Positions 1 to 64,000 of a stretch of 64,000 nucleotides of DNA are shown here, one piece after another (the first letter of the stretch is position 1; each line of letters starts with the position of its first letter). The translations under genes and the position numbers were made by a program. This DNA is from Patescibacteria group bacterium. Its GTDB lineage: Bacteria; Patescibacteriota; Microgenomatia; UBA12405. The DNA is taken from contig JBBTXE010000001.1 in assembly GCA_038062455.1 (NCBI GenBank), forward strand, positions 186,371-250,370, written 5' to 3'. The notes under the pieces are model-generated. The model was not told the DNA's origin, made no database searches, and saw nothing but the letters and a program-made list of their open reading frames with translations.

Positions 1-26
1 TCTTTCCAAGAAAAAGCAGGAATAAT

Positions 27-338
27 ATGTCTCAAGCAGTCACCACCAAAGATTTTAAATCCAAAGTTTTGGATTTTAAAGGCAAAGTCCTGGTCGATTT
101 TTGGGCCACCTGGTGTGGTCCCTGTCAGATGTTAGCTCCGATAATCGATGAAATCGCTGCCGAAGTTTCACCGGATAAAGTCAAGGTAGTTAAGGTCGAC
201 GTTGACAAGCAACAGGCCTTAGCCTCCGAACACGGAGTTGTTTCCATCCCCACCGTTTTAATTTTCGACCACGGTCAAAAAGTAGTTTCTTTGGTCGGTT
301 TCCGACAAAAACAAGAATATCTTCAAGCTTTGGGCTAA
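27..338 (+). CDS. trxA: Thioredoxin
   Basis: 103 aa; active site FWATWCGPCQ; typical thioredoxin length. Confidence 0.9.
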   Translation: MSQAVTTKDFKSKVLDFKGKVLVDFWATWCGPCQMLAPIIDEIAAEVSPDKVKVVKVDVDKQQALASEHGVVSIPTVLIFDHGQKVVSLVGFRQKQEYLQALG

Positions 339-347
339 AATACAAGC

Positions 348-1340
348 GTGAACCTCTCTGCCGTAAAAAATTATCTCCAATCTCTGTCATTGCCTGCCTT
401 TCGCCAACGTCAAATTACCAAAAACTATTTTTCCGGCCGCTTCCTCAATTTTTCCTCAATGACTGACATTCCCCTCAGTCTTCGTGCTGACCTTGATTTA
501 AAGTTTTCCCTGCTTTCAGTCAAAGAAGAAAATGTTCTTGCCTCCACTGATTCAAAAAAAGCTCTTTTGTCCCTTAGCGATGGTCAAAAGATTGAAACTG
601 TCCTTTTGGATTACCACGACTGGTTAAGTGTCTGTGCCAGCACTCAAGTCGGTTGCCTGCTTGGTTGCAAATTCTGCGCCACCGGCAAAATGGGATTTAT
701 TCGAAACCTAACAGAGGAGGAAATTATCGATCAAATCATTTATTGGAATCATAAACTTTACCCCAAATATGTCGGCCGGATTGCATTTATGGGTATGGGT
801 GAACCCTTCTTAAATTGGGATAATCTAATTGTCGCTCTAAACTTAATTAGATCTAAAAATGGGCTAAATTTAGGCAGCCGCAAAATCAGTATTTCCACCG
901 CCGGCATCGTTCCCCGCATCTATGATTTTGCCGATTTAAACACCGAAATCAATCTGGCCATCTCCCTTCACTCCGCCATCCAATCCACTAGAGAATCGTT
1001 AATGCCGATTGCTCAAAAATATCCCTTATCCGATTTAACTAAATCTCTTTACTATTACACCCAAAAGACCCACCGTCAGCTCTTTTTGGAATATGCCCCG
1101 ATTGCCGATATTAATGATACTCAAAAGGAAATTGATGCTCTTATTAAACTTCTCTTCTCCGATAAATTATTTTTCTTAAACTTAATTCCTCTCAATCCGG
1201 TCAAAGGCGGTCTTATACCTTCATCAAAAATAAATAAAATCGAAAAACAGCTTAAAGAATCCGGGGTTGATTATTCCCTTCGCCACTCCCTTGGCCAGTC
1301 GATTAATTCCGCCTGTGGTCAATTGGCCACTGCTTCCTGA
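348..1340 (+). CDS. rlmN: Radical-SAM 23S rRNA/tRNA adenine-C2 methyltransferase (RlmN/Cfr family)
   Basis: GTG start; CX3CX2C cluster motif GCLLGCKFCATG; C-terminal SACGQL typical of RlmN. Confidence 0.85.
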   Translation: MNLSAVKNYLQSLSLPAFRQRQITKNYFSGRFLNFSSMTDIPLSLRADLDLKFSLLSVKEENVLASTDSKKALLSLSDGQKIETVLLDYHDWLSVCASTQVGCLLGCKFCATGKMGFIRNLTEEEIIDQIIYWNHKLYPKYVGRIAFMGMGEPFLNWDNLIVALNLIRSKNGLNLGSRKISISTAGIVPRIYDFADLNTEINLAISLHSAIQSTRESLMPIAQKYPLSDLTKSLYYYTQKTHRQLFLEYAPIADINDTQKEIDALIKLLFSDKLFFLNLIPLNPVKGGLIPSSKINKIEKQLKESGVDYSLRHSLGQSINSACGQLATAS

Positions 1341-1353
1341 TAAAATACTCTAA

Positions 1354-2325
1354 ATGCTTATCGATGAAACCAGAATTACCATCAAAGCCGGCAACGGCGG
1401 CGATGGTCTGGCCCATCTCTATCATGATGCCCAGCGTCCTAAAGGCGGCCCTGATGGTGGTAAAGGCGGCGATGGTGGCAGTGTCTTTTTTAAGGCCGTT
1501 TCCGATATCGGCCGACTATCCCAATTCCGCTTTAAAAGAATCTTTGAAGCCGAAAATGGCGATCCCGGTGGAGTAAATCAGAAATCCGGTAAAAATGGTC
1601 GGGATTTGGTGATCGAAGTTCCCATTGGTTCAGTCATAAATTACGACAACGGTACCGGTGTTGAATTAACCCAAGTCGGTCAAACCTATTTGGCCGCCCA
1701 AGGTGGTAAGGGTGGCTGGGGCAACTATCACTTTAGAAGCGCTACCAACCAAACTCCCAAAGAGTTTAAAATCGGCTTTAAAACCGCCACCCGAAATATT
1801 TTTATTCAGTTAAAACTTATCGCCGATGTCGGCTTAATCGGTCTCCCCAACGCCGGCAAAACCAGTCTCTTAAATGAGTTGACCTCCGCCAACGCCAAGG
1901 TCGCCAATTATGCTTTTACCACTCTCGAACCTAATCTGGGAGTCATGAAAAACGGTAAAATTATGGCTGATATTCCGGGGTTAATCGAAGGAGCCGCTGA
2001 TGGTAAAGGTTTAGGTTACAAGTTCTTAAAACACATTGAACGCACCCAAATATTAATTCATTGTCTTTCTGCTGAATCGTCGTCACCCAAAACTGACTAC
2101 CAAGTAATCCGTCAGGAACTTAAAAACTATAATTCAGTTTTAATTGAAAAACCGGAGATTTTAATCTTAACTAAATCAGATTTACTCTCTCCTTTTCAGA
2201 TCAAAAAAATCACCAAACTACTTCCCGTCAAACTGGCAGTTTCCATTATCGATGATTCCAGCCTCAAGAAACTCAATGACTTAATTACGCTATCGCTTTC
2301 TTCATCTTCTCCCAATCCTTCTTAA
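1354..2325 (+). CDS. obg: GTPase Obg
   Basis: Glycine-rich Obg fold (GNGGDG, GGKGGDGGSVFF); G1 motif GLPNAGKTSLL; DIPGLIEGA. Confidence 0.9.
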   Translation: MLIDETRITIKAGNGGDGLAHLYHDAQRPKGGPDGGKGGDGGSVFFKAVSDIGRLSQFRFKRIFEAENGDPGGVNQKSGKNGRDLVIEVPIGSVINYDNGTGVELTQVGQTYLAAQGGKGGWGNYHFRSATNQTPKEFKIGFKTATRNIFIQLKLIADVGLIGLPNAGKTSLLNELTSANAKVANYAFTTLEPNLGVMKNGKIMADIPGLIEGAADGKGLGYKFLKHIERTQILIHCLSAESSSPKTDYQVIRQELKNYNSVLIEKPEILILTKSDLLSPFQIKKITKLLPVKLAVSIIDDSSLKKLNDLITLSLSSSSPNPS

Positions 2326-2656
2326 GATATTTGCTTAGTTTTTCCATCCCATCCTTAGTCACCGTTAAATCCGATTTAAACTCTCCCACCACCTCATCCA
2401 CCACCTTTCCATACTTTTCTCCGTCAATTGATTCACCGGCCTTTTTAATTGCCAACACCTTTTTTTCTACTGCTTCTTTGACTTTATTATATTTGTCTCT
2501 AAATTCCTCACTATAAATCCCAAAAATATCCCGTATCTTGGCAACTATTTCGTCTCTGGTTTCCTTCCCGGCCTTCGGGGCCAGTAGTATTCCGCCGATC
2601 ACTCCGGCTAAAATCCCCAATAACCCTGCTGTAAACCTGCCACCATTTTTTGTCAT
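2285..2656 (-). CDS. YtxH-like membrane-anchored protein
   Basis: 123 aa; N-terminal Gly-rich TM (AGLLGILAGVIGGILLAPKAGKETR) followed by a charged helical region, the YtxH pattern. Overlaps the obg 3' end by 41 nt (convergent). Confidence 0.6.
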   Translation of the reverse strand: MTKNGGRFTAGLLGILAGVIGGILLAPKAGKETRDEIVAKIRDIFGIYSEEFRDKYNKVKEAVEKKVLAIKKAGESIDGEKYGKVVDEVVGEFKSDLTVTKDGMEKLSKYLKKDWEKMKKAIA

Positions 2657-2677
2657 ATAAACAGTCTATCAGATTCT

Positions 2678-3571
2678 TTACTTCATTCCCACTATTACTC
2701 TTTCATTCCAATGCCGGTCGGTTTTAACCGTCAGTTCTAAAAATACTTTTCTCCCGCTCATCAGTTCCAGCTCTTTTCGGGCGTTAAAGCCGATTTCTTT
2801 GATCTTTTGGCCGTTTCTACCAATAATCATTTTTTTATATTTATCGGCATTGGTATAAATTGAGGCGGCAATATAAATTAATTTCTTTTTATCCTCGACT
2901 TTTTCTACCTCGACAAAAACCGTGTAAGGTAACTCATCCCGTAAAAATAAGTAAGCTTTCTCTCTAATAATTTCTTCGATATACTCCTTTGAGCTCATCG
3001 CTGTCAGTGGTCTGATCTCGGCACACATTGCCTCAATACTTTCCTTTGTCCCCCTATTTATATTTGCCGGCAACAATTCAAAAATTTCGATTAATAATTG
3101 TTTGATATTTTTCGACTTAATAGCGCTAATAGCCACAGTTCGGTCAAATTCATCTTCCAGATAGTTGTAATCCGGCAGATGATTTTTCGAACCTATGGCT
3201 TTATCAATTTTGTTATAAACCAAAATCTTTTTACACTTCATCTTGCGCATCAAGCCCAATATCTTATTTTCCTCTTCATTTTTGGGGCGGGAAATATCGA
3301 CGAGAGTTACTATCAAATCAGCCTTGGCCAATTCCCGCGGCACTTCCTCATTGACTCTCTTGGATAACAAATCCTCAACTTTCCCGATTAATCCCGGAGT
3401 ATCGACAAACATTATTTTGCCCCGCTCATCCGAATAAACCACCGCCTGGCTTCGACGGGTGGTTTGGGGTAGCGGTGAGGTAATCGCCACCTTTTGGTTT
3501 ACGATGGTATTAAGCAATGTCGACTTGCCTGTATTCGGCCGTCCCACAATGGCCACCTTTCCGTATTTCAT
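2678..3571 (-). CDS. era: GTPase Era
   Basis: G1 GRPNTGKSTLLN, G3 DTPGL, NKID; C-terminal KH-like region (IIGRNGQKIKEIG). Confidence 0.9.
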   Translation of the reverse strand: MKYGKVAIVGRPNTGKSTLLNTIVNQKVAITSPLPQTTRRSQAVVYSDERGKIMFVDTPGLIGKVEDLLSKRVNEEVPRELAKADLIVTLVDISRPKNEEENKILGLMRKMKCKKILVYNKIDKAIGSKNHLPDYNYLEDEFDRTVAISAIKSKNIKQLLIEIFELLPANINRGTKESIEAMCAEIRPLTAMSSKEYIEEIIREKAYLFLRDELPYTVFVEVEKVEDKKKLIYIAASIYTNADKYKKMIIGRNGQKIKEIGFNARKELELMSGRKVFLELTVKTDRHWNERVIVGMK

Positions 3572-3633
3572 TGGTGTATTCTACCCTACTTTCTTCATTG
3601 ACACTTAGCACCTCTAGTGCTAGACTGCTAATT

Positions 3634-5961
3634 ATGCCCGATGAGAGAAAATATTTACCCCTAATCCCTCTGCGTAACGTAGTCTTATTTCCTTCAGTTG
3701 AAACCTCGCTCTTTTTTGGCCGCAAAGAATCCAGTAATTCACTATTAGAAGCCTACGACAAACACAACCATTTATGTATTATTACCGCCCAGCGGAATTC
3801 CACCACCGACAAACCGGCACTCAAAGATATCTACACCGTGGCCATTTTGGCCCGCATTGAACACATTTTGCAAACCGATGGCAGTCTCCATGCTATCGTC
3901 AGGGGTCTCTCCCGGGTCAATATATTAGGTTTTGTCCAAACCGATCCCTTTATAATGGCCGAATATACCGATACACCCATTATTTCCGAGTTGGCCTCCG
4001 ATATTCAGCAATCGGCTGAAGCTCTTCTTTCCCAGTTAAAAAAAGCTTTTTCTCTTGGCCGACAATTTGATCTTCCGGCCATGATGCAGCTATCAACCGG
4101 CGTTTCTTCTTCCGACCTTGCCGACCAGGTTTCCTTTTCCGTCGAGGCTAAACTGCCGGAAAAACAAAAACTTCTGGAGACTCTTTTAGTATCAGAGCGT
4201 CTCAAGACCGCCACCGAACTACTGATTCGGGAAATGAAAGTCGCCGATCTCGAGCGTTCTATCGAAGAAAAAACTCAACAAAAATTCAATTCCACCATGA
4301 AAAGAAATGTATTAGAGGAACGCAAACACCAAATTGAACAGGAGTTAAAAAAATTGGGGAAAGAAGGGGATAGTGAATTTAGCGATTTGGAACACAAATT
4401 AAAAAAAGCTCAAATGCCTGCCGATGTCAAAAAGAAAGTTCTCAAAGAATACCACCGTCTGACCCAAATGGGTCCCATGTCTCCCGAAAGCAGTTACATT
4501 CGAACCTATCTCGAAATCATTGTTGAACTCCCTTGGGGGAAATATGATAAATCCGATCTCTCGGTCAAAAAATCAGCCAGTATCTTAAATCATGATCATT
4601 ACGGACTCAAAGAAGTCAAAGAAAGGATTTTAGAATATCTATCGGTTTTAAAACTAAAAAAAGAATCCGGTGACGACACTCAAACTGCCAACATTTTATG
4701 TTTTATTGGTCCTCCCGGAGTCGGCAAGACCTCTCTTGGCCGCTCAATAGCGCAAGCTATGGGTCGCCACTTTGTCCGGGCCTCTCTGGGTGGTATTCGT
4801 GACGAAGCCGAAATCCGTGGCCACCGCCGAACCTATGTTGGCGCTATGGCCGGTCGGATTGTCAATGGTATCAAAGACGCCAAGTCTATGAATCCCGTTT
4901 TTATGCTCGACGAGGTGGACAAAATCGGCGCTGATTACCGCGGCGACCCCAGTGCCGCCCTGCTGGAAGCTCTTGATCCCGAACAAAATAAAGACTTCAC
5001 CGACCACTATCTCGATTTTCCCCTCGACCTCTCCAAAGTCTTTTTTATTCTTACCGGCAACGATGCCTCATCGGTTCCTTATGCCCTGCGGGATCGTCTG
5101 GAAATAATTAATTTCTCCGGCTATACCCAGGAGGAAAAATACCATATTGCCGATCAATATTTAATCAAGAAAGAATTAAAAGCCAATGGATTAAAGACTT
5201 CTCAAATTTCCCCCTTCAAACCCGACACTCTCCGCTACCTTATCGACAAATATACCCGTGAAGCCGGTGTCCGTCATCTGGAACGGACCATTGCTACTCT
5301 TTTCCGCAAAGCCGCCAAAAAAATTGTGGCTGGCAATGTCAAAAAAGTTGATGTCAACGACCGCCCCCTTCTTCAAAAGTTTTTAGGCCCGGAAAAATTT
5401 TCATCCCAGCTCAAGGGCAAAAAAGACGAAGTAGGTGTCTCAACCGGACTGGCTTGGACCTCTGTTGGCGGTGATATTCTCTTTATCGAGGTAAATATCA
5501 TGCCCGGAAAAGGCCAGCTGACATTGACTGGTAAACTCGGCTCTGTCATGAAAGAATCCTGTCAGGCTGCTCTCTCCTTTGTCCGTTCCCAAGCCAAGGA
5601 GTGGGGGATTAAGGTTGATTTTCACAAAATTGATATTCATATCCATGTTCCCGAGGGTGCCACCCCCAAGGATGGCCCTTCCGCCGGTGGCGCCATCACC
5701 ACTGCCCTTATTTCCGCTCTCAAAAACCATCCTGTCCCCCGTCACATTGGCATGACCGGCGAAATAACTCTTCGGGGGAATATTCTGGAAATTGGCGGAC
5801 TTAAGGAAAAATCTATTGCCGCTCATCGGGCCGGACTAACCACTATTTTTATCCCCAAAGATAATCAGAAATCATTAGTTGAAATTCCTTCCGAAGTTAA
5901 AAAAACTATCAAATTTATCCCCGTTTCCCACTATTCCGAAATTTACAAAAAGATTTTTTAG
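3634..5961 (+). CDS. lon: ATP-dependent Lon protease
   Basis: ORF track starts at 3517, which overlaps era. I prefer ATG 3634 ([20 protein letters not shown], a Lon N-domain start). Walker [10 protein letters not shown]; protease Ser motif KDGPSAG. Confidence 0.9.
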
Positions 5962-6003
5962 TAAATTTGACAAAATGTCTTAAGTTATCTATCCTAAAAT
6001 CAG

Positions 6004-7491
6004 GTGAATTTCAAAAAAAATCGTCAACCAGAAATTAGCTTGTTTCTCCTTTTTCTTCTAGCGATTGCCCTCCCTTTTTCATTTAAAGCCTCAAGGAATG
6101 TTGCTAATGTTTATCAATATGCAACTAATCCCCTTGGCGTTGCCACTACCACCCCCCTTCCAACTTTGGGGTTAGGGGAACTAAATAACATAAAAATCTT
6201 TATCACCGATCCGATCTATTCCACCGCTACATCCCCAAATTTTACTCGGGTTACCTTTCATGTTACCGGTATTGGAGTTTCCAGTTTTAATTCACTCACC
6301 GGTAAATATTACTATGGTAGTACTCCTAAAACATTTACCTTGACTAAGGTTGGAACAGAGTTATCCGGCCGGATTGATTTATATGGCCCCGACATTATTG
6401 AGTTTTACAGCCCCAATGGGCTTTATCTTGCCTCTCTTTGTCTGGCAACCAACATGTATGGCATTAATCAAGGTGATTATCTCTATGGTCCTAAATGCGG
6501 CAGCGTCGCCAATGTTCGTATTTTTTACAATTATCCCAACTATATATATAAAAATAAACTATCAGCTGTTGCCTATTCACTTCCCTACACCAAAATTCAA
6601 ACTCCTTCATTTAAACCTACAAACGTATTTTTTATTCTCCAAAGCCCAACCGGTTTTACCAACGTCGAACCATGGATTACTCCAAACAATTCCTCTATGT
6701 GTAGCCAACCGACAGCTAAAATGATGGTTTTCAGCTCTTTTGAAGACACTTCACCTCAATATTACGATCTTATTAATGCCTATTCCTGCATGTTTCGAAC
6801 CCCCTATGGCCAACCCTTAAATGAATTTATATTTAACAATAAATATTTAACCATCCTACCCTGGTTCGGTCCTACTCCATCTCCGATTCCTACAATTACT
6901 CCAACCCCTACTCCCACTCCAACCTCAATACCTACACCGACACCACAACAATTTATTAAAGTTGACGCCCCCAATGGTGGTGAAATTTTGACTGTCGGCT
7001 CAACTACCACAATTATTTGGTCCTCCGTCGGTATAACGTTAGTCAGCCTTGATTTGATTGATCAATCCGGTTTTGGTTCTGGTATTGCCCTGAACATTTC
7101 GTCTGTTCCCAATACTCTCACTTGGGTCGTTCAAAAAACCTACCACCAACCCAATCAATCCTGGTTCAAAATTCGAATTATCGGTGACCAGAATCCAAAC
7201 ATATCCGATCTATCCGATGATTATTTTACTATCAATAGCATTCTTCCTACACCAACCAATACCCCAATTCCCACAAGTACTCTTACACCTACCCCAAGAC
7301 CATCCAATATTCCTACTCTAACCCTTTCTCCCACCAAGCGTCCAACCCCCACTCCCACAAGGCGTCCTACACCTACTCCCACCATTAGAATTGGTCGCTG
7401 CGGTACTGCTTATCTTCGTTACTGCGCACTGCGGCATATGCTTTGCCAAAGAATAAACAACCGTGACACCTGCGTTCCCTATAAAAAATAG
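6004..7491 (+). CDS. Secreted protein with Pro/Thr-rich linkers and a Cys-rich C-terminus
   Basis: GTG start; N-terminal signal/TM (ISLFLLFLLAIALPF). Two PT linkers (PTPSPIPTITPTPTPTPTSIPTPTP; PTPTNTPIPTSTLTPTPRPS...RRPTPTPT) flank a beta-sandwich-like module (APNGGEILTVGSTTTIIWSS...DDYFTI). Four Cys in the last 30 aa. Confidence 0.6.
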   Translation: MNFKKNRQPEISLFLLFLLAIALPFSFKASRNVANVYQYATNPLGVATTTPLPTLGLGELNNIKIFITDPIYSTATSPNFTRVTFHVTGIGVSSFNSLTGKYYYGSTPKTFTLTKVGTELSGRIDLYGPDIIEFYSPNGLYLASLCLATNMYGINQGDYLYGPKCGSVANVRIFYNYPNYIYKNKLSAVAYSLPYTKIQTPSFKPTNVFFILQSPTGFTNVEPWITPNNSSMCSQPTAKMMVFSSFEDTSPQYYDLINAYSCMFRTPYGQPLNEFIFNNKYLTILPWFGPTPSPIPTITPTPTPTPTSIPTPTPQQFIKVDAPNGGEILTVGSTTTIIWSSVGITLVSLDLIDQSGFGSGIALNISSVPNTLTWVVQKTYHQPNQSWFKIRIIGDQNPNISDLSDDYFTINSILPTPTNTPIPTSTLTPTPRPSNIPTLTLSPTKRPTPTPTRRPTPTPTIRIGRCGTAYLRYCALRHMLCQRINNRDTCVPYKK

Positions 7492-7513
7492 AGTAAATAA
7501 TTTAGAGAATCCT

Positions 7514-7558
7514 ATCCCTGTCGGATACTTAAGTGAAATTTACAAAAAGATATTCTAA
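7514..7558 (+). repeat. Relic copy of the lon 3' end ([14 protein letters not shown])
   Basis: Reads in frame as [14 protein letters not shown]-stop, versus the lon C-terminus [14 protein letters not shown]-stop at 5917..5961. 17-nt exact core GAAATTTACAAAAAGAT (5938..5954 and 7535..7551). Confidence 0.7.
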
Positions 7559-7560
7559 CC

Positions 7561-7644
7561 CGTCATTGCGAGGGTAATACCAAAGCAATCACCACATTGT
7601 GGTATACGACTATATTAAGATTGCCACGCTTCGCTCGCAATGAC
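7561..7644. repeat. Imperfect palindromic element (GTCATTGCGAG...CTCGCAATGAC) between convergent genes
   Basis: Left arm cgtcattgcgagggtaataccaaagcaatc (7561..7590). Inner palindrome accacattgtggt. Right arm gattgccacgcttcgctcgcaatgac (7619..7644), the imperfect reverse complement of the left arm. Sits 6 nt from the argS stop, so it could act as a bidirectional terminator. Confidence 0.7.
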
Positions 7645-7650
7645 AAAAAC

Positions 7651-9963
7651 TCACATCTTTTCCAATATCTTTATTCCTAGTATCGTCAAACCGTCTTTAA
7701 TTATTTTAGCCGTCACTTTGGTCAAAAATAATCTCTGTTCTTCATGTGCTTCGCCGATAATCCGATGTTTTCCATAAAACTCATTATATTTCCGGGCTAA
7801 TATCAGCAAATATTCTGCCAACACTGCCGGAGAAAATCTATCCGCCGCCTCAACTATTTTTTCGCTATATTGATAAAAATACCGCAGTAGTGCCTTTTCC
7901 TCTTCATTAAATTCGTAATTTGTAATTCGTAATTCGTAATTGGTTTTGGCTTTAGCCAAAACGCTCCGGCATCTGGCATAGGTATATTGCAAATATGGTC
8001 CCGAATTTCCCTCCATACTCATCACTTTATCCCAATCAAAAATGATGTCCCTTTTGGGGTCAGCCGATAAATCATTAAATTTAATCGCTCCAATGGCTAC
8101 TGCTTCAATCTCCGCCTCAGTGTTTGTCGGGGCAATCTTTTTTGCCTGTTCTTTAGCCGTTTCTATTATTTCGGCCAAGTGGATTGTGTCACCTTTCCGA
8201 GTAGAAAATTTGCCTTCTTTCCAACGGATTAGACCATGCCCTATATGGATAAAACTATCTCCCCAGCCCATCAATCTGGCTGCCGCAAAAACTTGTTTAA
8301 AATGCAGGTTTTGTTCCGACCCCACCTCATAAATAATTAAATCCGGATTCCATTTTTCCTTTCTAAATTTGACCGTCGCCATATCCCGGGTAAAATAGGT
8401 TGTGGCTCCGTCGGACTTAAGAAGCATTGCCGGCGGAAGACTCTTCATCTCCACCATCAGTGCCCCCTCTGATTTCTTGGTTAGGCCTCCAGCCTTCATT
8501 TCTGAAATCACTTCCGGAAGCATTGGCAAATAAAACGCCTCACCGTAAGCATTATCTATTTTGACATCCAGCATTTCATAAACCCGGTTAAATTCATTCA
8601 TTGATATATCAACGCAATCCTGCCAGATTTTTTTAGCTTCTCCATTACCTTGTTCCAGTTTGGCAAACCAGGCTCGAGCCTCGTCCTCCAGTGTTTTATC
8701 AGTTTCGGCTTCTTCATGAAACTTCACATACAACTTTTCCAAGCCCTCAATTGTCTCCTCCATTCCCCAATGTTTAATTGCGGTAATCATTTTGCCAAAT
8801 TGAGTTCCCCAATCACCCAAGTGGTTGTCCCCGATGCATGTCCAACCTAAGGTTTGGTAAATATTGTAGAGTGCCTGACCGATGTTGGTCGACCGCAGGT
8901 GGCCTATCCCAAAGGGTTTGGCAATATTCGGGGCGCTGTAATCGATTACCATTGTTTTTCCTTTACCAATTTTTTTCAGCTCATCTTTTTGTTTACCGTT
9001 TAATATTTTTTCGGCCTCTTTTGCCAATACTTCTTGTTTCAGCCAGAGGTTTGAGAAACCGGTCACCTTATCCATTTTTTCAATAATATCCAAATCGGTT
9101 ACATCAACATCTCCCCGTATTGCAAAATCCCCAAAGTTATCCGCCGGATGGGTTATCGGTACACCAACTTTATCGTGTATATTTTTTGCCAGAAAATAAT
9201 ACTTCTTTTCCACCACTTTCTTTTCTATCTTATTTACTTCAAAATCAGCTAGTTTTTTTGATTCAAAATTAATCTCTGCTTCCGGATGATCTTTATTGAG
9301 AATCAAAATTTCCCCCTTACCTCCAAGATTCCTAGTCACATAGTCAATAAATTCTTCAGCAATTTTAACTAGTTCTTCTTTATTGCTTTCAAATCCATCC
9401 ATGACAAAATAGCCATTTTTAGATTCCGGAGTTAATTTAGTCCGATCACACTGTCGCCAGTTCCAAGATCGGCAGGTAACGTCTAGATCATCCCGCCAGA
9501 TCAATTCCCCTTCAAATGCTGGTTTACTTTTGGTTGAGCCAATGACCACCCATCTTTCCCCACCTTTGGCTAATGTTAGTACCAAGTTCCCGCAAGACTG
9601 ATCCAAATTTTCTCCGCCAAACGGTGTCAAATACTTGACACTAAAAGCATTGTAGGTATTAACAATGGTGTTAATATCGGGCAGCTTTGAACCTTCTAAA
9701 AGCCTCTTGGTTAGGGCTATGTGCGATGGTTCGGCTTCCTCGATGGCTCCAAAATCTTTAAACACTTTTCGGTATTCAGTTACTCTTTTATCTTTTTCCC
9801 ATGTTACCTTATCTATATTTTTTAAAAAATCGTTTTGCACTGTATCCAAAAACATGGCCGATTCTTCTCTTTTTATTCCGGCATTAAATCCGTAAACAAT
9901 CGGTACCACCTCCACCATCTCCGGAAATTTCTCAAATACCGTTTTATCAATTTTGAATTTCAT
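7651..9963 (-). CDS. argS: Arginyl-tRNA synthetase with N-terminal B3/B4 (PheRS-beta-like) domain
   Basis: 770 aa. The C-terminal ~520 aa are ArgRS (PNIAKPFGIGHLRS, DHLGDWGTQFGKM, GNSGPYLQYTYARCRS, DALR-type anticodon domain). The first ~235 aa match the COG3382 B3/B4 family pattern (LPDINTIVNTYNAFSVKYLTPFGGENLD...TCRSWNWRQCDRTKLT). Confidence 0.9.
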   Translation of the reverse strand: MKFKIDKTVFEKFPEMVEVVPIVYGFNAGIKREESAMFLDTVQNDFLKNIDKVTWEKDKRVTEYRKVFKDFGAIEEAEPSHIALTKRLLEGSKLPDINTIVNTYNAFSVKYLTPFGGENLDQSCGNLVLTLAKGGERWVVIGSTKSKPAFEGELIWRDDLDVTCRSWNWRQCDRTKLTPESKNGYFVMDGFESNKEELVKIAEEFIDYVTRNLGGKGEILILNKDHPEAEINFESKKLADFEVNKIEKKVVEKKYYFLAKNIHDKVGVPITHPADNFGDFAIRGDVDVTDLDIIEKMDKVTGFSNLWLKQEVLAKEAEKILNGKQKDELKKIGKGKTMVIDYSAPNIAKPFGIGHLRSTNIGQALYNIYQTLGWTCIGDNHLGDWGTQFGKMITAIKHWGMEETIEGLEKLYVKFHEEAETDKTLEDEARAWFAKLEQGNGEAKKIWQDCVDISMNEFNRVYEMLDVKIDNAYGEAFYLPMLPEVISEMKAGGLTKKSEGALMVEMKSLPPAMLLKSDGATTYFTRDMATVKFRKEKWNPDLIIYEVGSEQNLHFKQVFAAARLMGWGDSFIHIGHGLIRWKEGKFSTRKGDTIHLAEIIETAKEQAKKIAPTNTEAEIEAVAIGAIKFNDLSADPKRDIIFDWDKVMSMEGNSGPYLQYTYARCRSVLAKAKTNYELRITNYEFNEEEKALLRYFYQYSEKIVEAADRFSPAVLAEYLLILARKYNEFYGKHRIIGEAHEEQRLFLTKVTAKIIKDGLTILGIKILEKM
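7909..7941 (-). repeat. 7-nt tandem repeat (AATTACG x ~4.5) in frame inside argS
   Basis: Minus strand aattacg aattacg aattaca aattacg aattt encodes NYELRITNYEF at the junction to the anticodon-binding domain. Confidence 0.8.
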
Positions 9964-9972
9964 ATCTATATT

Positions 9973-10470
9973 TTACCCCAATAAATCTTTAACAATTTTA
10001 TAAATGTCAATTAAGGATGCGACATGGACGAAATTAACCCCGATTGTATCCGCTTCCTTTTTATAGTCTTTATCATCAAACCAATAAACATCATTCATAC
10101 TAATATGTGTTTTCTTCATGATCTCTTCAACCATAACGTGTTTTGGACAGTACCCTCGCCACAGTCTGACGTTGACAGAGTTTATGTCTATATATGGCCA
10201 CAATTTAAATAATTTTAGCGCCTCGACCACCATCGATTTTTGATTGTCACTAACAATTCCCGCAAGGTGACCCGTGTCGGATAATAATTTAAATACTTCC
10301 ACTATATTTTTTCCTAAGTAGATTTTTTGACCATCGATTTGTCTTAAAATCAATCTTGGATCAACAAATTTTAGTTTTGATGTTTTACTACTAATATAGT
10401 CTTTATTTTTGGTATGCCACAAAGTTTCATCAGCATCAAATAAAAATAGTTTTTTATTCATGTGTTTCAA
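9973..10470 (-). CDS. HAD-superfamily phosphatase, MDP-1-like
   Basis: 165 aa; motif I FDADETLW (DxDxT followed by LW, as in magnesium-dependent phosphatase-1); IVSDN; WFDDKDYK. Confidence 0.65.
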   Translation of the reverse strand: MKHMNKKLFLFDADETLWHTKNKDYISSKTSKLKFVDPRLILRQIDGQKIYLGKNIVEVFKLLSDTGHLAGIVSDNQKSMVVEALKLFKLWPYIDINSVNVRLWRGYCPKHVMVEEIMKKTHISMNDVYWFDDKDYKKEADTIGVNFVHVASLIDIYKIVKDLLG

Positions 10471-11815
10471 TAACTTTTAATAAAGTATTAATCAAACCGT
10501 ATTTTTTAAGCTCCTCCCAAGAGGGATTATTGAAGTTAAGCCCTTCCCAAACAGCTTCTCCTTCAAAAACATCTGAGTTTGGGTAAAACACTGTCGAGTA
10601 GGCCACTTTTCCGGCATACTCCATAGGAAACAATCTCTCTTGACCAAAATGATATTCTCGGATTTCAAAACTTTTACCCTTATGTCCGATACCGAATCTT
10701 TGACAATAATCGCCGTTAAGATTTGTTATTTTACCCACTAAGTTATTAGACAATCCGGCTAATTCTGAGGTCCAAGGTAGATGAATTGTCGAATTAAAAC
10801 TCCACAAATGACTTAATTTAGAAATTAAATCATCAAATTGAAAACAATATTTCTGGTCTGGTATTTTTCCTGATGCCAGATCTAAAAATAATCTATTTAA
10901 AAAATTAAATTCATATGATGGAGAATGAAACGCAGACCCTAAATCGACTATCCTTCCTTCCGCTTGGTAAGGCAGCCACTTTTTCATCTCGCTCCACGGT
11001 GGAATATAGGCACTGCACAACACACTCAGTCCTTCTGTTTCCGATTTGGACGTATTATCGATAGCCCGCTTCAGCATAAATACTTTTTTAGATATCACAC
11101 TATTATCTAGATTTTTTAAGGCTGGAATTTGGTCCAAAGAATTCTGGGTTAGCCAATAAAATATACCCATGCCCGGGTAATATCGCTTATCTTCTTTTAC
11201 TTTTAAGTCGACAAATGTAGGTAAATCAGTAGCCCAATTCCAGTCCCTATCTTTTCGTAGACCGCCAACTCCGGTTATGTTTCTGACCGTAATAATTGGT
11301 TTTCCTGTTAGGGTTAACCAGGTGAAATCTTCTAAATCTGGAACCATGGAATCAGTTTTGGTCACTCCGGGGAAAATAAAATCCTGACATCCGCCCAATT
11401 CCTGAGCCATTTGGCAAAAAAGTAAAGCAAATTTCCTGGATATTATCAGTTCTGATTTTACTGTTTTTAAAACTTGGTCGAAAGAAATATCAAGTCCTAG
11501 CAATTTAGCCTCATAAGTTAAACCGCCGACTAAAAATAATTCTCCAACCACCTTAGCCAGTTTTCGATGTGACTGGCAGGAATCATAGCCTGTTTCCAGA
11601 TAACCTACTTCTGGATCAGGTAAGTTATTTTTTACGGTACTAATTATTGCTTCAGCGTATTCAGGCCTTATAGTTTCTGTTTGTTTGTGTAGCCAAAATA
11701 AAGCTTCTTCTTGGCCATTATCGGTGCAAATATAGTCTTTGGCCCAATTTATATGCTCCTTAAGTTCCACCATCTGTTTTGGTGGAATATTCATTGTTTC
11801 TATTATATTTTTCAT
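10454..11815 (-). CDS. Hypothetical protein (453 aa from the first ATG)
   Basis: The ORF-track start at 11830 is a TTG lying inside the U-tract of the upstream terminator. The first ATG is at 11815 (MKNIIETMNIPP...). No motif I can recognise. 17-nt overlap with the downstream HAD gene suggests co-translation. Confidence 0.6.
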   Translation of the reverse strand: MKNIIETMNIPPKQMVELKEHINWAKDYICTDNGQEEALFWLHKQTETIRPEYAEAIISTVKNNLPDPEVGYLETGYDSCQSHRKLAKVVGELFLVGGLTYEAKLLGLDISFDQVLKTVKSELIISRKFALLFCQMAQELGGCQDFIFPGVTKTDSMVPDLEDFTWLTLTGKPIITVRNITGVGGLRKDRDWNWATDLPTFVDLKVKEDKRYYPGMGIFYWLTQNSLDQIPALKNLDNSVISKKVFMLKRAIDNTSKSETEGLSVLCSAYIPPWSEMKKWLPYQAEGRIVDLGSAFHSPSYEFNFLNRLFLDLASGKIPDQKYCFQFDDLISKLSHLWSFNSTIHLPWTSELAGLSNNLVGKITNLNGDYCQRFGIGHKGKSFEIREYHFGQERLFPMEYAGKVAYSTVFYPNSDVFEGEAVWEGLNFNNPSWEELKKYGLINTLLKVIETHE

Positions 11816-11825
11816 ATATTTTTTC

Positions 11826-12067
11826 AACAAAAAAGCCCCTTCGATTCCAATAGAAGATTGGAACCAAAGGGGCCAAAAAAGTTGGCGGTACCACCCTTTT
11901 TCAGTCTCTCAATAAAAATCCCCCTTGCGGAGGATGCCACTGAAATATTGAGAAACTCTCATTCTTCAGCGCTCCGTTGCCGACACGCTTTGCTTTCTTT
12001 ACGGTTTGCCTCCGTATCCCATTTTTGGGATCACCTCTCGGATCGCGACTCCGATTAAACGGTTTAT
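11826..12067 (-). promoter_or_regulatory. T-box riboswitch leader (terminator/antiterminator type)
   Basis: Minus-strand RNA contains AAAAAGGGUGGUACCGCC (plus 11885..11902), which matches the T-box consensus AAnnnGGGUGGNACCGCG. The antiterminator can be drawn as AGGG[UGGUACC]GCCAA-loop-UUGGC-CCCU. A competing terminator GCCCCUU...AAGGGGC (11835..11873) is followed by UUUUUU. A GNRA-capped hairpin AUCCUCC-GCAA-GGGGGAU (11918..11935) lies just upstream. Confidence 0.75.
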
Positions 12068-12073
12068 AACGAA

Positions 12074-12101
12074 ATTATAACCCATAATATAGTCGTGTCA
12101 A
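12074..12101 (-). promoter_or_regulatory. Sigma70-type consensus promoter for the T-box leader
   Basis: On the minus strand: TTGACA (12101..12096), 16-nt spacer, TATAAT (12079..12074). Predicted TSS near 12067. Confidence 0.6.
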
Positions 12102-12128
12102 TAGGGTAAATTATGCTAATATTAACTT

Positions 12129-12902
12129 GTGAAACCCATTTCCGAACTGACATCGAATCAAATATCTAATATTAAACTCATCTCTTTTGACAGTGATGGG
12201 GTTTTGGTCAAAAAGGGGACTGAACTCTCTCAAACCCAAGATGGCTCTTTCTCTCAAAGAACCAATTTTGTTTCACCTTCAGTATTGGACAGATTAAAAC
12301 TTCTTAAAAGACGCTTTCATATCGTTATCAATAGCGGTCGTAACAGTCTCTATCTTAGCCAAATTTATCAGGATATTCTCTGGGACAATGTCACTCTTAT
12401 CTCCGAAATCGGTGTCTTTCTTACCGGCCAGGGCTTCATGGTCCAAACCGAAAAAATGGATGATTATGAACTTGAAATTATCGCAAAAATCCGCGCCAAA
12501 TTAGGTAAATTAATCGGTGATCCCCGGGTCAAAGGTTTTGAACCCAAACAATTTTTGACCACTCTTCACTGTTTTTCCGAAGTTCCCGAAGTGGCTACAA
12601 TCGTCAAAGATTGTGATCCGGAAAATAAATTTTATTGTTGGTGGAATCTCGAGGCTTACGACATAAACTGTCAAAAATTTACCAAAATCAAGGCTCTGCT
12701 AAAACTACTATCATTGATGAAACTTAGTCCCTCCGAAGTTATGGTGGTTGGCAATGGTATTAACGATCGGGATTCGGTCACCTCCCAAATCCTCAACGTT
12801 TCCACCAATCCGTCAAACTTAATCGCTGACGATTATTCTATTGAGGGTGAACATCTCGGCGGTGAACTTCTTTTAGATCAACTTCTTCGGCTCATTTTCT
12901 AA
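12129..12902 (+). CDS. HAD-superfamily hydrolase (Cof/IIB-like)
   Basis: GTG start; motif I FDSDGVLV; motif IV VGNGINDRD; ~100-aa cap between them. Confidence 0.7.
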   Translation: MKPISELTSNQISNIKLISFDSDGVLVKKGTELSQTQDGSFSQRTNFVSPSVLDRLKLLKRRFHIVINSGRNSLYLSQIYQDILWDNVTLISEIGVFLTGQGFMVQTEKMDDYELEIIAKIRAKLGKLIGDPRVKGFEPKQFLTTLHCFSEVPEVATIVKDCDPENKFYCWWNLEAYDINCQKFTKIKALLKLLSLMKLSPSEVMVVGNGINDRDSVTSQILNVSTNPSNLIADDYSIEGEHLGGELLLDQLLRLIF

Positions 12903-13513
12903 TCAAAATTTCCCAGTCTCCAAATCGATCTTTTTTCGTCAAAGTAAATAGAGGTAATTCCGCCGTTTTTAAAACTTAGAGCTCGGAAAAATTTTTTAAA
13001 CAGCTTCGACTCAAAATCATCTCCGACAATCAAGTGGCAAATTAGACATCTCAAAAAATCGGCATGTGATACTACCAATATTGTTTTGTCAAAATATTTT
13101 GTCATCAACATTTTTCCAATTACTTTTGCTCTTTTAAAAGCTTCAACCATTGATTCACCTGTCTTATCAAATTTCCACCTAGGATCACAAAATTTTTTCT
13201 CACGCTCCTTAGCGTATCTGATTGCCTCGCTGTCTTCATTACTTTTTCCGCCCAATGTTTGTGATTGCAACCGTTCCCGATACATTTTTTCAAAAATAAC
13301 CTCTATTTTTAAAGTCATGTTAATTATTTCAGCCGTCTCTCTGGCCCGGGTCCAAGGGCTGGAAATTATCACCTCTATTCCCTTATCTTTTATCAACCTG
13401 CCGGTTCTTCTAGATTGTATCTTGCCGGTTTCAGACAAGCTTGACTCTGTTCTCTGTTCTATTCCGTTTTCGGCGTCAATGGTTTGTCCATGTCGGACTA
13501 GATATAGTTTCAT
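12899..13513 (-). CDS. Histidine phosphatase (phosphoglycerate-mutase-like) family protein
   Basis: N-terminal LVRHGQT (RHG motif); SSPWTRARETA; VVSHADF. Confidence 0.8.
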   Translation of the reverse strand: MKLYLVRHGQTIDAENGIEQRTESSLSETGKIQSRRTGRLIKDKGIEVIISSPWTRARETAEIINMTLKIEVIFEKMYRERLQSQTLGGKSNEDSEAIRYAKEREKKFCDPRWKFDKTGESMVEAFKRAKVIGKMLMTKYFDKTILVVSHADFLRCLICHLIVGDDFESKLFKKFFRALSFKNGGITSIYFDEKRSIWRLGNFD

Positions 13514-13560
13514 TAAACTATTATAATTTACTTATAGTTATTTTTTAAATTATAAAAACT

Positions 13561-14028
13561 ATGCCATTTAGCATAAATCTAGCCATAATTACCGGTAATG
13601 CCACTCGTGATCCCGAGTTAAGATACACTCCCACCGGTTCAGCCGTTTGCAGTTTTGGTGTCGCCACCAATCATTCAATCAAAAGAGGCGATCAATGGGA
13701 AAATGTTCCCACCTTTCATAATATTATCGTTTGGGGAAAACAAGCTGAATATATTTCCAATACCGTCAAAAAAGGGATGAAAGTTTCCCTTACCGGCCGT
13801 ATCGACAATCGCCAATATAACGCTAAAGATGGTACCAAAAAATATATCAGCGAAATTGTTGCCGACACAGTTATTCCCTTTACCGACCGAAAAACCGATA
13901 GTGGCGAAATGCCTGATATTACCCAAGGTGATGAACCATCGTCCCTAAACCAGCCAGTTGCCGAAGTCGGGGAAAAAGTCGAAGAAAAGGTCGAAGATAT
14001 TGTCATCCCCGACGAAATGCCTTTCTGA
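13561..14028 (+). CDS. ssb: Single-stranded DNA-binding protein
   Basis: OB-fold start NLAIITGNATRDPELRYTPTGSAVCSFGVATN; acidic tail ending DEMPF. Confidence 0.9.
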   Translation: MPFSINLAIITGNATRDPELRYTPTGSAVCSFGVATNHSIKRGDQWENVPTFHNIIVWGKQAEYISNTVKKGMKVSLTGRIDNRQYNAKDGTKKYISEIVADTVIPFTDRKTDSGEMPDITQGDEPSSLNQPVAEVGEKVEEKVEDIVIPDEMPF

Positions 14029-14061
14029 TTTTTTCAATTTTCATTTTTTTGCATTTTTTAG

Positions 14062-14134
14062 TGACGCTACCGGGAGTCGAACCCGGGTTAGTAGAATGAG
14101 AATCTACTGTCCTAAACCACTAGACGATAGCGCC
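14062..14134 (-). tRNA. tRNA-Glu (anticodon CUC)
   Basis: 73-nt cloverleaf read by hand. Acceptor GGCGCUA/UAGCGUC; D stem GUCU/GGAC; anticodon stem GUAGA/UCUAC with loop UUCUCAU; T arm CCGGG-UUCGACU-CCCGG; discriminator A. CCA is not encoded. Confidence 0.85.
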
Positions 14135-14153
14135 AAAGTGCTAAAATGAACTG

Positions 14154-15287
14154 ATGAATTCTACCAAAATAGGCCGCCTTTTTCTGCTTTTAGGTATTAC
14201 CTTTTTTTCAACCCTGTTTTTTTGGGCCACCTTCTATTTTGACATCCCTGGTCGTATCGGCATAGGCCATGTTTCCATGGAAACCATTTGGGCCAATTAT
14301 GATGGTCCAAATTACCTAGCCATCAGCAAATGCGGCTACCGCCCTGACTGTATCCGCCAAAACTTTTCCCTGTCCCAGCCCCTGGAATATTATCCGGCCC
14401 ATTTTCCGGGGTTTTCAGCTTTAATTAATATCTTTCAACCCGGACTTTTAAGCGGCCCCCGGGCTATGCTTTTGGTTACTCTTCTTGGTTCACTTCTTTT
14501 AACCACTTTCTCCTATTTGTTTTTTTCTCTATTTTTTTCACCGAGTAATTCATTTACTTTAGCCGCTATTTTCATCTTTTTTCCCGCCCGGATTTTTATT
14601 CTCCGCCAAATTGGCGCTCCCGAAAGTTGGTTTATAGGCTCAATTTTAGCTTCTCTCTACTTTTTTAAACAAAAAAAGTATTTTGTTTCGGCCCTCTTTG
14701 CCGCCGCCGCTCAAACTTTCAAAAGCCCCGGGATTATATTATTTGCCGCCTATCTAATCCATTGGCTTTTAACTTTTATAAAAACCCGGGAAATTAATTT
14801 TAAAAAATATTTTTGGTATTTACTTTCACCCCTATCAGTATTAGTAATTTTCTGGCTTTTTCAGTGGCATACCGGCGATTTTTGGGCCTATTTCCACAGC
14901 GGCGACAATATTCATTTAAGTCTTATTCCTTACTCCGTCTTTTTGAGCCGAAATACTTGGGTCAACACCATTTGGCTCGAAGACGTCATTTACATTTTCG
15001 GTCTCTCGTTTGTTGCCCTCTTCGCTCTCTACCGCCGCTTTAAATTAAAAATCAGTTTTATTTTCCCGTTTTTATTTACTCTGGCCACCGTCTTTGTCGG
15101 TCATCGGGATATCAGCCGTTATATCGCTCCGGTTTATCCCTTTATTCTTCTTGCCTTTGGCCGATACCTAACTAAAAAATCTTTTCGTCTAGTTTTCCTC
15201 CTTTTAATCCCGGCTGTTCTCCTCTACGCCCTCAATTTTGTCGCCGGTAATGCCGCTCCCATTGCCAACTGGGCCCCTTATTTATAG
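14154..15287 (+). CDS. Polytopic membrane protein, PIG-V/GT-C-like mannosyltransferase family
   Basis: About 10 TM segments. The first loop WANYDGPNYLAISKCGY...YYPAHFPGFSALI resembles the W-D-x-x-x-Y-x-x-I-A-x-x-G-Y pattern of PIG-V-like enzymes. Confidence 0.5.
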   Translation: MNSTKIGRLFLLLGITFFSTLFFWATFYFDIPGRIGIGHVSMETIWANYDGPNYLAISKCGYRPDCIRQNFSLSQPLEYYPAHFPGFSALINIFQPGLLSGPRAMLLVTLLGSLLLTTFSYLFFSLFFSPSNSFTLAAIFIFFPARIFILRQIGAPESWFIGSILASLYFFKQKKYFVSALFAAAAQTFKSPGIILFAAYLIHWLLTFIKTREINFKKYFWYLLSPLSVLVIFWLFQWHTGDFWAYFHSGDNIHLSLIPYSVFLSRNTWVNTIWLEDVIYIFGLSFVALFALYRRFKLKISFIFPFLFTLATVFVGHRDISRYIAPVYPFILLAFGRYLTKKSFRLVFLLLIPAVLLYALNFVAGNAAPIANWAPYL

Positions 15288-16156
15288 AGCCGCCATTTAC
15301 CCAAATTTTCCGCCACCTTATTTCCCATACTCATTAGTGTCAGTTTTTGGCTGACAATCGATATTTCTTTATTTAATTTTTTAGCCAGCTCATCTGTTGT
15401 CAGATCCTCAATTTCCAAAAACTCTACCACCTTTTTTTCCAGAGGGTCGCCGTATTCAATCGTCATTTGATTTCCTGCGGTTTTCTGATCGGTAATATCA
15501 CTGCTATCAGTTACAATTTTGGCCCCTTTTTCTTTTATCAAATAATATATTCCCTGACTTAACGCCGAATTAATCGGTCCGGGAATGGCAAATAATTCTT
15601 TGCCCTGTTCCCGGGTAAAACGGGCAGTTATCAGTGATCCTGATTTTAATCCGGCTTCAACTACCAATGTTCCTAAAGATGCCAACCCGGCTACAATCCG
15701 GTCACGCAAGGGAAAGGTCCAAATGGTGGGGACAAAATCCGGTTCATATTCCGATACAATTAAACCGTCTTTTTCTAAAATCTTTAAATATATTTCTTCA
15801 TTTTCCGGCGGTGAGATAATATCTAAACCTCCTCCCAGCACTGCCACCGTTTTGCCGCCGCATTCCAAAGTTTCCCGGTGTGAGGCCATATCCACCCCGT
15901 ACATAAAACCGGAAATGATGGTAAAGCCATTGGCTACCAAATCCGGCACCAGTTTTTTAATAGCCGATAGCCCATATTGACTCATCCGTCGGCTGCCAAC
16001 CATTGCCAGCGACTTTTCAAAAATTTTGTTATCCCAAATTCCCCGATAAAATAATTTAAGGGGACTATTTTTAATTTTTCTCAAATGCTCCGGAAAATCC
16101 TTTTTTTCTATTATTTTAATCGGCCATCCCTGAATTTGTTTAAAAAATTTTGACAT
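15278..16156 (-). CDS. dprA: DNA processing protein DprA
   Basis: GSRRMSQYG, VSGFMYGVD-like, GGGLDIISPPEN, VVEAGLKSGSLITA; C-terminal winged-helix-like tail. Confidence 0.85.
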   Translation of the reverse strand: MSKFFKQIQGWPIKIIEKKDFPEHLRKIKNSPLKLFYRGIWDNKIFEKSLAMVGSRRMSQYGLSAIKKLVPDLVANGFTIISGFMYGVDMASHRETLECGGKTVAVLGGGLDIISPPENEEIYLKILEKDGLIVSEYEPDFVPTIWTFPLRDRIVAGLASLGTLVVEAGLKSGSLITARFTREQGKELFAIPGPINSALSQGIYYLIKEKGAKIVTDSSDITDQKTAGNQMTIEYGDPLEKKVVEFLEIEDLTTDELAKKLNKEISIVSQKLTLMSMGNKVAENLGKWRLYK

Positions 16157-16173
16157 TATGTTTTAAAATTTTT

Positions 16174-16190
16174 TTAGAAATTAGAAATTA
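16174..16190. repeat. 7-nt tandem repeat TTAGAAA x2.5 (intergenic dprA/yraN)
   Basis: ttagaaa ttagaaa tta; same unit as the in-frame repeat in lysS (21160..21192). Confidence 0.6.
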
Positions 16191-16541
16191 TATTGTGATA
16201 TTTTCATAATGTCTTATTTGATTTCCTAAAATACAGACCGCATCTATCCGGTATTTAACTTGCCTTGGTTTATTCAAAAAGACATAACTTTCAGCCACTT
16301 TTTTTATTCGATACAACTTGTTTTTATTAATCATTTCCTCCGGTAATCCCAAAAAGTCATCAGTTTTATATTTAACTTCCACAAACACCAGCCAGTCGTG
16401 ATCAGTCATTATCAAATCAATTTCTCCTAGTATATTCTCATAATTTTTCTCCACCAATTCAAACCCCTTTTTCAAAAGATACTCCAAAGCCACCCCTTCT
16501 CCCCGTTTTCCCTTATTGTAATTTTCAATTTTTGTTTTCAT
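16188..16541 (-). CDS. yraN: YraN-family (UPF0102) endonuclease-like protein
   Basis: 117 aa; GEIDLIM...LVFVEVKY...RIDAV pattern. Confidence 0.8.
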   Translation of the reverse strand: MKTKIENYNKGKRGEGVALEYLLKKGFELVEKNYENILGEIDLIMTDHDWLVFVEVKYKTDDFLGLPEEMINKNKLYRIKKVAESYVFLNKPRQVKYRIDAVCILGNQIRHYENITI

Positions 16542-16555
16542 AATTTGGTATTTTT

Positions 16556-16600
16556 CCCTTTTTCAAGGGGAAATACCCCGCGACAGCGGGGAAAGGGGTT
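16556..16600. repeat. GC-rich hairpin element (member a of a 3-copy family)
   Basis: ccctttttcaagggg + ccccgcgacagcgggg + aaaggggtt. Resembles 20134..20165 and 23831..23899. Confidence 0.5.
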
Positions 16601-18132
16601 TACAGATCTGTTTTAATCCTATACTGCAGCGCTTCGGCTATATGGGCATCGGAAATTACCTCCTTTTTATCGAGGTCGGCAATAGTTCTGGCTACTTTGA
16701 TTAAACGAAAATAAGTCCGGGCTGACAAGGAAAATTTATTTACTGCCTGTTTTAACAATAAATTTGCTCCATCTGAAAATTGAGCGTATTCCTTAAGATG
16801 TTTATTTTTCATATCCGAATTGCTATGAATATTTCTTAGTCCCTTGAATCTTTCCTGTTGAATTTTTCGGGCGGCTACCACCCGCTCCCTAATTACTGCC
16901 GATTTTTCGCCCACATACTTATCCTTATCAATCATCAGTTTATTTACATCTACCGATGGAACCGTTAAATGTAAATCAATCCGGTCCATTACCGGCCCCG
17001 ACAACTTCCGCTGATAATTCATAATCTGATGGAGAGAACATTTGCATTCCTTTTTCTCATCCCCTAAATAACCACACGGGCAGGGGTTTGACGCCGCGAT
17101 CAGCATAAATTGGGCCGGAAACTGAACACTCCCGGCCGCCCGGCATACGGTCACAAAACCATCCTCCAGCGGTTGACGCAGCGACTCCAGCGTTCCCCGT
17201 CCAAATTCGGGAAATTCATCCAAAAATAACACTCCCCGATGAGCCATGCTGATTTCTCCGGGTCGGGGATTACTTCCGCCGCCGATTAAGCCGACGAGTG
17301 AGGTGCTATGGTGAGGGCTCCGAAACGGCCGCTGGCGGATCAGTGAACCTCCGGCCGGAATATTTCCGGTAATCGAATATATTTTAGTCACTTCCAGACT
17401 TTCAGCTTCCGATAGTGGCGGTAAAATACCCGGCATTGCTCGAGACAACATTGTTTTTCCCGACCCCGGCGGCCCGACCATAAATAAATTGTGGCCTCCG
17501 GCGGCCGCAATTTCCATGGCTCTTTTAGCAAATTCCTGTCCCAAGACTTCGGCGAAATCAAATTCCGGACCCGAATATTCCAATTCACCCTCCACAATTG
17601 TTTTTAGAGGAATTATTTCTTTTTGTCCGTTTAGATGTCGTATTACCTCAATTAAATTAGTTACCGGAAATACTTTTATTCCCTCAATTACCGCCGCTTC
17701 ATTGGCACATTCCCGGGGAACAAATATATTTTTGATTTCATTTTCTTTAGCCAATATTGCCAGTAAAAATACCCCGCGGGTGTGTCGCAAGGAACCGTCG
17801 AGTGACACTTCTCCAAAAAAGTACGACTTTTCCTCAATTTTATTTACCGCTCCCGACGACGCCAGTATCCCCAACGCCAAAGGCAAATCAAAAAATGATC
17901 CGTCTTTTGGTAAATCCGCCGGTGCTAAATTAATCGTAATTTTGGCATTGGGAAACTCAAAATCGGAATTGACAATCGCCGTTTTAACCCGTTCTTTCGC
18001 CTCTTCGGCCGATTTGCTTTGCAATCCCACAATCGTGTATCCCGGGAAACCCTTTTCGGCCACATTGACCTCAACCTCAATTTCCACTGCCTTCAACCCA
18101 TAATTGGCCGCGCTCCAAATTTTTGTTAGCAT
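16600..18132 (-). CDS. comM: Mg-chelatase-like ATPase YifB/ComM
   Basis: The ORF track starts at 18186. The conserved N-terminus begins at M19 (MLTKIWSAANYGL), so the start is 18132. Walker A GPPGSGKTM; LFLDEFPEF; Cys cluster CPCGYLGDEKKECKC. Confidence 0.85.
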   Translation of the reverse strand: MLTKIWSAANYGLKAVEIEVEVNVAEKGFPGYTIVGLQSKSAEEAKERVKTAIVNSDFEFPNAKITINLAPADLPKDGSFFDLPLALGILASSGAVNKIEEKSYFFGEVSLDGSLRHTRGVFLLAILAKENEIKNIFVPRECANEAAVIEGIKVFPVTNLIEVIRHLNGQKEIIPLKTIVEGELEYSGPEFDFAEVLGQEFAKRAMEIAAAGGHNLFMVGPPGSGKTMLSRAMPGILPPLSEAESLEVTKIYSITGNIPAGGSLIRQRPFRSPHHSTSLVGLIGGGSNPRPGEISMAHRGVLFLDEFPEFGRGTLESLRQPLEDGFVTVCRAAGSVQFPAQFMLIAASNPCPCGYLGDEKKECKCSLHQIMNYQRKLSGPVMDRIDLHLTVPSVDVNKLMIDKDKYVGEKSAVIRERVVAARKIQQERFKGLRNIHSNSDMKNKHLKEYAQFSDGANLLLKQAVNKFSLSARTYFRLIKVARTIADLDKKEVISDAHIAEALQYRIKTDL

Positions 18133-18233
18133 TATCACTATTAATTTAACACCTTTAATAACCCATTCGTTTAAAGAACTAGTCACTAATCTCAGCGTCT
18201 GTTAATCAAAAAAAATTGTTATAATTTGAGGCC

Positions 18234-18929
18234 ATAAAAACAACTGTTTCAGTAATTGTTCCCTGTTTCAATGAAAATCATCGCATATTGTCGGTTATAT
18301 CAGCCATTAAACAATCAAAGTACTTTCCGGAAATTATTGTCGTGGACGACGGTTCCGATACAAGCTCCAAAAAAATTTTATCCAAAATTAAAAAAATAAT
18401 ATTGCTGACTCATCCCCGAAATATAGGTAAATCAAAAGCCATGCTTTCTGGTCTACTTAAGGCCAAAAATAATATAATTGTTTTTGTCGATGCCGATTTA
18501 AGAAATTTTACCCCGCCCCACCTTGATCTTTTGGTTGATACTTTTATTAAAACCAAAGTCTCCATGCTTTTGGGTGATCGTGAATATGAAGTCTTTTATG
18601 GCCGTCTTTCCGGATTTTCTTTAGCTTTTACTGGTGAACGGGTTTTTTGGCGCCACCAACTGATTAAATTAAAATCGCTTTTCTTTTTTGATAACTACTT
18701 AATTGAACCTTCGCTCAACCGATACTATTTTCATCATCGGAAAGTGTCATCCGTATTTTTAAGTCAGCTTGGTCAAACAGAAAAAATCACTAAGCAGGGA
18801 ATTTACGGTTTTATTAAAGATATTAAAATGCTTTTTGATATCATTCATTTTCTTGGTCTCCAAGAATTCCTTTTTCAGCTAAATTTCGCCGGGAATCTCC
18901 GTCGTCACCAGTTCCGCCAAAACCACTAA
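18234..18929 (+). CDS. Family-2 glycosyltransferase (start codon unresolved)
   Basis: ORF track starts at TTG 18288, but the conserved GT2 N-terminus (I)KTTVSVIVPCFNENHRI is encoded in frame from 18234. No ATG/GTG/TTG lies between the stop at 18222 and 18288; codon 18234 is ATA. DDGSDT, VDADL motifs. Confidence 0.55.
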   Translation: MKTTVSVIVPCFNENHRILSVISAIKQSKYFPEIIVVDDGSDTSSKKILSKIKKIILLTHPRNIGKSKAMLSGLLKAKNNIIVFVDADLRNFTPPHLDLLVDTFIKTKVSMLLGDREYEVFYGRLSGFSLAFTGERVFWRHQLIKLKSLFFFDNYLIEPSLNRYYFHHRKVSSVFLSQLGQTEKITKQGIYGFIKDIKMLFDIIHFLGLQEFLFQLNFAGNLRRHQFRQNH

Positions 18930-19586
18930 CCTCTGCCAGTCAGTCCCGATCGGCCAGCAGCTTTGAAGTATCAATATTTCCCGCCGGGGATCCGAATAGC
19001 TTAAGTACTGGATATCTTCAGCCTTAACGATTTTTTTGTCTATTACCTTATAAGTAAAGTCTTTACCCTCAAAACCAATAAAGATCTTATCTCCCGGCTG
19101 GAGTTCGCCAAGTAGATAAAAAACCGCATTTTTAGCCACCATGTTCAAACCCTGTCTGGTTGAATGGGCGAAAATATAGGTTGATTTTCCCACCCCGCTT
19201 CCGGGAGGATAACTGCCCTTAGCTTGGGCTACCACATCGGTTTTTAGTACCTTTTTATATTCAGCGGCGTCAAAAGGAGACACGTTGGCCACTACCTCGG
19301 AAATTGCCATAATTTTGGGAATTTGAATCATGTATTTGTTAGTGATTTGTAACTGCGTATCCATTACTTCTGTTTTTGCTTCGGGTGCTGTTGTTTTATA
19401 CCGGTAAATAGCGCCGAAAAGTGGATAATATAGAACCAGAAGATATCCCAAAGAAAGTCCTAAAATTAAATTGGCCGAATAAAATATTGCTTTTTGAGTC
19501 GGTGTCGGATTCCTAAAAATAATCCCGAAACCACCACTGATTTTAACTTTTCTTTTTTTAGGAACCGCTCGGAAAAAATCCAGCAT
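18879..19586 (-). CDS. Sortase-family transpeptidase
   Basis: N-terminal TM; catalytic-type motifs IFAHSTR (His), LILQSCWP (TLxTC-like Cys), downstream Arg (QRLVV). Confidence 0.7.
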   Translation of the reverse strand: MLDFFRAVPKKRKVKISGGFGIIFRNPTPTQKAIFYSANLILGLSLGYLLVLYYPLFGAIYRYKTTAPEAKTEVMDTQLQITNKYMIQIPKIMAISEVVANVSPFDAAEYKKVLKTDVVAQAKGSYPPGSGVGKSTYIFAHSTRQGLNMVAKNAVFYLLGELQPGDKIFIGFEGKDFTYKVIDKKIVKAEDIQYLSYSDPRREILILQSCWPIGTDWQRLVVLAELVTTEIPGEI

Positions 19587-19590
19587 TTAT

Positions 19591-19619
19591 TTGACAAACA
19601 TCTTCGTCTAGTTTAACAT
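19591..19619 (+). promoter_or_regulatory. Putative promoter of greA
   Basis: TTGACA (19591..19596), 17 nt, TAACAT (19614..19619); SD-like AAGGGG 8 nt before the ATG. Confidence 0.45.
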
Positions 19620-19672
19620 TCAGAACCATTCTTTTCCCCAAGATTGAAAAGTCAATATTAAGGGGATTTTTT

Positions 19673-20131
19673 ATGACCAAACAACAACTTACCCGGGAGG
19701 GTTACCAAAAACTACAGCAGGAATTAACCAATCTCCGCGCTAAAGCCGATCATCTGGTCGGTCAGGTTGAGGAAGTGGCTCAACCTGACGAATCCGGCGA
19801 GGACTCCCTCGTCTCTCAACTCAAAGCCGAGTTGGAAGTAGTCAATTCCAAGATTGATTCTCTGCAGGAAGCTCTGAAAAATGCCGAAATCATCAATGGC
19901 CACCAATCCAGGACCACGGTCGGCATTGGTTCCAAAGTCAAAATTCGGGTATCCGGAAAAGTTGAAAAAATCTTTCATGTTGTCAGCGAATTTGAAGCTG
20001 ACCCCTCCGCCAATAAAATTTCTGACCAGTCCCCGTTAGGAAAAGCCCTCATCGGCAAAAAAGTCAACGAGAATTTTGAAATCGAAGCCCCCGTCGGCAA
20101 ACTAACCTACAAAGTTGTCTCTATCGAGTAA
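19673..20131 (+). CDS. greA: Transcription elongation factor GreA
   Basis: 152 aa; LTREGYQKLQQEL coiled-coil N-domain; C-terminal SDQSPLGKALIGKKV motif. Confidence 0.9.
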   Translation: MTKQQLTREGYQKLQQELTNLRAKADHLVGQVEEVAQPDESGEDSLVSQLKAELEVVNSKIDSLQEALKNAEIINGHQSRTTVGIGSKVKIRVSGKVEKIFHVVSEFEADPSANKISDQSPLGKALIGKKVNENFEIEAPVGKLTYKVVSIE

Positions 20132-20133
20132 TT

Positions 20134-20165
20134 TCTCCCCCTGTCAAGGGGGATTAAGGGGGTTT
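20134..20165. repeat. GC-rich hairpin element (member b)
   Basis: tctccccctgtcaagggggattaagggggttt, immediately after the greA stop. Confidence 0.5.
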
Positions 20166-20175
20166 AAAATAAGTT

Positions 20176-22035
20176 ATGTCGGATCTCACCGATCAACGCC
20201 TCCAAAAACTGGCCGCTATCAAAAAACTAAAACTTGATCCCTATCCTCAACCCAACCTGGAAAAACGGGACTGGTGTCAGGAAGCTGCTCAAAAACTTGA
20301 TAAAATCGTTACTGTTGCCGGCCGTCTCCTGCTTCTCCGCGGCCACGGCAAAATTTTGTTTGCCGATCTTGTCGACAAAACCGGCAAAATCCAACTTTTT
20401 TTTGAACAAAACACTCTTGACGCTAAAATGGGTTTGGTTAAACTTTTAGATTTAGGTGACATTATTTCCGCCATCGGCACCGTTTTCAAAACTCAAGCCG
20501 GTGAAATTACCGTTCGGGTTTCTGAATTTCAAATTCTGGCCAAAAATCTCCGCCCTCTTCCGGAAAAATTTCATGGGCTGACCGATGTCGAGGAACGCTA
20601 TCGTCAACGTTACGTTGATCTGATTGTCAATCCTGCATCCCGGGAAGTTTTTCTCACCCGTAGCAAAATATTAACCGAAATGAGGCGTTTTTTTGACGTT
20701 CATGGCTTTTTGGAAGTCGAAACTCCCATCTTGCAGCCGGTCTATGGCGGCGCCTCGGCCAAACCTTTTGTCACCCGCCACCATGAATTAAATCAGGACA
20801 TGTATCTGCGGATTTCCGATGAACTTTATCTAAAACGCCTGATTGTCGGCGGTCTGGAAAAAGTCTATGAGGTTTCCCGGGATTTTCGTAATGAAAGTGT
20901 CTCCCGTTTTCACAATCCCGAATTTACTCAAGTCGAATTTTATTGGGCCTATGTTGACTATGAAGTCCTGATGCGTTTTACCGAAGAGCTGATCTCTCAT
21001 TTGGTCAATACCATCAAAGGTTCTTTAAAAGTCACTTTCCAAAACCAAACCATCGATTTTACCCCGCCATATCCGCGTCTCACTTTCCGCGATGCTGTCC
21101 TCAAATACACCAAAATTAACATCGACGATATTAATACCGAATCCGATTTTATTCATGCATTAGAAATTAGACATTTGAAATTAGAAATTACGGGGCTCAT
21201 TGGCTTAGGAGCCCTGTTCGACGCCCTCTACAAAGAATATGTTCGCCCCAAGCTAATCGGTCCGCTTTTCCTTACCGATTATCCTTCAGAAATGATTGCT
21301 CTGGCCAAAAGGAAAGCCGATGACCCCCGAAAAATTGCCTCTTTTCAGCTTTTAGCCTGTGGTACCGAGCTTTTAAAAGCCTACAATGAGTTAAATGATC
21401 CCCGGGATCAAAAAGACCGTTGGCTTCAGGAAGAAATCTTGGCCAAAAGGGGATTGGAATCGGCCATGCCGATTGATGATGATTATATTCGGGCCCTGGA
21501 ATACGGTATGCCGCCCACCGCCGGCTGGGGGATGGGTATTGACCGCTTCACCCAATTCTTAACCGACTCCCCTACTATCAAAGACGTAATTTTGTTCCCC
21601 TCCATGAAAAACGAAACCACCCCCGTCATTGCGACCCCCGGATCGTCATTGCGAGGTAATCCGAAGCAATCTCCACCGAGTGGCGAGATCATCATCGGTC
21701 AGGTTACGGAAATTAAAGATCACCCATCTGCTGAAAATTTAAAAGTTGTTATGGTCAAGGTTTCAGACTCCGATTCCCGCCAAATTGTCTGTGGAGCCGA
21801 TAATTATCAGGTTGGTGATCTTGTCCCGGTGGCTCTTCCCGGTACTACTGTTCCCACTCCCGATGGCGGTACTCAAGTTATTGCCAAGGTTAAACTTCGC
21901 GGTGTTGAATCTGACGGCATGCTCTGTTCACCCCTAGAAGTCGGCGCTTCCTCCGATCACACCACTATTCACATCCTTTCAAAAGAACTCGAAAAGCATC
22001 TGGGGAAACCTATTGTTGAATATCTGAAGGAATAA
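20176..22035 (+). CDS. lysS: Lysyl-tRNA synthetase (class II) with C-terminal tRNA_bind (Trbp111/CsaA-like) domain
   Basis: 619 aa. OB anticodon domain; class II motifs (RDFRNESVSRFHNPEFTQVEFY, GMGIDR). Extra ~115 aa C-terminal domain GQVTEIKDHPSAENLKVVMVKV...IVCGADNYQVGDLVPVALPG...KLRGVESDGMLCS. Confidence 0.9.
   Translation: MSDLTDQRLQKLAAIKKLKLDPYPQPNLEKRDWCQEAAQKLDKIVTVAGRLLLLRGHGKILFADLVDKTGKIQLFFEQNTLDAKMGLVKLLDLGDIISAIGTVFKTQAGEITVRVSEFQILAKNLRPLPEKFHGLTDVEERYRQRYVDLIVNPASREVFLTRSKILTEMRRFFDVHGFLEVETPILQPVYGGASAKPFVTRHHELNQDMYLRISDELYLKRLIVGGLEKVYEVSRDFRNESVSRFHNPEFTQVEFYWAYVDYEVLMRFTEELISHLVNTIKGSLKVTFQNQTIDFTPPYPRLTFRDAVLKYTKINIDDINTESDFIHALEIRHLKLEITGLIGLGALFDALYKEYVRPKLIGPLFLTDYPSEMIALAKRKADDPRKIASFQLLACGTELLKAYNELNDPRDQKDRWLQEEILAKRGLESAMPIDDDYIRALEYGMPPTAGWGMGIDRFTQFLTDSPTIKDVILFPSMKNETTPVIATPGSSLRGNPKQSPPSGEIIIGQVTEIKDHPSAENLKVVMVKVSDSDSRQIVCGADNYQVGDLVPVALPGTTVPTPDGGTQVIAKVKLRGVESDGMLCSPLEVGASSDHTTIHILSKELEKHLGKPIVEYLKE
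21160..21192 (+). repeat. 7-nt tandem repeat (TTAGAAA-like x ~4.5) in frame inside lysS
   Basis: ttagaaa ttagaca tttgaaa ttagaaa ttacg encodes LEIRHLKLEIT. Confidence 0.75.
21623..21690 (+). repeat. In-frame copy of the GTCATTGCGAG palindromic element inside lysS
   Basis: cgtcattgcgac ccccggat cgtcattgcgaggtaatccgaagcaatctcc..., versus the intergenic copy cgtcattgcgagggtaataccaaagcaatcacc at 7561. Translated as PVIATPGSSLRGNPKQSPPSGEII. Confidence 0.75.
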
Positions 22036-22240
22036 AACGTCGTGCAATTTCAGTTAAAGTACCGCCAATAGTAATCAATAACTGTTCTGAACCACTTAAA
22101 CTAATTCTGCCAACCATATCTGGAAAAGATGCTTCTCCAATCTCAATCGCCCCCCTCCAATCACCTTCCGTTAATCTTCGCCTCGCTCCGGCATGTACCA
22201 CACCAAGCGTCAAAAGGTAGCCTACATCTTTACTAGCCAT
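22010..22240 (-). CDS. Hypothetical small protein (76 aa), doubtful
   Basis: ORF only; overlaps the lysS 3' end by 26 nt; no recognisable motif. Confidence 0.25.
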   Translation of the reverse strand: MASKDVGYLLTLGVVHAGARRRLTEGDWRGAIEIGEASFPDMVGRISLSGSEQLLITIGGTLTEIARRFIPSDIQQ

Positions 22241-22266
22241 ATGCGAATTTTACCACATATGCGGGT

Positions 22267-22524
22267 TTATTCGCTGGCTTTGTAGACGATATCACCTGTT
22301 TTGACTGCCGCTGTCACTTTCAAAGCCGCTTCTTTTCCCTTAGCCACTCCGTCCACTTGAGCATGCTCAACCTGCATTGACTCCACTTTTTGTTCCAAAC
22401 CTGTTCCCTCTTCCCCGATTCGAACCATATCGCCCACATTGATTTTACCGTCAGTTGCCTCAATTACGGCCACCAATATTTTGTCAAAGTAGTGAACCAC
22501 CTTGCCCACTTTTTGATATGTCAT
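22267..22524 (-). CDS. Small EF-Tu-domain-2-like beta-barrel protein
   Basis: Prefer start M30 of the ORF (MTYQKVGKVVHYFDKILVAVIE). Pattern VGDMVRI...EQKVESMQVEHAQV..AKGKEAALKV...GDIVYK is typical of the standalone translation-factor domain II-like family. Confidence 0.55.
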   Translation of the reverse strand: MTYQKVGKVVHYFDKILVAVIEATDGKINVGDMVRIGEEGTGLEQKVESMQVEHAQVDGVAKGKEAALKVTAAVKTGDIVYKASE

Positions 22525-22566
22525 TTTTCTACCATTAATCTCTAACATGCTAATATTAGCACATAT

Positions 22567-23229
22567 ATGCCGCCTGCAAACAAATTTCACGACGATGATA
22601 TTCAAGTCCAAATATTAAAACCGCCTTTTTTTGAGCCGACAAGAATAGTGGTTAATCGGCGTGATGCTTGGCAAAAACATGAATGGATCGGTACTTTTAA
22701 TTTGTGGATTGTGCAATCGAAATCTATTCCCTCCATTATCTACCAACTTCGTGGTCCAACTATTGGTTGGGCCCCCGACAAACTAGATGTTGCCGTTGGC
22801 GGACATTATGAAAATCTTGAAAAAATTGAAGGTGGAATAAGAGAAGTTAATGAGGAAATAGGCAAAAATTATTTACCCAATGATTTAACTTTTCTTGGCA
22901 GACGATTATACGTTGGAGTAGGTCAGGATCAGGTTGTTCGGCAGAACATAGTTGATATTTACTTAACCGAAGATAATTTGGAATTAAACACATTCAATTT
23001 ACAAAAAAAAGAACTCTATGCCCTATTTTCTATCCCAATAGTAAATTTACTTAATCTATATTCAGGAAAGTTCGACACTTTTTCGGTCACTGGAATAAAA
23101 GCCGATAATACCCCCATTGAATACGAAGTAAACAAAAATAGCTTTCCTCCCAACTTCGATCCCTATCACTATAAAATGGCTCTTCTTATCGATCGCTATT
23201 TTAAAGGTGAGAGAAACTTAATGTATTAA
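22567..23229 (+). CDS. Nudix hydrolase family protein
   Basis: Nudix box GGHYENLEKIEGGIREVNEEIG. Confidence 0.7.
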   Translation: MPPANKFHDDDIQVQILKPPFFEPTRIVVNRRDAWQKHEWIGTFNLWIVQSKSIPSIIYQLRGPTIGWAPDKLDVAVGGHYENLEKIEGGIREVNEEIGKNYLPNDLTFLGRRLYVGVGQDQVVRQNIVDIYLTEDNLELNTFNLQKKELYALFSIPIVNLLNLYSGKFDTFSVTGIKADNTPIEYEVNKNSFPPNFDPYHYKMALLIDRYFKGERNLMY

Positions 23230-23239
23230 TATAAATAAT

Positions 23240-23830
23240 ATGGACAGACAAAAATATTTAGACGCCGTTAAATCAAACCTCGAACCCAACATCTTTAATC
23301 ACTCCTTAGCCCTCGAAGCCTGCATGGGTGGAATTTACGATTATCTTCAGTCTCAAAACCAGCTTCTTCCTGTTGAACCTTCCCGGGACGATTGGACTTT
23401 AGCCGGATTGGTTCACGATATCGATTTTGCCGGCGATACCAAGGAACAACATCCTTTAAAAACACTCGAAGTTTTAAATAAATACAATTTAGAAATTACC
23501 CCGGTTGTTCACCAAATAATTTTGGCTCATGACGGACGCCAAAAAGAAAATATTTATGACTGCAAGGCCAAGTGGGCGATATTTTGTGCCGACTCTCTTA
23601 CCGGACTGATTATGGCGGTGGCTTTTGTTTATCCCAGCCGTAAACTAGCCGATGTCAAGGTCTCATCGGTAGTCAAGCGCTTTCTTAAAGAACCCAAATT
23701 TGCCGCCGGCACCCGACGCGACGAAGTGGCTCAATGTGTCGATGTCGATAAATTGAATATTCCCTTGGAAAAATTCATCGAAATTTGTCTGACATCGATG
23801 CAACGGATAGCTGGTGAAATCGGTTTATAA
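23240..23830 (+). CDS. HD-domain metal-dependent phosphohydrolase
   Basis: HS...LAGLVHDIDF (H...HD) and later ILAHDG. Confidence 0.7.
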   Translation: MDRQKYLDAVKSNLEPNIFNHSLALEACMGGIYDYLQSQNQLLPVEPSRDDWTLAGLVHDIDFAGDTKEQHPLKTLEVLNKYNLEITPVVHQIILAHDGRQKENIYDCKAKWAIFCADSLTGLIMAVAFVYPSRKLADVKVSSVVKRFLKEPKFAAGTRRDEVAQCVDVDKLNIPLEKFIEICLTSMQRIAGEIGL

Positions 23831-23899
23831 GTCTCCCTTGCCTGCCCGCCTCTGGAGGGTCAAAGGGAGATTTAGAGGGATTGTGAAGTTGAAATCTCC
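23831..23899. repeat. GC-rich hairpin element (member c), two stem-loops
   Basis: tctccctt...aagggaga enclosing cctc-tgg-aggg, then ggagattt...aaatctcc. Directly after the HD gene stop. Confidence 0.5.
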
Positions 23900-24001
23900 G
23901 CATCTATCCGACCTAAATTAGTTTGTATATACACACCCACTCTACATTGACACATTTTGATATGTTTAAATAGGTGTTAGGATGCGGTAAAATACTCCAA
24001 G

Positions 24002-25267
24002 ATGATTGATTTAAATCTTCTCCGTTTTGGCCCTGACATCATCCGTCTCTCTCTAATTAACCGCAACAAGCCGGAAAAACTTCTCGACGATGCCATTAAA
24101 TTTGACACCGACTATCGCACTCTTTTAAAGTCAGTTGAAGAGCTCCGGGCCAAACAAAATACCATTTCCAAATCAGTTAAAGGCATTCCAACTCCCGAGC
24201 AGCTTACTCAAGGAAAAGAAATTAAAGGAGAGTTAAAAACCCTCGAAGAAAAGTTAAAAACAAAGGAGACTAAACTTAACCTGGTTCTGGAAGAAATTCC
24301 CAACACTCCCGCCGATGACGTTCCGATTGGTAAAGATGACTCTGGCAACATCGTTATCAAAACTGTCGGCCAAAAACCTGTTTTTGATTTTACCCCTCTC
24401 GATCATCAGGATCTGGGCCAAAAACTCAACATTATCGACAAAGCCAAAGCCGGCCAACTTTCCGGCGCCCGCTTTGGCTACTATAAAAATGAAGGTGTCA
24501 TTCTGGAAATGGCCGTTATGTTTTATGCCATGAAGAAATTAGCAGCCCTTGGCTTTATGGCCATGCTTCCGCCTCTGATGGTCAAATCCCAAACCGAATG
24601 GGGTTGCGGCTATACCAGCAATAAAAATTTAATGGGTGCTTATTATTCCCTGCCCGAAGACGATTTGGTTTTTATCAGTTCTTCCGAACATTCCGTCGTC
24701 CCCTATCATCAAAATGAAATTTTGCCCGAATCTGTATTTCCCTTAAAATACGTCAATTTTTCCCCCTGTTTCCGCCGCGAATCCGGCACCTACGGCAAAG
24801 ACATGAAGGGTATGCTTCGGCTCCATCACTTCAACAAGGTGGAAATGAATGTCTTTACTCTGCCTGATCTAAAAATTTCCGATGCCATGCAGTTGGAAAT
24901 GTTATCAGTTGAAGAAGAAATCCTGGCCGATTTCGGTCTCCATTATCAGGTTCTCAATTGCTGCACCGGTGATTTACCCCAACCCAACCGTCGGATGTAC
25001 GATATCAATGTCTGGTTTCCGGGTTTAAACGCTTATAAAGAAACCGGTTCCTGCAGTAATTGTGCCGATTATCAGGCCCGACGTCTCAATACCAAGGTAA
25101 AAATTAACGGCAAAAATGAATTTGTTCATATTTTAAATTCCACTGCTGTTTCCGACCGGGCCATGCTGGCCATTATTGAAAACTTCCAAACTAAAGACGG
25201 TTCTATTAATATTCCCGATTGCCTCCAGGCCCTTACCGGCTTTTCGGAAATCAAATCACCTAGCTAG
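24002..25267 (+). CDS. serS: Seryl-tRNA synthetase
   Basis: N-terminal coiled-coil arm; class II motifs (FRRESGTYGKD, RLHHFNKVE, NSTAVSDRAMLAIIEN). Confidence 0.9.
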   Translation: MIDLNLLRFGPDIIRLSLINRNKPEKLLDDAIKFDTDYRTLLKSVEELRAKQNTISKSVKGIPTPEQLTQGKEIKGELKTLEEKLKTKETKLNLVLEEIPNTPADDVPIGKDDSGNIVIKTVGQKPVFDFTPLDHQDLGQKLNIIDKAKAGQLSGARFGYYKNEGVILEMAVMFYAMKKLAALGFMAMLPPLMVKSQTEWGCGYTSNKNLMGAYYSLPEDDLVFISSSEHSVVPYHQNEILPESVFPLKYVNFSPCFRRESGTYGKDMKGMLRLHHFNKVEMNVFTLPDLKISDAMQLEMLSVEEEILADFGLHYQVLNCCTGDLPQPNRRMYDINVWFPGLNAYKETGSCSNCADYQARRLNTKVKINGKNEFVHILNSTAVSDRAMLAIIENFQTKDGSINIPDCLQALTGFSEIKSPS

Positions 25268-25280
25268 AGGAGCCATCTAT

Positions 25281-25321
25281 CCCGGTAACAGGCTTCGCCC
25301 GTTACCGGGACGGTCTTTTTA
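25281..25321 (+). terminator. Rho-independent terminator after serS
   Basis: 9-bp stem cccggtaac/gttaccggg (25281..25289 / 25301..25309) followed by ...tcttttt. Confidence 0.7.
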
Positions 25322-25349
25322 AATTGTTTTGTGATAAAATACTCTCAAT

Positions 25350-25718
25350 ATGAAACTTTTTGATGCAGTCATAATGGGCGGCGTGCTAGTTGAAGTAAAA
25401 CAAACCGAAGACATGTATGAAAGAGCCAGTGAACATGAATATCGTCCACCGTATAGAGGCGAACTTGAAATGTTAGGTGTTGAACTACGTCAAGATGGAG
25501 GAACAGTGAATGTCCTAGCATTCCCAGGGGAATTTGTACCCAGAGTACTGGTTTGTCAAAATGATGAAGTTGGCTCACGAGTCACCGGGGGCAACTTACA
25601 CGAGGGTCATCTTGGACAATTTACTCTTGAACCAGGCCAGCATTTGTTAATTGAACCAAGTGCATTTAAACAGCGCAAGGGAGATCGTCGGGTTGTAGTT
25701 TTTCCACGACAACCATAA
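25350..25718 (+). CDS. Hypothetical protein (122 aa), compositionally atypical
   Basis: ORF only, with no motif recognised. Third positions are purine/A-rich, unlike neighbouring plus-strand genes. Confidence 0.4.
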   Translation: MKLFDAVIMGGVLVEVKQTEDMYERASEHEYRPPYRGELEMLGVELRQDGGTVNVLAFPGEFVPRVLVCQNDEVGSRVTGGNLHEGHLGQFTLEPGQHLLIEPSAFKQRKGDRRVVVFPRQP

Positions 25719-25756
25719 ACTAGTTTCTTTACTTGGGGCTAGGATATAATTTCCCT

Positions 25757-28432
25757 ATGCTCGGATTCATAACCAATCTCTTTGATGAAAATGCGAAGCG
25801 GTTAAAAACTTACCAACCTTTGGTTGACAAAATCAACTCCCTTGAACCAAAAACTAAAAAACTTACCGATAAACAACTATTAGTCAAAACCGATGAGTTT
25901 AAAAAACGATTAGCCAAAGATGAAACTCTTGACGATCTTTTACCCGAAGCCTACGCTGTCGTTCGCGAAGCCATCGGCCGGACTATTAATCAACGCGCCT
26001 TTGATGTTCAACTCATGGCCGCCATCGCTCTTCATCAGGGCTCCATCGCCGAACAACGCACCGGAGAGGGTAAAACCCATTCAGTTATCTTTCCCGCTTA
26101 CCTCAATGCCCTAACCGGCCTTGGAGTTCACATTATCACCCCCAACGACTATCTCACCCGCGTCGGCACCGGCTGGTACCCCCAAGCCCTCAATCTTCTG
26201 GGCGTTTCCACTTCGGCCATTGTCCACGAGGAATCCTTTATTCTTGATCCGAAATTTACCGACCCCAGTGAAACTGTTGATGATCGTCTGGCCCATCTTC
26301 GCCCTATTTCCCGTCAGGAAGCTTACCGCGCCGATGTTACCTATGGCACCAATAATGAATTTGGCTTTGACTATCTCCGCGACCACATGGTCAAAAACTT
26401 TAACCAAAAAGTTCAGCGCCCCGAATTCAATTTTGCCATTGTCGATGAAGTTGACTTTGTCCTAATTGACGAAGCCCGTACCCCGCTGATTATTTCTTCA
26501 CCCAATTCGGAGCCGGTCGATAAATACTATCAATTTGCCAAAATCGCCGCCCAGCTTCAACCGAACGATTACGTCGTTGACGAAAAATCCAAAAGCGCCA
26601 CCCTCTCTGAATTCGGCATCCGTCGCGTCGAAAAGATCCTTAATATCGGCAATCTTTACGAAGAATCTTTTGCCACCATCCATTATATTGAAAACGCCAT
26701 TAAGTCCCAAACTCTTTTTCACAAAGACAAAGACTATGTCATCAAAGACGGCGAAATTATTATTGTTGACGAATTCACCGGACGGCTGATGCACGGCCGC
26801 CGTTGGTCCGATGGACTTCATCAGGCCGTCGAGGCCAAAGAAAACGTCAAAGTTCAGCAGGAATCCCAAACTTGGGCCACCATTACTTTTCAAAATTATT
26901 TCCGGCTTTATAAAAAATTATCCGGCATGACCGGCACCGCCGCCACCGAAGCCGAAGAGTTTCGCAAAATTTACCATCTCGAAGTCGTTACCATTCCCAC
27001 TAATCAAAATCTGGTCAGAATTGACTCCGAAGATTTAATTTTCAAAAATCAGCGGGCCAAATATGCCGCTATCGCCGCCGAAGTCGCCAAACTTTACGCC
27101 AAAGGCCAGCCGGTCCTCATCGGCACCACCAGCATTGCTAAAAACGAAATTATTGCCTCCATGCTTAAAAACAAAGGCATACCTTTTCAACTATTAAATG
27201 CCAAAAACCATCGCTCCGAAGCTGAAATTATTGCCAAAGCCGGCAAATTAAAAGCCGTTACTGTGGCCACCAACATGGCCGGTCGGGGAGTTGACATTAT
27301 TTTGGGTGGCCCCAGTGACAAACAAAGCCCCAAAGATTGGCAAAAAGAACATAACGAAGTTGTTCGCCTCGGCGGCCTTTTCGTCATCGGTACCGAACGC
27401 CACGAATCCCGCCGTATCGACAACCAGCTCCGCGGCCGCTCCGGCCGTCAGGGAGACCCCGGTTTTTCTCAATTTCATGTGGCTCTGGACGATGATTTAA
27501 TGCGCATCTTTGGCGGCGACAAAATTTCCGGTCTGATGACCCGCTTTAATATGCCCGAAAACGAGGCCTTAACTCATCCTCTGGTTTCCCGGGTGTTGGA
27601 ACAAATTCAGGTCAAGGTCGAAGGTTACAATTTTGACATCCGCAAAAACCTGGTCGAATACGACGATGTTATCAACAAACAACGCCAAATTATTTACTCT
27701 CTTCGTGATAATACTCTCCAGCAGGCCAAACTAGATCCGGCCAAAAATAATCTAAAAATTGAAGAGGTTTTAGGCTCCGAAATCAGCCGTTTAGTCCTTA
27801 GTCTCCCTGATTCCGAAGCTCTGACTTTGGAATTTTCTGAAATTCTCCCGTTAAACCCCCTCGACCGCCGCCGTCTGGAAAAGGATTTGGCTACAGTTCC
27901 CGACAAATCCATTCATTTAACCAATATTCTTTTAGATCAATGGCAGGAGCGCCAGAAATATTTTGGCGAGACTATCGGTCACGATATTGTTACCTATGCC
28001 ATTATTGAAGCTCTCGATCCTCTCTGGGTCGGTCACCTCACCGCCCTTGATGATCTCCGCGACGGTGTCCGTCTCCGCGGTTACGCTCAAAAAGATCCTT
28101 TAATTGAGTATCGCAAGGAAGGTTATGAAATGTTTCAGGCTCTGATGCGCCGTTTTGAGGCCAATCTTTGCCGGATGCTCTTTCGCCTCGAACCTATCGA
28201 CCAACCGGCTTTTACCCCGCAACAAGCCACCGAAGCCCGCGGCGACATTCTCGACCCCAACGCTCCCGTTGAAGACGTAGCCACCGACATTGCCGACATA
28301 TCCGCCAAACAATCTTTATCCCGCGGTGCCTATGTGGAGCCTTCTTCTGCCCCCACCATTGGTCGTAATGATCCATGCCCCTGCGGTTCGGGGAAGAAGT
28401 GGAAAAAATGTCACTACCCACAACTTAGTTAA
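25757..28432 (+). CDS. secA: Preprotein translocase ATPase SecA
   Basis: ORF-track start 25733 is TTG; the conserved N-terminus is MLGFITNLF at 25757. DEVDFVLIDEARTPLIIS, MTGTA, TNMAGRGVDI; C-terminal Zn finger CPCGSGKKWKKCH. Confidence 0.9.
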   Translation: MLGFITNLFDENAKRLKTYQPLVDKINSLEPKTKKLTDKQLLVKTDEFKKRLAKDETLDDLLPEAYAVVREAIGRTINQRAFDVQLMAAIALHQGSIAEQRTGEGKTHSVIFPAYLNALTGLGVHIITPNDYLTRVGTGWYPQALNLLGVSTSAIVHEESFILDPKFTDPSETVDDRLAHLRPISRQEAYRADVTYGTNNEFGFDYLRDHMVKNFNQKVQRPEFNFAIVDEVDFVLIDEARTPLIISSPNSEPVDKYYQFAKIAAQLQPNDYVVDEKSKSATLSEFGIRRVEKILNIGNLYEESFATIHYIENAIKSQTLFHKDKDYVIKDGEIIIVDEFTGRLMHGRRWSDGLHQAVEAKENVKVQQESQTWATITFQNYFRLYKKLSGMTGTAATEAEEFRKIYHLEVVTIPTNQNLVRIDSEDLIFKNQRAKYAAIAAEVAKLYAKGQPVLIGTTSIAKNEIIASMLKNKGIPFQLLNAKNHRSEAEIIAKAGKLKAVTVATNMAGRGVDIILGGPSDKQSPKDWQKEHNEVVRLGGLFVIGTERHESRRIDNQLRGRSGRQGDPGFSQFHVALDDDLMRIFGGDKISGLMTRFNMPENEALTHPLVSRVLEQIQVKVEGYNFDIRKNLVEYDDVINKQRQIIYSLRDNTLQQAKLDPAKNNLKIEEVLGSEISRLVLSLPDSEALTLEFSEILPLNPLDRRRLEKDLATVPDKSIHLTNILLDQWQERQKYFGETIGHDIVTYAIIEALDPLWVGHLTALDDLRDGVRLRGYAQKDPLIEYRKEGYEMFQALMRRFEANLCRMLFRLEPIDQPAFTPQQATEARGDILDPNAPVEDVATDIADISAKQSLSRGAYVEPSSAPTIGRNDPCPCGSGKKWKKCHYPQLS

Positions 28433-28438
28433 ACAAAA

Positions 28439-29314
28439 ATGAATAAAAGATTTATTGGATCCACCCTTCTTCTGACCTCAGCCGTTATCTATGGTTTATA
28501 TGGAATTTTTTCAAGATATGTCAGTGAATTTGGTTCATTTTCTCAAAGCTGGGTAAGATCCTCAATCGTCCTTTTCGTGATTTTACTAATAATGGTTTTT
28601 AAAAAATTTAAATGGCAAAAGATTCAAAAATATGACATCAAGTGGTTTTTAATTTGGATTCTTCCGGCTTCTTTCCAGCCGGTGATTACCTTCATGGCAT
28701 TTAATCATCTACCCCTGGGAACGGCTTATTTTTTAATTTATTCGACCATGATTTTAGGAGGAATGGTTTCAGGTAAAATATTTTTTTCGGAGAAATTAAG
28801 TTCGAGCAAAATTTTATCTCTAATCTTGGTTTTCATTGGCCTTTTTTTGATTTATAAATCGGATATTACTCTCGTTAAAAGTATTTATGTTTTATTTGCC
28901 CTTTTTTCAGGTCTATTAGTTGGGTTTTGGAACACTCTTACTAAAAAAGTTTCCGGAAAATATTCAGAATTTCAGATGATGTCACTTGATCAGTCCGCCA
29001 CCCTAATGGTTTGTTTAATTGGATCTGTTGTAGCCGGAGAAAAATTACCCCCGCTCTCTCAATACCATATTTGGATTTGGCTATTAATTTTCGCTCTTTC
29101 AACTGTCGTGACCATATTTCTACTAATTCGTGGTTTTAAGTATGTCGAGGCCCAGGTCGGAAGCTTAATTCTTCCTATGGAAATTGTCTTTGCGTCAATC
29201 TTTGGGTATCTAATTTTCAAGGAGATACTAAAAACAAATATCTACCTTGGTGGATTATTTATATTGGTGGCAGCTCTTCTTCCGGCACTTAAATTTCCCA
29301 AAAAGAATGATTAA
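28439..29314 (+). CDS. EamA/DMT-family transporter
   Basis: 291 aa, ~10 TM, two-fold internal repeat typical of EamA. Confidence 0.7.
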   Translation: MNKRFIGSTLLLTSAVIYGLYGIFSRYVSEFGSFSQSWVRSSIVLFVILLIMVFKKFKWQKIQKYDIKWFLIWILPASFQPVITFMAFNHLPLGTAYFLIYSTMILGGMVSGKIFFSEKLSSSKILSLILVFIGLFLIYKSDITLVKSIYVLFALFSGLLVGFWNTLTKKVSGKYSEFQMMSLDQSATLMVCLIGSVVAGEKLPPLSQYHIWIWLLIFALSTVVTIFLLIRGFKYVEAQVGSLILPMEIVFASIFGYLIFKEILKTNIYLGGLFILVAALLPALKFPKKND

Positions 29315-29927
29315 ATTCGTTTATTTTGATGTCGGTGGAGTGGTTATACTCGATTTTTCCAAAACCGACAAATTTTCCAAAGTCAAAAAACTCTGGGGAA
29401 TAAACGATTCTCAAGACTCGGAATTTAACCAGTTTTTTTCATCCCACGAAATTGAAATTTGTACGGTTTTAGATATAGACGCCCTTGTTCCCTTAATTAA
29501 TAAACAATTTGGCACCAAACTTCCGCCCGATTATTCACTTCTTTCCGATTTTGTGAATAATTTTGATATCAATCCGTCAATCTGGCCCGTAATTCAGGAA
29601 ATTAATCTTCACTGTCCCGTTGGTCTGTTGACTGATATGTATCCTCGGATGTTTTCGGCTATTAAAAAGAGGGGACTTATTCCTGATATAAATTGGCAGG
29701 TGGTTGTCGATTCCAGCCTTGTCAAACTCAAAAAACCTAACCCCAAAATCTATAAATTAGCCGAAGAAAAATGCGGCTTTAAGGGAAATGAGATTTTTTT
29801 TATTGAAAACTCTCAAAATAATATTGATGACGCTAAATTTTTTGGTTGGCAAACTTTCTTATATGACCCGGCCAATCCAAAAGAGTCGAGTCAAAACATA
29901 ATGAAGCTGTGGAATAACCGTTCTTGA
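29307..29927 (+). CDS. HAD-superfamily hydrolase (IA-like)
   Basis: Prefer M21 of the ORF (MIKFVYFDVGGVVILDF), with an ATGATTAA overlap onto the upstream stop; KKPNPKIY; FIENSQNNID. Confidence 0.7.
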   Translation: MIKFVYFDVGGVVILDFSKTDKFSKVKKLWGINDSQDSEFNQFFSSHEIEICTVLDIDALVPLINKQFGTKLPPDYSLLSDFVNNFDINPSIWPVIQEINLHCPVGLLTDMYPRMFSAIKKRGLIPDINWQVVVDSSLVKLKKPNPKIYKLAEEKCGFKGNEIFFIENSQNNIDDAKFFGWQTFLYDPANPKESSQNIMKLWNNRS

Positions 29928-29996
29928 TATCCTTTAATTGGTTTGCTTTTTACTGTTAGTTTTAGTTTACAATTATTATAGAGGTAATTTGTAAAG

Positions 29997-32156
29997 ATGA
30001 AAAAGATTTTGACTCTATTTTTAATAACCATAATTAGCCTATTAGTAGTTTTCCCTGTTTTAGCTGAAGACAAAAATTTTCAAAATTCCGGTTTCGCCGG
30101 TATAATTCCCAAGCTTCCTCAAACCCCCAACGATCCTGAACTTGTTAACGACTTCGTTTATCCCCCTTGGGGTCCGGTTTGCCAAAGATATACATATACG
30201 GTTACATACAAAGACAAAGAAGGTAGAAAGCCCGAGTATATGAGAATTATTTTCAACGGCAAACCGATTGAAATGGAAAAACAAAAACCAAATAATAATG
30301 ACTATAAAAATGGTGTTACTTATATCTATAAATTTGTCCCCAACAAATTGGGCTCGAATTTTTATTATTTTGAGACCTCCAATGGTTTAGGGAAAGCCCG
30401 GGCTGGGATTATAGATTCACCTGACAACGGTCCCGTTCTTTTCAAAAGCGCTTTTGACAAAAACGAAATTGCCGTTATCGACAGCCAAACCGGGCAAAAA
30501 GTCTTAAGTTATCCTACCAAAGAAGAATGGGTTGGCGGCATTGCCCTTTCTGACGACGGTAAATATTTAGCCGCCAAAACCTCGTTTAAAATCTATCTTT
30601 TTGATCTGGACAATCCCCAAAAACCAAAATGGGTTTACGAGCATATAAAAGGTAGCGGTATGGTTGGCGGAGACGTTAAAGGCGGGATTGATATTTCCGG
30701 AGACGGCTCTAAAATTATTGCTTCAATTGGTCAAAGCGTTTTACTTTTCGACCAATCCGGCCACGAACCGCTTTGGCGAAATGATCAAGTTGGCAATACT
30801 TACAATGTTGCCATCTCTCGCGATGGAAAATATATGGCTGCCGCTACGGCTGGCGAAGAATCAAACCCCAGAACAAATTTATTGATTTTATGGAGTGCCG
30901 ATAGTGAAAAACCTCTCTGGACTTATCATTCCTCCGGCAATTTCCATGATGTTTCCCTGTCGGCTGACGGCCAGTATATTGCCGCTGCCACCGGCTGTCC
31001 CGATAGAAGATTTTATGTATTCTCGCGTGACTCAAATACACCTCTGATTAAATCGGAAATGTTAACCCGTGACTCTCCCGTCCATCGGGCCAAAATTTCT
31101 GCTGATGGAACTTTGGCTGCCGTTGGCAGCGAATCCGATGCCGGGGCCGTTTTTCTTTTCAATACCAATTCCCCCAACCCGGTTTGGAAATTCCCCACGC
31201 CAAATGGCAGTTCAGTCCGGGCCCTAAACTTTACTCCTGACGGCAAATATATTGGCGCGGCCACTTTTGGCGGCCAGGCCTATATTTTTGAAAAGGATAA
31301 AAGTTCTCCGGTTGCCACCTGGGTTGTCAATAATGCTGCCTTAGGCGGAGTCGATATCGCTGATGACGGATCTTTTATAGCCGCCGGTGGGACGGATAAT
31401 AAACTTCATATTTTTGAAAGAGGAAAAACCACCGGAATAGAAATCCCTTTTGATGAGTATGTTGAGGAAATTGATATTTCCGGAAACGGCCAATATGTTG
31501 CCGCCGGCACCGGCGGATCAGTTTACTTTTTTGAGAGTATAAATAATGATAATAAGATTTTTCCCTGCACCACCATTATTGAACCAAAACCCCAAGGAGC
31601 TATGGGTGAAAACAGCACCGGTGGGCAACCTACTAACAGTCTATGCGGCGATGGAAAATGCGAAGGACCGGAGACAATTGATAATTGTCAACAGGACTGT
31701 GACCCGAATTCTAAAACAACAACCGGAAAACCTCCTATTAAAAACACTCAACCAAAACTCCCCGGCATGTTGTTTGGCTTTGGCTTTATTGGATCTGTCC
31801 TACTTCTTGGAGTGTCTAAAGTATTTAAAAAATATTTAATACAATTTTGCGTTTCCAAGTTTTCTTCTTCGAAGTTAACCGACAGAAAAATAACTATTTT
31901 TCTATTAATTATGTCCATATTATTTTTATTTCTCACCCTAACTGCGGTTTTAGTTAATAAAAATCCCGATGCTATCTTGTTAAAGACAGGCGAACAAACA
32001 AAGCCGGAACCCGGCCGAGTCATCTTGAATCAGGAAAATAAACCGATTCTAAATGAAGGTAAACAAAAAAGCGGCGTATGCGGTAACAATATCTGTGAAC
32101 CCGGTTTGGGAGAAACAAGAGAAAATTGCCCTAAGGACTGTTCGGCCGGAGATTAA
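29997..32156 (+). CDS. Secreted/membrane-anchored 8-blade beta-propeller protein with two CGxxxCE...NCxxDC motifs
   Basis: Signal peptide. Eight repeats of the (I/L)SxDGxY(I/L/M)AA type. CGDGKCEGPETIDNCQQDC, then two TM helices, then CGNNICEPGLGETRENCPKDC at the C-terminus. Confidence 0.65.
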   Translation: MKKILTLFLITIISLLVVFPVLAEDKNFQNSGFAGIIPKLPQTPNDPELVNDFVYPPWGPVCQRYTYTVTYKDKEGRKPEYMRIIFNGKPIEMEKQKPNNNDYKNGVTYIYKFVPNKLGSNFYYFETSNGLGKARAGIIDSPDNGPVLFKSAFDKNEIAVIDSQTGQKVLSYPTKEEWVGGIALSDDGKYLAAKTSFKIYLFDLDNPQKPKWVYEHIKGSGMVGGDVKGGIDISGDGSKIIASIGQSVLLFDQSGHEPLWRNDQVGNTYNVAISRDGKYMAAATAGEESNPRTNLLILWSADSEKPLWTYHSSGNFHDVSLSADGQYIAAATGCPDRRFYVFSRDSNTPLIKSEMLTRDSPVHRAKISADGTLAAVGSESDAGAVFLFNTNSPNPVWKFPTPNGSSVRALNFTPDGKYIGAATFGGQAYIFEKDKSSPVATWVVNNAALGGVDIADDGSFIAAGGTDNKLHIFERGKTTGIEIPFDEYVEEIDISGNGQYVAAGTGGSVYFFESINNDNKIFPCTTIIEPKPQGAMGENSTGGQPTNSLCGDGKCEGPETIDNCQQDCDPNSKTTTGKPPIKNTQPKLPGMLFGFGFIGSVLLLGVSKVFKKYLIQFCVSKFSSSKLTDRKITIFLLIMSILFLFLTLTAVLVNKNPDAILLKTGEQTKPEPGRVILNQENKPILNEGKQKSGVCGNNICEPGLGETRENCPKDCSAGD

Positions 32157-32789
32157 TTATTTAAAAATCTTTTTTTGTCTAAAGAAAAGAAACATCGATC
32201 CGCCGATAAAGGCGATCACCATAACCAGCAAACTTCCGTACAGGAATCTGTCAGCCAAATAAAGAAATGTCTTTTCGTAAAACAGGTATCTGATGCTTAT
32301 CTTCAATCCGTGAATAATAAGACTGTATAAAATTCCCAGGAAAAATAAATTGCCATAACCAAAATTCGATTTTTTAATTAGTATGTATCCGGAAACAGCA
32401 ATACATATTTCCCAAATCCACTGACTTATTCTTATTGACATAAAGTTATCGTCAATCTTCAGCCCAAACAAATACTGCCAAGCTACCATTGCTATGGAAA
32501 TAAGAATCAGAAACCAAATTGGCTCAATGTACTCTTTTAAAGTTTTGCCAAAAATTTTAATTTTAAATATAGCCAAGATGAAGAAAAGACCAATTATTGA
32601 CAGGAGAATGGTAAAAAAAATTGGATCACTTCGTTTTTCTAAAAATGGAATTGGTGGTAACAGGTTCAGTTTGTCGCCCACGGTGGTAAATGCCTTGCCG
32701 CTTTGTGGACAATCGACTTTTTGATTCCCAACAAAACACTCTCGGTTTTTTGTTTCGATTTTTCCGGAGTAAAAGGCAATTGGTCTCAT
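32157..32789 (-). CDS. Hypothetical polytopic membrane protein
   Basis: 210 aa, 5-6 TM; abuts the stop of the convergent gene with zero gap. Confidence 0.5.
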   Translation of the reverse strand: MRPIAFYSGKIETKNRECFVGNQKVDCPQSGKAFTTVGDKLNLLPPIPFLEKRSDPIFFTILLSIIGLFFILAIFKIKIFGKTLKEYIEPIWFLILISIAMVAWQYLFGLKIDDNFMSIRISQWIWEICIAVSGYILIKKSNFGYGNLFFLGILYSLIIHGLKISIRYLFYEKTFLYLADRFLYGSLLVMVIAFIGGSMFLFFRQKKIFK

Positions 32790-32899
32790 CGGTAAAACCC
32801 GCCCAATCTGGGTAGAATTTGAGTTTTTATCAAAATAATTCCCAAAACGGTTAAAATGACTATGGCGATGACATCGAGAAAGATTTTATTATTTTTCAT
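32786..32899 (-). CDS. Possible 37-aa single-TM peptide (below ORF-track cut-off)
   Basis: Hand translation: MKNNKIFLDVIAIVILTVLGIILIKTQILPRLGGFYR-stop. Its TGA overlaps the ATG of the 210-aa membrane protein (ATGA). Confidence 0.3.
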   Translation of the reverse strand: MKNNKIFLDVIAIVILTVLGIILIKTQILPRLGGFYR

Positions 32900-32989
32900 A
32901 TTTTTCCTTAAAAAATATTACCACAAAACCTAAATAATACATGCTATACCAAAACTCCATCTAACCCTCTCTTAAGGTAAAATAGGGGA

Positions 32990-33529
32990 ATGGACAAAAA
33001 CACCAATCTCGTTTGGATCGACATTGAAGGCACCGGTCTTGATTTAAATATCGCCTTGCCTCTGGAAATTGCCGTGGTAATTACTGATCGGAAACTCGAG
33101 GTTTTAGACAGTGTCTCCTTTGTTATCCACCAATCCCAAAAATCCCTGTCGGTTCTCGAAAATTGGCCTAAAAAACATTTAACCAAAAATAAACTTCTCA
33201 CCGAAGTGGATAAATCCAAAACTACCGTCAAATCCACCCAAACTTCAATTCTAAAGTTATTAGAAAAATACTGTCTCCCCCAAAATTCGCCCCTCTGCGG
33301 CAACTCTCTTTTCTACGACAAATATCTGTTGATGAAATATCTACCCAAGGTGTTTGATTTTCTTCACTACCGGATTATCGATATTTCCTCTCTCAAAGAG
33401 CTTTATTTCCGCCTAAACAAAAATCCTGTCAAATTTGCCAAATCCGAAAATCATCGGGCCCTTGACGACATCCATGAATCAATCACCGAGCTAAAATTCT
33501 ACCAATCAAACTTTCTCAAAACTTTATAG
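32990..33529 (+). CDS. orn: Oligoribonuclease (DEDDh exonuclease)
   Basis: LVWIDIEGTGLD (exo I), NSLFYDKYLL (exo II), HRALDDIHESI (exo III, DEDDh). Confidence 0.8.
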   Translation: MDKNTNLVWIDIEGTGLDLNIALPLEIAVVITDRKLEVLDSVSFVIHQSQKSLSVLENWPKKHLTKNKLLTEVDKSKTTVKSTQTSILKLLEKYCLPQNSPLCGNSLFYDKYLLMKYLPKVFDFLHYRIIDISSLKELYFRLNKNPVKFAKSENHRALDDIHESITELKFYQSNFLKTL

Positions 33530-33547
33530 TAAGATTATTTAGTATTT

Positions 33548-33952
33548 ATGAACAATAACTGTATTTTTTGCCAAATAGTCAAGGGTGACGTTCCCTGTTT
33601 CAAGGTCTACGAAGACGATCTATTCTTAGGTTTTTTAGACATCAAACCTCTCAATCCGGGTAATTCCCTGCTTATCCCCAAAATTCATTATCGTTGGGTA
33701 TATAATGTTCCTGAATTTGGTCAATATTGGGAAATTGCCAAAAAGATCGCTCTTATCACTATGCCTATTGTAAAAGCTGATGCAGTATCTTTCCTAACCT
33801 TAGGTTATGAAGTCGCTCACGCCCATATCAGAATAATTCCCCGTTTCGACCACGATTCTCATACCCACGGCATTGATACTCTGGCTATTGTCGAACAAAC
33901 CCCTGAAGAAATATCCCATATCGCTAACAAAATGTTATCCTTAACTAAATGA
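33548..33952 (+). CDS. HIT-family protein with variant triad
   Basis: N-terminal CIFCQIVKG; triad region reads VAHAHIRIIPR (H-x-H-x-R instead of H-x-H-x-H). Confidence 0.75.
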   Translation: MNNNCIFCQIVKGDVPCFKVYEDDLFLGFLDIKPLNPGNSLLIPKIHYRWVYNVPEFGQYWEIAKKIALITMPIVKADAVSFLTLGYEVAHAHIRIIPRFDHDSHTHGIDTLAIVEQTPEEISHIANKMLSLTK

Positions 33953-34191
33953 ACGACCAAGACATTCTTGCGGAACTCAAAAAACTTAATCAAAAACTGG
34001 ATATTTTCACCCATCCTTTCAAATATGCCCGCCAAAATTTTATTGCCGGTATTTCCCGCTCCCTTGGTTCCCTGTTTGGTACTGTCGTTATCGCTGCTGT
34101 TCTTGTCTATCTTTTTTCTCAACTAAATCTCGGTGAAGTCCTTAATAACTATATAAAAAATCTCATTCCTAGTCGGTTACCCGCTAATTAA
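33949..34191 (+). CDS. Small membrane protein (DUF5665-like)
   Basis: 80 aa; NFIAGISRSLGSLFGTVVIAAVLVYLF; 4-nt overlap with the HIT gene. Confidence 0.45.
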   Translation: MNDQDILAELKKLNQKLDIFTHPFKYARQNFIAGISRSLGSLFGTVVIAAVLVYLFSQLNLGEVLNNYIKNLIPSRLPAN

Positions 34192-34890
34192 AGTTCCAAA
34201 AGAATAATCACCCCGGATTGCTTCGGGTAAATGACATAAATCTTTGATATCAAATACAAATATGGGTATTCCCGATTCCTCGCACATAGTAAAAGCCGTT
34301 TGGTCCATTACCCCTAATCTTTCATGAATTACTGCCCGATAATTTAGTTCCGGATATTTTTTAGCGTCTGGATATTTTTTGGGATCTTTATCATAAACCC
34401 CATCAACCGTACTGGCCTTAAAAATCATCTTACATTCAAGCTCGGCCGCATATTGAGCCACGGCTGAATCGGTTGAGAAAAACGGTATTCCCAATCCCCC
34501 CGCAATAATTACCAGTCGGTTATTAGCCAAATGATACCGGCCCTTAATTAAAATAAAAGGTTCAGCCACTTGGGGAATATTTATCGAAGTCATCAATCGG
34601 GTATTTTCGGCGCCATTTCTAACCAAAGCTTCCCGCAATCCGATTCCATTCATAATTGTTGCCAACATTCCCATTGAATCAGCCTGTGTCCGGTCAACTC
34701 CGACACTGGCCTCCCGGCCCCGAAAAATATTTCCTCCGCCTACCACCATCGCCAATTGGACCTTTGTTTGTTCCCGAATCTCAATTATTTGCCTGGCCAC
34801 CACCTCATATTGTTCAAAATCAATCTGCTTTCCTTCACTTTCAAACAGCTGGCCGCTAAGTTTCAGTATGGCTCTTTCCACTATTCCCAT
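34177..34890 (-). CDS. pyrH: UMP kinase
   Basis: KLSGQ, VVGGGNIFRG, GIPFFSTDSAVA, VDGVYDKDP. Confidence 0.9.
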   Translation of the reverse strand: MGIVERAILKLSGQLFESEGKQIDFEQYEVVARQIIEIREQTKVQLAMVVGGGNIFRGREASVGVDRTQADSMGMLATIMNGIGLREALVRNGAENTRLMTSINIPQVAEPFILIKGRYHLANNRLVIIAGGLGIPFFSTDSAVAQYAAELECKMIFKASTVDGVYDKDPKKYPDAKKYPELNYRAVIHERLGVMDQTAFTMCEESGIPIFVFDIKDLCHLPEAIRGDYSFGTLISG

Positions 34891-34997
34891 TGTTGAAGGA
34901 TTGTATTTTATCGTTCTCGAGTTGTCAATTCTTTGTTTCGCCTTTTCTTCGGTTTTGCTTCTTGACTTATTCCATTTTACCCGCGTATCATTTTTAT

Positions 34998-35840
34998 ATG
35001 AATGATAACCATCTCGCCATTTTTAAAGGTAAAAAAATTAGAAGAGAAATTTATTTAAATGAGTGGTGGTTTTCGGTGGTTGATATTTGTGAGGCTCTAA
35101 CTGAAAGTACAAATGGCGGTGCCTACTGGCGTAAGTTAAAACAAAGGCTAATTTTAGAGAGTAATCAGGTCGTGACATTTTGTCACGGACTGAAATTAAC
35201 TGCCTCAGATGGGAAAAAGTATATAACCGATTGTGCCGATACCGAAGGTGTCTTCCGTATCGTTCAATCTATTCCTTCTCCTAAAGCCGAACCATTCAAA
35301 CGTTGGTTGGCAAAAGTTGGTTATGAAAGAGTGCAGGAAATAGAAAACCCGGAGTTAGCGACCAAACGAACAAGGGCACTTTACAAACTTAAGGGTTACC
35401 CTGAAGATTGGATTGAAAAACGGATGCGGGGTATTGCTATCCGCGAAGAATTGACTGATGAATGGGACCAGCGTGGCGCCAAATTACAAAAAGATTATGA
35501 AATATTAACTGCTGAAATTTCCAAAGCCACTTTTGGCGTCACCCCAAATGAATACAAAAAACTCAAAGGTCTTCAGCGGGAAAATCTCCGTGATCACATG
35601 GATGATTTTGAATTAATCTTTACTATGTTAGGAGAAAGGTCAACTACTGAAATCCACCGTCAGGAAGAATCGAAAGGTGTACCAAAATTAAAACACGATG
35701 CAGCACGGGGAGGCAAAATCGCCGGTCATGCCAGAGCAGAGCTAGAAAAAGAAATTGGCCGATCAGTAGTTTCCAGACAAAACTATCTGCCAAATGGAAA
35801 AACAAAGTTGTCCAAAATTATGAAGAGTTTAAAAAGCTGA
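34998..35840 (+). CDS. Bro-N domain protein (antirepressor/DinD-like)
   Basis: Prefer ATG 34998 (MNDNHLAIFKGKKIRREIYLNEWWFSVVDICEAL = Bro-N pattern). The ORF-track start at 34890 is a TTG abutting pyrH. Confidence 0.6.
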   Translation: MNDNHLAIFKGKKIRREIYLNEWWFSVVDICEALTESTNGGAYWRKLKQRLILESNQVVTFCHGLKLTASDGKKYITDCADTEGVFRIVQSIPSPKAEPFKRWLAKVGYERVQEIENPELATKRTRALYKLKGYPEDWIEKRMRGIAIREELTDEWDQRGAKLQKDYEILTAEISKATFGVTPNEYKKLKGLQRENLRDHMDDFELIFTMLGERSTTEIHRQEESKGVPKLKHDAARGGKIAGHARAELEKEIGRSVVSRQNYLPNGKTKLSKIMKSLKS

Positions 35841-35884
35841 AATAACCTTATTGACTTTGGGTTTTATTCGGGTATATTTTAATT

Positions 35885-36718
35885 ATGAAAAATAAAAAAG
35901 TAAACGTCCGCGGGTTTGAAATAATTATATTCAGAAAAAACCTTAGCGACTATATATCTCTAACTGACATGGCAAAATTTAAAAATACCGATGATCCTCG
36001 ATATGTAATTCAAAACTGGATGAAGACACGATTTACTGTCGATTTCTTGGGAATATGGGAACAAATTTATAATAATAATTTTAACCGTGTCGAATTCGAC
36101 ACCTTTAGACTTGAGGTTGGGACAAATGCTTTTGTAATGACTCCACAAAAATGGATTAGCAAAACAAATGCCATTGGATTAATTTCCAAGGCAGGCCGTT
36201 ACGGCGGTGGTACTTTTGCTCATCAGGACATTGCTTTTGAATTTGCCAGTTGGCTAAGCCCCGAATTTAAACTTTATTTGATTAAGGAATTTCAACGGCT
36301 TAAATTTGAAGAAAATGAAAGGTTGTCTCTCGGTTGGGATGTTAAACGTCAGTTAACTAAAATTAATTATCGGATTCATACCGATGCTATCAAAGAAAAT
36401 TTAATTCCCAATTCATTAACCAAAAAACAAACCAATGTTATCTATGCTTCCGAAGCCGATGTTTTAAATGTTGCCTTGTTTGGTAAAACAGCTAAAGATT
36501 GGCGTGAAGAAAACATAAATAAAGAAGGTAATATTCGCGACTATTGCGATGTCACCCAACTGGTTGTTTTGGCAAATCTTGAGGGAATAAATGCGCAATT
36601 AATTCGGCAAAATTTACTACAGTCAGACAGGTTAAGTCAATTAAACAAAATCGCTATTTCACAAATGAAGTCTTTAGTCAACAATTCATCAATTAAAAAA
36701 CTAGAAAGTAGAAATTAA
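35885..36718 (+). CDS. KilA-N domain protein
   Basis: YISLTDMAKF...GGTFAHQDIAFEFASWLSPEFKLYL matches the KilA-N DNA-binding domain pattern. Confidence 0.7.
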   Translation: MKNKKVNVRGFEIIIFRKNLSDYISLTDMAKFKNTDDPRYVIQNWMKTRFTVDFLGIWEQIYNNNFNRVEFDTFRLEVGTNAFVMTPQKWISKTNAIGLISKAGRYGGGTFAHQDIAFEFASWLSPEFKLYLIKEFQRLKFEENERLSLGWDVKRQLTKINYRIHTDAIKENLIPNSLTKKQTNVIYASEADVLNVALFGKTAKDWREENINKEGNIRDYCDVTQLVVLANLEGINAQLIRQNLLQSDRLSQLNKIAISQMKSLVNNSSIKKLESRN

Positions 36719-36719
36719 A

Positions 36720-36740
36720 TTATCCCTTTCTCCCCGCCCT
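36720..36740. repeat. 21-nt direct repeat, left copy (duplicate of the typA 3' end)
   Basis: ttatccctttctccccgccct is identical to 37914..37934, which is the typA stop codon plus its last 6 codons (RAGRKG*). Confidence 0.85.
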
Positions 36741-36778
36741 CACCCAGTCAATTATTGTAATAAATTTTCACAATTCTA

Positions 36779-36807
36779 TTGACAAACAATTTTACATCAG
36801 CTACCAT
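36779..36807 (+). promoter_or_regulatory. Putative promoter of the TA pair (near-leaderless)
   Basis: TTGACA (36779..36784), 17 nt, TACCAT (36802..36807). The ATG lies only 5 nt downstream at 36813. Confidence 0.4.
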
Positions 36808-36812
36808 AGGTT

Positions 36813-37583
36813 ATGGCTATAACATTTTTCAAACAACTTCGCCTAAAAAACAACTTTAGCCAATCCTTTGTCGCTTCCCACCTTTGTGTTTCCCGACCCA
36901 CCTATATGCAAATAGAAAAAGGGGAACGGGAATTGGTGGTCAGTGAGGCTCGAAAACTAGCTGATCTCTACGGTCTGACTCTTGAGGCTCTACTTGGAGA
37001 ACAGGATATTAAAGTGGGTATAACAGAATTAAAACAATCCAAGAAAATATTAAACCTGCCCCGGGTTTACATTCCTCAAAACAACATCGAAAAATTTAAA
37101 CAAGTGCTACTTTACCTTTTGGGCAAGGTTGGTTCGCGCCCAAATATTGGAGAAACAGCCGTTTATAAAATACTCTATTTTATTGACTTTGACTATTACG
37201 AAAAATACGAAGATCAGTTAATTGGCGCCAAATATATCCGGAATAATTATGGCCCGACTCCGGTTCATTTTAAAAAAGTGGTTGATAAAATGATCAAGAA
37301 TGGTGAGCTGGAAGCTGTATCTAGTAAATATTTTCAATATCCTCAGAAAAAATATTTACCGAAAATATCGGCAGACTTATCTAAATTATCCGGCCAGGAA
37401 ATAGCCCACATTGATGATGTTCTGGCTCGACTATCCGGCAAAAGCGCTAAAGAATTAACTGACTACTCTCATACCGACAATCCTTGGATGACTAAAAAAT
37501 CAGGCGAAATTTTAGATTACGAATCAGTTTTTTATCGGGACGCCCTCCATTCGGTACGGGACAACAGCCATGATCAACTATGA
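36813..37583 (+). CDS. XRE-HTH + Panacea (DUF4065/SocA-like) domain antitoxin
   Basis: N-terminal HTH (LRLKNNFSQSFVASHLCVSRPTYMQIEKGERE). C-terminal ETAVYKILYFIDFDYYEKYEDQLIGAKYIRNNYGPTP matches the DUF4065/PanA pattern. Confidence 0.7.
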   Translation: MAITFFKQLRLKNNFSQSFVASHLCVSRPTYMQIEKGERELVVSEARKLADLYGLTLEALLGEQDIKVGITELKQSKKILNLPRVYIPQNNIEKFKQVLLYLLGKVGSRPNIGETAVYKILYFIDFDYYEKYEDQLIGAKYIRNNYGPTPVHFKKVVDKMIKNGELEAVSSKYFQYPQKKYLPKISADLSKLSGQEIAHIDDVLARLSGKSAKELTDYSHTDNPWMTKKSGEILDYESVFYRDALHSVRDNSHDQL

Positions 37584-37911
37584 AAGACTATCCGCTTTCG
37601 ACAAAGAATATAAAAAACTTTCCAAAAAGTTTCGCTCACTTGACTCCGATTTAACAGTCTTTAAAGAAGCACTGGAAATTTTTCCTTGTGGTCAAAGCAA
37701 TAATAGTGAAATAGTAAACGACTCCGGTAATGTGAAAATTATTAAATCAAGATTGTTTTGTCGATATTTACGTGGCTCAACCCTAAGAATTGTTTATGCC
37801 TTCCATAAGAGTGAAAATATGATTTGTTTTATCGAAATTTATTTTAAGGGTCAAAGGGAAAATGAAGATCGAAACAGAATAAAATCCTATTTAAGCGAGT
37901 TAAAAATATAA
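37570..37911 (+). CDS. RelE/ParE-superfamily-like toxin
   Basis: 113 aa; 14-nt overlap with the antitoxin. FDKEYKKLSKKF N-terminus and LRIVYAFHKSENMICFIEIYFKGQRENED C-terminus resemble RelE/ParE-type toxins. Confidence 0.5.
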   Translation: MINYERLSAFDKEYKKLSKKFRSLDSDLTVFKEALEIFPCGQSNNSEIVNDSGNVKIIKSRLFCRYLRGSTLRIVYAFHKSENMICFIEIYFKGQRENEDRNRIKSYLSELKI

Positions 37912-37913
37912 CC

Positions 37914-39746
37914 TTATCCCTTTCTCCCCGCCCTGGTTCTGTCGACTCTGGTTAGATATTTTTTTCGTAGCCGCACCGTTTTGGTAGTGACGTCGATGAG
38001 TTCGTCGCTTTCGATAAAATCCAGAGCTTCTTCGATACTATATTTCACTGCCGGGGCCAGAATTATGGCATCATCATTGCCGGATGAGCGCATGTTGGTT
38101 AATTGTTTCCCCTTGCAGACGTTAATTTCCAGGTCGCCGATCACCGGCCGCAGTCCCACCACTTGTCCCTCATAGACTCCTTCCGTCGGCTCGACAAAGG
38201 TAATCCCTCTTTTTTGGGCAATATCCAGACCAAAAGACAGGGCTTTGCCGCTTTTATCGGCAATTAGTACTCCGTTTCGCTCCCGTTTTAAATCAACACC
38301 TTTCGGCTCGTAACCAAGCGACAAAAAGGTTATGGCGACCGAACCCCGGGTATCAGTCATTAGTTTGCTTCGTAGCCCCAGCGCATTTCTCTCCGAAATC
38401 CGGTAGATGGCTTTGGTGCCCATTTTTTCATCACTGACCATATCCAACATTTGGGCTTTTCTTTTACCCATTTCGGTAGTCACTACCCCGACAAAGTTGT
38501 CCGGGGCGATTATAGTTACTTCAGAAAATGGCTCCATGGTTTTTCCCTCCACGGTTTTATAAATCACTTCCGGTTTACCCACTTCCATGGCGTAACCCTC
38601 GCGCCGTAATTTTTCAATTAAAATGGCCAAATGCAATTCACCCCGGCCGGCCACAATCATTCTGATACTGTCGGTTTTATCATCCTCGACTTTCATTCCC
38701 AAATTGGTTTCTACTTCTTCCAGCAATCTTTCCTTAAGCTCGCGGCTGGTTAAAAATTTCGCCTCATCGCGGGCAAAAACGGAGGTATTGGGACCAAAAC
38801 TGGCCTTAATCGTCGGCTCACTTATTTCAATGGAGCTAATCGCTACCTGATAATGGGGATCAGTGATAGTCTCACCGATTTTTATGTCCGGTATTCCCGC
38901 TAAATAAACTATTTCCCCGCTTTCGGCCTCCGCCGCCTCTACTTTTTTTATTCCTTCATTAACATACATCTTTTCAATCCGGTAATTGCCTACCAATTTT
39001 TGATCCGGTTTTATTAAAGACACAAAATCACCCTTGCGTACTTTTCCCTGCGAAATCCGGCCCAAAGCGAGGTTCCCCAAATACTCATTTTTATCAAAAG
39101 CCGAAATCTGCATTTGCAGCGGTTTATCTGATTTGACTCTAGCCGAAGGAATATATTTTAGGATAGTTTCAAAGAGGGGAGTGGTATCGCCTTTTTCTTC
39201 CATATTTTCCGGCATTTTGTCAAAAGTTTTGCCGTCGCGGCCAAAAGCATAAATAATGGGAAAATCGAGCAAATCATCATCGGCAACAACTGTTAAAAAT
39301 AAGTTTTCCGTATCCCGGATAACATCGGCCACCCTTGCATCCTTTCGGTCAATTTTGTTAATCACCAAGATTATTTTTAGCCCAAATTCCAGCGCCTTTT
39401 TTAAGACAAATTTAGTTTGGGACAAGGGTCCCTCGGCCGCGTCAACTATAAGAAGCGCGCCGTCGGCCATATTTAGCACTCTCTCCACCTCACCGCCAAA
39501 ATCAGCGTGTCCCGGAGTGTCAATAATGTTGATCTTTACCCCTTTATAGAACACCGAGGTATTTTTGGATAATATGGTAATTCCCTTTTCCCGTTCCAGA
39601 TCATTGCTGTCCATAATCCGCTCCTGTTGCATTTCCATTTCGTTTTCACGGAAAGTTTTGGTCTGTTTCAGCATCGCATCCACCAAAGTAGTTTTGCCAT
39701 GATCGACGTGGGCAATTACCGCAATATTTCTGATATCAAAATTCAT
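37914..39746 (-). CDS. typA: Translational GTPase TypA/BipA
   Basis: AHVDHGKTTLVD, DTPGHADF, NKID; EF-G-like domains; 610 aa. Confidence 0.9.
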   Translation of the reverse strand: MNFDIRNIAVIAHVDHGKTTLVDAMLKQTKTFRENEMEMQQERIMDSNDLEREKGITILSKNTSVFYKGVKINIIDTPGHADFGGEVERVLNMADGALLIVDAAEGPLSQTKFVLKKALEFGLKIILVINKIDRKDARVADVIRDTENLFLTVVADDDLLDFPIIYAFGRDGKTFDKMPENMEEKGDTTPLFETILKYIPSARVKSDKPLQMQISAFDKNEYLGNLALGRISQGKVRKGDFVSLIKPDQKLVGNYRIEKMYVNEGIKKVEAAEAESGEIVYLAGIPDIKIGETITDPHYQVAISSIEISEPTIKASFGPNTSVFARDEAKFLTSRELKERLLEEVETNLGMKVEDDKTDSIRMIVAGRGELHLAILIEKLRREGYAMEVGKPEVIYKTVEGKTMEPFSEVTIIAPDNFVGVVTTEMGKRKAQMLDMVSDEKMGTKAIYRISERNALGLRSKLMTDTRGSVAITFLSLGYEPKGVDLKRERNGVLIADKSGKALSFGLDIAQKRGITFVEPTEGVYEGQVVGLRPVIGDLEINVCKGKQLTNMRSSGNDDAIILAPAVKYSIEEALDFIESDELIDVTTKTVRLRKKYLTRVDRTRAGRKG

Positions 39747-39792
39747 GAGCTTAATTCTAGCACGTTAGCGCTTTTTATGATTAAATAAGACG

Positions 39793-40497
39793 ATGACATC
39801 TGGCAAAACTATTATAACCCCACTACTTTGTTTATTCCTCCTTTCCGCTTGTGGCTTGAAAGAAAAAGTCAAAAACAAAACTGATGATATTTCCCGTCAG
39901 CCCACCACCATCAAATCCGACGGGTTGCCCGACAAACACCTGATATCTACGACTTTTGTCCCCCAGGCTCCGGAAAAAAACTGGTCCCAGCCCTGGCAGG
40001 ACGCCTGCGAAGAAGCCGCCATCCTGACGGTCCACTATTATTTAGAAAACAAAACTCCCGACCTGGCCACCATGATAAAGGATTATGAGGAACTGTTGGC
40101 TGAATCTACTACTCGCGATATTAATCTTGAAGATATGGGTAAAATTGCTAAAGATTTATATGGTTATCAACCTCAAATTATTGAAAATCCGACCATCGAA
40201 GACATTAAAACCTTTATTGCCGTTGATACTCCGGTAATTATTCCCGCCAATGGCAAAACCCTCTTTAGTGAAAACAAACATTTCAAAAACGGCGGCCCCT
40301 GGTACCATAACCTCGTTATTTTAGGCTACGACGACGACAAAAAACAGTTTACCGTCCACGACGTCGGCACTCAATTTGGTGCCTACTTCCGCTATTCCTA
40401 CGCTACTCTAATGGACAGCATTCATGATTTCCCCGACTCAAAAGTTAAGGAAGAAATCAACGACGGCCAAAAAATAATCTTGGTTTTGCTAAAATAG
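39793..40497 (+). CDS. Lipoprotein, C39-like peptidase fold
   Basis: Lipobox LLSAC; VPQAPEKNWSQPWQDACEEAAILTV pattern of the peptidase_C39_2-like family. Confidence 0.5.
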   Translation: MTSGKTIITPLLCLFLLSACGLKEKVKNKTDDISRQPTTIKSDGLPDKHLISTTFVPQAPEKNWSQPWQDACEEAAILTVHYYLENKTPDLATMIKDYEELLAESTTRDINLEDMGKIAKDLYGYQPQIIENPTIEDIKTFIAVDTPVIIPANGKTLFSENKHFKNGGPWYHNLVILGYDDDKKQFTVHDVGTQFGAYFRYSYATLMDSIHDFPDSKVKEEINDGQKIILVLLK

Positions 40498-40503
40498 ACT
40501 ACT

Positions 40504-41082
40504 ATGAAAACATTTATCCTCCTCCTGGCCGCCCTTATTTTGTCTGCCTGCGGCAAGAAAGAAAATTCAAATATTCTTCCTCCTGCTCCCACCTCAATTC
40601 CCTTATTATCAGTTACCAAAACTCTTTCTAAAACTATGACTAATACTTCAGAACCCATGGTCGCGCTTAATACTACCAACGGCCAAATTGTATTAAAGCT
40701 TTATACCGATTCAGCCCCCAAAACTGTGGCTAACTTTCTTGCCAAAGTTAATGCCGGCTTTTACAATGGTCTTATTTTCCATCGGGTCATCGCCGGCTTT
40801 ATGGCCCAAGGCGGCGATCCATTGGGTACCGGCACCGGCGGCGGTACTCAGGTCTCGGAAATCAATACCCGGCCCTTTGTCCGGGGAACCATTGGTCTGG
40901 CCCGCGGCAGCGACAAAGCTTTTAGTAACGACTCTCAATTTTTTATCTGTTTTACCACTGACGGTTGTCAGCATTTAACCTCTGATTACGTCAATTTCGG
41001 TGAAGTTGTTTCCGGCCTCGACGTTCTTGATCAAATTGTTCAGGGAGACAAAATTATTAACCTCACCACCACCACTAAATGA
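40504..41082 (+). CDS. Cyclophilin-type peptidyl-prolyl isomerase (lipoprotein)
   Basis: Lipobox ILSAC; FHRVIAGFMAQGGDPLGTGTGG; SQFFI. Confidence 0.85.
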   Translation: MKTFILLLAALILSACGKKENSNILPPAPTSIPLLSVTKTLSKTMTNTSEPMVALNTTNGQIVLKLYTDSAPKTVANFLAKVNAGFYNGLIFHRVIAGFMAQGGDPLGTGTGGGTQVSEINTRPFVRGTIGLARGSDKAFSNDSQFFICFTTDGCQHLTSDYVNFGEVVSGLDVLDQIVQGDKIINLTTTTK

Positions 41083-41444
41083 GAAAAGTCATCATTGCCT
41101 TTATAATTCTGTTTTTGGCTTATATCGGTTTTCAGATTTTTAAACCGGAAATGGCTTCCATACCCGACTCTGAAGCCGATTTAATTCTTTATTGGGGTCA
41201 GGGTTGTCCTCACTGTGAAACTGTCAAAAAATACATAGAGGATTTTAATCTCGATTCTAAATTTAAAATTTCCCAAAAAAAAGTTTATTACAACAAGGCC
41301 AATCAAAAACAACTTGAAAACACCGTCAAACTCTGTCCGAAAGTGGATACTTCACCGGGTATCGGCGTTCCCCTGGCCTTTGATGTCAAAAATAAACTCT
41401 GTCTTTTGGGTGACGAATCAATAATCGAATGGCTAAAAAAGTAA
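41079..41444 (+). CDS. Membrane-anchored thioredoxin/glutaredoxin-like protein
   Basis: N-terminal TM; WGQGCPHCETVKKY (CxxC). Confidence 0.6.
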   Translation: MRKVIIAFIILFLAYIGFQIFKPEMASIPDSEADLILYWGQGCPHCETVKKYIEDFNLDSKFKISQKKVYYNKANQKQLENTVKLCPKVDTSPGIGVPLAFDVKNKLCLLGDESIIEWLKK

Positions 41445-41755
41445 CCCATTTTACCGCCGCATCTCTAGTTCGCCTTTTGGTTTTTGGTGTTGTTGTTTAT
41501 CTTTCACTTCTTTATATCAACTCGTCTCTTAGTACTAAAAAACCCAGCTCCGACATTTCCCCTGATCTGCCCCCGATTGTCAACTCCATTGTCGACTCTA
41601 TTGCCAGCTCTTCCGCCTTTAAAGAGCTAAGTGGAAAAATTTCTCCCACCATCGAGGAAATTAAAAAATTACCTCAAAAAGAATACGAAAAATTTAAAAA
41701 CCAACTCATCGATGAACTTCTCAAACGTTTAGAAACCACTCTTCGCTCCAAATGA
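41429..41755 (+). CDS. Hypothetical membrane-anchored protein
   Basis: 108 aa, one TM; overlaps both neighbours. Confidence 0.4.
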
Positions 41756-42828
41756 CACCCCTGAATCTCCAAAAACGACTAACCGAAATTCAGACCAAAC
41801 TAAATTTTACTGAATATCAAAATAAAATCGTCGAATTAAAGGCCAAATCAGTTGACCCTGCTCTTTGGCAGGAACCGCAACGGGCCGGCGGGATTATGCA
41901 GGAGCTCTCCTCTCTTGAAAAAACGGTTAAAAACTTTGCCGATCTCAAAAACGAAATCGATACCTTAATTGAATTCGCCGCTCTCGAAGATCAAGGCAGT
42001 GACAATACTTATGCCAAAGATCTGGAATCCCAGATTAAAAAAACTGATAGTAAGCTTGCCGAACTTGAAATAACCACCTATTTGTCGGGTAAATATGACC
42101 ACAACTTTGCCATCTTTTCCATTCACTCCGGTCAGGGTGGTACCGAGGCTATGGATTGGGCCTCCATGCTTCAGCGGATGTATCTTCGCTACTTTGATAA
42201 AAAGGGTTGGCCCTATCAGGTTCTGGATTTGATTATGGGCGACGAAGCTGGTGTCAAAACTGTCTCTCTAAAAATCTCCGAGCCCTTTGCTTATGGCTAT
42301 CTTCGGGGGGAAGCCGGAGTTCACCGTTTAGTTCGTCTTTCTCCTTTCAATGCCGACCAGCTTCGTCAAACTTCCTTTGCCAAAGTCGAAGTTTCGCCGG
42401 TGGTTGACGCTCAAACTGTCACCAATATCCGTCCCGAGGACATTGAATTTAGCGCCTTTAGAGCCGGCGGTCATGGTGGTCAAAATGTCAACAAAGTCAG
42501 CACTGCTGTTCGGATCACCCATAAACCCACCGGTATCGCGGTTAGCTGTCAAAGTCAGCGCTCCCAGGAACAAAACCGGCTCCAGGCCCAGGAAATTTTG
42601 GCCTCCAAACTTTGGGCCCTTGAGGAAGAAAAAAGGCGCTCCGAACAAAAAGATATCAAAGGTGAAAATGTCATTGCCGGCTGGGGCCGCCAAATCCGCT
42701 CCTACGTTCTCCATCCCTATAAAATGGTCAAAGATCTTCGCACCCGCTACGAAAGTTCCGATACTGTCGGCGTTTTAGACGGCGATCTTGATCCCTTTAT
42801 TGAAGCCGAGCTTCGGCAACTCAAATGA
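41752..42828 (+). CDS. prfB: Peptide chain release factor 2 (single ORF, no frameshift)
   Basis: SPF tripeptide (RLSPFNA), GGQ ([11 protein letters not shown]); continuous 358-aa ORF. Confidence 0.9.
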
Positions 42829-43766
42829 AAAAACTCTATTTAATACTATTTTCTTTTTTCATAATATTTTTTTCTATTGGCTTTATTATTTATCGAAGTA
42901 TCTCCGGATTACCTTCACCTCCTCAAAATTTTTTAATTCTCGGTCTTGATCCCCGGAATGATTTGTTGGAAAAAACCGAAACTACCGACACCATTATTTT
43001 TGCCCATCTCAACCTCAGCCAAAATAAAATCAGTCTTATCTCTTTTCCCCGCGACCTCTGGTATTACCCCTTGTCTGTAAAAATAAATCAAATCTTTCCC
43101 CTCTCTTTAAGCACCGATTCCTCATTTAATTTTGTCAAAACAAACTTTAACCATCTATTGGGCCAAAATATCGATCGAGTTTTGGTTCTAACCACCCAAG
43201 ATTTAGAGCACATTATTAATCTTTTGGGTGGTGTTGATGTTTACTTGGATACTGGATTTATTGACAAAGAATATCCCAACCCGGAATATATTAAAAATCC
43301 TACCTCAAAAACTCCGGTCTATATTACTATCGAATTCCCTGCTGGCTGGAATAAAATCACCGCCACCAATGTTGCCCAATTTGTCAGGTCTCGAAAAAGC
43401 GCCCAGACTGCTGCTGATGGCGGCACCGATTTAGGCCGCATTCAGCGTCAACAACTATTACTCCAAAACATCTTTCAAAAGATGTTAACCCTCAGAACTC
43501 AACCACAGACTCTTCTCAAATTATTCCGATATTATCAGCAAGATATTAATACCGATGTCAATAAAACCGATTTGGTGCTCACGGGCGCCAAGCTTTTACC
43601 GCATCTAAAGTCCCTAAAACTTGAAAAGATTGAACTTCCTGTTGGCAACAATCCCCGGACCGATCTTATTTATGATCCTGAAAAGCTAGTTAATGGTCAA
43701 TGGGCCTTCCTCCCCCAGGATCCCGAATATCTTAAGCTTCAGGAGTATCTTAAAAACGTTTTATAG
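42825..43766 (+). CDS. LytR-CpsA-Psr (LCP) family protein
   Basis: N-terminal TM; ILGLDPRND...[10 protein letters not shown]...SFPRD. Confidence 0.8.
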
Positions 43767-43850
43767 TACTAAAACCCCGCCGAAAATAAGCCTATAGTTT
43801 TGACTTTCAATTGATATTGTTGTATTTTAGCGTTGATATTATTATTCTAT

Positions 43851-44522
43851 ATGAATAAAGAGGACATTCATTCGGTCAAACAGTATGAATTATTCGGACC
43901 AGGTATTTTTATTCCAAATTTTGAATTGATAGAAAGGGGCATGGAAGCCGAAATGGTAGTCAAAATGCTGTTTGACACCCACCAGGTAAAAAGATTTTCA
44001 TGTATAGAGTTTGACCCAAACGCTCCCTATCCGGTTGATGCCGACCAGCCATATTCGTGGAAAAAATGGCGAGGGACAAGAAATATTGAAAAATTATCAA
44101 GACGTATATACAACAGATCATTGGTCGTTTTTAAATTTGAAGGCGAAGATATTTATCTTTACAAGATACTGGGTCTTGGGTCGAAGGTCAAGGTAGAAGG
44201 GGGAGCAGTCAAACACATGAGAATGCTTGATTTTGACGATGATGACACTAATGTTGATATAAACAAAATTAAGGACATTGGTTTACCCCGCGGCATAGTG
44301 CTCAAAACAGATAATTCTTACCACTATTATGGGTCAGATCTTGTGTCAGAAGACGGTTGGAAATATTGGATTCAAAGCCTAATCAGATTAGGTGGAAAAA
44401 AACAGCTTTTTGGGTCTACCTATTTACCTTTATGTCTTGAAAGAGGCTATAGCACCCTTAGGCTCTTTGGTTATAAAGACACTTCTAAACAAAAAACACC
44501 TGTTGTTGTAGCCACAATCTAA
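43851..44522 (+). CDS. Hypothetical protein with AEP primase-like motif spacing
   Basis: Prefer ATG 43851 (MNKEDIH). Motifs MRMLDFDDDD ... VLKTDNSYHYYG ... STLRLFGYKDTSK. Atypical composition. Confidence 0.4.
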   Translation: MNKEDIHSVKQYELFGPGIFIPNFELIERGMEAEMVVKMLFDTHQVKRFSCIEFDPNAPYPVDADQPYSWKKWRGTRNIEKLSRRIYNRSLVVFKFEGEDIYLYKILGLGSKVKVEGGAVKHMRMLDFDDDDTNVDINKIKDIGLPRGIVLKTDNSYHYYGSDLVSEDGWKYWIQSLIRLGGKKQLFGSTYLPLCLERGYSTLRLFGYKDTSKQKTPVVVATI

Positions 44523-44573
44523 TCCAAATAACTTCAACTACCGTATATTATTTTTTTGTTATACTGAAATCAT

Positions 44574-45065
44574 ATGGAAATCCCAAATCTTCTCCCGGAA
44601 CCCCAACCGCAGTCGGAACTACTGCCTCGGCCGCAGTTAATAAAAAATGGAAAACCCCTATCTACCGGCATAATTATTCTGGTAGTAATTCTGGCTCTGA
44701 CTTCGGGCTTTTGGGGCTCCCGTTTTTTCCCCTTAACCAAGACTCCTTCAACTTCTCGGGCCTTGATTATCAATCCCGAATCTATTCAAAACAAAGACCA
44801 AGTCGAGGTCGGCAAATTGTATGGCAATTTATCCAAAAACTTCAAAGATTCGGCTGCCGGCGAAATTGAAAAAGGCTCCATCAATGGGGAGGGAACCCAC
44901 ATTCTCAATCGTCCCGGTGGCTTGTCCCAACGGGCTTCGCTGACCTCCTCCGTGATCGATCTGGATTTGTTTGTTGGCCGAAAGGTCGAAATCAAAGGCG
45001 AGACCAATGCCTCCAACAAGACTTCGTGGCTTCTTGACGTTGGCACCATCAAGGTCACGCAATAA
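44574..45065 (+). CDS. Hypothetical membrane-anchored protein
   Basis: Pro/Gln-rich N-terminus, one TM (GIIILVVILALTSGFWG), ~100-aa extracytoplasmic domain. Confidence 0.45.
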   Translation: MEIPNLLPEPQPQSELLPRPQLIKNGKPLSTGIIILVVILALTSGFWGSRFFPLTKTPSTSRALIINPESIQNKDQVEVGKLYGNLSKNFKDSAAGEIEKGSINGEGTHILNRPGGLSQRASLTSSVIDLDLFVGRKVEIKGETNASNKTSWLLDVGTIKVTQ

Positions 45066-45066
45066 A

Positions 45067-45717
45067 ATGGAAATAGTTTTTGATAATGTTTCCAAAAACT
45101 ATGGTCCGATTACAGCTCTAAATTGTCTGTCTTTTAAGGTACACGGCGGCGATTTTGTTTTTGTGGTTGGTCCCTCAGGCAGCGGCAAATCGACTCTGAT
45201 TAAGTTAATTCTCAATCAGATTAAGCCCACTAGCGGCCGGATTGTGGTTGGGGGCAGCGACTATTCCTTTTTTAAAAAATATCGGGATATCGACCAGCTT
45301 CGCCGCAAAATCGGAGTAATATTTCAAGATTTTCAAATGATTGCCGATCTGACCGTCGAAGAAAATATTGCCTTAAATCTGGATATCGTTAATCACGACC
45401 GCCGCCTGATTCCTTTAACCATCGACGCTGTTTTAAAAAAAGTCAAACTCCAAAACCGGCGTTTTTTATTCCCTTCACAACTCTCCGGCGGAGAGCTTCA
45501 ACGGGGGTGTTTAGCCCGGGCTCTCAGCATCGGCCCGGAATTAATTTTAGCCGACGAACCTACCGGCAACCTTGACAGCGCCAACGCCTGGAATTTAGTC
45601 AAGCTTCTTAAAGAAATTAACGAAAAGCAGGGAACTACAATTTTGATGACCACCCATCATCTTGATTTTGTGAAATCTCTGGGGAAAAATGTTATTAAGT
45701 TATCCAAGGGAGTATAA
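45067..45717 (+). CDS. ftsE: Cell-division ABC ATPase FtsE
   Basis: The ORF-track start at 44971 overlaps the upstream gene; the conserved start is MEIVFDNVSKNYG at 45067. GPSGSGKST, LSGGELQR, LADEPTGNLD. Confidence 0.85.
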   Translation: MEIVFDNVSKNYGPITALNCLSFKVHGGDFVFVVGPSGSGKSTLIKLILNQIKPTSGRIVVGGSDYSFFKKYRDIDQLRRKIGVIFQDFQMIADLTVEENIALNLDIVNHDRRLIPLTIDAVLKKVKLQNRRFLFPSQLSGGELQRGCLARALSIGPELILADEPTGNLDSANAWNLVKLLKEINEKQGTTILMTTHHLDFVKSLGKNVIKLSKGV

Positions 45718-46590
45718 ATGAGACACCTTATCCACGCTTGGCGCCACATCCGCCGTTCACCCTTCCAAAGCCTGATGGCCGCCTTTACCCTTAGCGCCAG
45801 CTTTTTTGTCATCACTGCTTTTATCTTTCTCAATAGCGGTCTTTCCTCTCTTTTAAGCAACTTCGAAACCAAACCGGAAATCACCATCTTTTTAAAAGAC
45901 GGCCTTAACCAAGACACTCTGGAAAATGTTCAAAAAGAGTTGTCAGCCTACCCCGACATCAAAGAAATCCGCTTTATTTCCAAAGAAAAGGCCCTGACCA
46001 TCTATAAGGAACTAAACAAAACCAATCCGCTTCTTACCGAAATGGTTACCAGTTCCATTTTACCTGCCTCTTTTGAAATTTCGGCCTACAATCCCAAGGT
46101 TCTCGAGGTCATTGCCCAAAACTTTGCCGCCAAAAACACTGTCGTCGATGAAATTATCTACCAAAAAGATATCATCCAGTCCCTTTTAACTTGGACCAAT
46201 TTAGTCCGTAAAGCCGGCATAATTTCCATTTCCCTTTTAGGAACAATCGCCTTTTTCATGGTTTTTGTTATTATCGGTTTAAAAATTACCAACCGCAAGG
46301 AAGAAATTAATATCGCCAGGCTTTTGGGCGCTTCGGTTTTTTATGTCAAGAGACCTTTTCTTTTAGAGGGGATGTTTTATGGGTTGGTGGGGGCGCTGGT
46401 TGGCTTCTCTTTCTCCCTAATACTGGTTCTAAATCTAAAACCGGTTCTAAACCGTTTCTTTGATCCGGTAGTTTTTGTCCGATCAGATCCCGGCTACTAT
46501 CTTTTTTGGCTATCCCTAGAAATTCTTCTTGGACTTCTGGTGGGTCTCTTTGCCAGTTGGACCGTCTCCCGAAGATATATCAAATGGTAA
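45718..46590 (+). CDS. ftsX: Cell-division permease-like FtsX
   Basis: 290 aa; TM1, periplasmic domain, 3 C-terminal TM; follows ftsE with zero gap. Confidence 0.8.
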   Translation: MRHLIHAWRHIRRSPFQSLMAAFTLSASFFVITAFIFLNSGLSSLLSNFETKPEITIFLKDGLNQDTLENVQKELSAYPDIKEIRFISKEKALTIYKELNKTNPLLTEMVTSSILPASFEISAYNPKVLEVIAQNFAAKNTVVDEIIYQKDIIQSLLTWTNLVRKAGIISISLLGTIAFFMVFVIIGLKITNRKEEINIARLLGASVFYVKRPFLLEGMFYGLVGALVGFSFSLILVLNLKPVLNRFFDPVVFVRSDPGYYLFWLSLEILLGLLVGLFASWTVSRRYIKW

Positions 46591-47660
46591 TCGTTTTTCT
46601 TCTCCTTTTTTTCTTTTTTCCCCAGCCTCTTATTGCCGAAGACAATGTTGTAACTGAACTGACTAACCAAATAAATCAGCTTGATTTAAAACTACTTGAG
46701 CTTTCCCGGTCCAAAGACACTCTTAATAATCAAATTAAATATCTTGATACCCAGTATTCTCTCACCGAACTAAAAATCAGACAAACCGAAGCCAGTATTG
46801 TCCAGCTGCAAACCGAAATTGCCGATCTAACCATTAAAATAAAGGAACTCGATGTTTCCTTAAACCAACTGACCGCTGTTTTTATTGAACAGATTAACCA
46901 AAACTATCGCCTTAATAAACGTCTGCCCTACATTTCCATTCTTTTTACCGGAAATTTCAATCATTTTTTTGAACAATATAAATATCTTACCCGGGCCCAA
47001 AAAAGCAGTCAGGACACTCTGCTGGCAATGGAAACCGCCCGCAGTAATCTTGATACCCAAAAACAGATCAAATCCCAAAAACAAAAGGATCTCTCTGCCC
47101 TCGAAACCAAACTCGAGGCCCAGAAGAAGGATCTGGGCAACCAAAAGAACTCTAAATTGGTGTTATTAACTATCACCCGCAATGACGAAGCCCGTTATCG
47201 GAAACTCAAAACCCAAGCCGAAACCGAACTCTCCTCTCTTCTAGCCGCCAAATTTGTCGGCTCCCGAAAAGTCACTAAGGGTGAAGCTTTGGGTCTGATG
47301 GGTAATTCCGGCTATTCATTCGGCGACCACCTTCATTTTGGCCTATATAATCTTAAAGAAGATGATATATCAACCTGGAGCTATTTTAATGACATAGACG
47401 CGTTCGATTATTTAAAGAATCACGTTTGGCCCATGAACTCTCCTATAGAAATCACCCAGGAACGGGGACGGACTAAATACAGCTACCTTTATGCCGATCG
47501 TTTTCATCACGGCATCGACATGGTTTCCACCAATAAGACAGTCCGGACAGTTGAAAATGGAGTCGCCTATTTTTATCGCCACCCCAGCTCATCTCTGGGC
47601 AATCACGTTAAAGTTTTTCATCCCGACGGTAAAATGACCCTCTATCTCCACCTTCAGTAG
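46584..47660 (+). CDS. Coiled-coil M23 peptidase (EnvC-like)
   Basis: Prefer ATG 46584 (MVIVFLLLFFFF signal; overlaps the ftsX stop). Long coiled coil, then the M23 motifs HLHFGLY and HHGIDM. Confidence 0.8.
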   Translation: MVIVFLLLFFFFPQPLIAEDNVVTELTNQINQLDLKLLELSRSKDTLNNQIKYLDTQYSLTELKIRQTEASIVQLQTEIADLTIKIKELDVSLNQLTAVFIEQINQNYRLNKRLPYISILFTGNFNHFFEQYKYLTRAQKSSQDTLLAMETARSNLDTQKQIKSQKQKDLSALETKLEAQKKDLGNQKNSKLVLLTITRNDEARYRKLKTQAETELSSLLAAKFVGSRKVTKGEALGLMGNSGYSFGDHLHFGLYNLKEDDISTWSYFNDIDAFDYLKNHVWPMNSPIEITQERGRTKYSYLYADRFHHGIDMVSTNKTVRTVENGVAYFYRHPSSSLGNHVKVFHPDGKMTLYLHLQ

Positions 47661-48274
47661 CCACGGCCAAATTTACGCAAACCTAGGGCTATAACCGCTC
47701 CGGACAAACCCAATAGACTTTGAATTAAAATCCAGGGAGCTCCGGTACTCGGTACCTGCTTGCCGGCCACAAAAAACGAAGCCCGGTCACAGTCAGAGAC
47801 ATTGTCTCCGTTGACACAAACCTTGTTGGTAAGCATTTGAGAGTATTTACTCTTAACCTCTCCGATTCTGGTTCTAATGGTAAATACCTTGCTTTCACCC
47901 ACGTTTAAATTGCCAATTGACCAATTAATTTCCGCTTTATTTTTGTCGTAAACACCCGGATTAAAAATAATCTTTTGGAAAAGAGGCAAAAAGTCTTTAA
48001 TAGTAAGATTTGTTAAATCCCGATTACCGGTATTTTCCACCAAAATCGAAAAATCTAAACTGTTGTCTTCAAAAAAAGTTTTGTCATCCTGGCTAATATT
48101 GTCTAGATATTTATTACTGTTTATAGGCCGGACTTTTTTGTCAATCGAAATTGATTTACTGCCTTCTCCCGATGAGTAGTATTGAGAAAAAGCATTTTGG
48201 GGAGAAAATAGGAAACTAATCAAGACTCCCGTTGCCATCACCGCCAACTTAAATGTTCTAATTATTTGTTCCAC
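47654..48274 (-). CDS. Secreted DUF11-like repeat protein with sortase-type sorting signal
   Basis: Signal peptide. The C-terminus has VPSTG + hydrophobic stretch + RKFGRGY, an LPXTG-like architecture. Confidence 0.6.
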   Translation of the reverse strand: MEQIIRTFKLAVMATGVLISFLFSPQNAFSQYYSSGEGSKSISIDKKVRPINSNKYLDNISQDDKTFFEDNSLDFSILVENTGNRDLTNLTIKDFLPLFQKIIFNPGVYDKNKAEINWSIGNLNVGESKVFTIRTRIGEVKSKYSQMLTNKVCVNGDNVSDCDRASFFVAGKQVPSTGAPWILIQSLLGLSGAVIALGLRKFGRGY

Positions 48275-48352
48275 CTACTTTGTAAATAACATATATTAGA
48301 GGATAGTATATCCTGTTTTTTCCCGTTGTCAACCTTTTGCTATACTCATCTT

Positions 48353-49075
48353 ATGGCCTACCTGTTTAATTCACTTTCCCTTTTTCTGCCCTGCTACAAC
48401 GAAGAAGCCAATTTAGAATCAACTGTCAGTAAAACCCTGCCTATATTAATAAAAATAGCTAAAAATTGGGAATTAATCATTGTCAACGACGGTTCCGGGG
48501 ATAAAACCGGCGCTGTCGCCTTCAAGATTCAAAAAACTTACCCCCAAAACATCAAAATTGTCACTCATTCACTCAACCGCGGCTATGGCGCCGCCTTCAA
48601 AAGTGGTTTTTATGCTGCTAAGTGCGACTGGATTGCCTTGATTGATGCTGATGGTCAGTTCGATTTTAATGACATTTATAAGCTTCAAGCAGTTCAAAAA
48701 GAGTCCAAAGCTGATGTGGTCATTGGTTATTATTTAGGCCGAAAAGTCCCTTTTTATCGAATCTGGGGTTCAAAGCTCTGGCAACTGGTTGTTTTTCTTC
48801 TTTTTGGCCTAAAAGTCCGGGATATTGATTGTGGCTTCAAGTTAGTCCGAAAAAAAGTTATTGACACCATTCCGGAGCTTGTTGCCGAAAGAGGACCCTT
48901 TATTTCTTCCGAATTCTTAATCAAAGCCAAAAAAGCCGGCTTTAAAATTATGGAATCAGGCGTTTCCCATTACCCGCGTACTGCCGGAGAGGCCACCGGT
49001 GCCAAGCTAAGTGTAGTTTTGGCCGGTTTTAAGGATCTATTCCGACTCTGGTTTAAATTAAACTTCTCTTCGTGA
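48353..49075 (+). CDS. GT2 polyprenyl-phosphate glycosyltransferase (ArnC/DPM1-like)
   Basis: Prefer ATG 48353 (MAYLFNSLSLFLPCYNEEANL); NDGSGD; DADGQFD; C-terminal amphipathic tail. Confidence 0.8.
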   Translation: MAYLFNSLSLFLPCYNEEANLESTVSKTLPILIKIAKNWELIIVNDGSGDKTGAVAFKIQKTYPQNIKIVTHSLNRGYGAAFKSGFYAAKCDWIALIDADGQFDFNDIYKLQAVQKESKADVVIGYYLGRKVPFYRIWGSKLWQLVVFLLFGLKVRDIDCGFKLVRKKVIDTIPELVAERGPFISSEFLIKAKKAGFKIMESGVSHYPRTAGEATGAKLSVVLAGFKDLFRLWFKLNFSS

Positions 49076-50490
49076 AAAAACACTGGCCCATAATTTTAAT
49101 CCTCCTTATTGCTATCTTTTGCCGTTTCTACCGCCTTTCCGAATACATGGAATTTTTAGGCGACCAAGGTCGTGATGTAGTTATTGTCCGGGATTTTCTT
49201 AAAAATGGCAATTTCTTTTTTATCGGCCCTCAAACCAGTATCGGCAACATGTATCTTGGCCCCTATTACTACTATTTCATCGCTCCCGCCCTGCTGTTAG
49301 CTTTTTTTAACCCAATTGGCCCGGCCGCCTTTGTCGCTCTCTTGGGCGTCCTGACTGTTTATCTTCTTTATAAAATCGCCGCTAAATGGTTTAACCCCCG
49401 CGTCGGTCTTATTTCCGCCCTGCTTTTTGCCCTATCTCCAGTAGTTATTAAATACAGCAGCTTTTCCTGGAATCCCAATATCATGCCTCTTTTTTCCCTC
49501 CTCTTTATCTATTTTCTGACCGAAAAACGATATATTCTAGCTTCTTTAGCTTTTATCTTTTGCCTCAACTCCCACTATTTGGCCCTGCTTCTCATTTTTC
49601 CGGCTGCTCTTATTGTGTTCAAAAACTATCGCCAAACCGACCTCAAGCCTATTCTATTGGCCTTCGGCCTCTTTTTTTTGTCATTTACCCCCCAAGTTCT
49701 CTTTGACATCAAACATCAGGGTCAAAATATTGGCGCTCTGATTACCTTTTTTAGCCAACGGGAAACTACCGTCAATCTTAAGGCTTACAAAGCCCTGCCC
49801 AAACTACCCGAGCTTTTTAATCAAGTCAGCACCCGTCTGGCCGCCGGTAAAGTTGAGTCAATCGGCTCCTTTGTTTCAGTTGTCTTTTTTGTCCTTCTTG
49901 CCTTTTATACCTCCAAAAACTTTAGAAACAAAAACTTTCTAGTTTGTCTTGTCTGGTTTTTTTCCGGTTTGATTGGTCTGGCTCTTTACAAACAGCATAT
50001 CTACGATCATTATTTTGCTTTTATCTATCCGGCCTTTTTTATGCTTTTAGCTGTCTGCTTTTCTATCTTACCCAAGCTTCTCTTTTATCCGGTCTTTCTT
50101 TTATTAGTAATGCTCTCTCTTCTTAATAATCCATTTCGTTACCCCCCTCCGCGTCAGTTACAAGTGACCCAAGATATTACTCAATTAATTAAAAAAGAAT
50201 CCAATTTTGCTGATTTTAATTTTGCCCTTTTAGCCAAAATGAATTACGATCCCGGCTATCTCTATTTTCTAACGGCCAATAAATTGTCTAACTATTTTCA
50301 TCTTCGCGATAAAATTACCGATCAGCTTTTTGTTGTTTGTGAGCCGTTTCAAATTGACTGCAACCCCATCAACAACCCCGAGTGGGGGATTGCCGCCTTT
50401 GGTTGGGCCAAAATTGACAAGCATTGGGAAATAAACGGTATTAAAATCTTCCGTCTAGTTCACAACCCCTCCGGCCAATCACTACCATAA
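49072..50490 (+). CDS. GT-C fold glycosyltransferase (ArnT/PMT, GT39-like)
   Basis: GTG start overlapping the upstream stop; ~12 TM; first loop EFLGDQGRD. Confidence 0.65.
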   Translation: MKKHWPIILILLIAIFCRFYRLSEYMEFLGDQGRDVVIVRDFLKNGNFFFIGPQTSIGNMYLGPYYYYFIAPALLLAFFNPIGPAAFVALLGVLTVYLLYKIAAKWFNPRVGLISALLFALSPVVIKYSSFSWNPNIMPLFSLLFIYFLTEKRYILASLAFIFCLNSHYLALLLIFPAALIVFKNYRQTDLKPILLAFGLFFLSFTPQVLFDIKHQGQNIGALITFFSQRETTVNLKAYKALPKLPELFNQVSTRLAAGKVESIGSFVSVVFFVLLAFYTSKNFRNKNFLVCLVWFFSGLIGLALYKQHIYDHYFAFIYPAFFMLLAVCFSILPKLLFYPVFLLLVMLSLLNNPFRYPPPRQLQVTQDITQLIKKESNFADFNFALLAKMNYDPGYLYFLTANKLSNYFHLRDKITDQLFVVCEPFQIDCNPINNPEWGIAAFGWAKIDKHWEINGIKIFRLVHNPSGQSLP

Positions 50491-50519
50491 AAAGATCATA
50501 CCGCTTATAATCTATACAC

Positions 50520-51284
50520 ATGTTTGCCGTCAGTATCGTCATCCCCTGCTACAACGAGGAAAATAACCTTCGCCGGGGAGTCTTAGAAGATGTAAATCAA
50601 TTTCTGGCAAAACAAAAATTTAATTGGGAAGTATTAATCTGCAATGATGAGTCTACTGACAACAGTCTGTCTATTATTAAGGCTTTTGCCCAAAAACACC
50701 CCAAATTTAGGGTTTTAAATTTAGCTCACGGCGGCAAACCGGGAGCAGTTTGGCATGGAATAAAAAAAGCCAAATATCCGGTTGTTCTATTCACCGACAT
50801 GGATCAATCCACTCCTCTAAAAGAAATAAATAAATTAATCCCGTTTTTCGACAAAGACTATGGTGTCGTCATCGGTTCCCGTGGTTCCCGCCGCCGCGGA
50901 AATAGTTTATTGCGGATTACTATGGCCAAGGCCTTCCTCTTTTTTCGCCGTCTGATTCTGTTACCCCGGATTATTGACACCCAGTGCGGTTTCAAGGCCA
51001 TCAATACCGCTCTGGCCAAAAAAATATTTCCTCATCTCCAATTTTTCCAAGACAAATCAATCAAAAGCGGTTGGCGGGTATCGGCTTTTGATATCGAGCT
51101 TCTCTTTATGGCTCAAAAGTTGGGTGCCAAAATCAAAGAAGTCGAAATTGACTGGCGAAACGAAGATACCAGTACCACCAAAGGCGATGATGCCGCCCGC
51201 TTTAAAAAAGAATCCCTCCAAATGCTTTCGGAAATCTACCGGGTAAAACTAAACGATTTAAAAGGCTTTTATGACCAAATTTAA
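50520..51284 (+). CDS. GT2 polyprenyl-phosphate glycosyltransferase (ArnC/DPM1-like)
   Basis: VIPCYNEENNL, CNDESTD, TDMDQS, IIDTQCGFK. Confidence 0.8.
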   Translation: MFAVSIVIPCYNEENNLRRGVLEDVNQFLAKQKFNWEVLICNDESTDNSLSIIKAFAQKHPKFRVLNLAHGGKPGAVWHGIKKAKYPVVLFTDMDQSTPLKEINKLIPFFDKDYGVVIGSRGSRRRGNSLLRITMAKAFLFFRRLILLPRIIDTQCGFKAINTALAKKIFPHLQFFQDKSIKSGWRVSAFDIELLFMAQKLGAKIKEVEIDWRNEDTSTTKGDDAARFKKESLQMLSEIYRVKLNDLKGFYDQI

Positions 51285-52809
51285 ACCAAATTTTATCCTC
51301 GGTATTATTCTGTTGGCGCTTGTCTATCTATTAACCCGTCTGCCCAATCTCACCTCTATTCCCGTCTTTGGCGACGAAGCTATATATCTTCGCTGGTCTC
51401 AGTTGATTAAAAACGTTGAAACCCTCCGCTTTGTTCCTCTCACCGACGGCAAACAACCCCTGTATATGTGGCTGACTGTCCCTTTTCTTAAAATCGTCCC
51501 TGACCCCCTTTATGCCGGTCGCTTTTTGTCAGTTCTGATTGGTCTGGGTTCTCTTATTGTCCTTTGTCTCACCTTTTCCCTTTATTTAAATTACGCTTCC
51601 AAAAATCGTCAACCACACCTCTTTATTTTTGAGTCTCCGAAAAAATTTCCTCTGCGCTCACTGATTCCCGGTCTGATTTATATCTTTTTTCCCCTCACCT
51701 TCTTTTTTGACCGTTTAGCTCTGCCTGATGGCCTTCTTTCTTTTTTTGGCATCCTCACTATCTTTTTTACCCTGCTTCTGGCCAAATACCCCCGTCTCGA
51801 CTTATCCATGTTTCTCGGGGCTACTCTTGGGCTGGCTTGGTTGACTAAATCGCCGGCCGTTTATTTTGTGGTTCTGTCATTTTTCGGTTTTGTTCTTCTT
51901 TCCCGATCCAAAAAATATTATTATCCGCTTATTTCAGCTTTATTAGCTTTTATTATTTATAATCTTCTCCGGCTCGGCCCCCAATTCCAGCAAATTGCTC
52001 TTCGCAATCGGGATTATATTTGGCCGCTGTCCGAAGTCCTTCGTCATCCTTTGGATCCCTTTATTCCCCACTTAAAAGATCTCTTTGTTCTCTACTATCA
52101 ATATCTCTCCCCCCCTCTGCTTATTTTCTTTTTTATTGGTATTGCCCTCCATTTATTCCAAGCCAAATCTCTTTCACGGCCCTCTATTTTTATTCTTAGT
52201 TTTTTTTTCCTACCCACTATTGCCAGTCTGGCCATGGCCAAAATTTTTACCGGCCGCTACCTCCTTTTTACTGCCCCATCTCTAATTATTTTATTTTCTT
52301 TATCTCTAATAAAATTTTTTCAATCATCCACCCAAATTATTCAAAATCGTCTCCGGCAAATATTAATTGTTTTTCTCTGTTTCCTGCCAAATATATATTG
52401 GCAAGTTTTTGTTTCCTTTAATCCTTTTCGGGCCAAATTACCTCTTTCCGAATCGGGTTATCTTGAAGGCTGGACCGCCGGCTGGGGTGTCAAATCTGTC
52501 GCCGACTATCTTATTTCCCGATCCCGAAATTTCAATGTTATTATCGGCACCGAAGGCTATTTCGGCACTCTTCCTGACGGTCTTCAGATCTATACCGACA
52601 GCCTGCCCCGCCTAACTGTTTTTGGCCTCGATCCGGGTTTAACCCAAATCCCCTTTAAATTAATTGATGCTAAAAATTTCGGTGACGATGTTTATCTTCT
52701 TCTCAATTCACCTAAACAAAAATTAAATTCGTCTTCCCTTGATCAATTGACGCTCGTTCAAAGCTACCCCAAACCCGACGACAGCCGGCTCCTTCTTTAT
52801 AAGCTATGA
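51271..52809 (+). CDS. GT-C fold glycosyltransferase (ArnT/PMT, GT39/83-like)
   Basis: First loop VFGDEAIYLRW (the DE motif of ArnT/PMT); ~12 TM plus a C-terminal soluble domain. Confidence 0.75.
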   Translation: MTKFKPNFILGIILLALVYLLTRLPNLTSIPVFGDEAIYLRWSQLIKNVETLRFVPLTDGKQPLYMWLTVPFLKIVPDPLYAGRFLSVLIGLGSLIVLCLTFSLYLNYASKNRQPHLFIFESPKKFPLRSLIPGLIYIFFPLTFFFDRLALPDGLLSFFGILTIFFTLLLAKYPRLDLSMFLGATLGLAWLTKSPAVYFVVLSFFGFVLLSRSKKYYYPLISALLAFIIYNLLRLGPQFQQIALRNRDYIWPLSEVLRHPLDPFIPHLKDLFVLYYQYLSPPLLIFFFIGIALHLFQAKSLSRPSIFILSFFFLPTIASLAMAKIFTGRYLLFTAPSLIILFSLSLIKFFQSSTQIIQNRLRQILIVFLCFLPNIYWQVFVSFNPFRAKLPLSESGYLEGWTAGWGVKSVADYLISRSRNFNVIIGTEGYFGTLPDGLQIYTDSLPRLTVFGLDPGLTQIPFKLIDAKNFGDDVYLLLNSPKQKLNSSSLDQLTLVQSYPKPDDSRLLLYKL

Positions 52810-54026
52810 AGCCAAGTTATTTCCACTTTTCCATTATTCTATTTTCTTTCGTTTTTCTTTTTCTTCGTCTTAATCAATTAAAATCCCTGATGACCTTTGG
52901 TTTTGATCAATCAGTCCATCTTCAGGAAGCTCGCGACCTGGTTGACAATCGTCAAATCAAGCTTGTCGGGCCGATGGTTGCCTCTCAAATGATTCAAGGG
53001 AGAGGATTTTTTATCGGCCCGTATTACACCTACATTTTGACGCTTATAGGACTAATCACCAATTGGCAGCCATTAATTATCACCCAGATATTAATATATT
53101 TTGACTTGTTTTGTCTTTTATTATTCACTTTTTGGCTGTCATCAAAGTCTTCCCCTCCGATTACTCTGCTCCTCTTTTTACTTTTTGTCTTTTCCCCTTT
53201 TTTAATTGAGCAAAGTCGGTTTTTTTGGAACCCCCATTTCCTGTTGCCAATTAGTTTTCTTCTGATCTATTTTTTAGAAAAAAAGCGTTTCTTTTGGGCG
53301 GCAATTACCATGGGTTTCGGATTTAGTTTTCACTTTAGCGCGCTTCTTTGGATTCTCCCGTTTCTTTATTATTTGGTAAAAAATAAAATCAGTTTTAAAG
53401 TTTATCCCTTGTTGCTGTTTGCCTTTATCCTCGGTGACCTTCCTTATTTTATTTTTGAACTTCGCCACCACTTCTACAACCTTTCTACCTTCTATCTCGT
53501 TTTGACCCATTCCGCCAAATCGGGATTATTTTATTTCCATTATTATGTTTTTTCCCTATCAGCTTTCATTTATTTATTATTAAGCCGACTTTCCGTCAAA
53601 TATTCCCAAACGACCTATCTTAGCATTATAGTTCTAACTTTAATAAACGCCGCTTACTTTTTTTTCTGGCGTGAGTCTCTGCCTGTCGGTATGACTTCCG
53701 GTTGGAATTACCCGACTCAACTTAAAGTAATTGACAAAATTCTGGAGAACGGCTGCCCTAAAAACTTTAATGTCGCCACCACTAACAGTGGCGATACCCG
53801 AGCCTATGATTTACGCTTTTTATTAAAACAAAAAAATTGTTTTCCTAACCCTGTCGACTCTTATCCCTATGACAAAACTCTTTATTTAGTGGCTCCCGTC
53901 TCCCGCCCACCCCCAACCGATACTGTTTGGGAAGTTTTATCTCTTCGGCCTTTTAAGATAGAATTAACCTATTCGATTAATAAAGAGCTTGTCCTCTATC
54001 AGCTTTCCCGCACTAATGAAAATTAA
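52806..54026 (+). CDS. Polytopic membrane protein, GT-C-like
   Basis: 406 aa, ~11 TM. The first loop FGFDQSVHLQEARD is similar to that of 49072..50490. Confidence 0.5.
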   Translation: MKPSYFHFSIILFSFVFLFLRLNQLKSLMTFGFDQSVHLQEARDLVDNRQIKLVGPMVASQMIQGRGFFIGPYYTYILTLIGLITNWQPLIITQILIYFDLFCLLLFTFWLSSKSSPPITLLLFLLFVFSPFLIEQSRFFWNPHFLLPISFLLIYFLEKKRFFWAAITMGFGFSFHFSALLWILPFLYYLVKNKISFKVYPLLLFAFILGDLPYFIFELRHHFYNLSTFYLVLTHSAKSGLFYFHYYVFSLSAFIYLLLSRLSVKYSQTTYLSIIVLTLINAAYFFFWRESLPVGMTSGWNYPTQLKVIDKILENGCPKNFNVATTNSGDTRAYDLRFLLKQKNCFPNPVDSYPYDKTLYLVAPVSRPPPTDTVWEVLSLRPFKIELTYSINKELVLYQLSRTNEN

Positions 54027-55689
54027 AATTCTTTTGTTTTTACTTTTAATCCCCGCTTTCTTTTTTCTTCTTCGTCCCGGTGAATATTGGAACATGCATG
54101 ACGATATGCAGGTCATCAGACAATTGGAAATGGAAAAGTGCTTCAAAGACGGTCAGATACCCTGCCGCTGGTCTCCGGATTTAGGCTACGGCTACGGCTA
54201 CCCCCTGTTCAACTATTACCCCCCACTGCCATACCTGGTTGGTGAAATTTTTCGTGTTTTTGGATTCAGTTTTATCGCTGCCGTTAAACTAACTGCCATC
54301 GCCCAAATTCTTTTATCGGCTCTGGCAATGTATATCTGCGCCGGAGCTATTTTTGGATCCCTGGGCGGTGCTCTATCAGCTCTTTTTTACACTTATGCTC
54401 CCTATCGCAATCTAAACATTTATGTCCGGGGAGCTATGAACGAAGCCTGGGCTTCGGTTTTTTTCCCCCTAATCTTTTATTTTTCCTACCAGATTATTAT
54501 TACCAAAAAATTTTCCCCAAAACATTCCCTTCTTCTGTCCCTATCAACTTGTGGCCTGTTGCTGTCTCACAATCCCATGGTTCTTATCTTCATCCCGCTG
54601 ACGCTTCTCTGGATTGCCTATTGGCTCTTCCGCCGTCGTTTTGATTGGGCCAAGATCAGGACGTTGGGTTTAGCTGCCGTTCTGTCTCTGGGTCTTTCCG
54701 CCTTTTATACTCTGCCGGTTTTATTTGAAAGCAAACTGGTTCAAATCGAATCCATGTTCCAAAACTACTATCATTATTCAGTTCATTATGTCTCGGTTTA
54801 CCAGCTTTTTATCAGTAATTTCTGGAGTGATGGGCCCTCTGTCTGGGGGACGGCTGATCAAATGTCCTTTATGGTTGGCTATCTTCATTGGATTGTTCCA
54901 ACCATTTTGCTTGTTTATTCGCTGTTTCTTTATTACCGGAAGAAATACCTCGCTACTTCCCAACTTGTCATCTTATTATCCCTCATGGGTTTTGCCGTCA
55001 CCTTTATGGCTCACCAAAAAAGTGTTTTTATCTGGCAGCTTTTTCCTTCAGTCCAAAAAATTCAATTTCCCTGGCGCTTTCTCAATCCGGCCGCCTTTCT
55101 TTTTTCTCTATCCGTTGGAGCCCTGGCTTTTTATCTTGAAAAAACCAATCCCAAGCCAAAATTTATATACCTAATTACTTTATCCGCTGTCATCCTTTTA
55201 TTGGCTTTAAACTGGCCGCACATCACTCCCATCACTCATGGCCCGATCACCGACAATCAAAAAATGGGAGGTAAGGCCTGGAACAATCAGATTACTTCGG
55301 GAATTTACGACTATTTACCCAAAACAGCTTCTACCGCCGCCAAAGCGCCGGCTCAAAAAGTGGTTGATGAGATCTCGCCGCCGGTAAACTATCGAATAAG
55401 CGGTGACAAATCAGGTACAGATTGGCTATTTTTTAATCTAGACCTCAAGGAAAACGCCACTATCACTCTCGCTCGTTTAGCCTTTCCTGGTTTCAAATTG
55501 TTTGATTTTCAACAAGAAATTAAATATTTTATCGAACCATCTTTAGGCCGCTTCCGATTTGACCTTCAGGCCGGAAACCACCAGATTTATCTTAAGCTTT
55601 ACAATACTCCGATTAGAACCATCGCTAATTATTTGTCATTATTATCCTGGACCTTCCTGATATGGAAACTTTTAAAGTTGAAGAAATAA
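54016..55689 (+). CDS. Polytopic membrane protein (YfhO/COG5617-like, GT-C-like)
   Basis: Prefer ATG 54016 (MKIKILLFLLL). The first loop HDDMQVIRQLEMEKCFKDGQIPCRWSPDLGYGYGYPLFNYYPPLPY is typical of that family. Confidence 0.5.
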   Translation: MKIKILLFLLLIPAFFFLLRPGEYWNMHDDMQVIRQLEMEKCFKDGQIPCRWSPDLGYGYGYPLFNYYPPLPYLVGEIFRVFGFSFIAAVKLTAIAQILLSALAMYICAGAIFGSLGGALSALFYTYAPYRNLNIYVRGAMNEAWASVFFPLIFYFSYQIIITKKFSPKHSLLLSLSTCGLLLSHNPMVLIFIPLTLLWIAYWLFRRRFDWAKIRTLGLAAVLSLGLSAFYTLPVLFESKLVQIESMFQNYYHYSVHYVSVYQLFISNFWSDGPSVWGTADQMSFMVGYLHWIVPTILLVYSLFLYYRKKYLATSQLVILLSLMGFAVTFMAHQKSVFIWQLFPSVQKIQFPWRFLNPAAFLFSLSVGALAFYLEKTNPKPKFIYLITLSAVILLLALNWPHITPITHGPITDNQKMGGKAWNNQITSGIYDYLPKTASTAAKAPAQKVVDEISPPVNYRISGDKSGTDWLFFNLDLKENATITLARLAFPGFKLFDFQQEIKYFIEPSLGRFRFDLQAGNHQIYLKLYNTPIRTIANYLSLLSWTFLIWKLLKLKK

Positions 55690-57116
55690 AAAAACTAACT
55701 ACCAAAAGTGTCTTTTATCTTTCTATCAGAAACTTTGGTATTCAGATAGTTGCTGTCCTTGGTTTCTTTTTATTAACCCTCCTTTTGGGTGCCCGTGAAG
55801 TTGGACTTTTTGCCATCGTGGCTGAATCAATCGCTATTTTGGGCTACTTTTCCGACATCGGTCTGGCCTCGGCTCTGATTCAGCGAAAGGAAAAAATCGA
55901 GGATAAAGACCTTCAAACCACCTTTACCATTCAGCAGATACTGGTTTTTTTGGGTCTGCTTATTATCGCTCTGATCTATCCTCGAATTGCCGTCCCCAGA
56001 CACTACGGTTCCAAAGAATTCTGGATTTTACTTTCTCTTTGCTTTTCCTTCCTTTGCGCTTCCCTAAAAACCATCCCTTCAGTTTTGTTGGAACGAAAAC
56101 TGGATTTTAAAACTCTTTCCCTGATAGATATGGTCGAAAACATGCTTTTCTACACCATTGCCGTTATTTTTGCCTTTGCCGGTTTTGGCGCCTTCTCCTA
56201 CGCCATCGCCACCTTTGTCAAAAGTATTGTCGGCCTTATCCTGATGTATCGGTTTCAATCCTGGCCGATAGGTATTAGCTTTTCCTGGGATAGCCTCAAA
56301 AAACTTCTTCAATTCGGTATCCCCTTTCAACTGAATTCTTTTATCGCTTTGGCCAAAGACCGTCTCTCCAATCTATTAGTGGCCGGTATTCTTGGCCGCG
56401 AGGCTTTTGGGCTTCTCTCCTGGGCTCAAAAGGGCTCTCGAATTCCACTTTCTTTCATGGACGCCATCATGAAGATTACCTTCCCCACCTTCTCCCGAAT
56501 CCAAAATGATTTTGAACTTCTTCGGAAGTCTATTTCCCGAAGTATCTATTTTATTGCTCTGGTGGTATTCCCCTCCCTTTTGGGAATAACCTTAGTTGCC
56601 GCTGATTTAGTTGCCGTCATCCCTAAATATGGCAAGTGGCAACCGGCTCTTTTGCCTCTTTACTTTTACGCCCTTTCCTTTGCTATCGCCGCCGTTACCA
56701 CCCCCATCACTAACGCCTTTAACGCCGTCGGCAAAATAAAAATAACTACCAAGCTAATGATAATGTGGACCATATTAACCTGGATCTTTTTCCCTATTTT
56801 AAGTCTGAAGTTTGGATATATCGGCACCTCGATTGCCGCCCTTTTAGTCGGCCTAAGTTCCGTTTTTGCCTGGCTTCTCTGCCAAAAACATTTTCAGGTC
56901 AATATTTTTTCCACTGTTTTCAAACCCTTTCTAGCCTCCCTGCTGATGCTTGTCGTCTGTTTACCACTAAATAATTTATTTCCCTCACCGCTCTATCGTC
57001 TGGTCTCCAAAACCTTCATCGGTCTTTTGGTCTACTCCCTCTTTCATTGGAAATATAGCCGTTCTGAAATTACTTGGTTTCTGTCTCAAGCAAAATGGCT
57101 AAAAAGAAACGCCTAA
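55662..57116 (+). CDS. Wzx-like oligosaccharide flippase (MOP superfamily)
   Basis: 484 aa, ~14 TM; N-terminal SVFYLSIRNFGIQIV and overall polysaccharide-biosynthesis-protein layout. Confidence 0.7.
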   Translation: METFKVEEIKKLTTKSVFYLSIRNFGIQIVAVLGFFLLTLLLGAREVGLFAIVAESIAILGYFSDIGLASALIQRKEKIEDKDLQTTFTIQQILVFLGLLIIALIYPRIAVPRHYGSKEFWILLSLCFSFLCASLKTIPSVLLERKLDFKTLSLIDMVENMLFYTIAVIFAFAGFGAFSYAIATFVKSIVGLILMYRFQSWPIGISFSWDSLKKLLQFGIPFQLNSFIALAKDRLSNLLVAGILGREAFGLLSWAQKGSRIPLSFMDAIMKITFPTFSRIQNDFELLRKSISRSIYFIALVVFPSLLGITLVAADLVAVIPKYGKWQPALLPLYFYALSFAIAAVTTPITNAFNAVGKIKITTKLMIMWTILTWIFFPILSLKFGYIGTSIAALLVGLSSVFAWLLCQKHFQVNIFSTVFKPFLASLLMLVVCLPLNNLFPSPLYRLVSKTFIGLLVYSLFHWKYSRSEITWFLSQAKWLKRNA

Positions 57117-58750
57117 TTTTTATTCTGGTATTTTCTATCTGTCTCCTTGTTCAGGTGATTCCGGTAATCAGAAGCGGGGTTACCACTTCTTCCGGTATTT
57201 CTTTTTGGGGGTCAAACGGTCACGACGGAGTCTGGCATCTGGCCCTGATCAATCACATCAACAATCCTTTGTCTATAAAAATGCCGATATTTTCCGGAGA
57301 AGTGCTTAAAAATTATCATCCCTTTTTTGATATTTTAATTGCCTTTTTATCCAGATTGACCTACATCAGCCCCTCATTTTGGTTATTTCAGCTCTTTCCG
57401 CTTCTATCAGCCTCACTTTTTATTTTTCTAAGTTTTCGTCTCGGGCAAATTCTTACTAAAAGTTTTTCCGGCGGAATTTTATTAATGATATTAAATTGCG
57501 CCAATAATTCTTTCGGCTGGCTAATTACTTTATTCCGCTCCGGCAGCCTCAATGGCGAGTCTTTATTTTGGGCCATGCAGTCCCCAAGCAACCAGCTCAA
57601 CCCACCTTTTGCCCTGTCTATCCTGCTCTTAACTCTGCTTATTTATATTCTGGCAAAAAATACTAACAAATTAAACAAAGCCAGCCAATCGACAATTTTT
57701 CTGATTCTCGTTTTATTGCCGGTTATCAAAGTCTATTCGGCCCTTCCCGCCTTTTTTATATTTTTAATTTATTGTCTTAAAAATCGACGCTATTTTTTAA
57801 ATCTGTTTATTTCACTCTTTATCGCCTTTCTTTTATTTGCTCAACACAACCCCCTCTCTTCTTCACTTTTAGTTTTTAAGCCTTTTTGGTTTACCAACTC
57901 CTTAATTGAATCCCCCGACCGCTTTTTTTTACCGCAAATTGCCAATATGCGTTATTCACTTGAAGCCACCGGACTCGTTGGGCCGAGACTGTTTCTAATC
58001 TATCTGTTTAGTCTAATTGTCTTTCTGGCTGGTAATCTAGCCTGGAGAATTCTGTCTTTTATTGACTGGGTCAAAAACAAAAACTGGCTAAATTTTAGTC
58101 TTTTTGCTAGCTCTCTTATTTTAATTTTAGTTCCTACACTATTTATTCAATCGGGGACCAGCTGGAACACTATTCAGTTTATTTATTACGCCCTCTTTCT
58201 TCTCAACCTCCCTCTTTGCCATTTTCTAATTGTCACCAAACAAAAAATTCTCACTCCAATCATTGTCGTTTCTTTGTTTTTTCCTCTTTTAGGCTCCTTG
58301 CCCTCATTTTTAGGCTCTCCGGCTCCGGCCAATCTTTCTACCCCGGAGCTCGAAGCTCTCTCGTTTTTATCAACTCAACCGCCGGGAGTTGTCCTGACCT
58401 ATCCTTATGATAAATATGAAAAATTTAAATTTACTAAAACCCCCATCCCCCTCTATGCCTACGAAACTACATCCTATGTTTCCGCCTATTCAAAGCAAAT
58501 CACCTATCTTGAGGATGAAATGAACTTAGCCAACTCCGGATTTGACTGGCAAAGTCGTCGACAAAACTCTCTGGATTTTTTTAAGCAGCTCGATATCTTT
58601 AAAGACCGGGGCTTCTTAGTCAACAACCAAATTGATTATATTTATCTAGTTGACGACCAAAAAGAAAATCTTAATCTAAACAAGCTGGATCTTTCTCTCA
58701 AAAAGATTTTTGAAAACCGGCAAAGTTTAATTTATCGGGTCCAAAGGTGA
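57095..58750 (+). CDS. Polytopic membrane protein (possible GT-C or polymerase-like)
   Basis: Prefer ATG 57095 (MAKKKRLIFILVF); ~13 TM plus a C-terminal soluble domain; no firm motif. Confidence 0.4.
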   Translation: MAKKKRLIFILVFSICLLVQVIPVIRSGVTTSSGISFWGSNGHDGVWHLALINHINNPLSIKMPIFSGEVLKNYHPFFDILIAFLSRLTYISPSFWLFQLFPLLSASLFIFLSFRLGQILTKSFSGGILLMILNCANNSFGWLITLFRSGSLNGESLFWAMQSPSNQLNPPFALSILLLTLLIYILAKNTNKLNKASQSTIFLILVLLPVIKVYSALPAFFIFLIYCLKNRRYFLNLFISLFIAFLLFAQHNPLSSSLLVFKPFWFTNSLIESPDRFFLPQIANMRYSLEATGLVGPRLFLIYLFSLIVFLAGNLAWRILSFIDWVKNKNWLNFSLFASSLILILVPTLFIQSGTSWNTIQFIYYALFLLNLPLCHFLIVTKQKILTPIIVVSLFFPLLGSLPSFLGSPAPANLSTPELEALSFLSTQPPGVVLTYPYDKYEKFKFTKTPIPLYAYETTSYVSAYSKQITYLEDEMNLANSGFDWQSRRQNSLDFFKQLDIFKDRGFLVNNQIDYIYLVDDQKENLNLNKLDLSLKKIFENRQSLIYRVQR

Positions 58751-58762
58751 TAAACTATTACC

Positions 58763-59692
58763 ATGAGGCCGTTAATTTCCGCTGTTATTAATGTCCGTAA
58801 CGAGGCCGATGACTTAAGTAAATGTCTCCGTTCCCTTCGGGACTTTGCGGACGAAATAATTGTGGTCGACATGCACTCTACCGACGCCAGTGTCTCAATT
58901 GCTCAAACTCTTGGGGCCAAGGTATTTTCCTTTCGTCCCATGAAACATGTCGAGCCGGCTCGAAACTTTGCCCTTTCCAAGGCCACCGGCCGATGGATAA
59001 TTCTTCTCGACCCCGATGAATATCTTTCCAAAACTCTAAAACGGGAACTAAAACGGATTACTGCCCGCACGGACATCGATTTTGTCCGCATCCCCCGGAA
59101 GAATTTAATTTTAGGAAAATGGTTTCGCCACTCCAACTGGTGGCCGGATTACCTTATTCGCTTTTTCAGACGAGGACAGGTTAACTGGAACAAAGAAATC
59201 CATAGTCAGCCCACCACCAAAGGCAATGGCCTGACCCTTCTTGACTCCGAAAAACTGGCCATTCGTCACCACAATTACCGATCAATTAACCAGTTTGTCT
59301 CTCGGGCTCTCCGCTATAGTGCCATTCAGGCCGACGAACTCTTCGCTTCCGAATATAAACTCAAAACCAGTGATTTTGTGCTTAAACCCGTTCAGGAATT
59401 TAACAGTCGCTTTTTTGCCTCGGAAGGCTACAAAGACGGCATTCATGGTTTGGTTTTTTCGATTCTTCAAGCCTTTGCCATTGCCCTAATCTATATCAAG
59501 TTTTGGGAGAGACAGGGAGCATCGGAAAAAGTTGTTGCCAAAGATTCCTTTGTCTCTGCCAGTCAGGAAACGGTCTATGAATATTCTTATTGGTTTACCA
59601 AATATTTTCGGGAAGAATACAGTCAGAATATATTTAAAAACTTTTTTATTCGACTCCGTCTTTTATTGGACCGGCTGACCAAAAATTTCTAA
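58763..59692 (+). CDS. Family-2 glycosyltransferase
   Basis: ISAVINVRNEADDL, VVDMHSTD, LDPDE. Confidence 0.75.
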   Translation: MRPLISAVINVRNEADDLSKCLRSLRDFADEIIVVDMHSTDASVSIAQTLGAKVFSFRPMKHVEPARNFALSKATGRWIILLDPDEYLSKTLKRELKRITARTDIDFVRIPRKNLILGKWFRHSNWWPDYLIRFFRRGQVNWNKEIHSQPTTKGNGLTLLDSEKLAIRHHNYRSINQFVSRALRYSAIQADELFASEYKLKTSDFVLKPVQEFNSRFFASEGYKDGIHGLVFSILQAFAIALIYIKFWERQGASEKVVAKDSFVSASQETVYEYSYWFTKYFREEYSQNIFKNFFIRLRLLLDRLTKNF

Positions 59693-60613
59693 ATGATCGC
59701 CAAAGTCGCCGTTATTATCTTAAATTGGAAACAACCCCGGCTTACTCTTGATACCGTTAATTCTTTTTTAAAAATCAATCACTCTGGCTTCGATTATCAA
59801 ATTATTTTAATTGACAACGGTTCTCCCGATAATTCATTTAAAATCTTTCAAAAAAATTTTGATAAACATCCTCTGGTTACTCTGCTTCAAACCGGATCAA
59901 ATCTGGGTTATGTCGGTGGCAACAATTTTGGCATTAAATATGGACTAAAAAAGAAATTTGATCACTTTCTAATTGTTAATAATGATGTCTTGGTTGATCT
60001 TCAGTTTTTAAATATTTTAATTAAGGAAATTGCCAAACATCCCCAAAGTATTTTGGCCCCCAAAATCTATTTTGCTCCCGGCTTTGAATTTCACCGGGAT
60101 CGCTACCGCCAAAAAGATTTGGGAAAGGTCATTTGGGCCATGGGGGGGAAAATAGATTGGCAAAATGTCTACGGGAGCAATCTGGGAATTGATGAAGTCG
60201 ATACCGGCCAATATAACCGCCAACCCCCGAAACCTGACTTTATCAGCGGTTGTTGTTTTCTGGTCAACCGACGCTTTTTCCAAGAAGTTGGTCTCTTTGA
60301 TGAAAAATATTATCTATATCTTGAAGATGCCGATCTTTCCCGCCGGGCCGTTAACTTAGGATACCAGCTGGCTGTTGTCCCGAAATCCATAATCTGGCAT
60401 GTCAATTCCGGATCCTCCGGCGCCGGCAGTCCGCTTCATGACTACTTTCTTACCCGAAACCGGCTTCTGTTTACCTTTCGTTACGCTAGCCTTCGGACCA
60501 AATTTGCCGTTTTTCGCGAATCTCTCCGCCATCTAATTACTGGCCGAAATTGGCAAAAAAGGGGAGTCATTGACTTTTATTTAGGCCGTTTAGGTAAAGG
60601 TTCATGGAAATAA
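59693..60613 (+). CDS. Family-2 glycosyltransferase (rhamnosyltransferase-like)
   Basis: VAVIILNWKQ, IDNGSPDNS, NLGYVGGNNFG, YLEDADLSRR. Confidence 0.8.
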   Translation: MIAKVAVIILNWKQPRLTLDTVNSFLKINHSGFDYQIILIDNGSPDNSFKIFQKNFDKHPLVTLLQTGSNLGYVGGNNFGIKYGLKKKFDHFLIVNNDVLVDLQFLNILIKEIAKHPQSILAPKIYFAPGFEFHRDRYRQKDLGKVIWAMGGKIDWQNVYGSNLGIDEVDTGQYNRQPPKPDFISGCCFLVNRRFFQEVGLFDEKYYLYLEDADLSRRAVNLGYQLAVVPKSIIWHVNSGSSGAGSPLHDYFLTRNRLLFTFRYASLRTKFAVFRESLRHLITGRNWQKRGVIDFYLGRLGKGSWK

Positions 60614-61401
60614 GCCATCCCCGACTAAGCATAATTGTTCTGGCCGGTAACGAAGCCGAAGTCATTGAAGACTGCCTAAAAAGCTGTCTTTTTGCCGATG
60701 AACTGATTGTGGTTTTAGCCAATTCCAGCGACACCACTAAAGAAATTATCCGTGACCTTTTCCCCGAAACAAAAATCATCGTCACTGCCGATGAGTACAA
60801 CAAAAATTTCAGTAAATGGCGCAACCTTGGCCTGTCCTCCGCTGCCGGTGATTGGATTCTTTATGTCGACGCCGATGAAAGAGTCACCCAAAATTTGAAA
60901 GATGAAATAATTCAGACTATTCAAGAATCGGGGGCCTTTGCCTACTATGTTATTCCCCGATTTAATTATTTTCTTGGAAAACGGGTAAAATACGGCGGCA
61001 CCTATCCTGACTACGTCAAAAGGCTATTTCGCCGTTTCTGTTTTTCCGGTTTTGAGGGGATTCTTCATGAAGAACCAAAAGTAACCGGAGATCTTGGTTA
61101 TTTAAAATCGGCTCTGACTCACCTGACTCACCGTTATCTGGAAACAATGGTTGATAAAACCCTTTCCTGGACAGAAATACAAGCCAAACATCTCTACGAA
61201 TCCAAACATCCGCCGCTTTTCTGGTGGCGTTTTCCCCGGATGTTTTTCTGGAAATTCTGGCGCCGTCTAATCAAAGAACAATCATTTAAAGACGGCGCCG
61301 TCGGCTGGATTTCTACCATCTTTGAGAGTTTCGATACCTTTATTATTTATGCTAGACTTTGGGAACTCCAACATTATGGAAAAACGAGCCGCTATCTATG
61401 A
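60604..61401 (+). CDS. Family-2 glycosyltransferase
   Basis: LSIIVLAGNEAEVI, YVDADERV. Confidence 0.75.
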   Translation: MEISHPRLSIIVLAGNEAEVIEDCLKSCLFADELIVVLANSSDTTKEIIRDLFPETKIIVTADEYNKNFSKWRNLGLSSAAGDWILYVDADERVTQNLKDEIIQTIQESGAFAYYVIPRFNYFLGKRVKYGGTYPDYVKRLFRRFCFSGFEGILHEEPKVTGDLGYLKSALTHLTHRYLETMVDKTLSWTEIQAKHLYESKHPPLFWWRFPRMFFWKFWRRLIKEQSFKDGAVGWISTIFESFDTFIIYARLWELQHYGKTSRYL

Positions 61402-62560
61402 TCCTTATCTTGACACCCTTGGCGGCGGTGAACGCTATTGCCTTACTGTGGCTGAAATATTGCTTATAGCCGGCTGGCAGGTTGATCTTTTTTGGTCAGG
61501 GGACGAAAACATTATCGAATCGGCCCAAAACCGTTTTTCCTTAGCTCTCGGCGGTCTTCACCTAATCCCCGATATTTTTGGACTGGTGCCTCAATTTATT
61601 GACCAAATCGATGGTGAACTTCCTCGAGAACACTTTGCCACCCGCCAATCTCCTTCGCCTTCGTTATTAAAAAAAATCCTGTCTCTTAAAAATAAATACC
61701 AAATTCTTCACCGCTATGACCTTTTGTTTTATCTTAGCGACGGCAGTTTCCCTTTTCTATTCGCCAAAAAGAATCTTTTTCATGTTCAGGTTCCCTTTAA
61801 AAACAATGGCACCAACCACCCTATATTAAACAAGTTGATCAAAAGCCGCCTTATATATCGGATAATATGCAATTCGTCTTTTACCGCATCCTTCATTAAT
61901 AACGATTTAAAATCCAAAACTTCGGTTATTTTCCCGCCGGTATCGGTGGCTAATTTTGAAGCTGCTCCCCAAAAACTAAACCAAATTCTGTCAGTTGGCC
62001 GTTTTGATAATATTCTTAACCTCAAAAGACAGGACCTGCTGATTGAAGTCTTTGCCAAATTTATCCGCCAAAACCCCGCCACCGACTGGAAACTAATTCT
62101 GGCCGGTAGCAGTCAAAGTGAGCAAAATTGCAATCACTACCTTCTTCACCTTCGTCAGTTGGCTAAATCCCTTCCAATCGAATTCAGCGTCAATCCCGAT
62201 TTTCCGACTTTAAAAAATATTTATTCTCAAAGCAAACTTTATTGGCACGCTGCCGGCTACGGTATAGATGAATCGAAAAACCCGGAAAAAGCCGAACATT
62301 TCGGCATATCTCCGGTTGAAGCTATGGCCTCCGGGGTTGTCCCCCTGCTGGTTAAAAAAGGCGGACTTAAAGAAATTATAACTGACGGCCAAGACGGCTT
62401 TTTCTGGGATACGCCCGATGAACTTTTGGCCAAAACCCAACTTCTAGTCAGCACCAAGTCAGATTTATCCCGATTGGCCCAAAATGCCCAAAAATCATCT
62501 CAAAGATTTTCCAAAGAAATTTTTTGCCAAAAATTATTAGAGCTTATTAATACCCCGTGA
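61376..62560 (+). CDS. Family-4 (GT-B) glycosyltransferase
   Basis: Prefer ATG 61376 (MEKRAAIYDPYLDTLGGGERYC); EHFGISPVEAMASGVVPL (EX7E region). Confidence 0.8.
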   Translation: MEKRAAIYDPYLDTLGGGERYCLTVAEILLIAGWQVDLFWSGDENIIESAQNRFSLALGGLHLIPDIFGLVPQFIDQIDGELPREHFATRQSPSPSLLKKILSLKNKYQILHRYDLLFYLSDGSFPFLFAKKNLFHVQVPFKNNGTNHPILNKLIKSRLIYRIICNSSFTASFINNDLKSKTSVIFPPVSVANFEAAPQKLNQILSVGRFDNILNLKRQDLLIEVFAKFIRQNPATDWKLILAGSSQSEQNCNHYLLHLRQLAKSLPIEFSVNPDFPTLKNIYSQSKLYWHAAGYGIDESKNPEKAEHFGISPVEAMASGVVPLLVKKGGLKEIITDGQDGFFWDTPDELLAKTQLLVSTKSDLSRLAQNAQKSSQRFSKEIFCQKLLELINTP

Positions 62561-63426
62561 AAATTTCCGTTATAGTTACCAATTGGAACGGTCTTTCCTT
62601 TTTAAAGAAATACTTTGAAAAAACAGTCATTGCTTCTCCCGAAGCTGACGAAATAATTTTTGCCGATGATACTTCCAAAGATGATAGTGTTGCTTTTATC
62701 AAAACACTTCAAAAAAAATACCCCCGGATAAAAATCATCTCCCACCAAAAAAATCAGGGTTTTGGCAAAAACAGCAACAATGCTGTCAAAAAAGCCATTG
62801 GCGAGTTAGTCGTGCTTCTAAATAGCGACATTGACCCACATCAGGGATATATAACCAATTGTCTTTCCCATTTTAATGATCCTAAGGTCTTTGGCGTCGG
62901 TTTTTCTGAGCTAAATCACGAAAATTACGGCAAAATATTTTGGAAAAATGGCTATATCCAAATCGAGCCGGGCATTTCGTCTAAAACTCACATCTCCGCC
63001 TGGCTCTCCGGTGGTTCCTCTATTATCCGCCGTTCGGAATTTCTTCGTCTGGGCGGTTTTGATGCAGTCTACGAACCCTTTTATTTTGAAGACTTAGACC
63101 TTGGTCTTCGTGCCTGGCGCTCCGGCTACAAATTACTTTGGGAACCTGCCGCCGTTGTTGAACACCAACACGAATCAACCATGTCCAAAAAACCCAAATC
63201 TTTATTAACCTATGTTAAGGAAAGAAATCATCTTATCTGTGTCCGCCGGAACATTACTAGTCCCGGCCTCCTTCGGCAAAACTCCCTCTTTTCAACTTTT
63301 CGGGTCTTCTCCGGTCCCAATTATATTAAAATTATTTTGGCCGCTTCCCGCCAGCTAAAAAAATATCCTCCTTCAATTGTTTTCCCTGCCCTGACTGATC
63401 TTCAGGTTTTTTCCCTATTTAAATAG
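62557..63426 (+). CDS. Family-2 glycosyltransferase
   Basis: GTG start; ISVIVTNWNG, ADDTSKDDS, NQGFGKNSN, YFEDLDLGLR. Confidence 0.8.
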   Translation: MKISVIVTNWNGLSFLKKYFEKTVIASPEADEIIFADDTSKDDSVAFIKTLQKKYPRIKIISHQKNQGFGKNSNNAVKKAIGELVVLLNSDIDPHQGYITNCLSHFNDPKVFGVGFSELNHENYGKIFWKNGYIQIEPGISSKTHISAWLSGGSSIIRRSEFLRLGGFDAVYEPFYFEDLDLGLRAWRSGYKLLWEPAAVVEHQHESTMSKKPKSLLTYVKERNHLICVRRNITSPGLLRQNSLFSTFRVFSGPNYIKIILAASRQLKKYPPSIVFPALTDLQVFSLFK

Positions 63427-63432
63427 TTCTCT

Positions 63433-64000
63433 ATGACAACACCAACCCTATCTATCATTATTCTCACCTGGAACACGGCCGACATTACCTGCAGTTGTCT
63501 CTCAAGCATTGTTAAACACCTTAAAAATATCGTTTACGAAATTATTGTTGTCGACAACAACTCCACCGACAATTCTGTGTTGAAAATTAAATCATTAATT
63601 CATTCATTGAAAATTGAAAATTGTAAATTGAAAATTAATCCCCAAAATTTAGGTTTTGCCCGGGGAAACAATGCCGCCTTAAAACATGCCAAAGGTAAAT
63701 ATCTTCTCTTTCTCAATTCCGACATGGAAATCCTCGATTCTTCAATTGCCGACATGCTTAAATTTTTTATAAAGAATAAAGATATTGGCGCCATTGGTCC
63801 GGCTTTTTTAAATCCTGACTTATCCCCCCAAGGTTCAGTTTTTCCTCCCCAAACTATTAAAAACGCCTTTTTGGAATTTTGGTTAGGCAAAGCGGCTTAT
63901 TCAAAATTTGTCCCTCAATCAAGGTCACCCCAACCGGCATGGTCAATTTCTGGTGGGGCCATACTCATTTCCAAAAAACTCTTCCGCCAAATTGGGGGCT
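63433..64000 (+). CDS. Family-2 glycosyltransferase (partial, runs off the window)
   Basis: Hand translation from ATG 63433: MTTPTLSIIILTWNTADIT...VVDNNSTDNS...NLGFARGNNAAL...FLNSDME. Not in the ORF track because it has no stop within the window. Confidence 0.7.
   Translation, partial: MTTPTLSIIILTWNTADITCSCLSSIVKHLKNIVYEIIVVDNNSTDNSVLKIKSLIHSLKIENCKLKINPQNLGFARGNNAALKHAKGKYLLFLNSDMEILDSSIADMLKFFIKNKDIGAIGPAFLNPDLSPQGSVFPPQTIKNAFLEFWLGKAAYSKFVPQSRSPQPAWSISGGAILISKKLFRQIGG
63606..63640 (+). repeat. 7-nt tandem repeat (ATTGAAA x ~5) in frame inside the last GT2 gene
   Basis: attgaaa attgaaa attgtaa attgaaa attaatc encodes LKIENCKLKIN between the DxD-proximal beta-strand and the NLGFARGNN motif. 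Confidence 0.75.

Follow-up and report, generated by a model that had tools for sequence, protein, structure and literature searches.

What is the role of an unrecognised protein of 453 amino acids (here FAM) that is encoded between a T-box leader and the gene of arginyl-tRNA synthetase (argS) in a Patescibacteria group bacterium? From this position alone, and as pure inference, the first-pass annotation had suggested a function tied to the amino acid sensed by the leader or to its tRNA. The common view of Patescibacteria (CPR bacteria) is that they have no amino-acid biosynthesis and depend on supplies from their hosts. In the window, i.e. the whole 64-kb stretch of DNA that was analysed, no arginine-pathway genes were found among the 45 ORFs scanned with Pfam; the ORFs with Pfam matches are housekeeping or phage-related.

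The minus strand of the locus carries, in this order, a promoter, the T-box leader with its terminator, FAM (453 aa), an MDP-1-like HAD phosphatase and argS (Table 1). FAM and HAD do overlap, as had been noted, but the 17 nt given for the overlap requires the TTG at 10470 as the start of HAD. HAD homologues start with M-x-K-K-L-F-L-F-D, which fits the ATG at 10461 and leaves an overlap of 8 nt (ATGAATAA). The short distance reported between the end of HAD (9973) and the ATG of argS (9963) is correct. Internal promoters, which would have decoupled the genes from the leader, are not convincingly present in the operon (12 sites against 15.1 expected by chance, none better than chance). The sole terminator-like hairpin inside FAM on the coding strand is weak (6 bp, 11179-11164), and there is no such hairpin between HAD and argS. 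With promoter, leader and terminator in place and no credible internal signals, the prediction that FAM, HAD and argS form a single transcription unit under the T-box, already made in the first-pass annotation, is supported.

The argS product is identified as ArgRS by TIGR00456 (385.8 bits) and by the Pfam domains tRNA-synt_1d and DALR_1. Its N-terminus matches Pfam B3_4 (4.1e-18) and has the canavanyl-tRNA deacylase CtdA as best PDB match (9f7e, E = 1.3e-25). By similarity, the enzyme has a built-in CtdA-like editing domain.

Table 1. Features of the FAM-HAD-argS locus, in positions of the window.
Feature	Position	Strand	Remarks
Sigma-70-type promoter	12074..12101	-	TTGACA-16 nt-TATAAT, 12/12 matches; ~6 nt upstream of T-box leader
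T-box leader RNA, ultrashort stem I	11865..12068	-	Rfam RF00230, fold z-score, alignment
Specifier hairpin UCGGA[GUCGCGA]UCCGA	12038..12054	-	CGC at 12045-12047, middle of 7-nt loop, followed by a purine
T-box sequence GGGUGGUACCGCC	11884..11896	-	UGGU bulge; predicted partner is the tRNA 3' ACCA end
Intrinsic terminator	11834..11874	-	18-bp stem, 5-nt loop, U-tract; 5' arm overlaps antiterminator
FAM ORF	10454..11815	-	453 aa, ATG start; TTG alternative start at 11830
HAD-IIIC / MDP-1-like phosphatase	9973..10461	-	162 aa from ATG; 165 aa from TTG at 10470
argS, arginine--tRNA ligase	7651..9963	-	770 aa; ATG at 9963, 9 nt past HAD stop
N-terminal B3/4 (CtdA-like) domain of ArgRS	9250..9963	-	Replaces the usual Arg_tRNA_synt_N domain

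The leader of the window matches the Rfam T-box model RF00230 with 45.1 bits (E = 9.7e-9 in a 600-nt search). The full model span (1-219) is covered, but 67 stem-I positions are absent, stem I being a 5-bp hairpin with 8 nt compared to 75 in the model. It is because most of stem I is absent that the score remains below the RF00230 gathering score of 93. The leader has a folding z-score of -4.8 and can be aligned with 13 other leaders. The pairs of the antiterminator (AAAAAGGGUGGUACCGCC) align to the RF00230 model, and the 18-bp terminator uses the common arm GGCCCCUUU. Judged from its sequence and predicted fold, the T-box is real but atypical, and it fits a truncated-stem-I subclass rather than the canonical T-box form.

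The predicted arginine control of FAM extends well beyond the window. An Arg T-box (CGC specifier) is located immediately 5' of FAM in 16 distinct loci, identified through Rfam matches in L001 (two in tandem), L004 and L015 and through motif, sequence and alignment in the remaining loci. These leaders also occur where argS is missing (L001, L004, L006, L019, L026, L029 and L031), and in L011 and L013 argS lies upstream with a separate T-box of its own, FAM also being preceded by one. The specifier is CGC followed by G or A in 17/17 leaders, placed in the loop of the first hairpin, the stems of which covary. It is read as Arg because the T-box of argS itself in L011 carries the same specifier loop as the FAM leaders. 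An Ala specifier (GCG/GCA; GCR) was rejected, as CGC never varies and sits in the middle of the loop, GCR lacks the conserved following purine and the loop of the argS leader is identical. Three loci, L008, L016 and L018, lack a T-box; their leaders combine a terminator with an ORF for a leader peptide that contains a run of Arg codons (RRSRR, RRSR and RRR). Of these, only L018 shows the predicted attenuator switch from 1:2 to 2:3 pairing, and the minimum-energy folds of L008 and L016 retain the terminator. Two unrelated leader mechanisms, the T-box and a putative Arg-codon leader-peptide attenuator, appear to govern the same gene pair. Furthermore, argS is adjacent to the module in 8 loci and in two different gene orders. 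The homologues are not scattered over unlinked neighbourhoods, and the suggested tie of FAM to arginine or its tRNA has gained substantially from this survey. Taken together, the leaders indicate that FAM-HAD belongs to a regulon sensing uncharged tRNA-Arg, with tRNA binding and read-through being inferred: uncharged tRNA-Arg should allow the antiterminator to form, resulting in read-through into FAM, HAD and argS. Literature searches on CPR T-boxes returned nothing relevant.

FAM of the window corresponds to NCBI entry MEK7527621.1, annotated as 'hypothetical protein', and is a member of a family of about 59 proteins in 5.8 billion; the members for which a taxonomy is given are from Patescibacteria. 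The protein had been described as devoid of any assignable motif, in agreement with the absence of matches in Pfam, NCBIfam, PADLOC and PHROGs and among PDB sequences, whether searched with the single sequence or with a profile (profile: 0 matches). The AlphaFold model is confident (pLDDT 92.6). Foldseek searches of this model against PDB and BFVD gave only matches with E > 0.8 (best PDB match E 2.7) and revealed no structural match to a housekeeping family; the same search succeeded for HAD (MDP-1), which serves as a positive control. The two patches that had looked conserved in the single sequence both contain invariant residues: G184, G185, R187, D189, W192 and N193 in the first, and G368 and G375 in the second, where S382 and E384 are nearly invariant. 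Many Arg and Lys residues of FAM are invariant as well. Similarity to RNA-binding or nucleotidyl-transferase proteins was not detected in the Pfam and Foldseek searches. In the absence of activity data, we infer a catalytic role for FAM, as a domain that binds a substrate and handles a phosphoryl group; its fold is probably new.

HAD immediately follows FAM in 21 loci. Its subfamily is as rare as FAM, with 25 proteins, 13 of which are encoded on contigs equal in size to FAM-bearing ones, and no third conserved gene was found in the module. FAM and HAD constitute a fixed two-gene module in Patescibacteria, and their translation is probably coupled. The designation 'MDP-1-like' is appropriate for HAD, which passes the cut-offs of TIGR01681 (HAD-IIIC; 43.9 bits, cut-off 35.75) and Pfam Acid_PPase but remains below that of the MDP-1 equivalog TIGR01685 (43.5 vs 53.75 bits). 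The closest structure to the HAD model is MDP-1 (1U7P; TM 0.79, E 1.5e-9), followed by CTD phosphatases and the T4 Pnkp 3'-phosphatase. HAD motifs I-IV are intact and invariant (D9xD11-T13, S71, K107 and D129D130), and the core is Rossmann-like and lacks a large cap.

A first indication of the type of chemistry comes from six lineages in which FAM is located C-terminal to an ATP-grasp (PPDK_N) domain and a PEP-utilizers phosphohistidine swivel domain (P0060, P0062, P0064, P0067, P0068 and L009). The N-terminal module of these fusions has structural matches in PEP synthase and in rifampin phosphotransferase. The fusions contain the catalytic motif SH-G-A-Q-R-A-R-E, and FAM occupies the position of the pyruvate/PEP domain of PEP synthase. 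The active-site-like invariant residues are common to fused and stand-alone FAM, and the fused forms in L015 and L026 are likewise preceded by Arg T-boxes. The window FAM has no ATP-grasp or swivel domain detectable with Pfam, and no PPDK_N or swivel homologue was found near stand-alone FAM, whether within the 64 kb of the window or in the flanks. A partner encoded nearby that provides these domains in trans was therefore rejected for the window and flanks; the closest CPR relative (P0089) is found in an unrelated context beside an M20 peptidase. A comparison of FAM with the middle domain of rifampin-phosphotransferase-like CPR dikinases by hhalign found nothing. By its domain composition, the window FAM is a stand-alone version of what in other lineages forms the C-terminus of a predicted dikinase, and in the fused proteins this domain most likely acts as the phosphoryl-acceptor or substrate domain.

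The neighbours of FAM in other genomes include genes of arginine chemistry. In 3/3 code-25 contigs (L009, L028 and L030) the fused FAM gene is directly followed by an arginine-kinase-type phosphagen kinase, which matches arginine kinases with E about 1e-59 and McsB with about 1e-17 and has an N-terminal phosphagen-kinase domain, assigning it to the free-arginine-kinase type. The cluster of L009 additionally contains an arginase-family gene, argS, an Orn/Arg decarboxylase and M20 and M19 peptidases, and in L023 an arginase-family gene overlaps the HAD stop. A search of the window and of the flanks around stand-alone FAM found no arginine kinase. The evidence for an alternation of 'HAD or arginine kinase' is weak: L009 has both genes, and the contigs of L028 and L030 end upstream. 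Literature searches on CPR arginine kinase, arginine dikinase and HAD phosphoarginine phosphatases yielded nothing relevant. The dikinase fusion and the arginine-kinase neighbour favour small-molecule phosphotransfer over tRNA handling.

We propose that FAM-HAD is an arginine-starvation-induced, phosphotransfer-dependent arginine-supply module with a chemistry that remains unresolved, and assign a probability of roughly 0.4 to this reading. The module would raise free arginine for ArgRS, with FAM turning a guanidino- or ureido-bearing arginine precursor or conjugate into a phosphorylated product, possibly N-omega-phosphoarginine or arginine plus a phosphorylated co-product. HAD would then strip the phosphate and thereby pull the reaction forward, a step that the adjacent arginine kinase could replace in code-25 lineages with recovery of ATP. 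Since stand-alone FAM lacks an ATP module, its substrate would have to be pre-phosphorylated, or phosphate or a small phospho-donor would be used. In a more specific version, which we regard as doubtful, FAM is a new-fold catalytic domain on an unknown CPR route to arginine, the third besides ArgG/ArgH and ArcE: a phosphoryl group from the swivel domain (fused forms) or from the substrate or a small donor (stand-alone forms) activates the ureido or guanidino precursor, and the N-omega-phosphoarginine formed is resolved by phosphatase or arginine kinase. Several points weigh against arginine supply. No substrate has been identified, the proposed chemistry has no precedent tested here, and where the phosphoryl group comes from is unexplained for stand-alone FAM, which comprises most members including that of the window. 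By our own thermodynamic estimate, a dikinase acting on arginine itself would form a futile cycle with arginine kinase. The arginase-family and decarboxylase neighbours consume arginine, so that the direction of flux is not shown, and the alternation of HAD and arginine kinase is weak. Finally, cap-less MDP-1-type HADs frequently target macromolecules.

This last point leads to the possibility that FAM and HAD act on tRNA-Arg (e.g. in end repair or modification) or on protein arginines, as a phosphoarginine kinase/reader/phosphatase system feeding proteolysis and amino-acid recycling. The structural neighbours of HAD (MDP-1, then CTD phosphatases and T4 Pnkp) are open-site enzymes, several of which work on proteins or nucleic acids, and both the regulation through tRNA-Arg and the many invariant Arg and Lys residues of FAM would be in line with such a target. 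It is nevertheless quite improbable, given that the neighbouring kinase is of the free-arginine type and not McsB-like, that FAM has no RNA-binding or nucleotidyl-transferase similarity and that small molecules or glucans are the substrates of the known His-swivel dikinases. Phosphoarginine could instead serve as a reserve of arginine and phosphate, produced either by this kinase, present next to fused FAM in every code-25 contig examined (3/3), or by the fusion of dikinase and FAM, and hydrolysed to arginine by FAM and HAD in starvation. The constant pairing of a phosphatase with FAM and the starvation-induced expression inferred from the leaders suit this idea. However, we give little credence to such a store: neither the window nor the flanks of stand-alone loci show an arginine kinase, the phosphatase would be enough on its own, which leaves a catalytic partner of 453 aa unexplained, and a dikinase that builds a store should not be induced by starvation, yet the fused genes of L015 and L026 are behind Arg T-boxes.

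Resistance or detoxification is a further possibility. Here the ligand of FAM is an arginine antimetabolite or an inhibitor of ArgRS, which fused forms inactivate by phosphorylation in the manner of rifampin phosphotransferase and stand-alone FAM and HAD degrade. Induction via uncharged tRNA-Arg would be a direct read-out of ArgRS inhibition, since a T-box or an attenuator should react to such inhibition in the same way as to starvation. The nearest matches of the dikinase module in the fused forms are PEP synthase and enzymes of the rifampin-phosphotransferase type, and the CtdA-like domain of the window ArgRS suggests that arginine analogues are relevant in this lineage. This explanation is nevertheless unlikely. 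We know of no natural ArgRS inhibitor. Canavanine is charged onto tRNA-Arg (PMC10018355), so that no T-box induction is expected from it. Moreover, an obligatory phosphatase would reverse a protective phosphorylation, and the arginine kinase, arginase-family and peptidase neighbours suit arginine metabolism better. A very improbable explanation makes FAM a PEP/pyruvate-binding domain that has diverged extremely far, the fusions being ordinary PEP synthase/PPDK analogues and the stand-alone protein a PEP-using enzyme of central metabolism that merely shares the argS operon. The order ATP-grasp, swivel, FAM is indeed that of PEP synthase, and VRTLTGVGGLR and GLSNDL of FAM recall IRTLDIGGDK and GSNDM at similar spacing, a comparison of short motifs that is backed by a single weak hhalign match. 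Against it, PEP-utilizers_C matches 0/58 members even at E up to 10, hhalign with the C-terminus of E. coli PpsA gives a probability of 0.4%, and Foldseek finds no TIM-barrel and none of the PpsA, PPDK and Enzyme I structures that the PDB contains. On these grounds a divergent PEP-utilizers_C barrel was rejected, and Arg-specific regulation independent of argS would be unexplained as well.

Arginine supply is the preferred reading. A gene pair under arginyl-tRNA control that is repeatedly joined to argS, a dikinase module and arginine kinase indicates an unrecognised, phosphate-dependent piece of arginine metabolism. FAM, without detectable relatives in sequence or fold, is a target for structural and enzymological work and may be a new acceptor domain for His-swivel dikinases. 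The short-stem-I Arg T-boxes are a class overlooked by standard annotation, and the way in which CPR bacteria cope with arginine limitation can now be tested directly with two small recombinant proteins. A by-product of the analysis is a naturally occurring ArgRS that has an editing domain of the CtdA type built in.

The locus can be compared with several known systems. Truncated ('ultrashort') stem I T-boxes are known from actinobacterial ileS leaders, with which the window leader shares the conserved T-box sequence, the antiterminator/terminator alternative, stem II/IIA-B-like elements and a specifier placed in a short hairpin without distal platform. It differs in being predicted to act by transcription termination, in its specifier, an Arg codon (CGC) in the middle of a terminal loop of 7 nt, in its Patescibacteria host, in its score (45 vs 93 bits for Rfam gathering) and in controlling a non-synthetase gene pair. 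HAD shares all four HAD motifs with MDP-1 and HAD subfamily IIIC, and its model superposes on MDP-1 (TM 0.79), whereas it is only 20% identical to MDP-1, below the equivalog cut-off, bacterial (CPR) and strictly paired with FAM, and has additional invariant residues of unknown role (D21, R40, D43, C105, Y126 and Y133). The six fused relatives follow the domain order of PpsA among the His-swivel dikinases (PpsA, PPDK, rifampin phosphotransferase and glucan water dikinase). The window protein and most members, in contrast, lack ATP-grasp and swivel domains, and FAM has no detectable similarity to PEP-utilizers_C, in sequence or fold, or to a rifampin-binding-type middle domain.

The proposed role in arginine supply is shared with two possible functional analogues, the argininosuccinate synthetase/lyase route and the arginine synthetase ArcE, which are ATP-dependent and convert citrulline to arginine via an activated ureido group (PMC11032458). 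Cyclic 2,3-diphosphoglycerate synthetase is a relative of ArcE, which carries the annotation of a putative GTPase (PMC11032458). FAM shows no such similarity in Pfam or NCBIfam, and its function is only inferred. ArcE was set aside as belonging to a different family, homology to FAM being unlikely without any Pfam/NCBIfam match; the TK2200 sequence was outside this comparison. Pairs of a synthase and a dedicated HAD phosphatase are known in sucrose-phosphate synthase/phosphatase and KDO8P synthase/KdsC. Proteins and products are unrelated to those proposed here and the analogy is one of logic only: the first enzyme makes a phosphorylated product, and the small HAD phosphatase encoded next to it renders the pathway irreversible.

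Regulation is the strongest result of the analysis. The first-pass annotation had read a T-box, an unrecognisable 453-aa protein, an MDP-1-like phosphatase and argS as one transcription unit, and this layout is confirmed on the minus strand of the window, which carries the whole unit from promoter through argS. As had been stated, argS begins 9 nt past the phosphatase stop; the reported 17-nt overlap between the first two genes is instead 8 nt, the phosphatase (HAD) most likely starting at ATG. A single unit is further supported by internal promoter-like sites that are not in excess (12 versus 15.1 expected from shuffles), and by coding-strand terminator-like hairpins limited to a weak 6-bp one within the first gene, with none between HAD and argS. 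Rfam misses the window leader at its gathering threshold, since stem I lacks about 67 positions. The leader's folding beats all 200 shuffles (z = -4.8) and includes a hairpin whose 5-bp stem carries the 7-nt loop GUCGCGA, as well as stem II/IIA-B-like hairpins and the T-box sequence AAAAAGGGUGGUACCGCC. Divergent genes for a Cof-type HAD (Hydrolase_3) and a His_Phos_1 histidine-phosphatase lie directly upstream of the operon, which with the operon's own HAD gives three phosphatase genes within 3.5 kb.

The survey around the 453-aa protein and its family (FAM) drew on 32 loci, and in 16 distinct ones FAM is immediately preceded by a T-box. The T-boxes of the window, L001 (two in tandem), L004 and L015 are supported by Rfam, and the others were called from the GGGUGGUAC box, terminator and alignment. 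CGC plus a purine occupies the first hairpin loop in 17/17 leaders examined, and the specifier-hairpin stems covary (UCGGA/UCCGA, GUGGA/UCCAC, CCAGA/UCUGG, GAAAGA/UCUUUC, GCCUAU/AUAGGC). The specifier is assigned to Arg since the leader devoted to argS in L011 carries the identical loop. The proposed neighbourhood survey of homologues also bears out the suggested tie to arginine, as the T-box precedes FAM without argS in the flanks in L001, L004, L006, L019, L026, L029 and L031, and L011 and L013 have separate T-boxes for argS and for FAM-HAD. With 38–45 bits against the RF00230 gathering score of 93, the CPR T-boxes of the window and 15 related loci go unreported by standard annotation; several, among them those of L002 and L020, are missed even at relaxed E-value. 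Of the other loci, L001 is closest to that of the window (59% identity) and has no argS nearby; its second T-box lacks an obvious terminator and might work at the translational level.

The three loci that lack a T-box although their upstream DNA is available (L016, L018, L008) have short leader ORFs with Arg runs, each followed by a terminator. For L018, folding predicts a classical attenuation switch, with 1:2 pairing and terminator when the Arg codons are free and the antiterminator GGGGGCGAUG/CAUCGCCCC when they are masked; the switch is less clear in L008 and L016. The outer stem also sequesters the ribosome-binding site in L016 and L018. These candidate arginine leader-peptide attenuators stand in for the T-box ahead of FAM in Saccharimonadia-like and Gracilibacteria loci. 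Two unrelated arginyl-tRNA sensors therefore converge on FAM-HAD.

FAM and HAD form an obligate pair under arginyl-tRNA control. In 21 distinct loci HAD comes directly after FAM. Three contigs using genetic code 25 depart from this: L009, with HAD 3.7 kb downstream, and L028 and L030, with no HAD gene within 8 kb. Adjacent argS, found in 8 loci, is either downstream of HAD (window, L002, L007, L010, L024) or immediately upstream of FAM (L011, L013, L009). No other gene recurs as a partner in the collected loci; in L023 an arginase-family gene overlaps the HAD stop. M20/M28 peptidase genes, orthology not established, recur near FAM loci, and one adjoins P0089, the closest stand-alone relative of the fused ATP-grasp module described below. 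The MDP-1-like assignment of HAD holds: its scores exceed those required for HAD-IIIC and Acid_PPase, the four HAD motifs are all present, and superposing its model (pLDDT 96.7) on MDP-1 of mouse and human gives TM 0.79. Its subfamily matches FAM in rarity, numbering 25 proteins, and 13 of these lie on contigs equal in size to FAM-bearing ones.

FAM (window member MEK7527621.1, 'hypothetical protein', from a Patescibacteria MAG) has no match in Pfam, NCBIfam, PADLOC or PHROGs, nor among PDB sequences with a single sequence or a 58-member profile, and the 58 members share no recurrent Pfam family even at E up to 10. The family comprises 59 proteins among 5.8 billion searched (an exhaustive profile search of 1.84 billion gave 44 representatives), including members from Saccharimonadales, Gracilibacteria and unclassified Patescibacteria. 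Its alignment-based AlphaFold2 model is confident (pLDDT 92.6, pTM 0.90). The Foldseek search that had been proposed found nothing in BFVD or PDB (best E 2.7, TM about 0.1); the PDB search itself works, since the HAD model recovered MDP-1 at E 1.5e-9. The 43 invariant columns, with H297, H345 and many acidic and basic residues, and the nearly invariant C267 argue, from conservation alone, for an enzyme.

A His-swivel dikinase can have FAM as its third domain. In six members of 830–1050 aa (P0060, P0062, P0064, P0067, P0068 and that of L009), PPDK_N (ATP-grasp) and PEP-utilizers phosphohistidine swivel domains, with the catalytic SH motif kept, precede FAM; the structures that this module matches are those of PEP synthase and rifampin-phosphotransferase. 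The fused genes of L015 and L026 retain the Arg T-box and HAD partner. Core invariant residues are common to both forms, whereas D145, invariant in stand-alone FAM, is H, S or E in fused ones. The most divergent fusion, P0064, possibly from outside CPR, lacks both T-box and leader peptide; its gene neighbours encode an ArsR-type regulator, an MFS transporter and DUF6268.

Directly after the fused gene, all three code-25 contigs, which are from Patescibacteria, encode a phosphagen kinase with both N- and C-terminal kinase domains. In the PDB it is closest to arginine kinases (E about 1e-59 to 1e-106, with animal arginine kinases at about 1e-59), well ahead of McsB (about 1e-17). Since few bacteria have arginine kinases, the gene was probably acquired horizontally. 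The L009 cluster is an arginine island, its genes in this order: M20 peptidase, arginase family, argS, dikinase-FAM, arginine kinase, M19 dipeptidase, Orn/Arg decarboxylase, HAD.

Our main reading, held at a probability of about 0.4, is that FAM is an enzyme linked to phosphotransfer, with a guanidino or ureido compound as substrate, and that FAM-HAD serves to increase free arginine. A phosphorylated product, possibly phosphoarginine, would be resolved by the phosphatase or by arginine kinase, although a specifically phosphoarginine-based route is considered unlikely. The phosphoryl source of stand-alone FAM is the main gap: these proteins lack the ATP module and none was found nearby, so the substrate must be pre-phosphorylated, or FAM must use Pi or a small donor. 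That FAM is merely a hyper-divergent PEP-binding domain would suit the fusions, which have the domain order of PEP synthase with FAM in place of the pyruvate/PEP barrel, but Pfam, hhalign and Foldseek reveal no relationship to that barrel. Alternatively, the pair might detoxify an arginine antimetabolite or ArgRS inhibitor, target a macromolecule (tRNA-Arg or protein arginine), or mobilise a phosphoarginine store.

The window ArgRS has a B3/4 domain in place of the usual Arg_tRNA_synt_N domain, with the canavanyl-tRNA-Arg deacylase CtdA as top PDB match (9f7e, E 1.3e-25); the argS genes of L002, L010 and L024 lack it. As the 2023 CtdA paper (PMC10018355) reports that no ArgRS is known to have an editing domain, this would be a natural cis-editing ArgRS, its editing being predicted.

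Coordinates of features in the window and in FAM loci
Feature	Source	Position	Strand	Remark
Sigma-70 promoter	window	12101-12074	minus	TTGACA-16-TATAAT, 12/12; just 5' of leader
T-box leader	window	11865-12068	minus	Rfam, 45.1 bits, E 9.7e-9 in 600-nt search
Terminator	window	11874-11834	minus	18-bp stem, U-tract
FAM	window	10454-11815	minus	453 aa
HAD	window	9973-10461	minus	
argS	window	7651-9963	minus	
B3/4 domain	window	9250-9963	minus	N-terminal ~238 aa of argS
Cof-type HAD	window	12129-12902	plus	
His_Phos_1	window	12899-13513	minus	
LysRS	window	20176-22035	plus	C-terminal tRNA_bind domain
WD40 beta-propeller protein	window	29997-32156	plus	719 aa
Small phage-like gene block	window	34890-37583	plus	Bro-N, KilA-N, HTH + SocA/Panacea antitoxin
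Tandem Arg T-boxes	L001	5547-5728, 5784-5967		
Candidate attenuator	L016	286-418		RRSRR; leader ORF MMIMVTPLQFNVRRSRRMYGCYPFSV
Candidate attenuator	L018	776-908		RRSR; leader ORF MFMFNHAITFSSRRSRIYGGDACSVQK
Candidate attenuator	L008	7722-7875		RRR; leader ORF MNFSFYSFSLISSLRRRFFHCGKGP
M20/M28 peptidase	L032	6783-9508		
M20/M28 peptidase	L009	1555-2922		
M20/M28 peptidase	L019	9020-10114		
M20/M28 peptidase	L031	7769-8857		
Phosphagen kinase	L009	9360-10463		
Phosphagen kinase	L028	3225-4418		
Phosphagen kinase	L030	3225-4379		
P0064	L027	3329-5812		

The finding is rated new because FAM, its central protein, is without known relatives, within the limits of the structural search and with function inferred from context only; neither the family, nor CPR Arg T-boxes of this kind, nor the dikinase fusion is described in the literature searched. 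Neither the HAD fold nor the regulatory logic is of a new kind, and the arginine synthetase ArcE (PMC11032458) is at most a functional analogue of the module.

What the first reader, a model, noticed from the sequence alone, without database searches (positions are those of the whole stretch)
20176..22035. LysRS with a C-terminal tRNA_bind domain joined by a repeat-derived linker
The class II LysRS core ends near FPSMKNE. A ~115-aa Trbp111/CsaA/PheRS-B1-type tRNA_bind domain follows (GQVTEIKDHPSAENLKVVMVKV...KLRGVESDGMLCS). The ~24 residues in between (PVIATPGSSLRGNPKQSPPSGEII, nt 21623..21690) are encoded by 1.5 tandem copies of the left arm of the GTCATTGCGAGG-TAAT-CC-AAGCAATC palindromic element. 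That element also lies intergenically at 7561..7644. This suggests a mobile or recombinogenic repeat supplied the in-frame junction that fused the two domains. It is analogous to palindromic elements known to insert in frame in Rickettsia genes. Together with argS, two aaRS genes within 14 kb carry PheRS-beta-type accessory domains.
Basis: partly seen in the sequence, partly recalled or inferred. Interest (0 to 1): 0.6.

Follow-up and report, generated by a model that had tools for sequence, protein, structure and literature searches.

The report
Selfish palindromic repeat inside LysRS linker
A lysyl-tRNA synthetase of an ultrasmall (CPR, Shapirobacteria-like) bacterium carries a 60-base mobile palindromic repeat inserted in frame in the floppy tether between its catalytic core and an older appended tRNA-binding domain. 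The repeat decorated the fusion and did not create it.

Summary
ORF 20176..22035 encodes a class II LysRS core plus a C-terminal Pfam tRNA_bind domain. Sixty bases of the linker (21625..21684) match the left unit of the intergenic palindrome at 7561..7645, with a score about 10 sd above shuffles.

More than 90 of the 120 best-matching homologues listed (mostly unnamed; the named ones are Shapirobacteria or Patescibacteria) have the same fusion. These include close ones with a short linker and no repeat (P0014, P0015). The fusion therefore predates the repeat.

The repeat is one unit, preceded by a partial head, of a hairpin family. Its layout is (C/T)GTC-ATTGCGAG-[variable stem]-CGAAGCAAT-CNCCA. 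The family occurs in at least eight phyla and has the layout of the published CGTC-tagged REPs, which include Rickettsia RPE-4 and RPE-6.

The same 60-nt composite lies in frame in secA and in a VirD4-like gene of other metagenome contigs that carry this CPR-type variant. Related units lie in frame in uvrC, ligA and rlmN. About a quarter of fused LysRS homologues carry some unit of the family in this linker.

This is an RPE-like selfish insertion into a disordered, permissive linker. It is a new member of a known kind. The argS claim is also correct: that gene has an N-terminal B3_4 domain.

The parts
20176..22035 (+). lysS: class II lysyl-tRNA synthetase with a C-terminal tRNA_bind domain (619 aa)
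   Evidence: ORF. Pfam domains. The exact protein is found on 9 independent contigs.
20308..20538 (+). N-terminal anticodon-binding OB fold (aa 45-121)
   Evidence: PF01336, E 7.9e-15.
20587..21606 (+). Class II catalytic core (aa 138-477), ending ...ILFPSM
   Evidence: PF00152, E 1.2e-83. Short-form homologues stop 2-3 residues after this point.
21607..21687 (+). Interdomain linker (aa 478-504), predicted disordered
   Evidence: AlphaFold pLDDT is below 50 for residues 472-502 with no secondary structure; the flanking tRNA_bind domain scores about 90.
21625..21644 (+). Partial head copy of the repeat (GTCATTGCGACCCCCGGATC), encoding VIATPGS
   Evidence: The same partial head precedes the unit in L005 lysS, L153 secA and the L136 VirD4-like gene.
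21644..21684 (+). Complete single repeat unit CGTCATTGCGAGGTAATCCGAAGCAATCTCCAC followed by CGAGTGG, which closes a CCAC/GTGG mini-hairpin. Encodes SLRGNPKQSPPSG. Together with the partial head it is a 60-nt (20-codon) insert relative to L008 and L010.
   Evidence: Alignment to the 7561 element scores 44-46 against 22.9 +/- 2.1 for shuffles. Absent from the orthologues L008 and L010.
21688..21975 (+). Trbp111/CsaA-type tRNA_bind OB domain (aa 505-600)
   Evidence: PF01588, E 4.5e-15. High-confidence beta-barrel in the model.
7561..7645 (.). Intergenic dimer of two inverted repeat units (a long imperfect palindrome) between convergent genes, 6 nt past the argS stop codon
   Evidence: Sequence. 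Fold -28.9 kcal/mol, z -5.65. An orthologous copy sits next to argS in L011. Flanking ORFs.
7651..9963 (-). argS: ArgRS (770 aa) with an N-terminal B3_4 domain (aa 74-197, nt 9373-9744)
   Evidence: PF03483 E 4e-18, PF00750, PF05746.

Best explanation
The gene is an ordinary bacterial class II LysRS. In an ancestor of this Shapirobacteria-like CPR group it acquired a C-terminal Trbp111-type OB domain. By analogy with other synthetases that carry this domain, the domain most likely holds tRNA in cis and lowers the Km for tRNA-Lys.

Later, a 60-nt composite of a dispersed hairpin repeat inserted in frame into the short flexible tether between the two domains. The composite is a partial head plus one full unit. 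The unit is (C/T)GTC-ATTGCGAG-[variable upper stem]-CGAAGCAAT-CNCCA, a REP-like element of the CGTC-tagged type. The insertion lengthened the tether from about 7 to about 27 residues.

The insert persists for three reasons: it is a multiple of three, it has no stop codon in this frame, and it encodes a hydrophilic Pro/Ser/Gly-rich peptide in a disordered region. It is therefore neutral, or nearly so, selfish DNA of the same kind as Rickettsia RPEs.

Shown: the homology of the insert to the repeat family; its absence from close fused orthologues; its presence in other genes; the predicted disorder of the linker.

Inferred: the tRNA-tethering role of the domain; the neutrality of the insert; the means of mobilisation, which is unknown.
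For: - Domain architecture.
- Insert matches the intergenic element far above chance.
- Insert-free fused orthologues sit in the same greA-lysS-...-serS-secA synteny.
- The fusion is widespread, in more than 90 of the 120 best homologues listed.
- The family is widespread and structured. At least 120 loci from at least 8 phyla matched. In 120 of 122 units ATTGC pairs with GCAAT beneath a covarying upper stem.
- The same composite is in frame in secA and a VirD4-like gene. Other units are in frame in uvrC, ligA, rlmN and secA of relatives.
- Other LysRS lineages carry different units of the family at the same linker, confirmed at DNA level in L132, L133 and L134.
- The linker is predicted disordered.
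- The insert alone has no stable RNA fold (z +0.7).
- Published precedent: CGTC-tagged REPs, which include RPE-4 and RPE-6, occur inside uvr, ligase and aaRS genes (PMC3733652). Trbp111-type domains are appended to aaRS, including Entamoeba LysRS (PMC11286949).
Against: - Presence of the insert does not follow the LysRS tree. P0014 has no insert yet is 94% identical to the insert-bearing P0001 in the core, while the window is only 85% identical to P0001. One gain must then be followed by clean losses, or by recombination between lineages. Neither was demonstrated.
- No transposase or target-site duplication was identified, so 'mobile' is inferred from distribution only.
- All three occurrences of the composite use the same reading frame although two frames are open. 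This could hint at selection on the peptide rather than pure neutrality.
- No biochemical data exist for this enzyme.
Confidence: 0.85

Rival explanations
1. One reading: a recombinogenic repeat provided the in-frame junction that fused a free-standing tRNA_bind gene to lysS.
For: - The repeat sits exactly at the domain boundary.
- About a quarter of fused homologues have some unit of the family there.
- P0014 and P0001 are 94% identical in the core but 70% in the C-terminal domain, which would be compatible with a recombination breakpoint at the linker.
Against: - Fused orthologues without any repeat are the majority. They include the closest relatives and the outgroups.
- Unfused relatives have no tRNA_bind gene adjacent to lysS.
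- The C-terminal domain evolves faster in every pair compared, so the identity drop is not specific evidence of recombination.
- The junctions of the B3_4 insertion in P0009 show no repeat remnant (score 15 against 12.3 +/- 1.9 for shuffles).
Confidence: 0.05
2. The linker peptide is a selected functional motif, for example a tether of tuned length or a protein-interaction motif. The DNA similarity to the intergenic element would then be secondary.
For: The same composite is read in the same frame in LysRS, SecA and a VirD4-like protein, giving near-identical peptides (VIA...SSLRGNPKQSPxSG). The insert has been retained across about 15% protein divergence between the window and P0001.
Against: - The family is conserved at nucleotide level, not peptide level. 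It is read as VIARSPRRSNLHSVG in uvrC and as RHCEKSSTKQSPQGG in rlmN, and it exists as non-coding intergenic palindromes.
- Close orthologues work without it.
- The region is predicted disordered.
Confidence: 0.07
3. Artefact: chance similarity, or a chimeric metagenome assembly collapsing on a repeat.
For: The source is evidently a metagenome-assembled CPR genome, and repeats can mis-join contigs.
Against: - The similarity lies about 10 sd above shuffles.
- The identical 619-aa protein is encoded on 9 contigs from several independent samples with the same flanking genes.
- The sister allele P0007 is on at least 24 contigs.
- The reading frame is intact and both flanking domains are full length.
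Confidence: 0.02

Closest known systems
CGTC-tagged REPs (Di Nocera, De Gregorio & Rocco 2013, BMC Genomics 14:522; PMC3733652), including Neisseria dRS3 and Rickettsia RPE-4/RPE-6
   Same: - 5' tag CGTC or TGTC.
- Stem starts with AT (ATT...AAT).
- Unpaired CCA-containing tail.
- Units often paired in inverted orientation to form a larger hairpin.
- Intergenic copies lie just past the 3' ends of convergent genes.
- A minority lie in frame inside uvr genes, DNA ligase and tRNA synthetase genes, encoding 8-30 residues beginning VI... (their VIPAKAGI against VIASEAKQS / VIATPGS here).
   Different: - The stem here is bipartite: a 5-bp base, a GA/GAA internal loop, and a variable covarying upper stem of 2-7 bp. 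The described families have a simple 8-9 bp stem with a 4-5 nt loop.
- The exact sequence was not found in that paper's text or supplements.
- The host range seen here is mainly Chloroflexota plus CPR, not mainly Alphaproteobacteria.
- In the Shapirobacteria loci examined, most copies are intragenic.
Rickettsia palindromic elements (RPE; Ogata et al. 2000, from my own knowledge and as cited in PMC3733652)
   Same: Palindromic selfish DNA inserted in frame into many unrelated housekeeping genes of a reduced-genome, host-dependent bacterium. The insertions sit at positions that do not disturb the fold.
   Different: RPE-1 is longer (about 100-150 bp) and restricted to Rickettsia. No sequence relationship to RPE-1 was tested here. 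Here the host is a CPR bacterium and the unit is 40-60 nt.
Trbp111/EMAPII-type OB domains appended to aminoacyl-tRNA synthetases (bacterial MetRS C-terminus, PheRS beta, human TyrRS, Entamoeba LysRS; PMC11286949)
   Same: A Pfam tRNA_bind OB domain fused to the C-terminus of a synthetase by a flexible linker. Its presumed role is as a cis-acting tRNA-binding cofactor.
   Different: The host enzyme is a bacterial class II LysRS. The papers I read name this fusion only for Entamoeba. tRNA binding by this domain is untested.
Bacterial MITEs (Correia/NEMIS, Nezha, RUP, ERIC)
   Same: Short non-autonomous inverted-repeat elements dispersed in many copies, occasionally in frame in genes.
   Different: No terminal inverted repeats of an identifiable IS, no target-site duplication seen, and a much smaller unit. 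The family spans many phyla with conserved head and tail sequences.

Membership tests
CGTC-tagged REP superfamily (PMC3733652) | Unpaired terminal tetranucleotide CGTC (variants TGTC/CCTC) at one end | tested here: met
   Among 122 units the tag is TGTC in 88, CGTC in 24 and other in 10. All Shapirobacteria copies seen have CGTC.
CGTC-tagged REP superfamily (PMC3733652) | Stem whose first two positions are complementary A-T pairs | tested here: met
   ATTGC...GCAAT pairs in 120 of 122 minimum-free-energy folds.
CGTC-tagged REP superfamily (PMC3733652) | Simple 8-9 bp stem with a 4-5 nt loop | tested here: not met
   The unit has a 5-bp base stem, a conserved GA/GAA internal loop, and a variable upper stem and loop of 6-30 nt. 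It would have to be a further family, not CGTC-1 to CGTC-4.
CGTC-tagged REP superfamily (PMC3733652) | Short unpaired tail fitting CCA | tested here: met
   C(T/C/A)CCAC follows GCAAT in the copies collected. This was partly imposed by the search pattern, but it is also present in the window copies found without it.
CGTC-tagged REP superfamily (PMC3733652) | Frequent inverted dimers; intergenic copies close to the 3' ends of convergent or co-directional ORFs | tested here: met
   56 of 97 evaluable copies are inverted dimers. The window dimer lies between convergent ORFs, 6 nt from the argS stop.
CGTC-tagged REP superfamily (PMC3733652) | No dedicated RAYT-type transposase | not tested
   The window ORFs were not screened for Y1 transposases.
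Rickettsia palindromic elements (RPE) | In-frame insertion of the same repeat into several unrelated protein-coding genes | tested here: met
   lysS, secA, a VirD4-like gene, uvrC, ligA and rlmN.
Rickettsia palindromic elements (RPE) | Sequence homology to an RPE consensus; Rickettsia host | not testable with these tools
   No RPE consensus was available. The host here is a CPR bacterium (names of homologues). The element works like an RPE and is not claimed as a member.
Class II (IIb) lysyl-tRNA synthetase | N-terminal anticodon-binding OB fold plus a class II D/K/N catalytic domain above Pfam thresholds | tested here: met
   PF01336 scores 55 bits (cut-off 27) and PF00152 scores 281 bits (cut-off 25). 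Homologues are annotated lysine--tRNA ligase.
tRNA_bind (Trbp111/CsaA/EMAPII) domain | Match to PF01588 above the gathering score; OB beta-barrel | tested here: met
   56 bits against a cut-off of 27, aa 505-600. All-beta model with pLDDT about 90. tRNA binding itself was not tested.

The most novel reading that the evidence does not exclude
Shapirobacteria (CPR) would be a second, independent case, after Rickettsia, of a reduced-genome bacterium whose essential genes are colonised in frame by a palindromic selfish element. The genes affected are LysRS, SecA, UvrC, LigA, RlmN and a VirD4-like ATPase. The element belongs to an undescribed, pan-phylum branch of CGTC-tagged REPs whose head and tail are conserved at nucleotide level from Chloroflexota to Proteobacteria. 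This implies either a shared host factor or transposase that recognises it, or frequent horizontal spread. The interdomain linker of LysRS-tRNA_bind would be a recurrent landing or retention site, and possibly a recombination breakpoint contributing to the shuffling of aaRS accessory domains in this group.
Probability: 0.35. Interest if true: 0.65.

Novelty: new member of a known kind. Interest (0 to 1): 0.45.

Why it matters
- It corrects an attractive but wrong story: the repeat did not create the domain fusion. It also gives a clean natural experiment, since near-identical enzymes exist with a 7-residue or a 27-34-residue tether.
- It shows that RPE-like 'selfish DNA in proteins' is not a Rickettsia peculiarity. 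It also occurs in CPR bacteria, where intergenic space is scarce.
- It flags a very widespread REP-like family that generates spurious peptide motifs in metagenome proteins (VIASEAKQS, SLRG..., ...LAMT) and may break assemblies.
- For annotation, such linker segments should be recognised as repeat-derived and not as conserved motifs.

Tried and rejected
- Rfam, at gathering and permissive thresholds, finds no family for the 7561 element. The only hit in the window is tRNA-Glu.
- A literature search for the raw 11-mer returned only unrelated primers. Searches combining CPR/Patescibacteria with REP terms found nothing relevant.
- The exact sequence and its peptides are not in the text or supplements of PMC3733652.
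- The fifth 11-mer hit, at 47176, has no extended similarity and is a chance match.
- I looked for a degenerate repeat remnant at the B3_4 insertion junction of P0009/L011. It was not significant.
- I tested whether the drop in identity after the linker between L005 and L010 proves recombination. The C-terminal domain is faster-evolving in all pairs, so this is inconclusive.
- The mRNA around the insert has no unusual fold (z +0.7), so a structural RNA role for the intragenic copy is unlikely.
- I suspected that the partial NCBI LysRS P0091 ends at a contig break caused by the repeat. I could not verify this in L092 and dropped it.
- uvrC is not in the window. The window's secA (25757..28423) has no unit of the family.

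Full report
**The gene**

The ORF at 20176..22035 (+) encodes 619 residues. Pfam places an anticodon-binding OB fold at residues 45-121, the class II D/K/N catalytic domain at 138-477 (E 1e-83) and a tRNA_bind (Trbp111/CsaA type) domain at 505-600 (E 4.5e-15). The identical protein is encoded on nine contigs from several independent samples with the same neighbours: sortase, greA, lysS, small ORFs, serS, secA. It is therefore not an assembly artefact. Named homologues are Candidatus Shapirobacteria / Patescibacteria lysine--tRNA ligases.

**The repeat observation**

GTCATTGCGAG, allowing one mismatch, occurs at 7562 (+), 7634 (-), 21625 (+) and 21645 (+). A fifth hit at 47176 has no extended similarity and is chance. 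Shuffles predict 0.56 hits.

The lysS segment CGTCATTGCGA-GGTAAT-CCGAAGCAATCTCCAC aligns to the left half of the 7561 element with 31 of 33 identities and two single-base gaps, score 44-46. Shuffled versions of the query reach at best 22.9 +/- 2.1 anywhere in the window.

The element at 7561..7645 is an imperfect palindrome that folds at -28.9 kcal/mol (z -5.65). It lies between convergent genes, 6 nt beyond the argS stop codon.

**Did the repeat make the fusion? No.**

- More than 90 of the 120 best homologues listed have the LysRS+tRNA_bind architecture, at 59-82% identity.
- In the same syntenic locus, the close relatives P0014 (L010) and P0015 (L008) join the domains by ...MKNENTTIKKEIIIG and ...MKNEKPATKEIIIG. 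Against them, the window has exactly 60 extra bases (21625..21684, 20 codons). The sister allele P0007 (L005) has the same insert plus 21 nt of inner hairpin.
- Outgroups also have short linkers without the repeat.
- In relatives that lack the domain (P0101, P0097), no tRNA_bind gene lies beside lysS.

The fusion is therefore older, and the repeat landed in a pre-existing tether. AlphaFold models residues 472-502 with pLDDT below 50 and no secondary structure, while the OB domain behind it scores about 90. The insert alone has no unusual RNA fold.

**What the repeat is**

A scan of one genome per species for GTCATTGCGAG-N6-30-AAGCAATCNCCAC stopped at its 120-locus limit. Most hits were in Chloroflexota. 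Others were in Alpha-, Delta- and Gammaproteobacteria, Planctomycetota, Bacteroidota, KSB1, Nitrospinota, Armatimonadota, Stahlbacteria and one Shapirobacteria genome.

The unit has this layout:
- a (C/T)GTC tag;
- ATTGCGAG;
- a variable segment;
- CGAAGCAAT;
- a C(N)CCA tail.

In 120 of 122 units the minimum-energy fold pairs ATTGC with GCAAT. Above that base stem lie a conserved GA/GAA internal loop and an upper stem whose sequence differs between copies but stays complementary. More than half of the copies are inverted dimers like the one at 7561.

This is the layout that Di Nocera et al. (PMC3733652) described for CGTC-tagged REPs:
- a CGTC or TGTC tag;
- a stem starting with AT;
- a CCA tail;
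- inverted dimers;
- location just 3' of convergent genes;
- no dedicated transposase;
- a minority of copies in frame inside uvr, ligase and tRNA-synthetase genes.

Rickettsia RPE-4 and RPE-6 and Neisseria dRS3 are members. The stem here is bipartite, unlike the simple 8-9 bp stem with a 4-5 nt loop of the described families. The exact sequence is also absent from that paper. I therefore treat it as a further family of that kind, not as one of CGTC-1 to CGTC-4.

**Evidence that it behaves like an RPE in this lineage**

- The same 60-nt composite (partial head plus unit) is in frame in the C-terminal linker of SecA on L153, as VIASDGSSLRGNPKQSPQSG just before the GRNDPCWCG zinc motif.
- It is also in frame in a TrwB/VirD4-like ATPase on L136 and eight further loci with the same insertion, as VIANEKSSLRDNPKQSPQSG followed by a right-hand unit.
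- Other units are in frame in uvrC (L005, L010: VIARSPRRSNLHSVG), in NAD-dependent DNA ligase (L128: a full dimer, VIARSETTKQSPQCGDRHTSLVMT), in an RlmN-like radical SAM enzyme (L092) and in secA of L132.
- Different reading frames of the same DNA give different peptides. The conserved entity is therefore the DNA, not the peptide.
- Among about 100 fused LysRS homologues, about 27 carry a peptide of this family in the linker (VIASEAKQS, SLRGASGDAAIS, VIASASEAIS, and others). Three of these were confirmed at DNA level (L132, L133, L134).
- The linker is thus a recurrent site where such inserts land or are tolerated. Other palindrome-type peptides (VGTDPRVCSS, SASGGRNE) occur there too.

**Open points**

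The insert is phylogenetically patchy. In neighbour-joining trees the window groups with P0009 (no repeat, but a B3_4 domain inserted). P0014 (no repeat) is 94% identical in the core to the repeat-bearing P0001 clade. The window and P0001 share the idiosyncratic composite, so a single origin followed by clean loss, or transfer of the allele by homologous recombination, is more likely than two identical insertions. I could not distinguish between these. The identity drop after the linker is seen in all pairs, because the OB domain evolves faster. What mobilises the family is unknown.

**Mechanism, with its status**

The catalytic core charges tRNA-Lys (family membership shown, activity inferred). 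The appended OB domain probably binds tRNA in cis. Trbp111 recognises the 3' CCA end, and such fusions enhance aminoacylation in MetRS and in Entamoeba (PMC11286949). This role is inferred. The 20 repeat-encoded residues merely lengthen a disordered tether. That is inferred from predicted disorder, from dispensability in close orthologues, and from the variety of inserts tolerated at this point.

**The argS remark**

It is correct. The 770-aa ArgRS (7651..9963, -) has an N-terminal B3_4 domain. In the relative L011, ArgRS is 521 aa without it, while LysRS (P0009) has a B3_4 domain between core and OB domain. P0029 and P0034 have B3_4 after the OB domain. The ArgRS copy is only 27% identical to the LysRS copies in P0009 and P0029, so this is not a recent hop.

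**Verdict**

Most of that interest lies in extending in-frame REP/RPE colonisation of essential genes to CPR bacteria, and in exposing a very widespread, apparently unnamed REP-like family.

Noticed in passing
window 7651..9963 (-); L011 95..1660 and 10001..12535; P0029, P0034: The PheRS-beta B3_4 domain sits on different synthetases in related genomes. It is at the N-terminus of ArgRS in the window, between core and tRNA_bind of LysRS in L011/P0009 (where ArgRS lacks it), and after tRNA_bind in P0029/P0034. The ArgRS copy is only about 27% identical to the LysRS copies.
   Followed up: partly
L132 5219..6781 (-): A 520-aa class Ib synthetase (tRNA-synt_1b) is fused to a tRNA_edit (YbaK-like) domain in a Shapirobacteria genome. 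The counterpart in L158 is 362 aa without it. This is another appended aaRS accessory domain in the group.
   Followed up: no
Linkers of P0048, P0055, P0057 (VGTDPRVCSS-type) and P0047, P0051, P0057, P0074 (SASGGR(N/E)E-type): Other short peptides that look like translations of different GC-rich palindromic repeats occupy the same LysRS linker position in other lineages.
   Followed up: no
L005 7582, L010 724 (uvrC); L128 5785 (ligA); L092 1012 (rlmN-like); L132 17144 and L153 3374-3433 (secA); L136 4700-4739 (TrwB/VirD4-like): In-frame units of the same repeat family lie in six other housekeeping or secretion genes, in Shapirobacteria relatives and in metagenome contigs carrying the CPR-type variant of the repeat.
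   Followed up: yes
P0014 vs P0001 (L010 vs L005): The catalytic core is 94% identical but the tRNA_bind domain only 70% (DNA about 90% against about 71%), with the change at the linker. This may be fast evolution of the OB domain or a recombination breakpoint.
   Followed up: partly
window 6876..7382, inside ORF 6004..7491 (+): Degenerate direct repeats rich in ACTCC/ACCCC (a Pro/Thr-rich stretch) in a 495-aa ORF with only a weak Kre9_KNH-like hit. It is probably a PT-linker of a surface protein.
   Followed up: no
window 14061..14134 (-): tRNA-Glu (CTC) is the only RNA gene detected in the window by ARAGORN and Rfam.
   Followed up: no
L130 4834 / L154 5265-5305: A single repeat unit is followed directly by a canonical GC-hairpin plus T-run terminator in a Shapirobacteria intergenic region. 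This suggests intergenic copies sit at transcript 3' ends.
   Followed up: no
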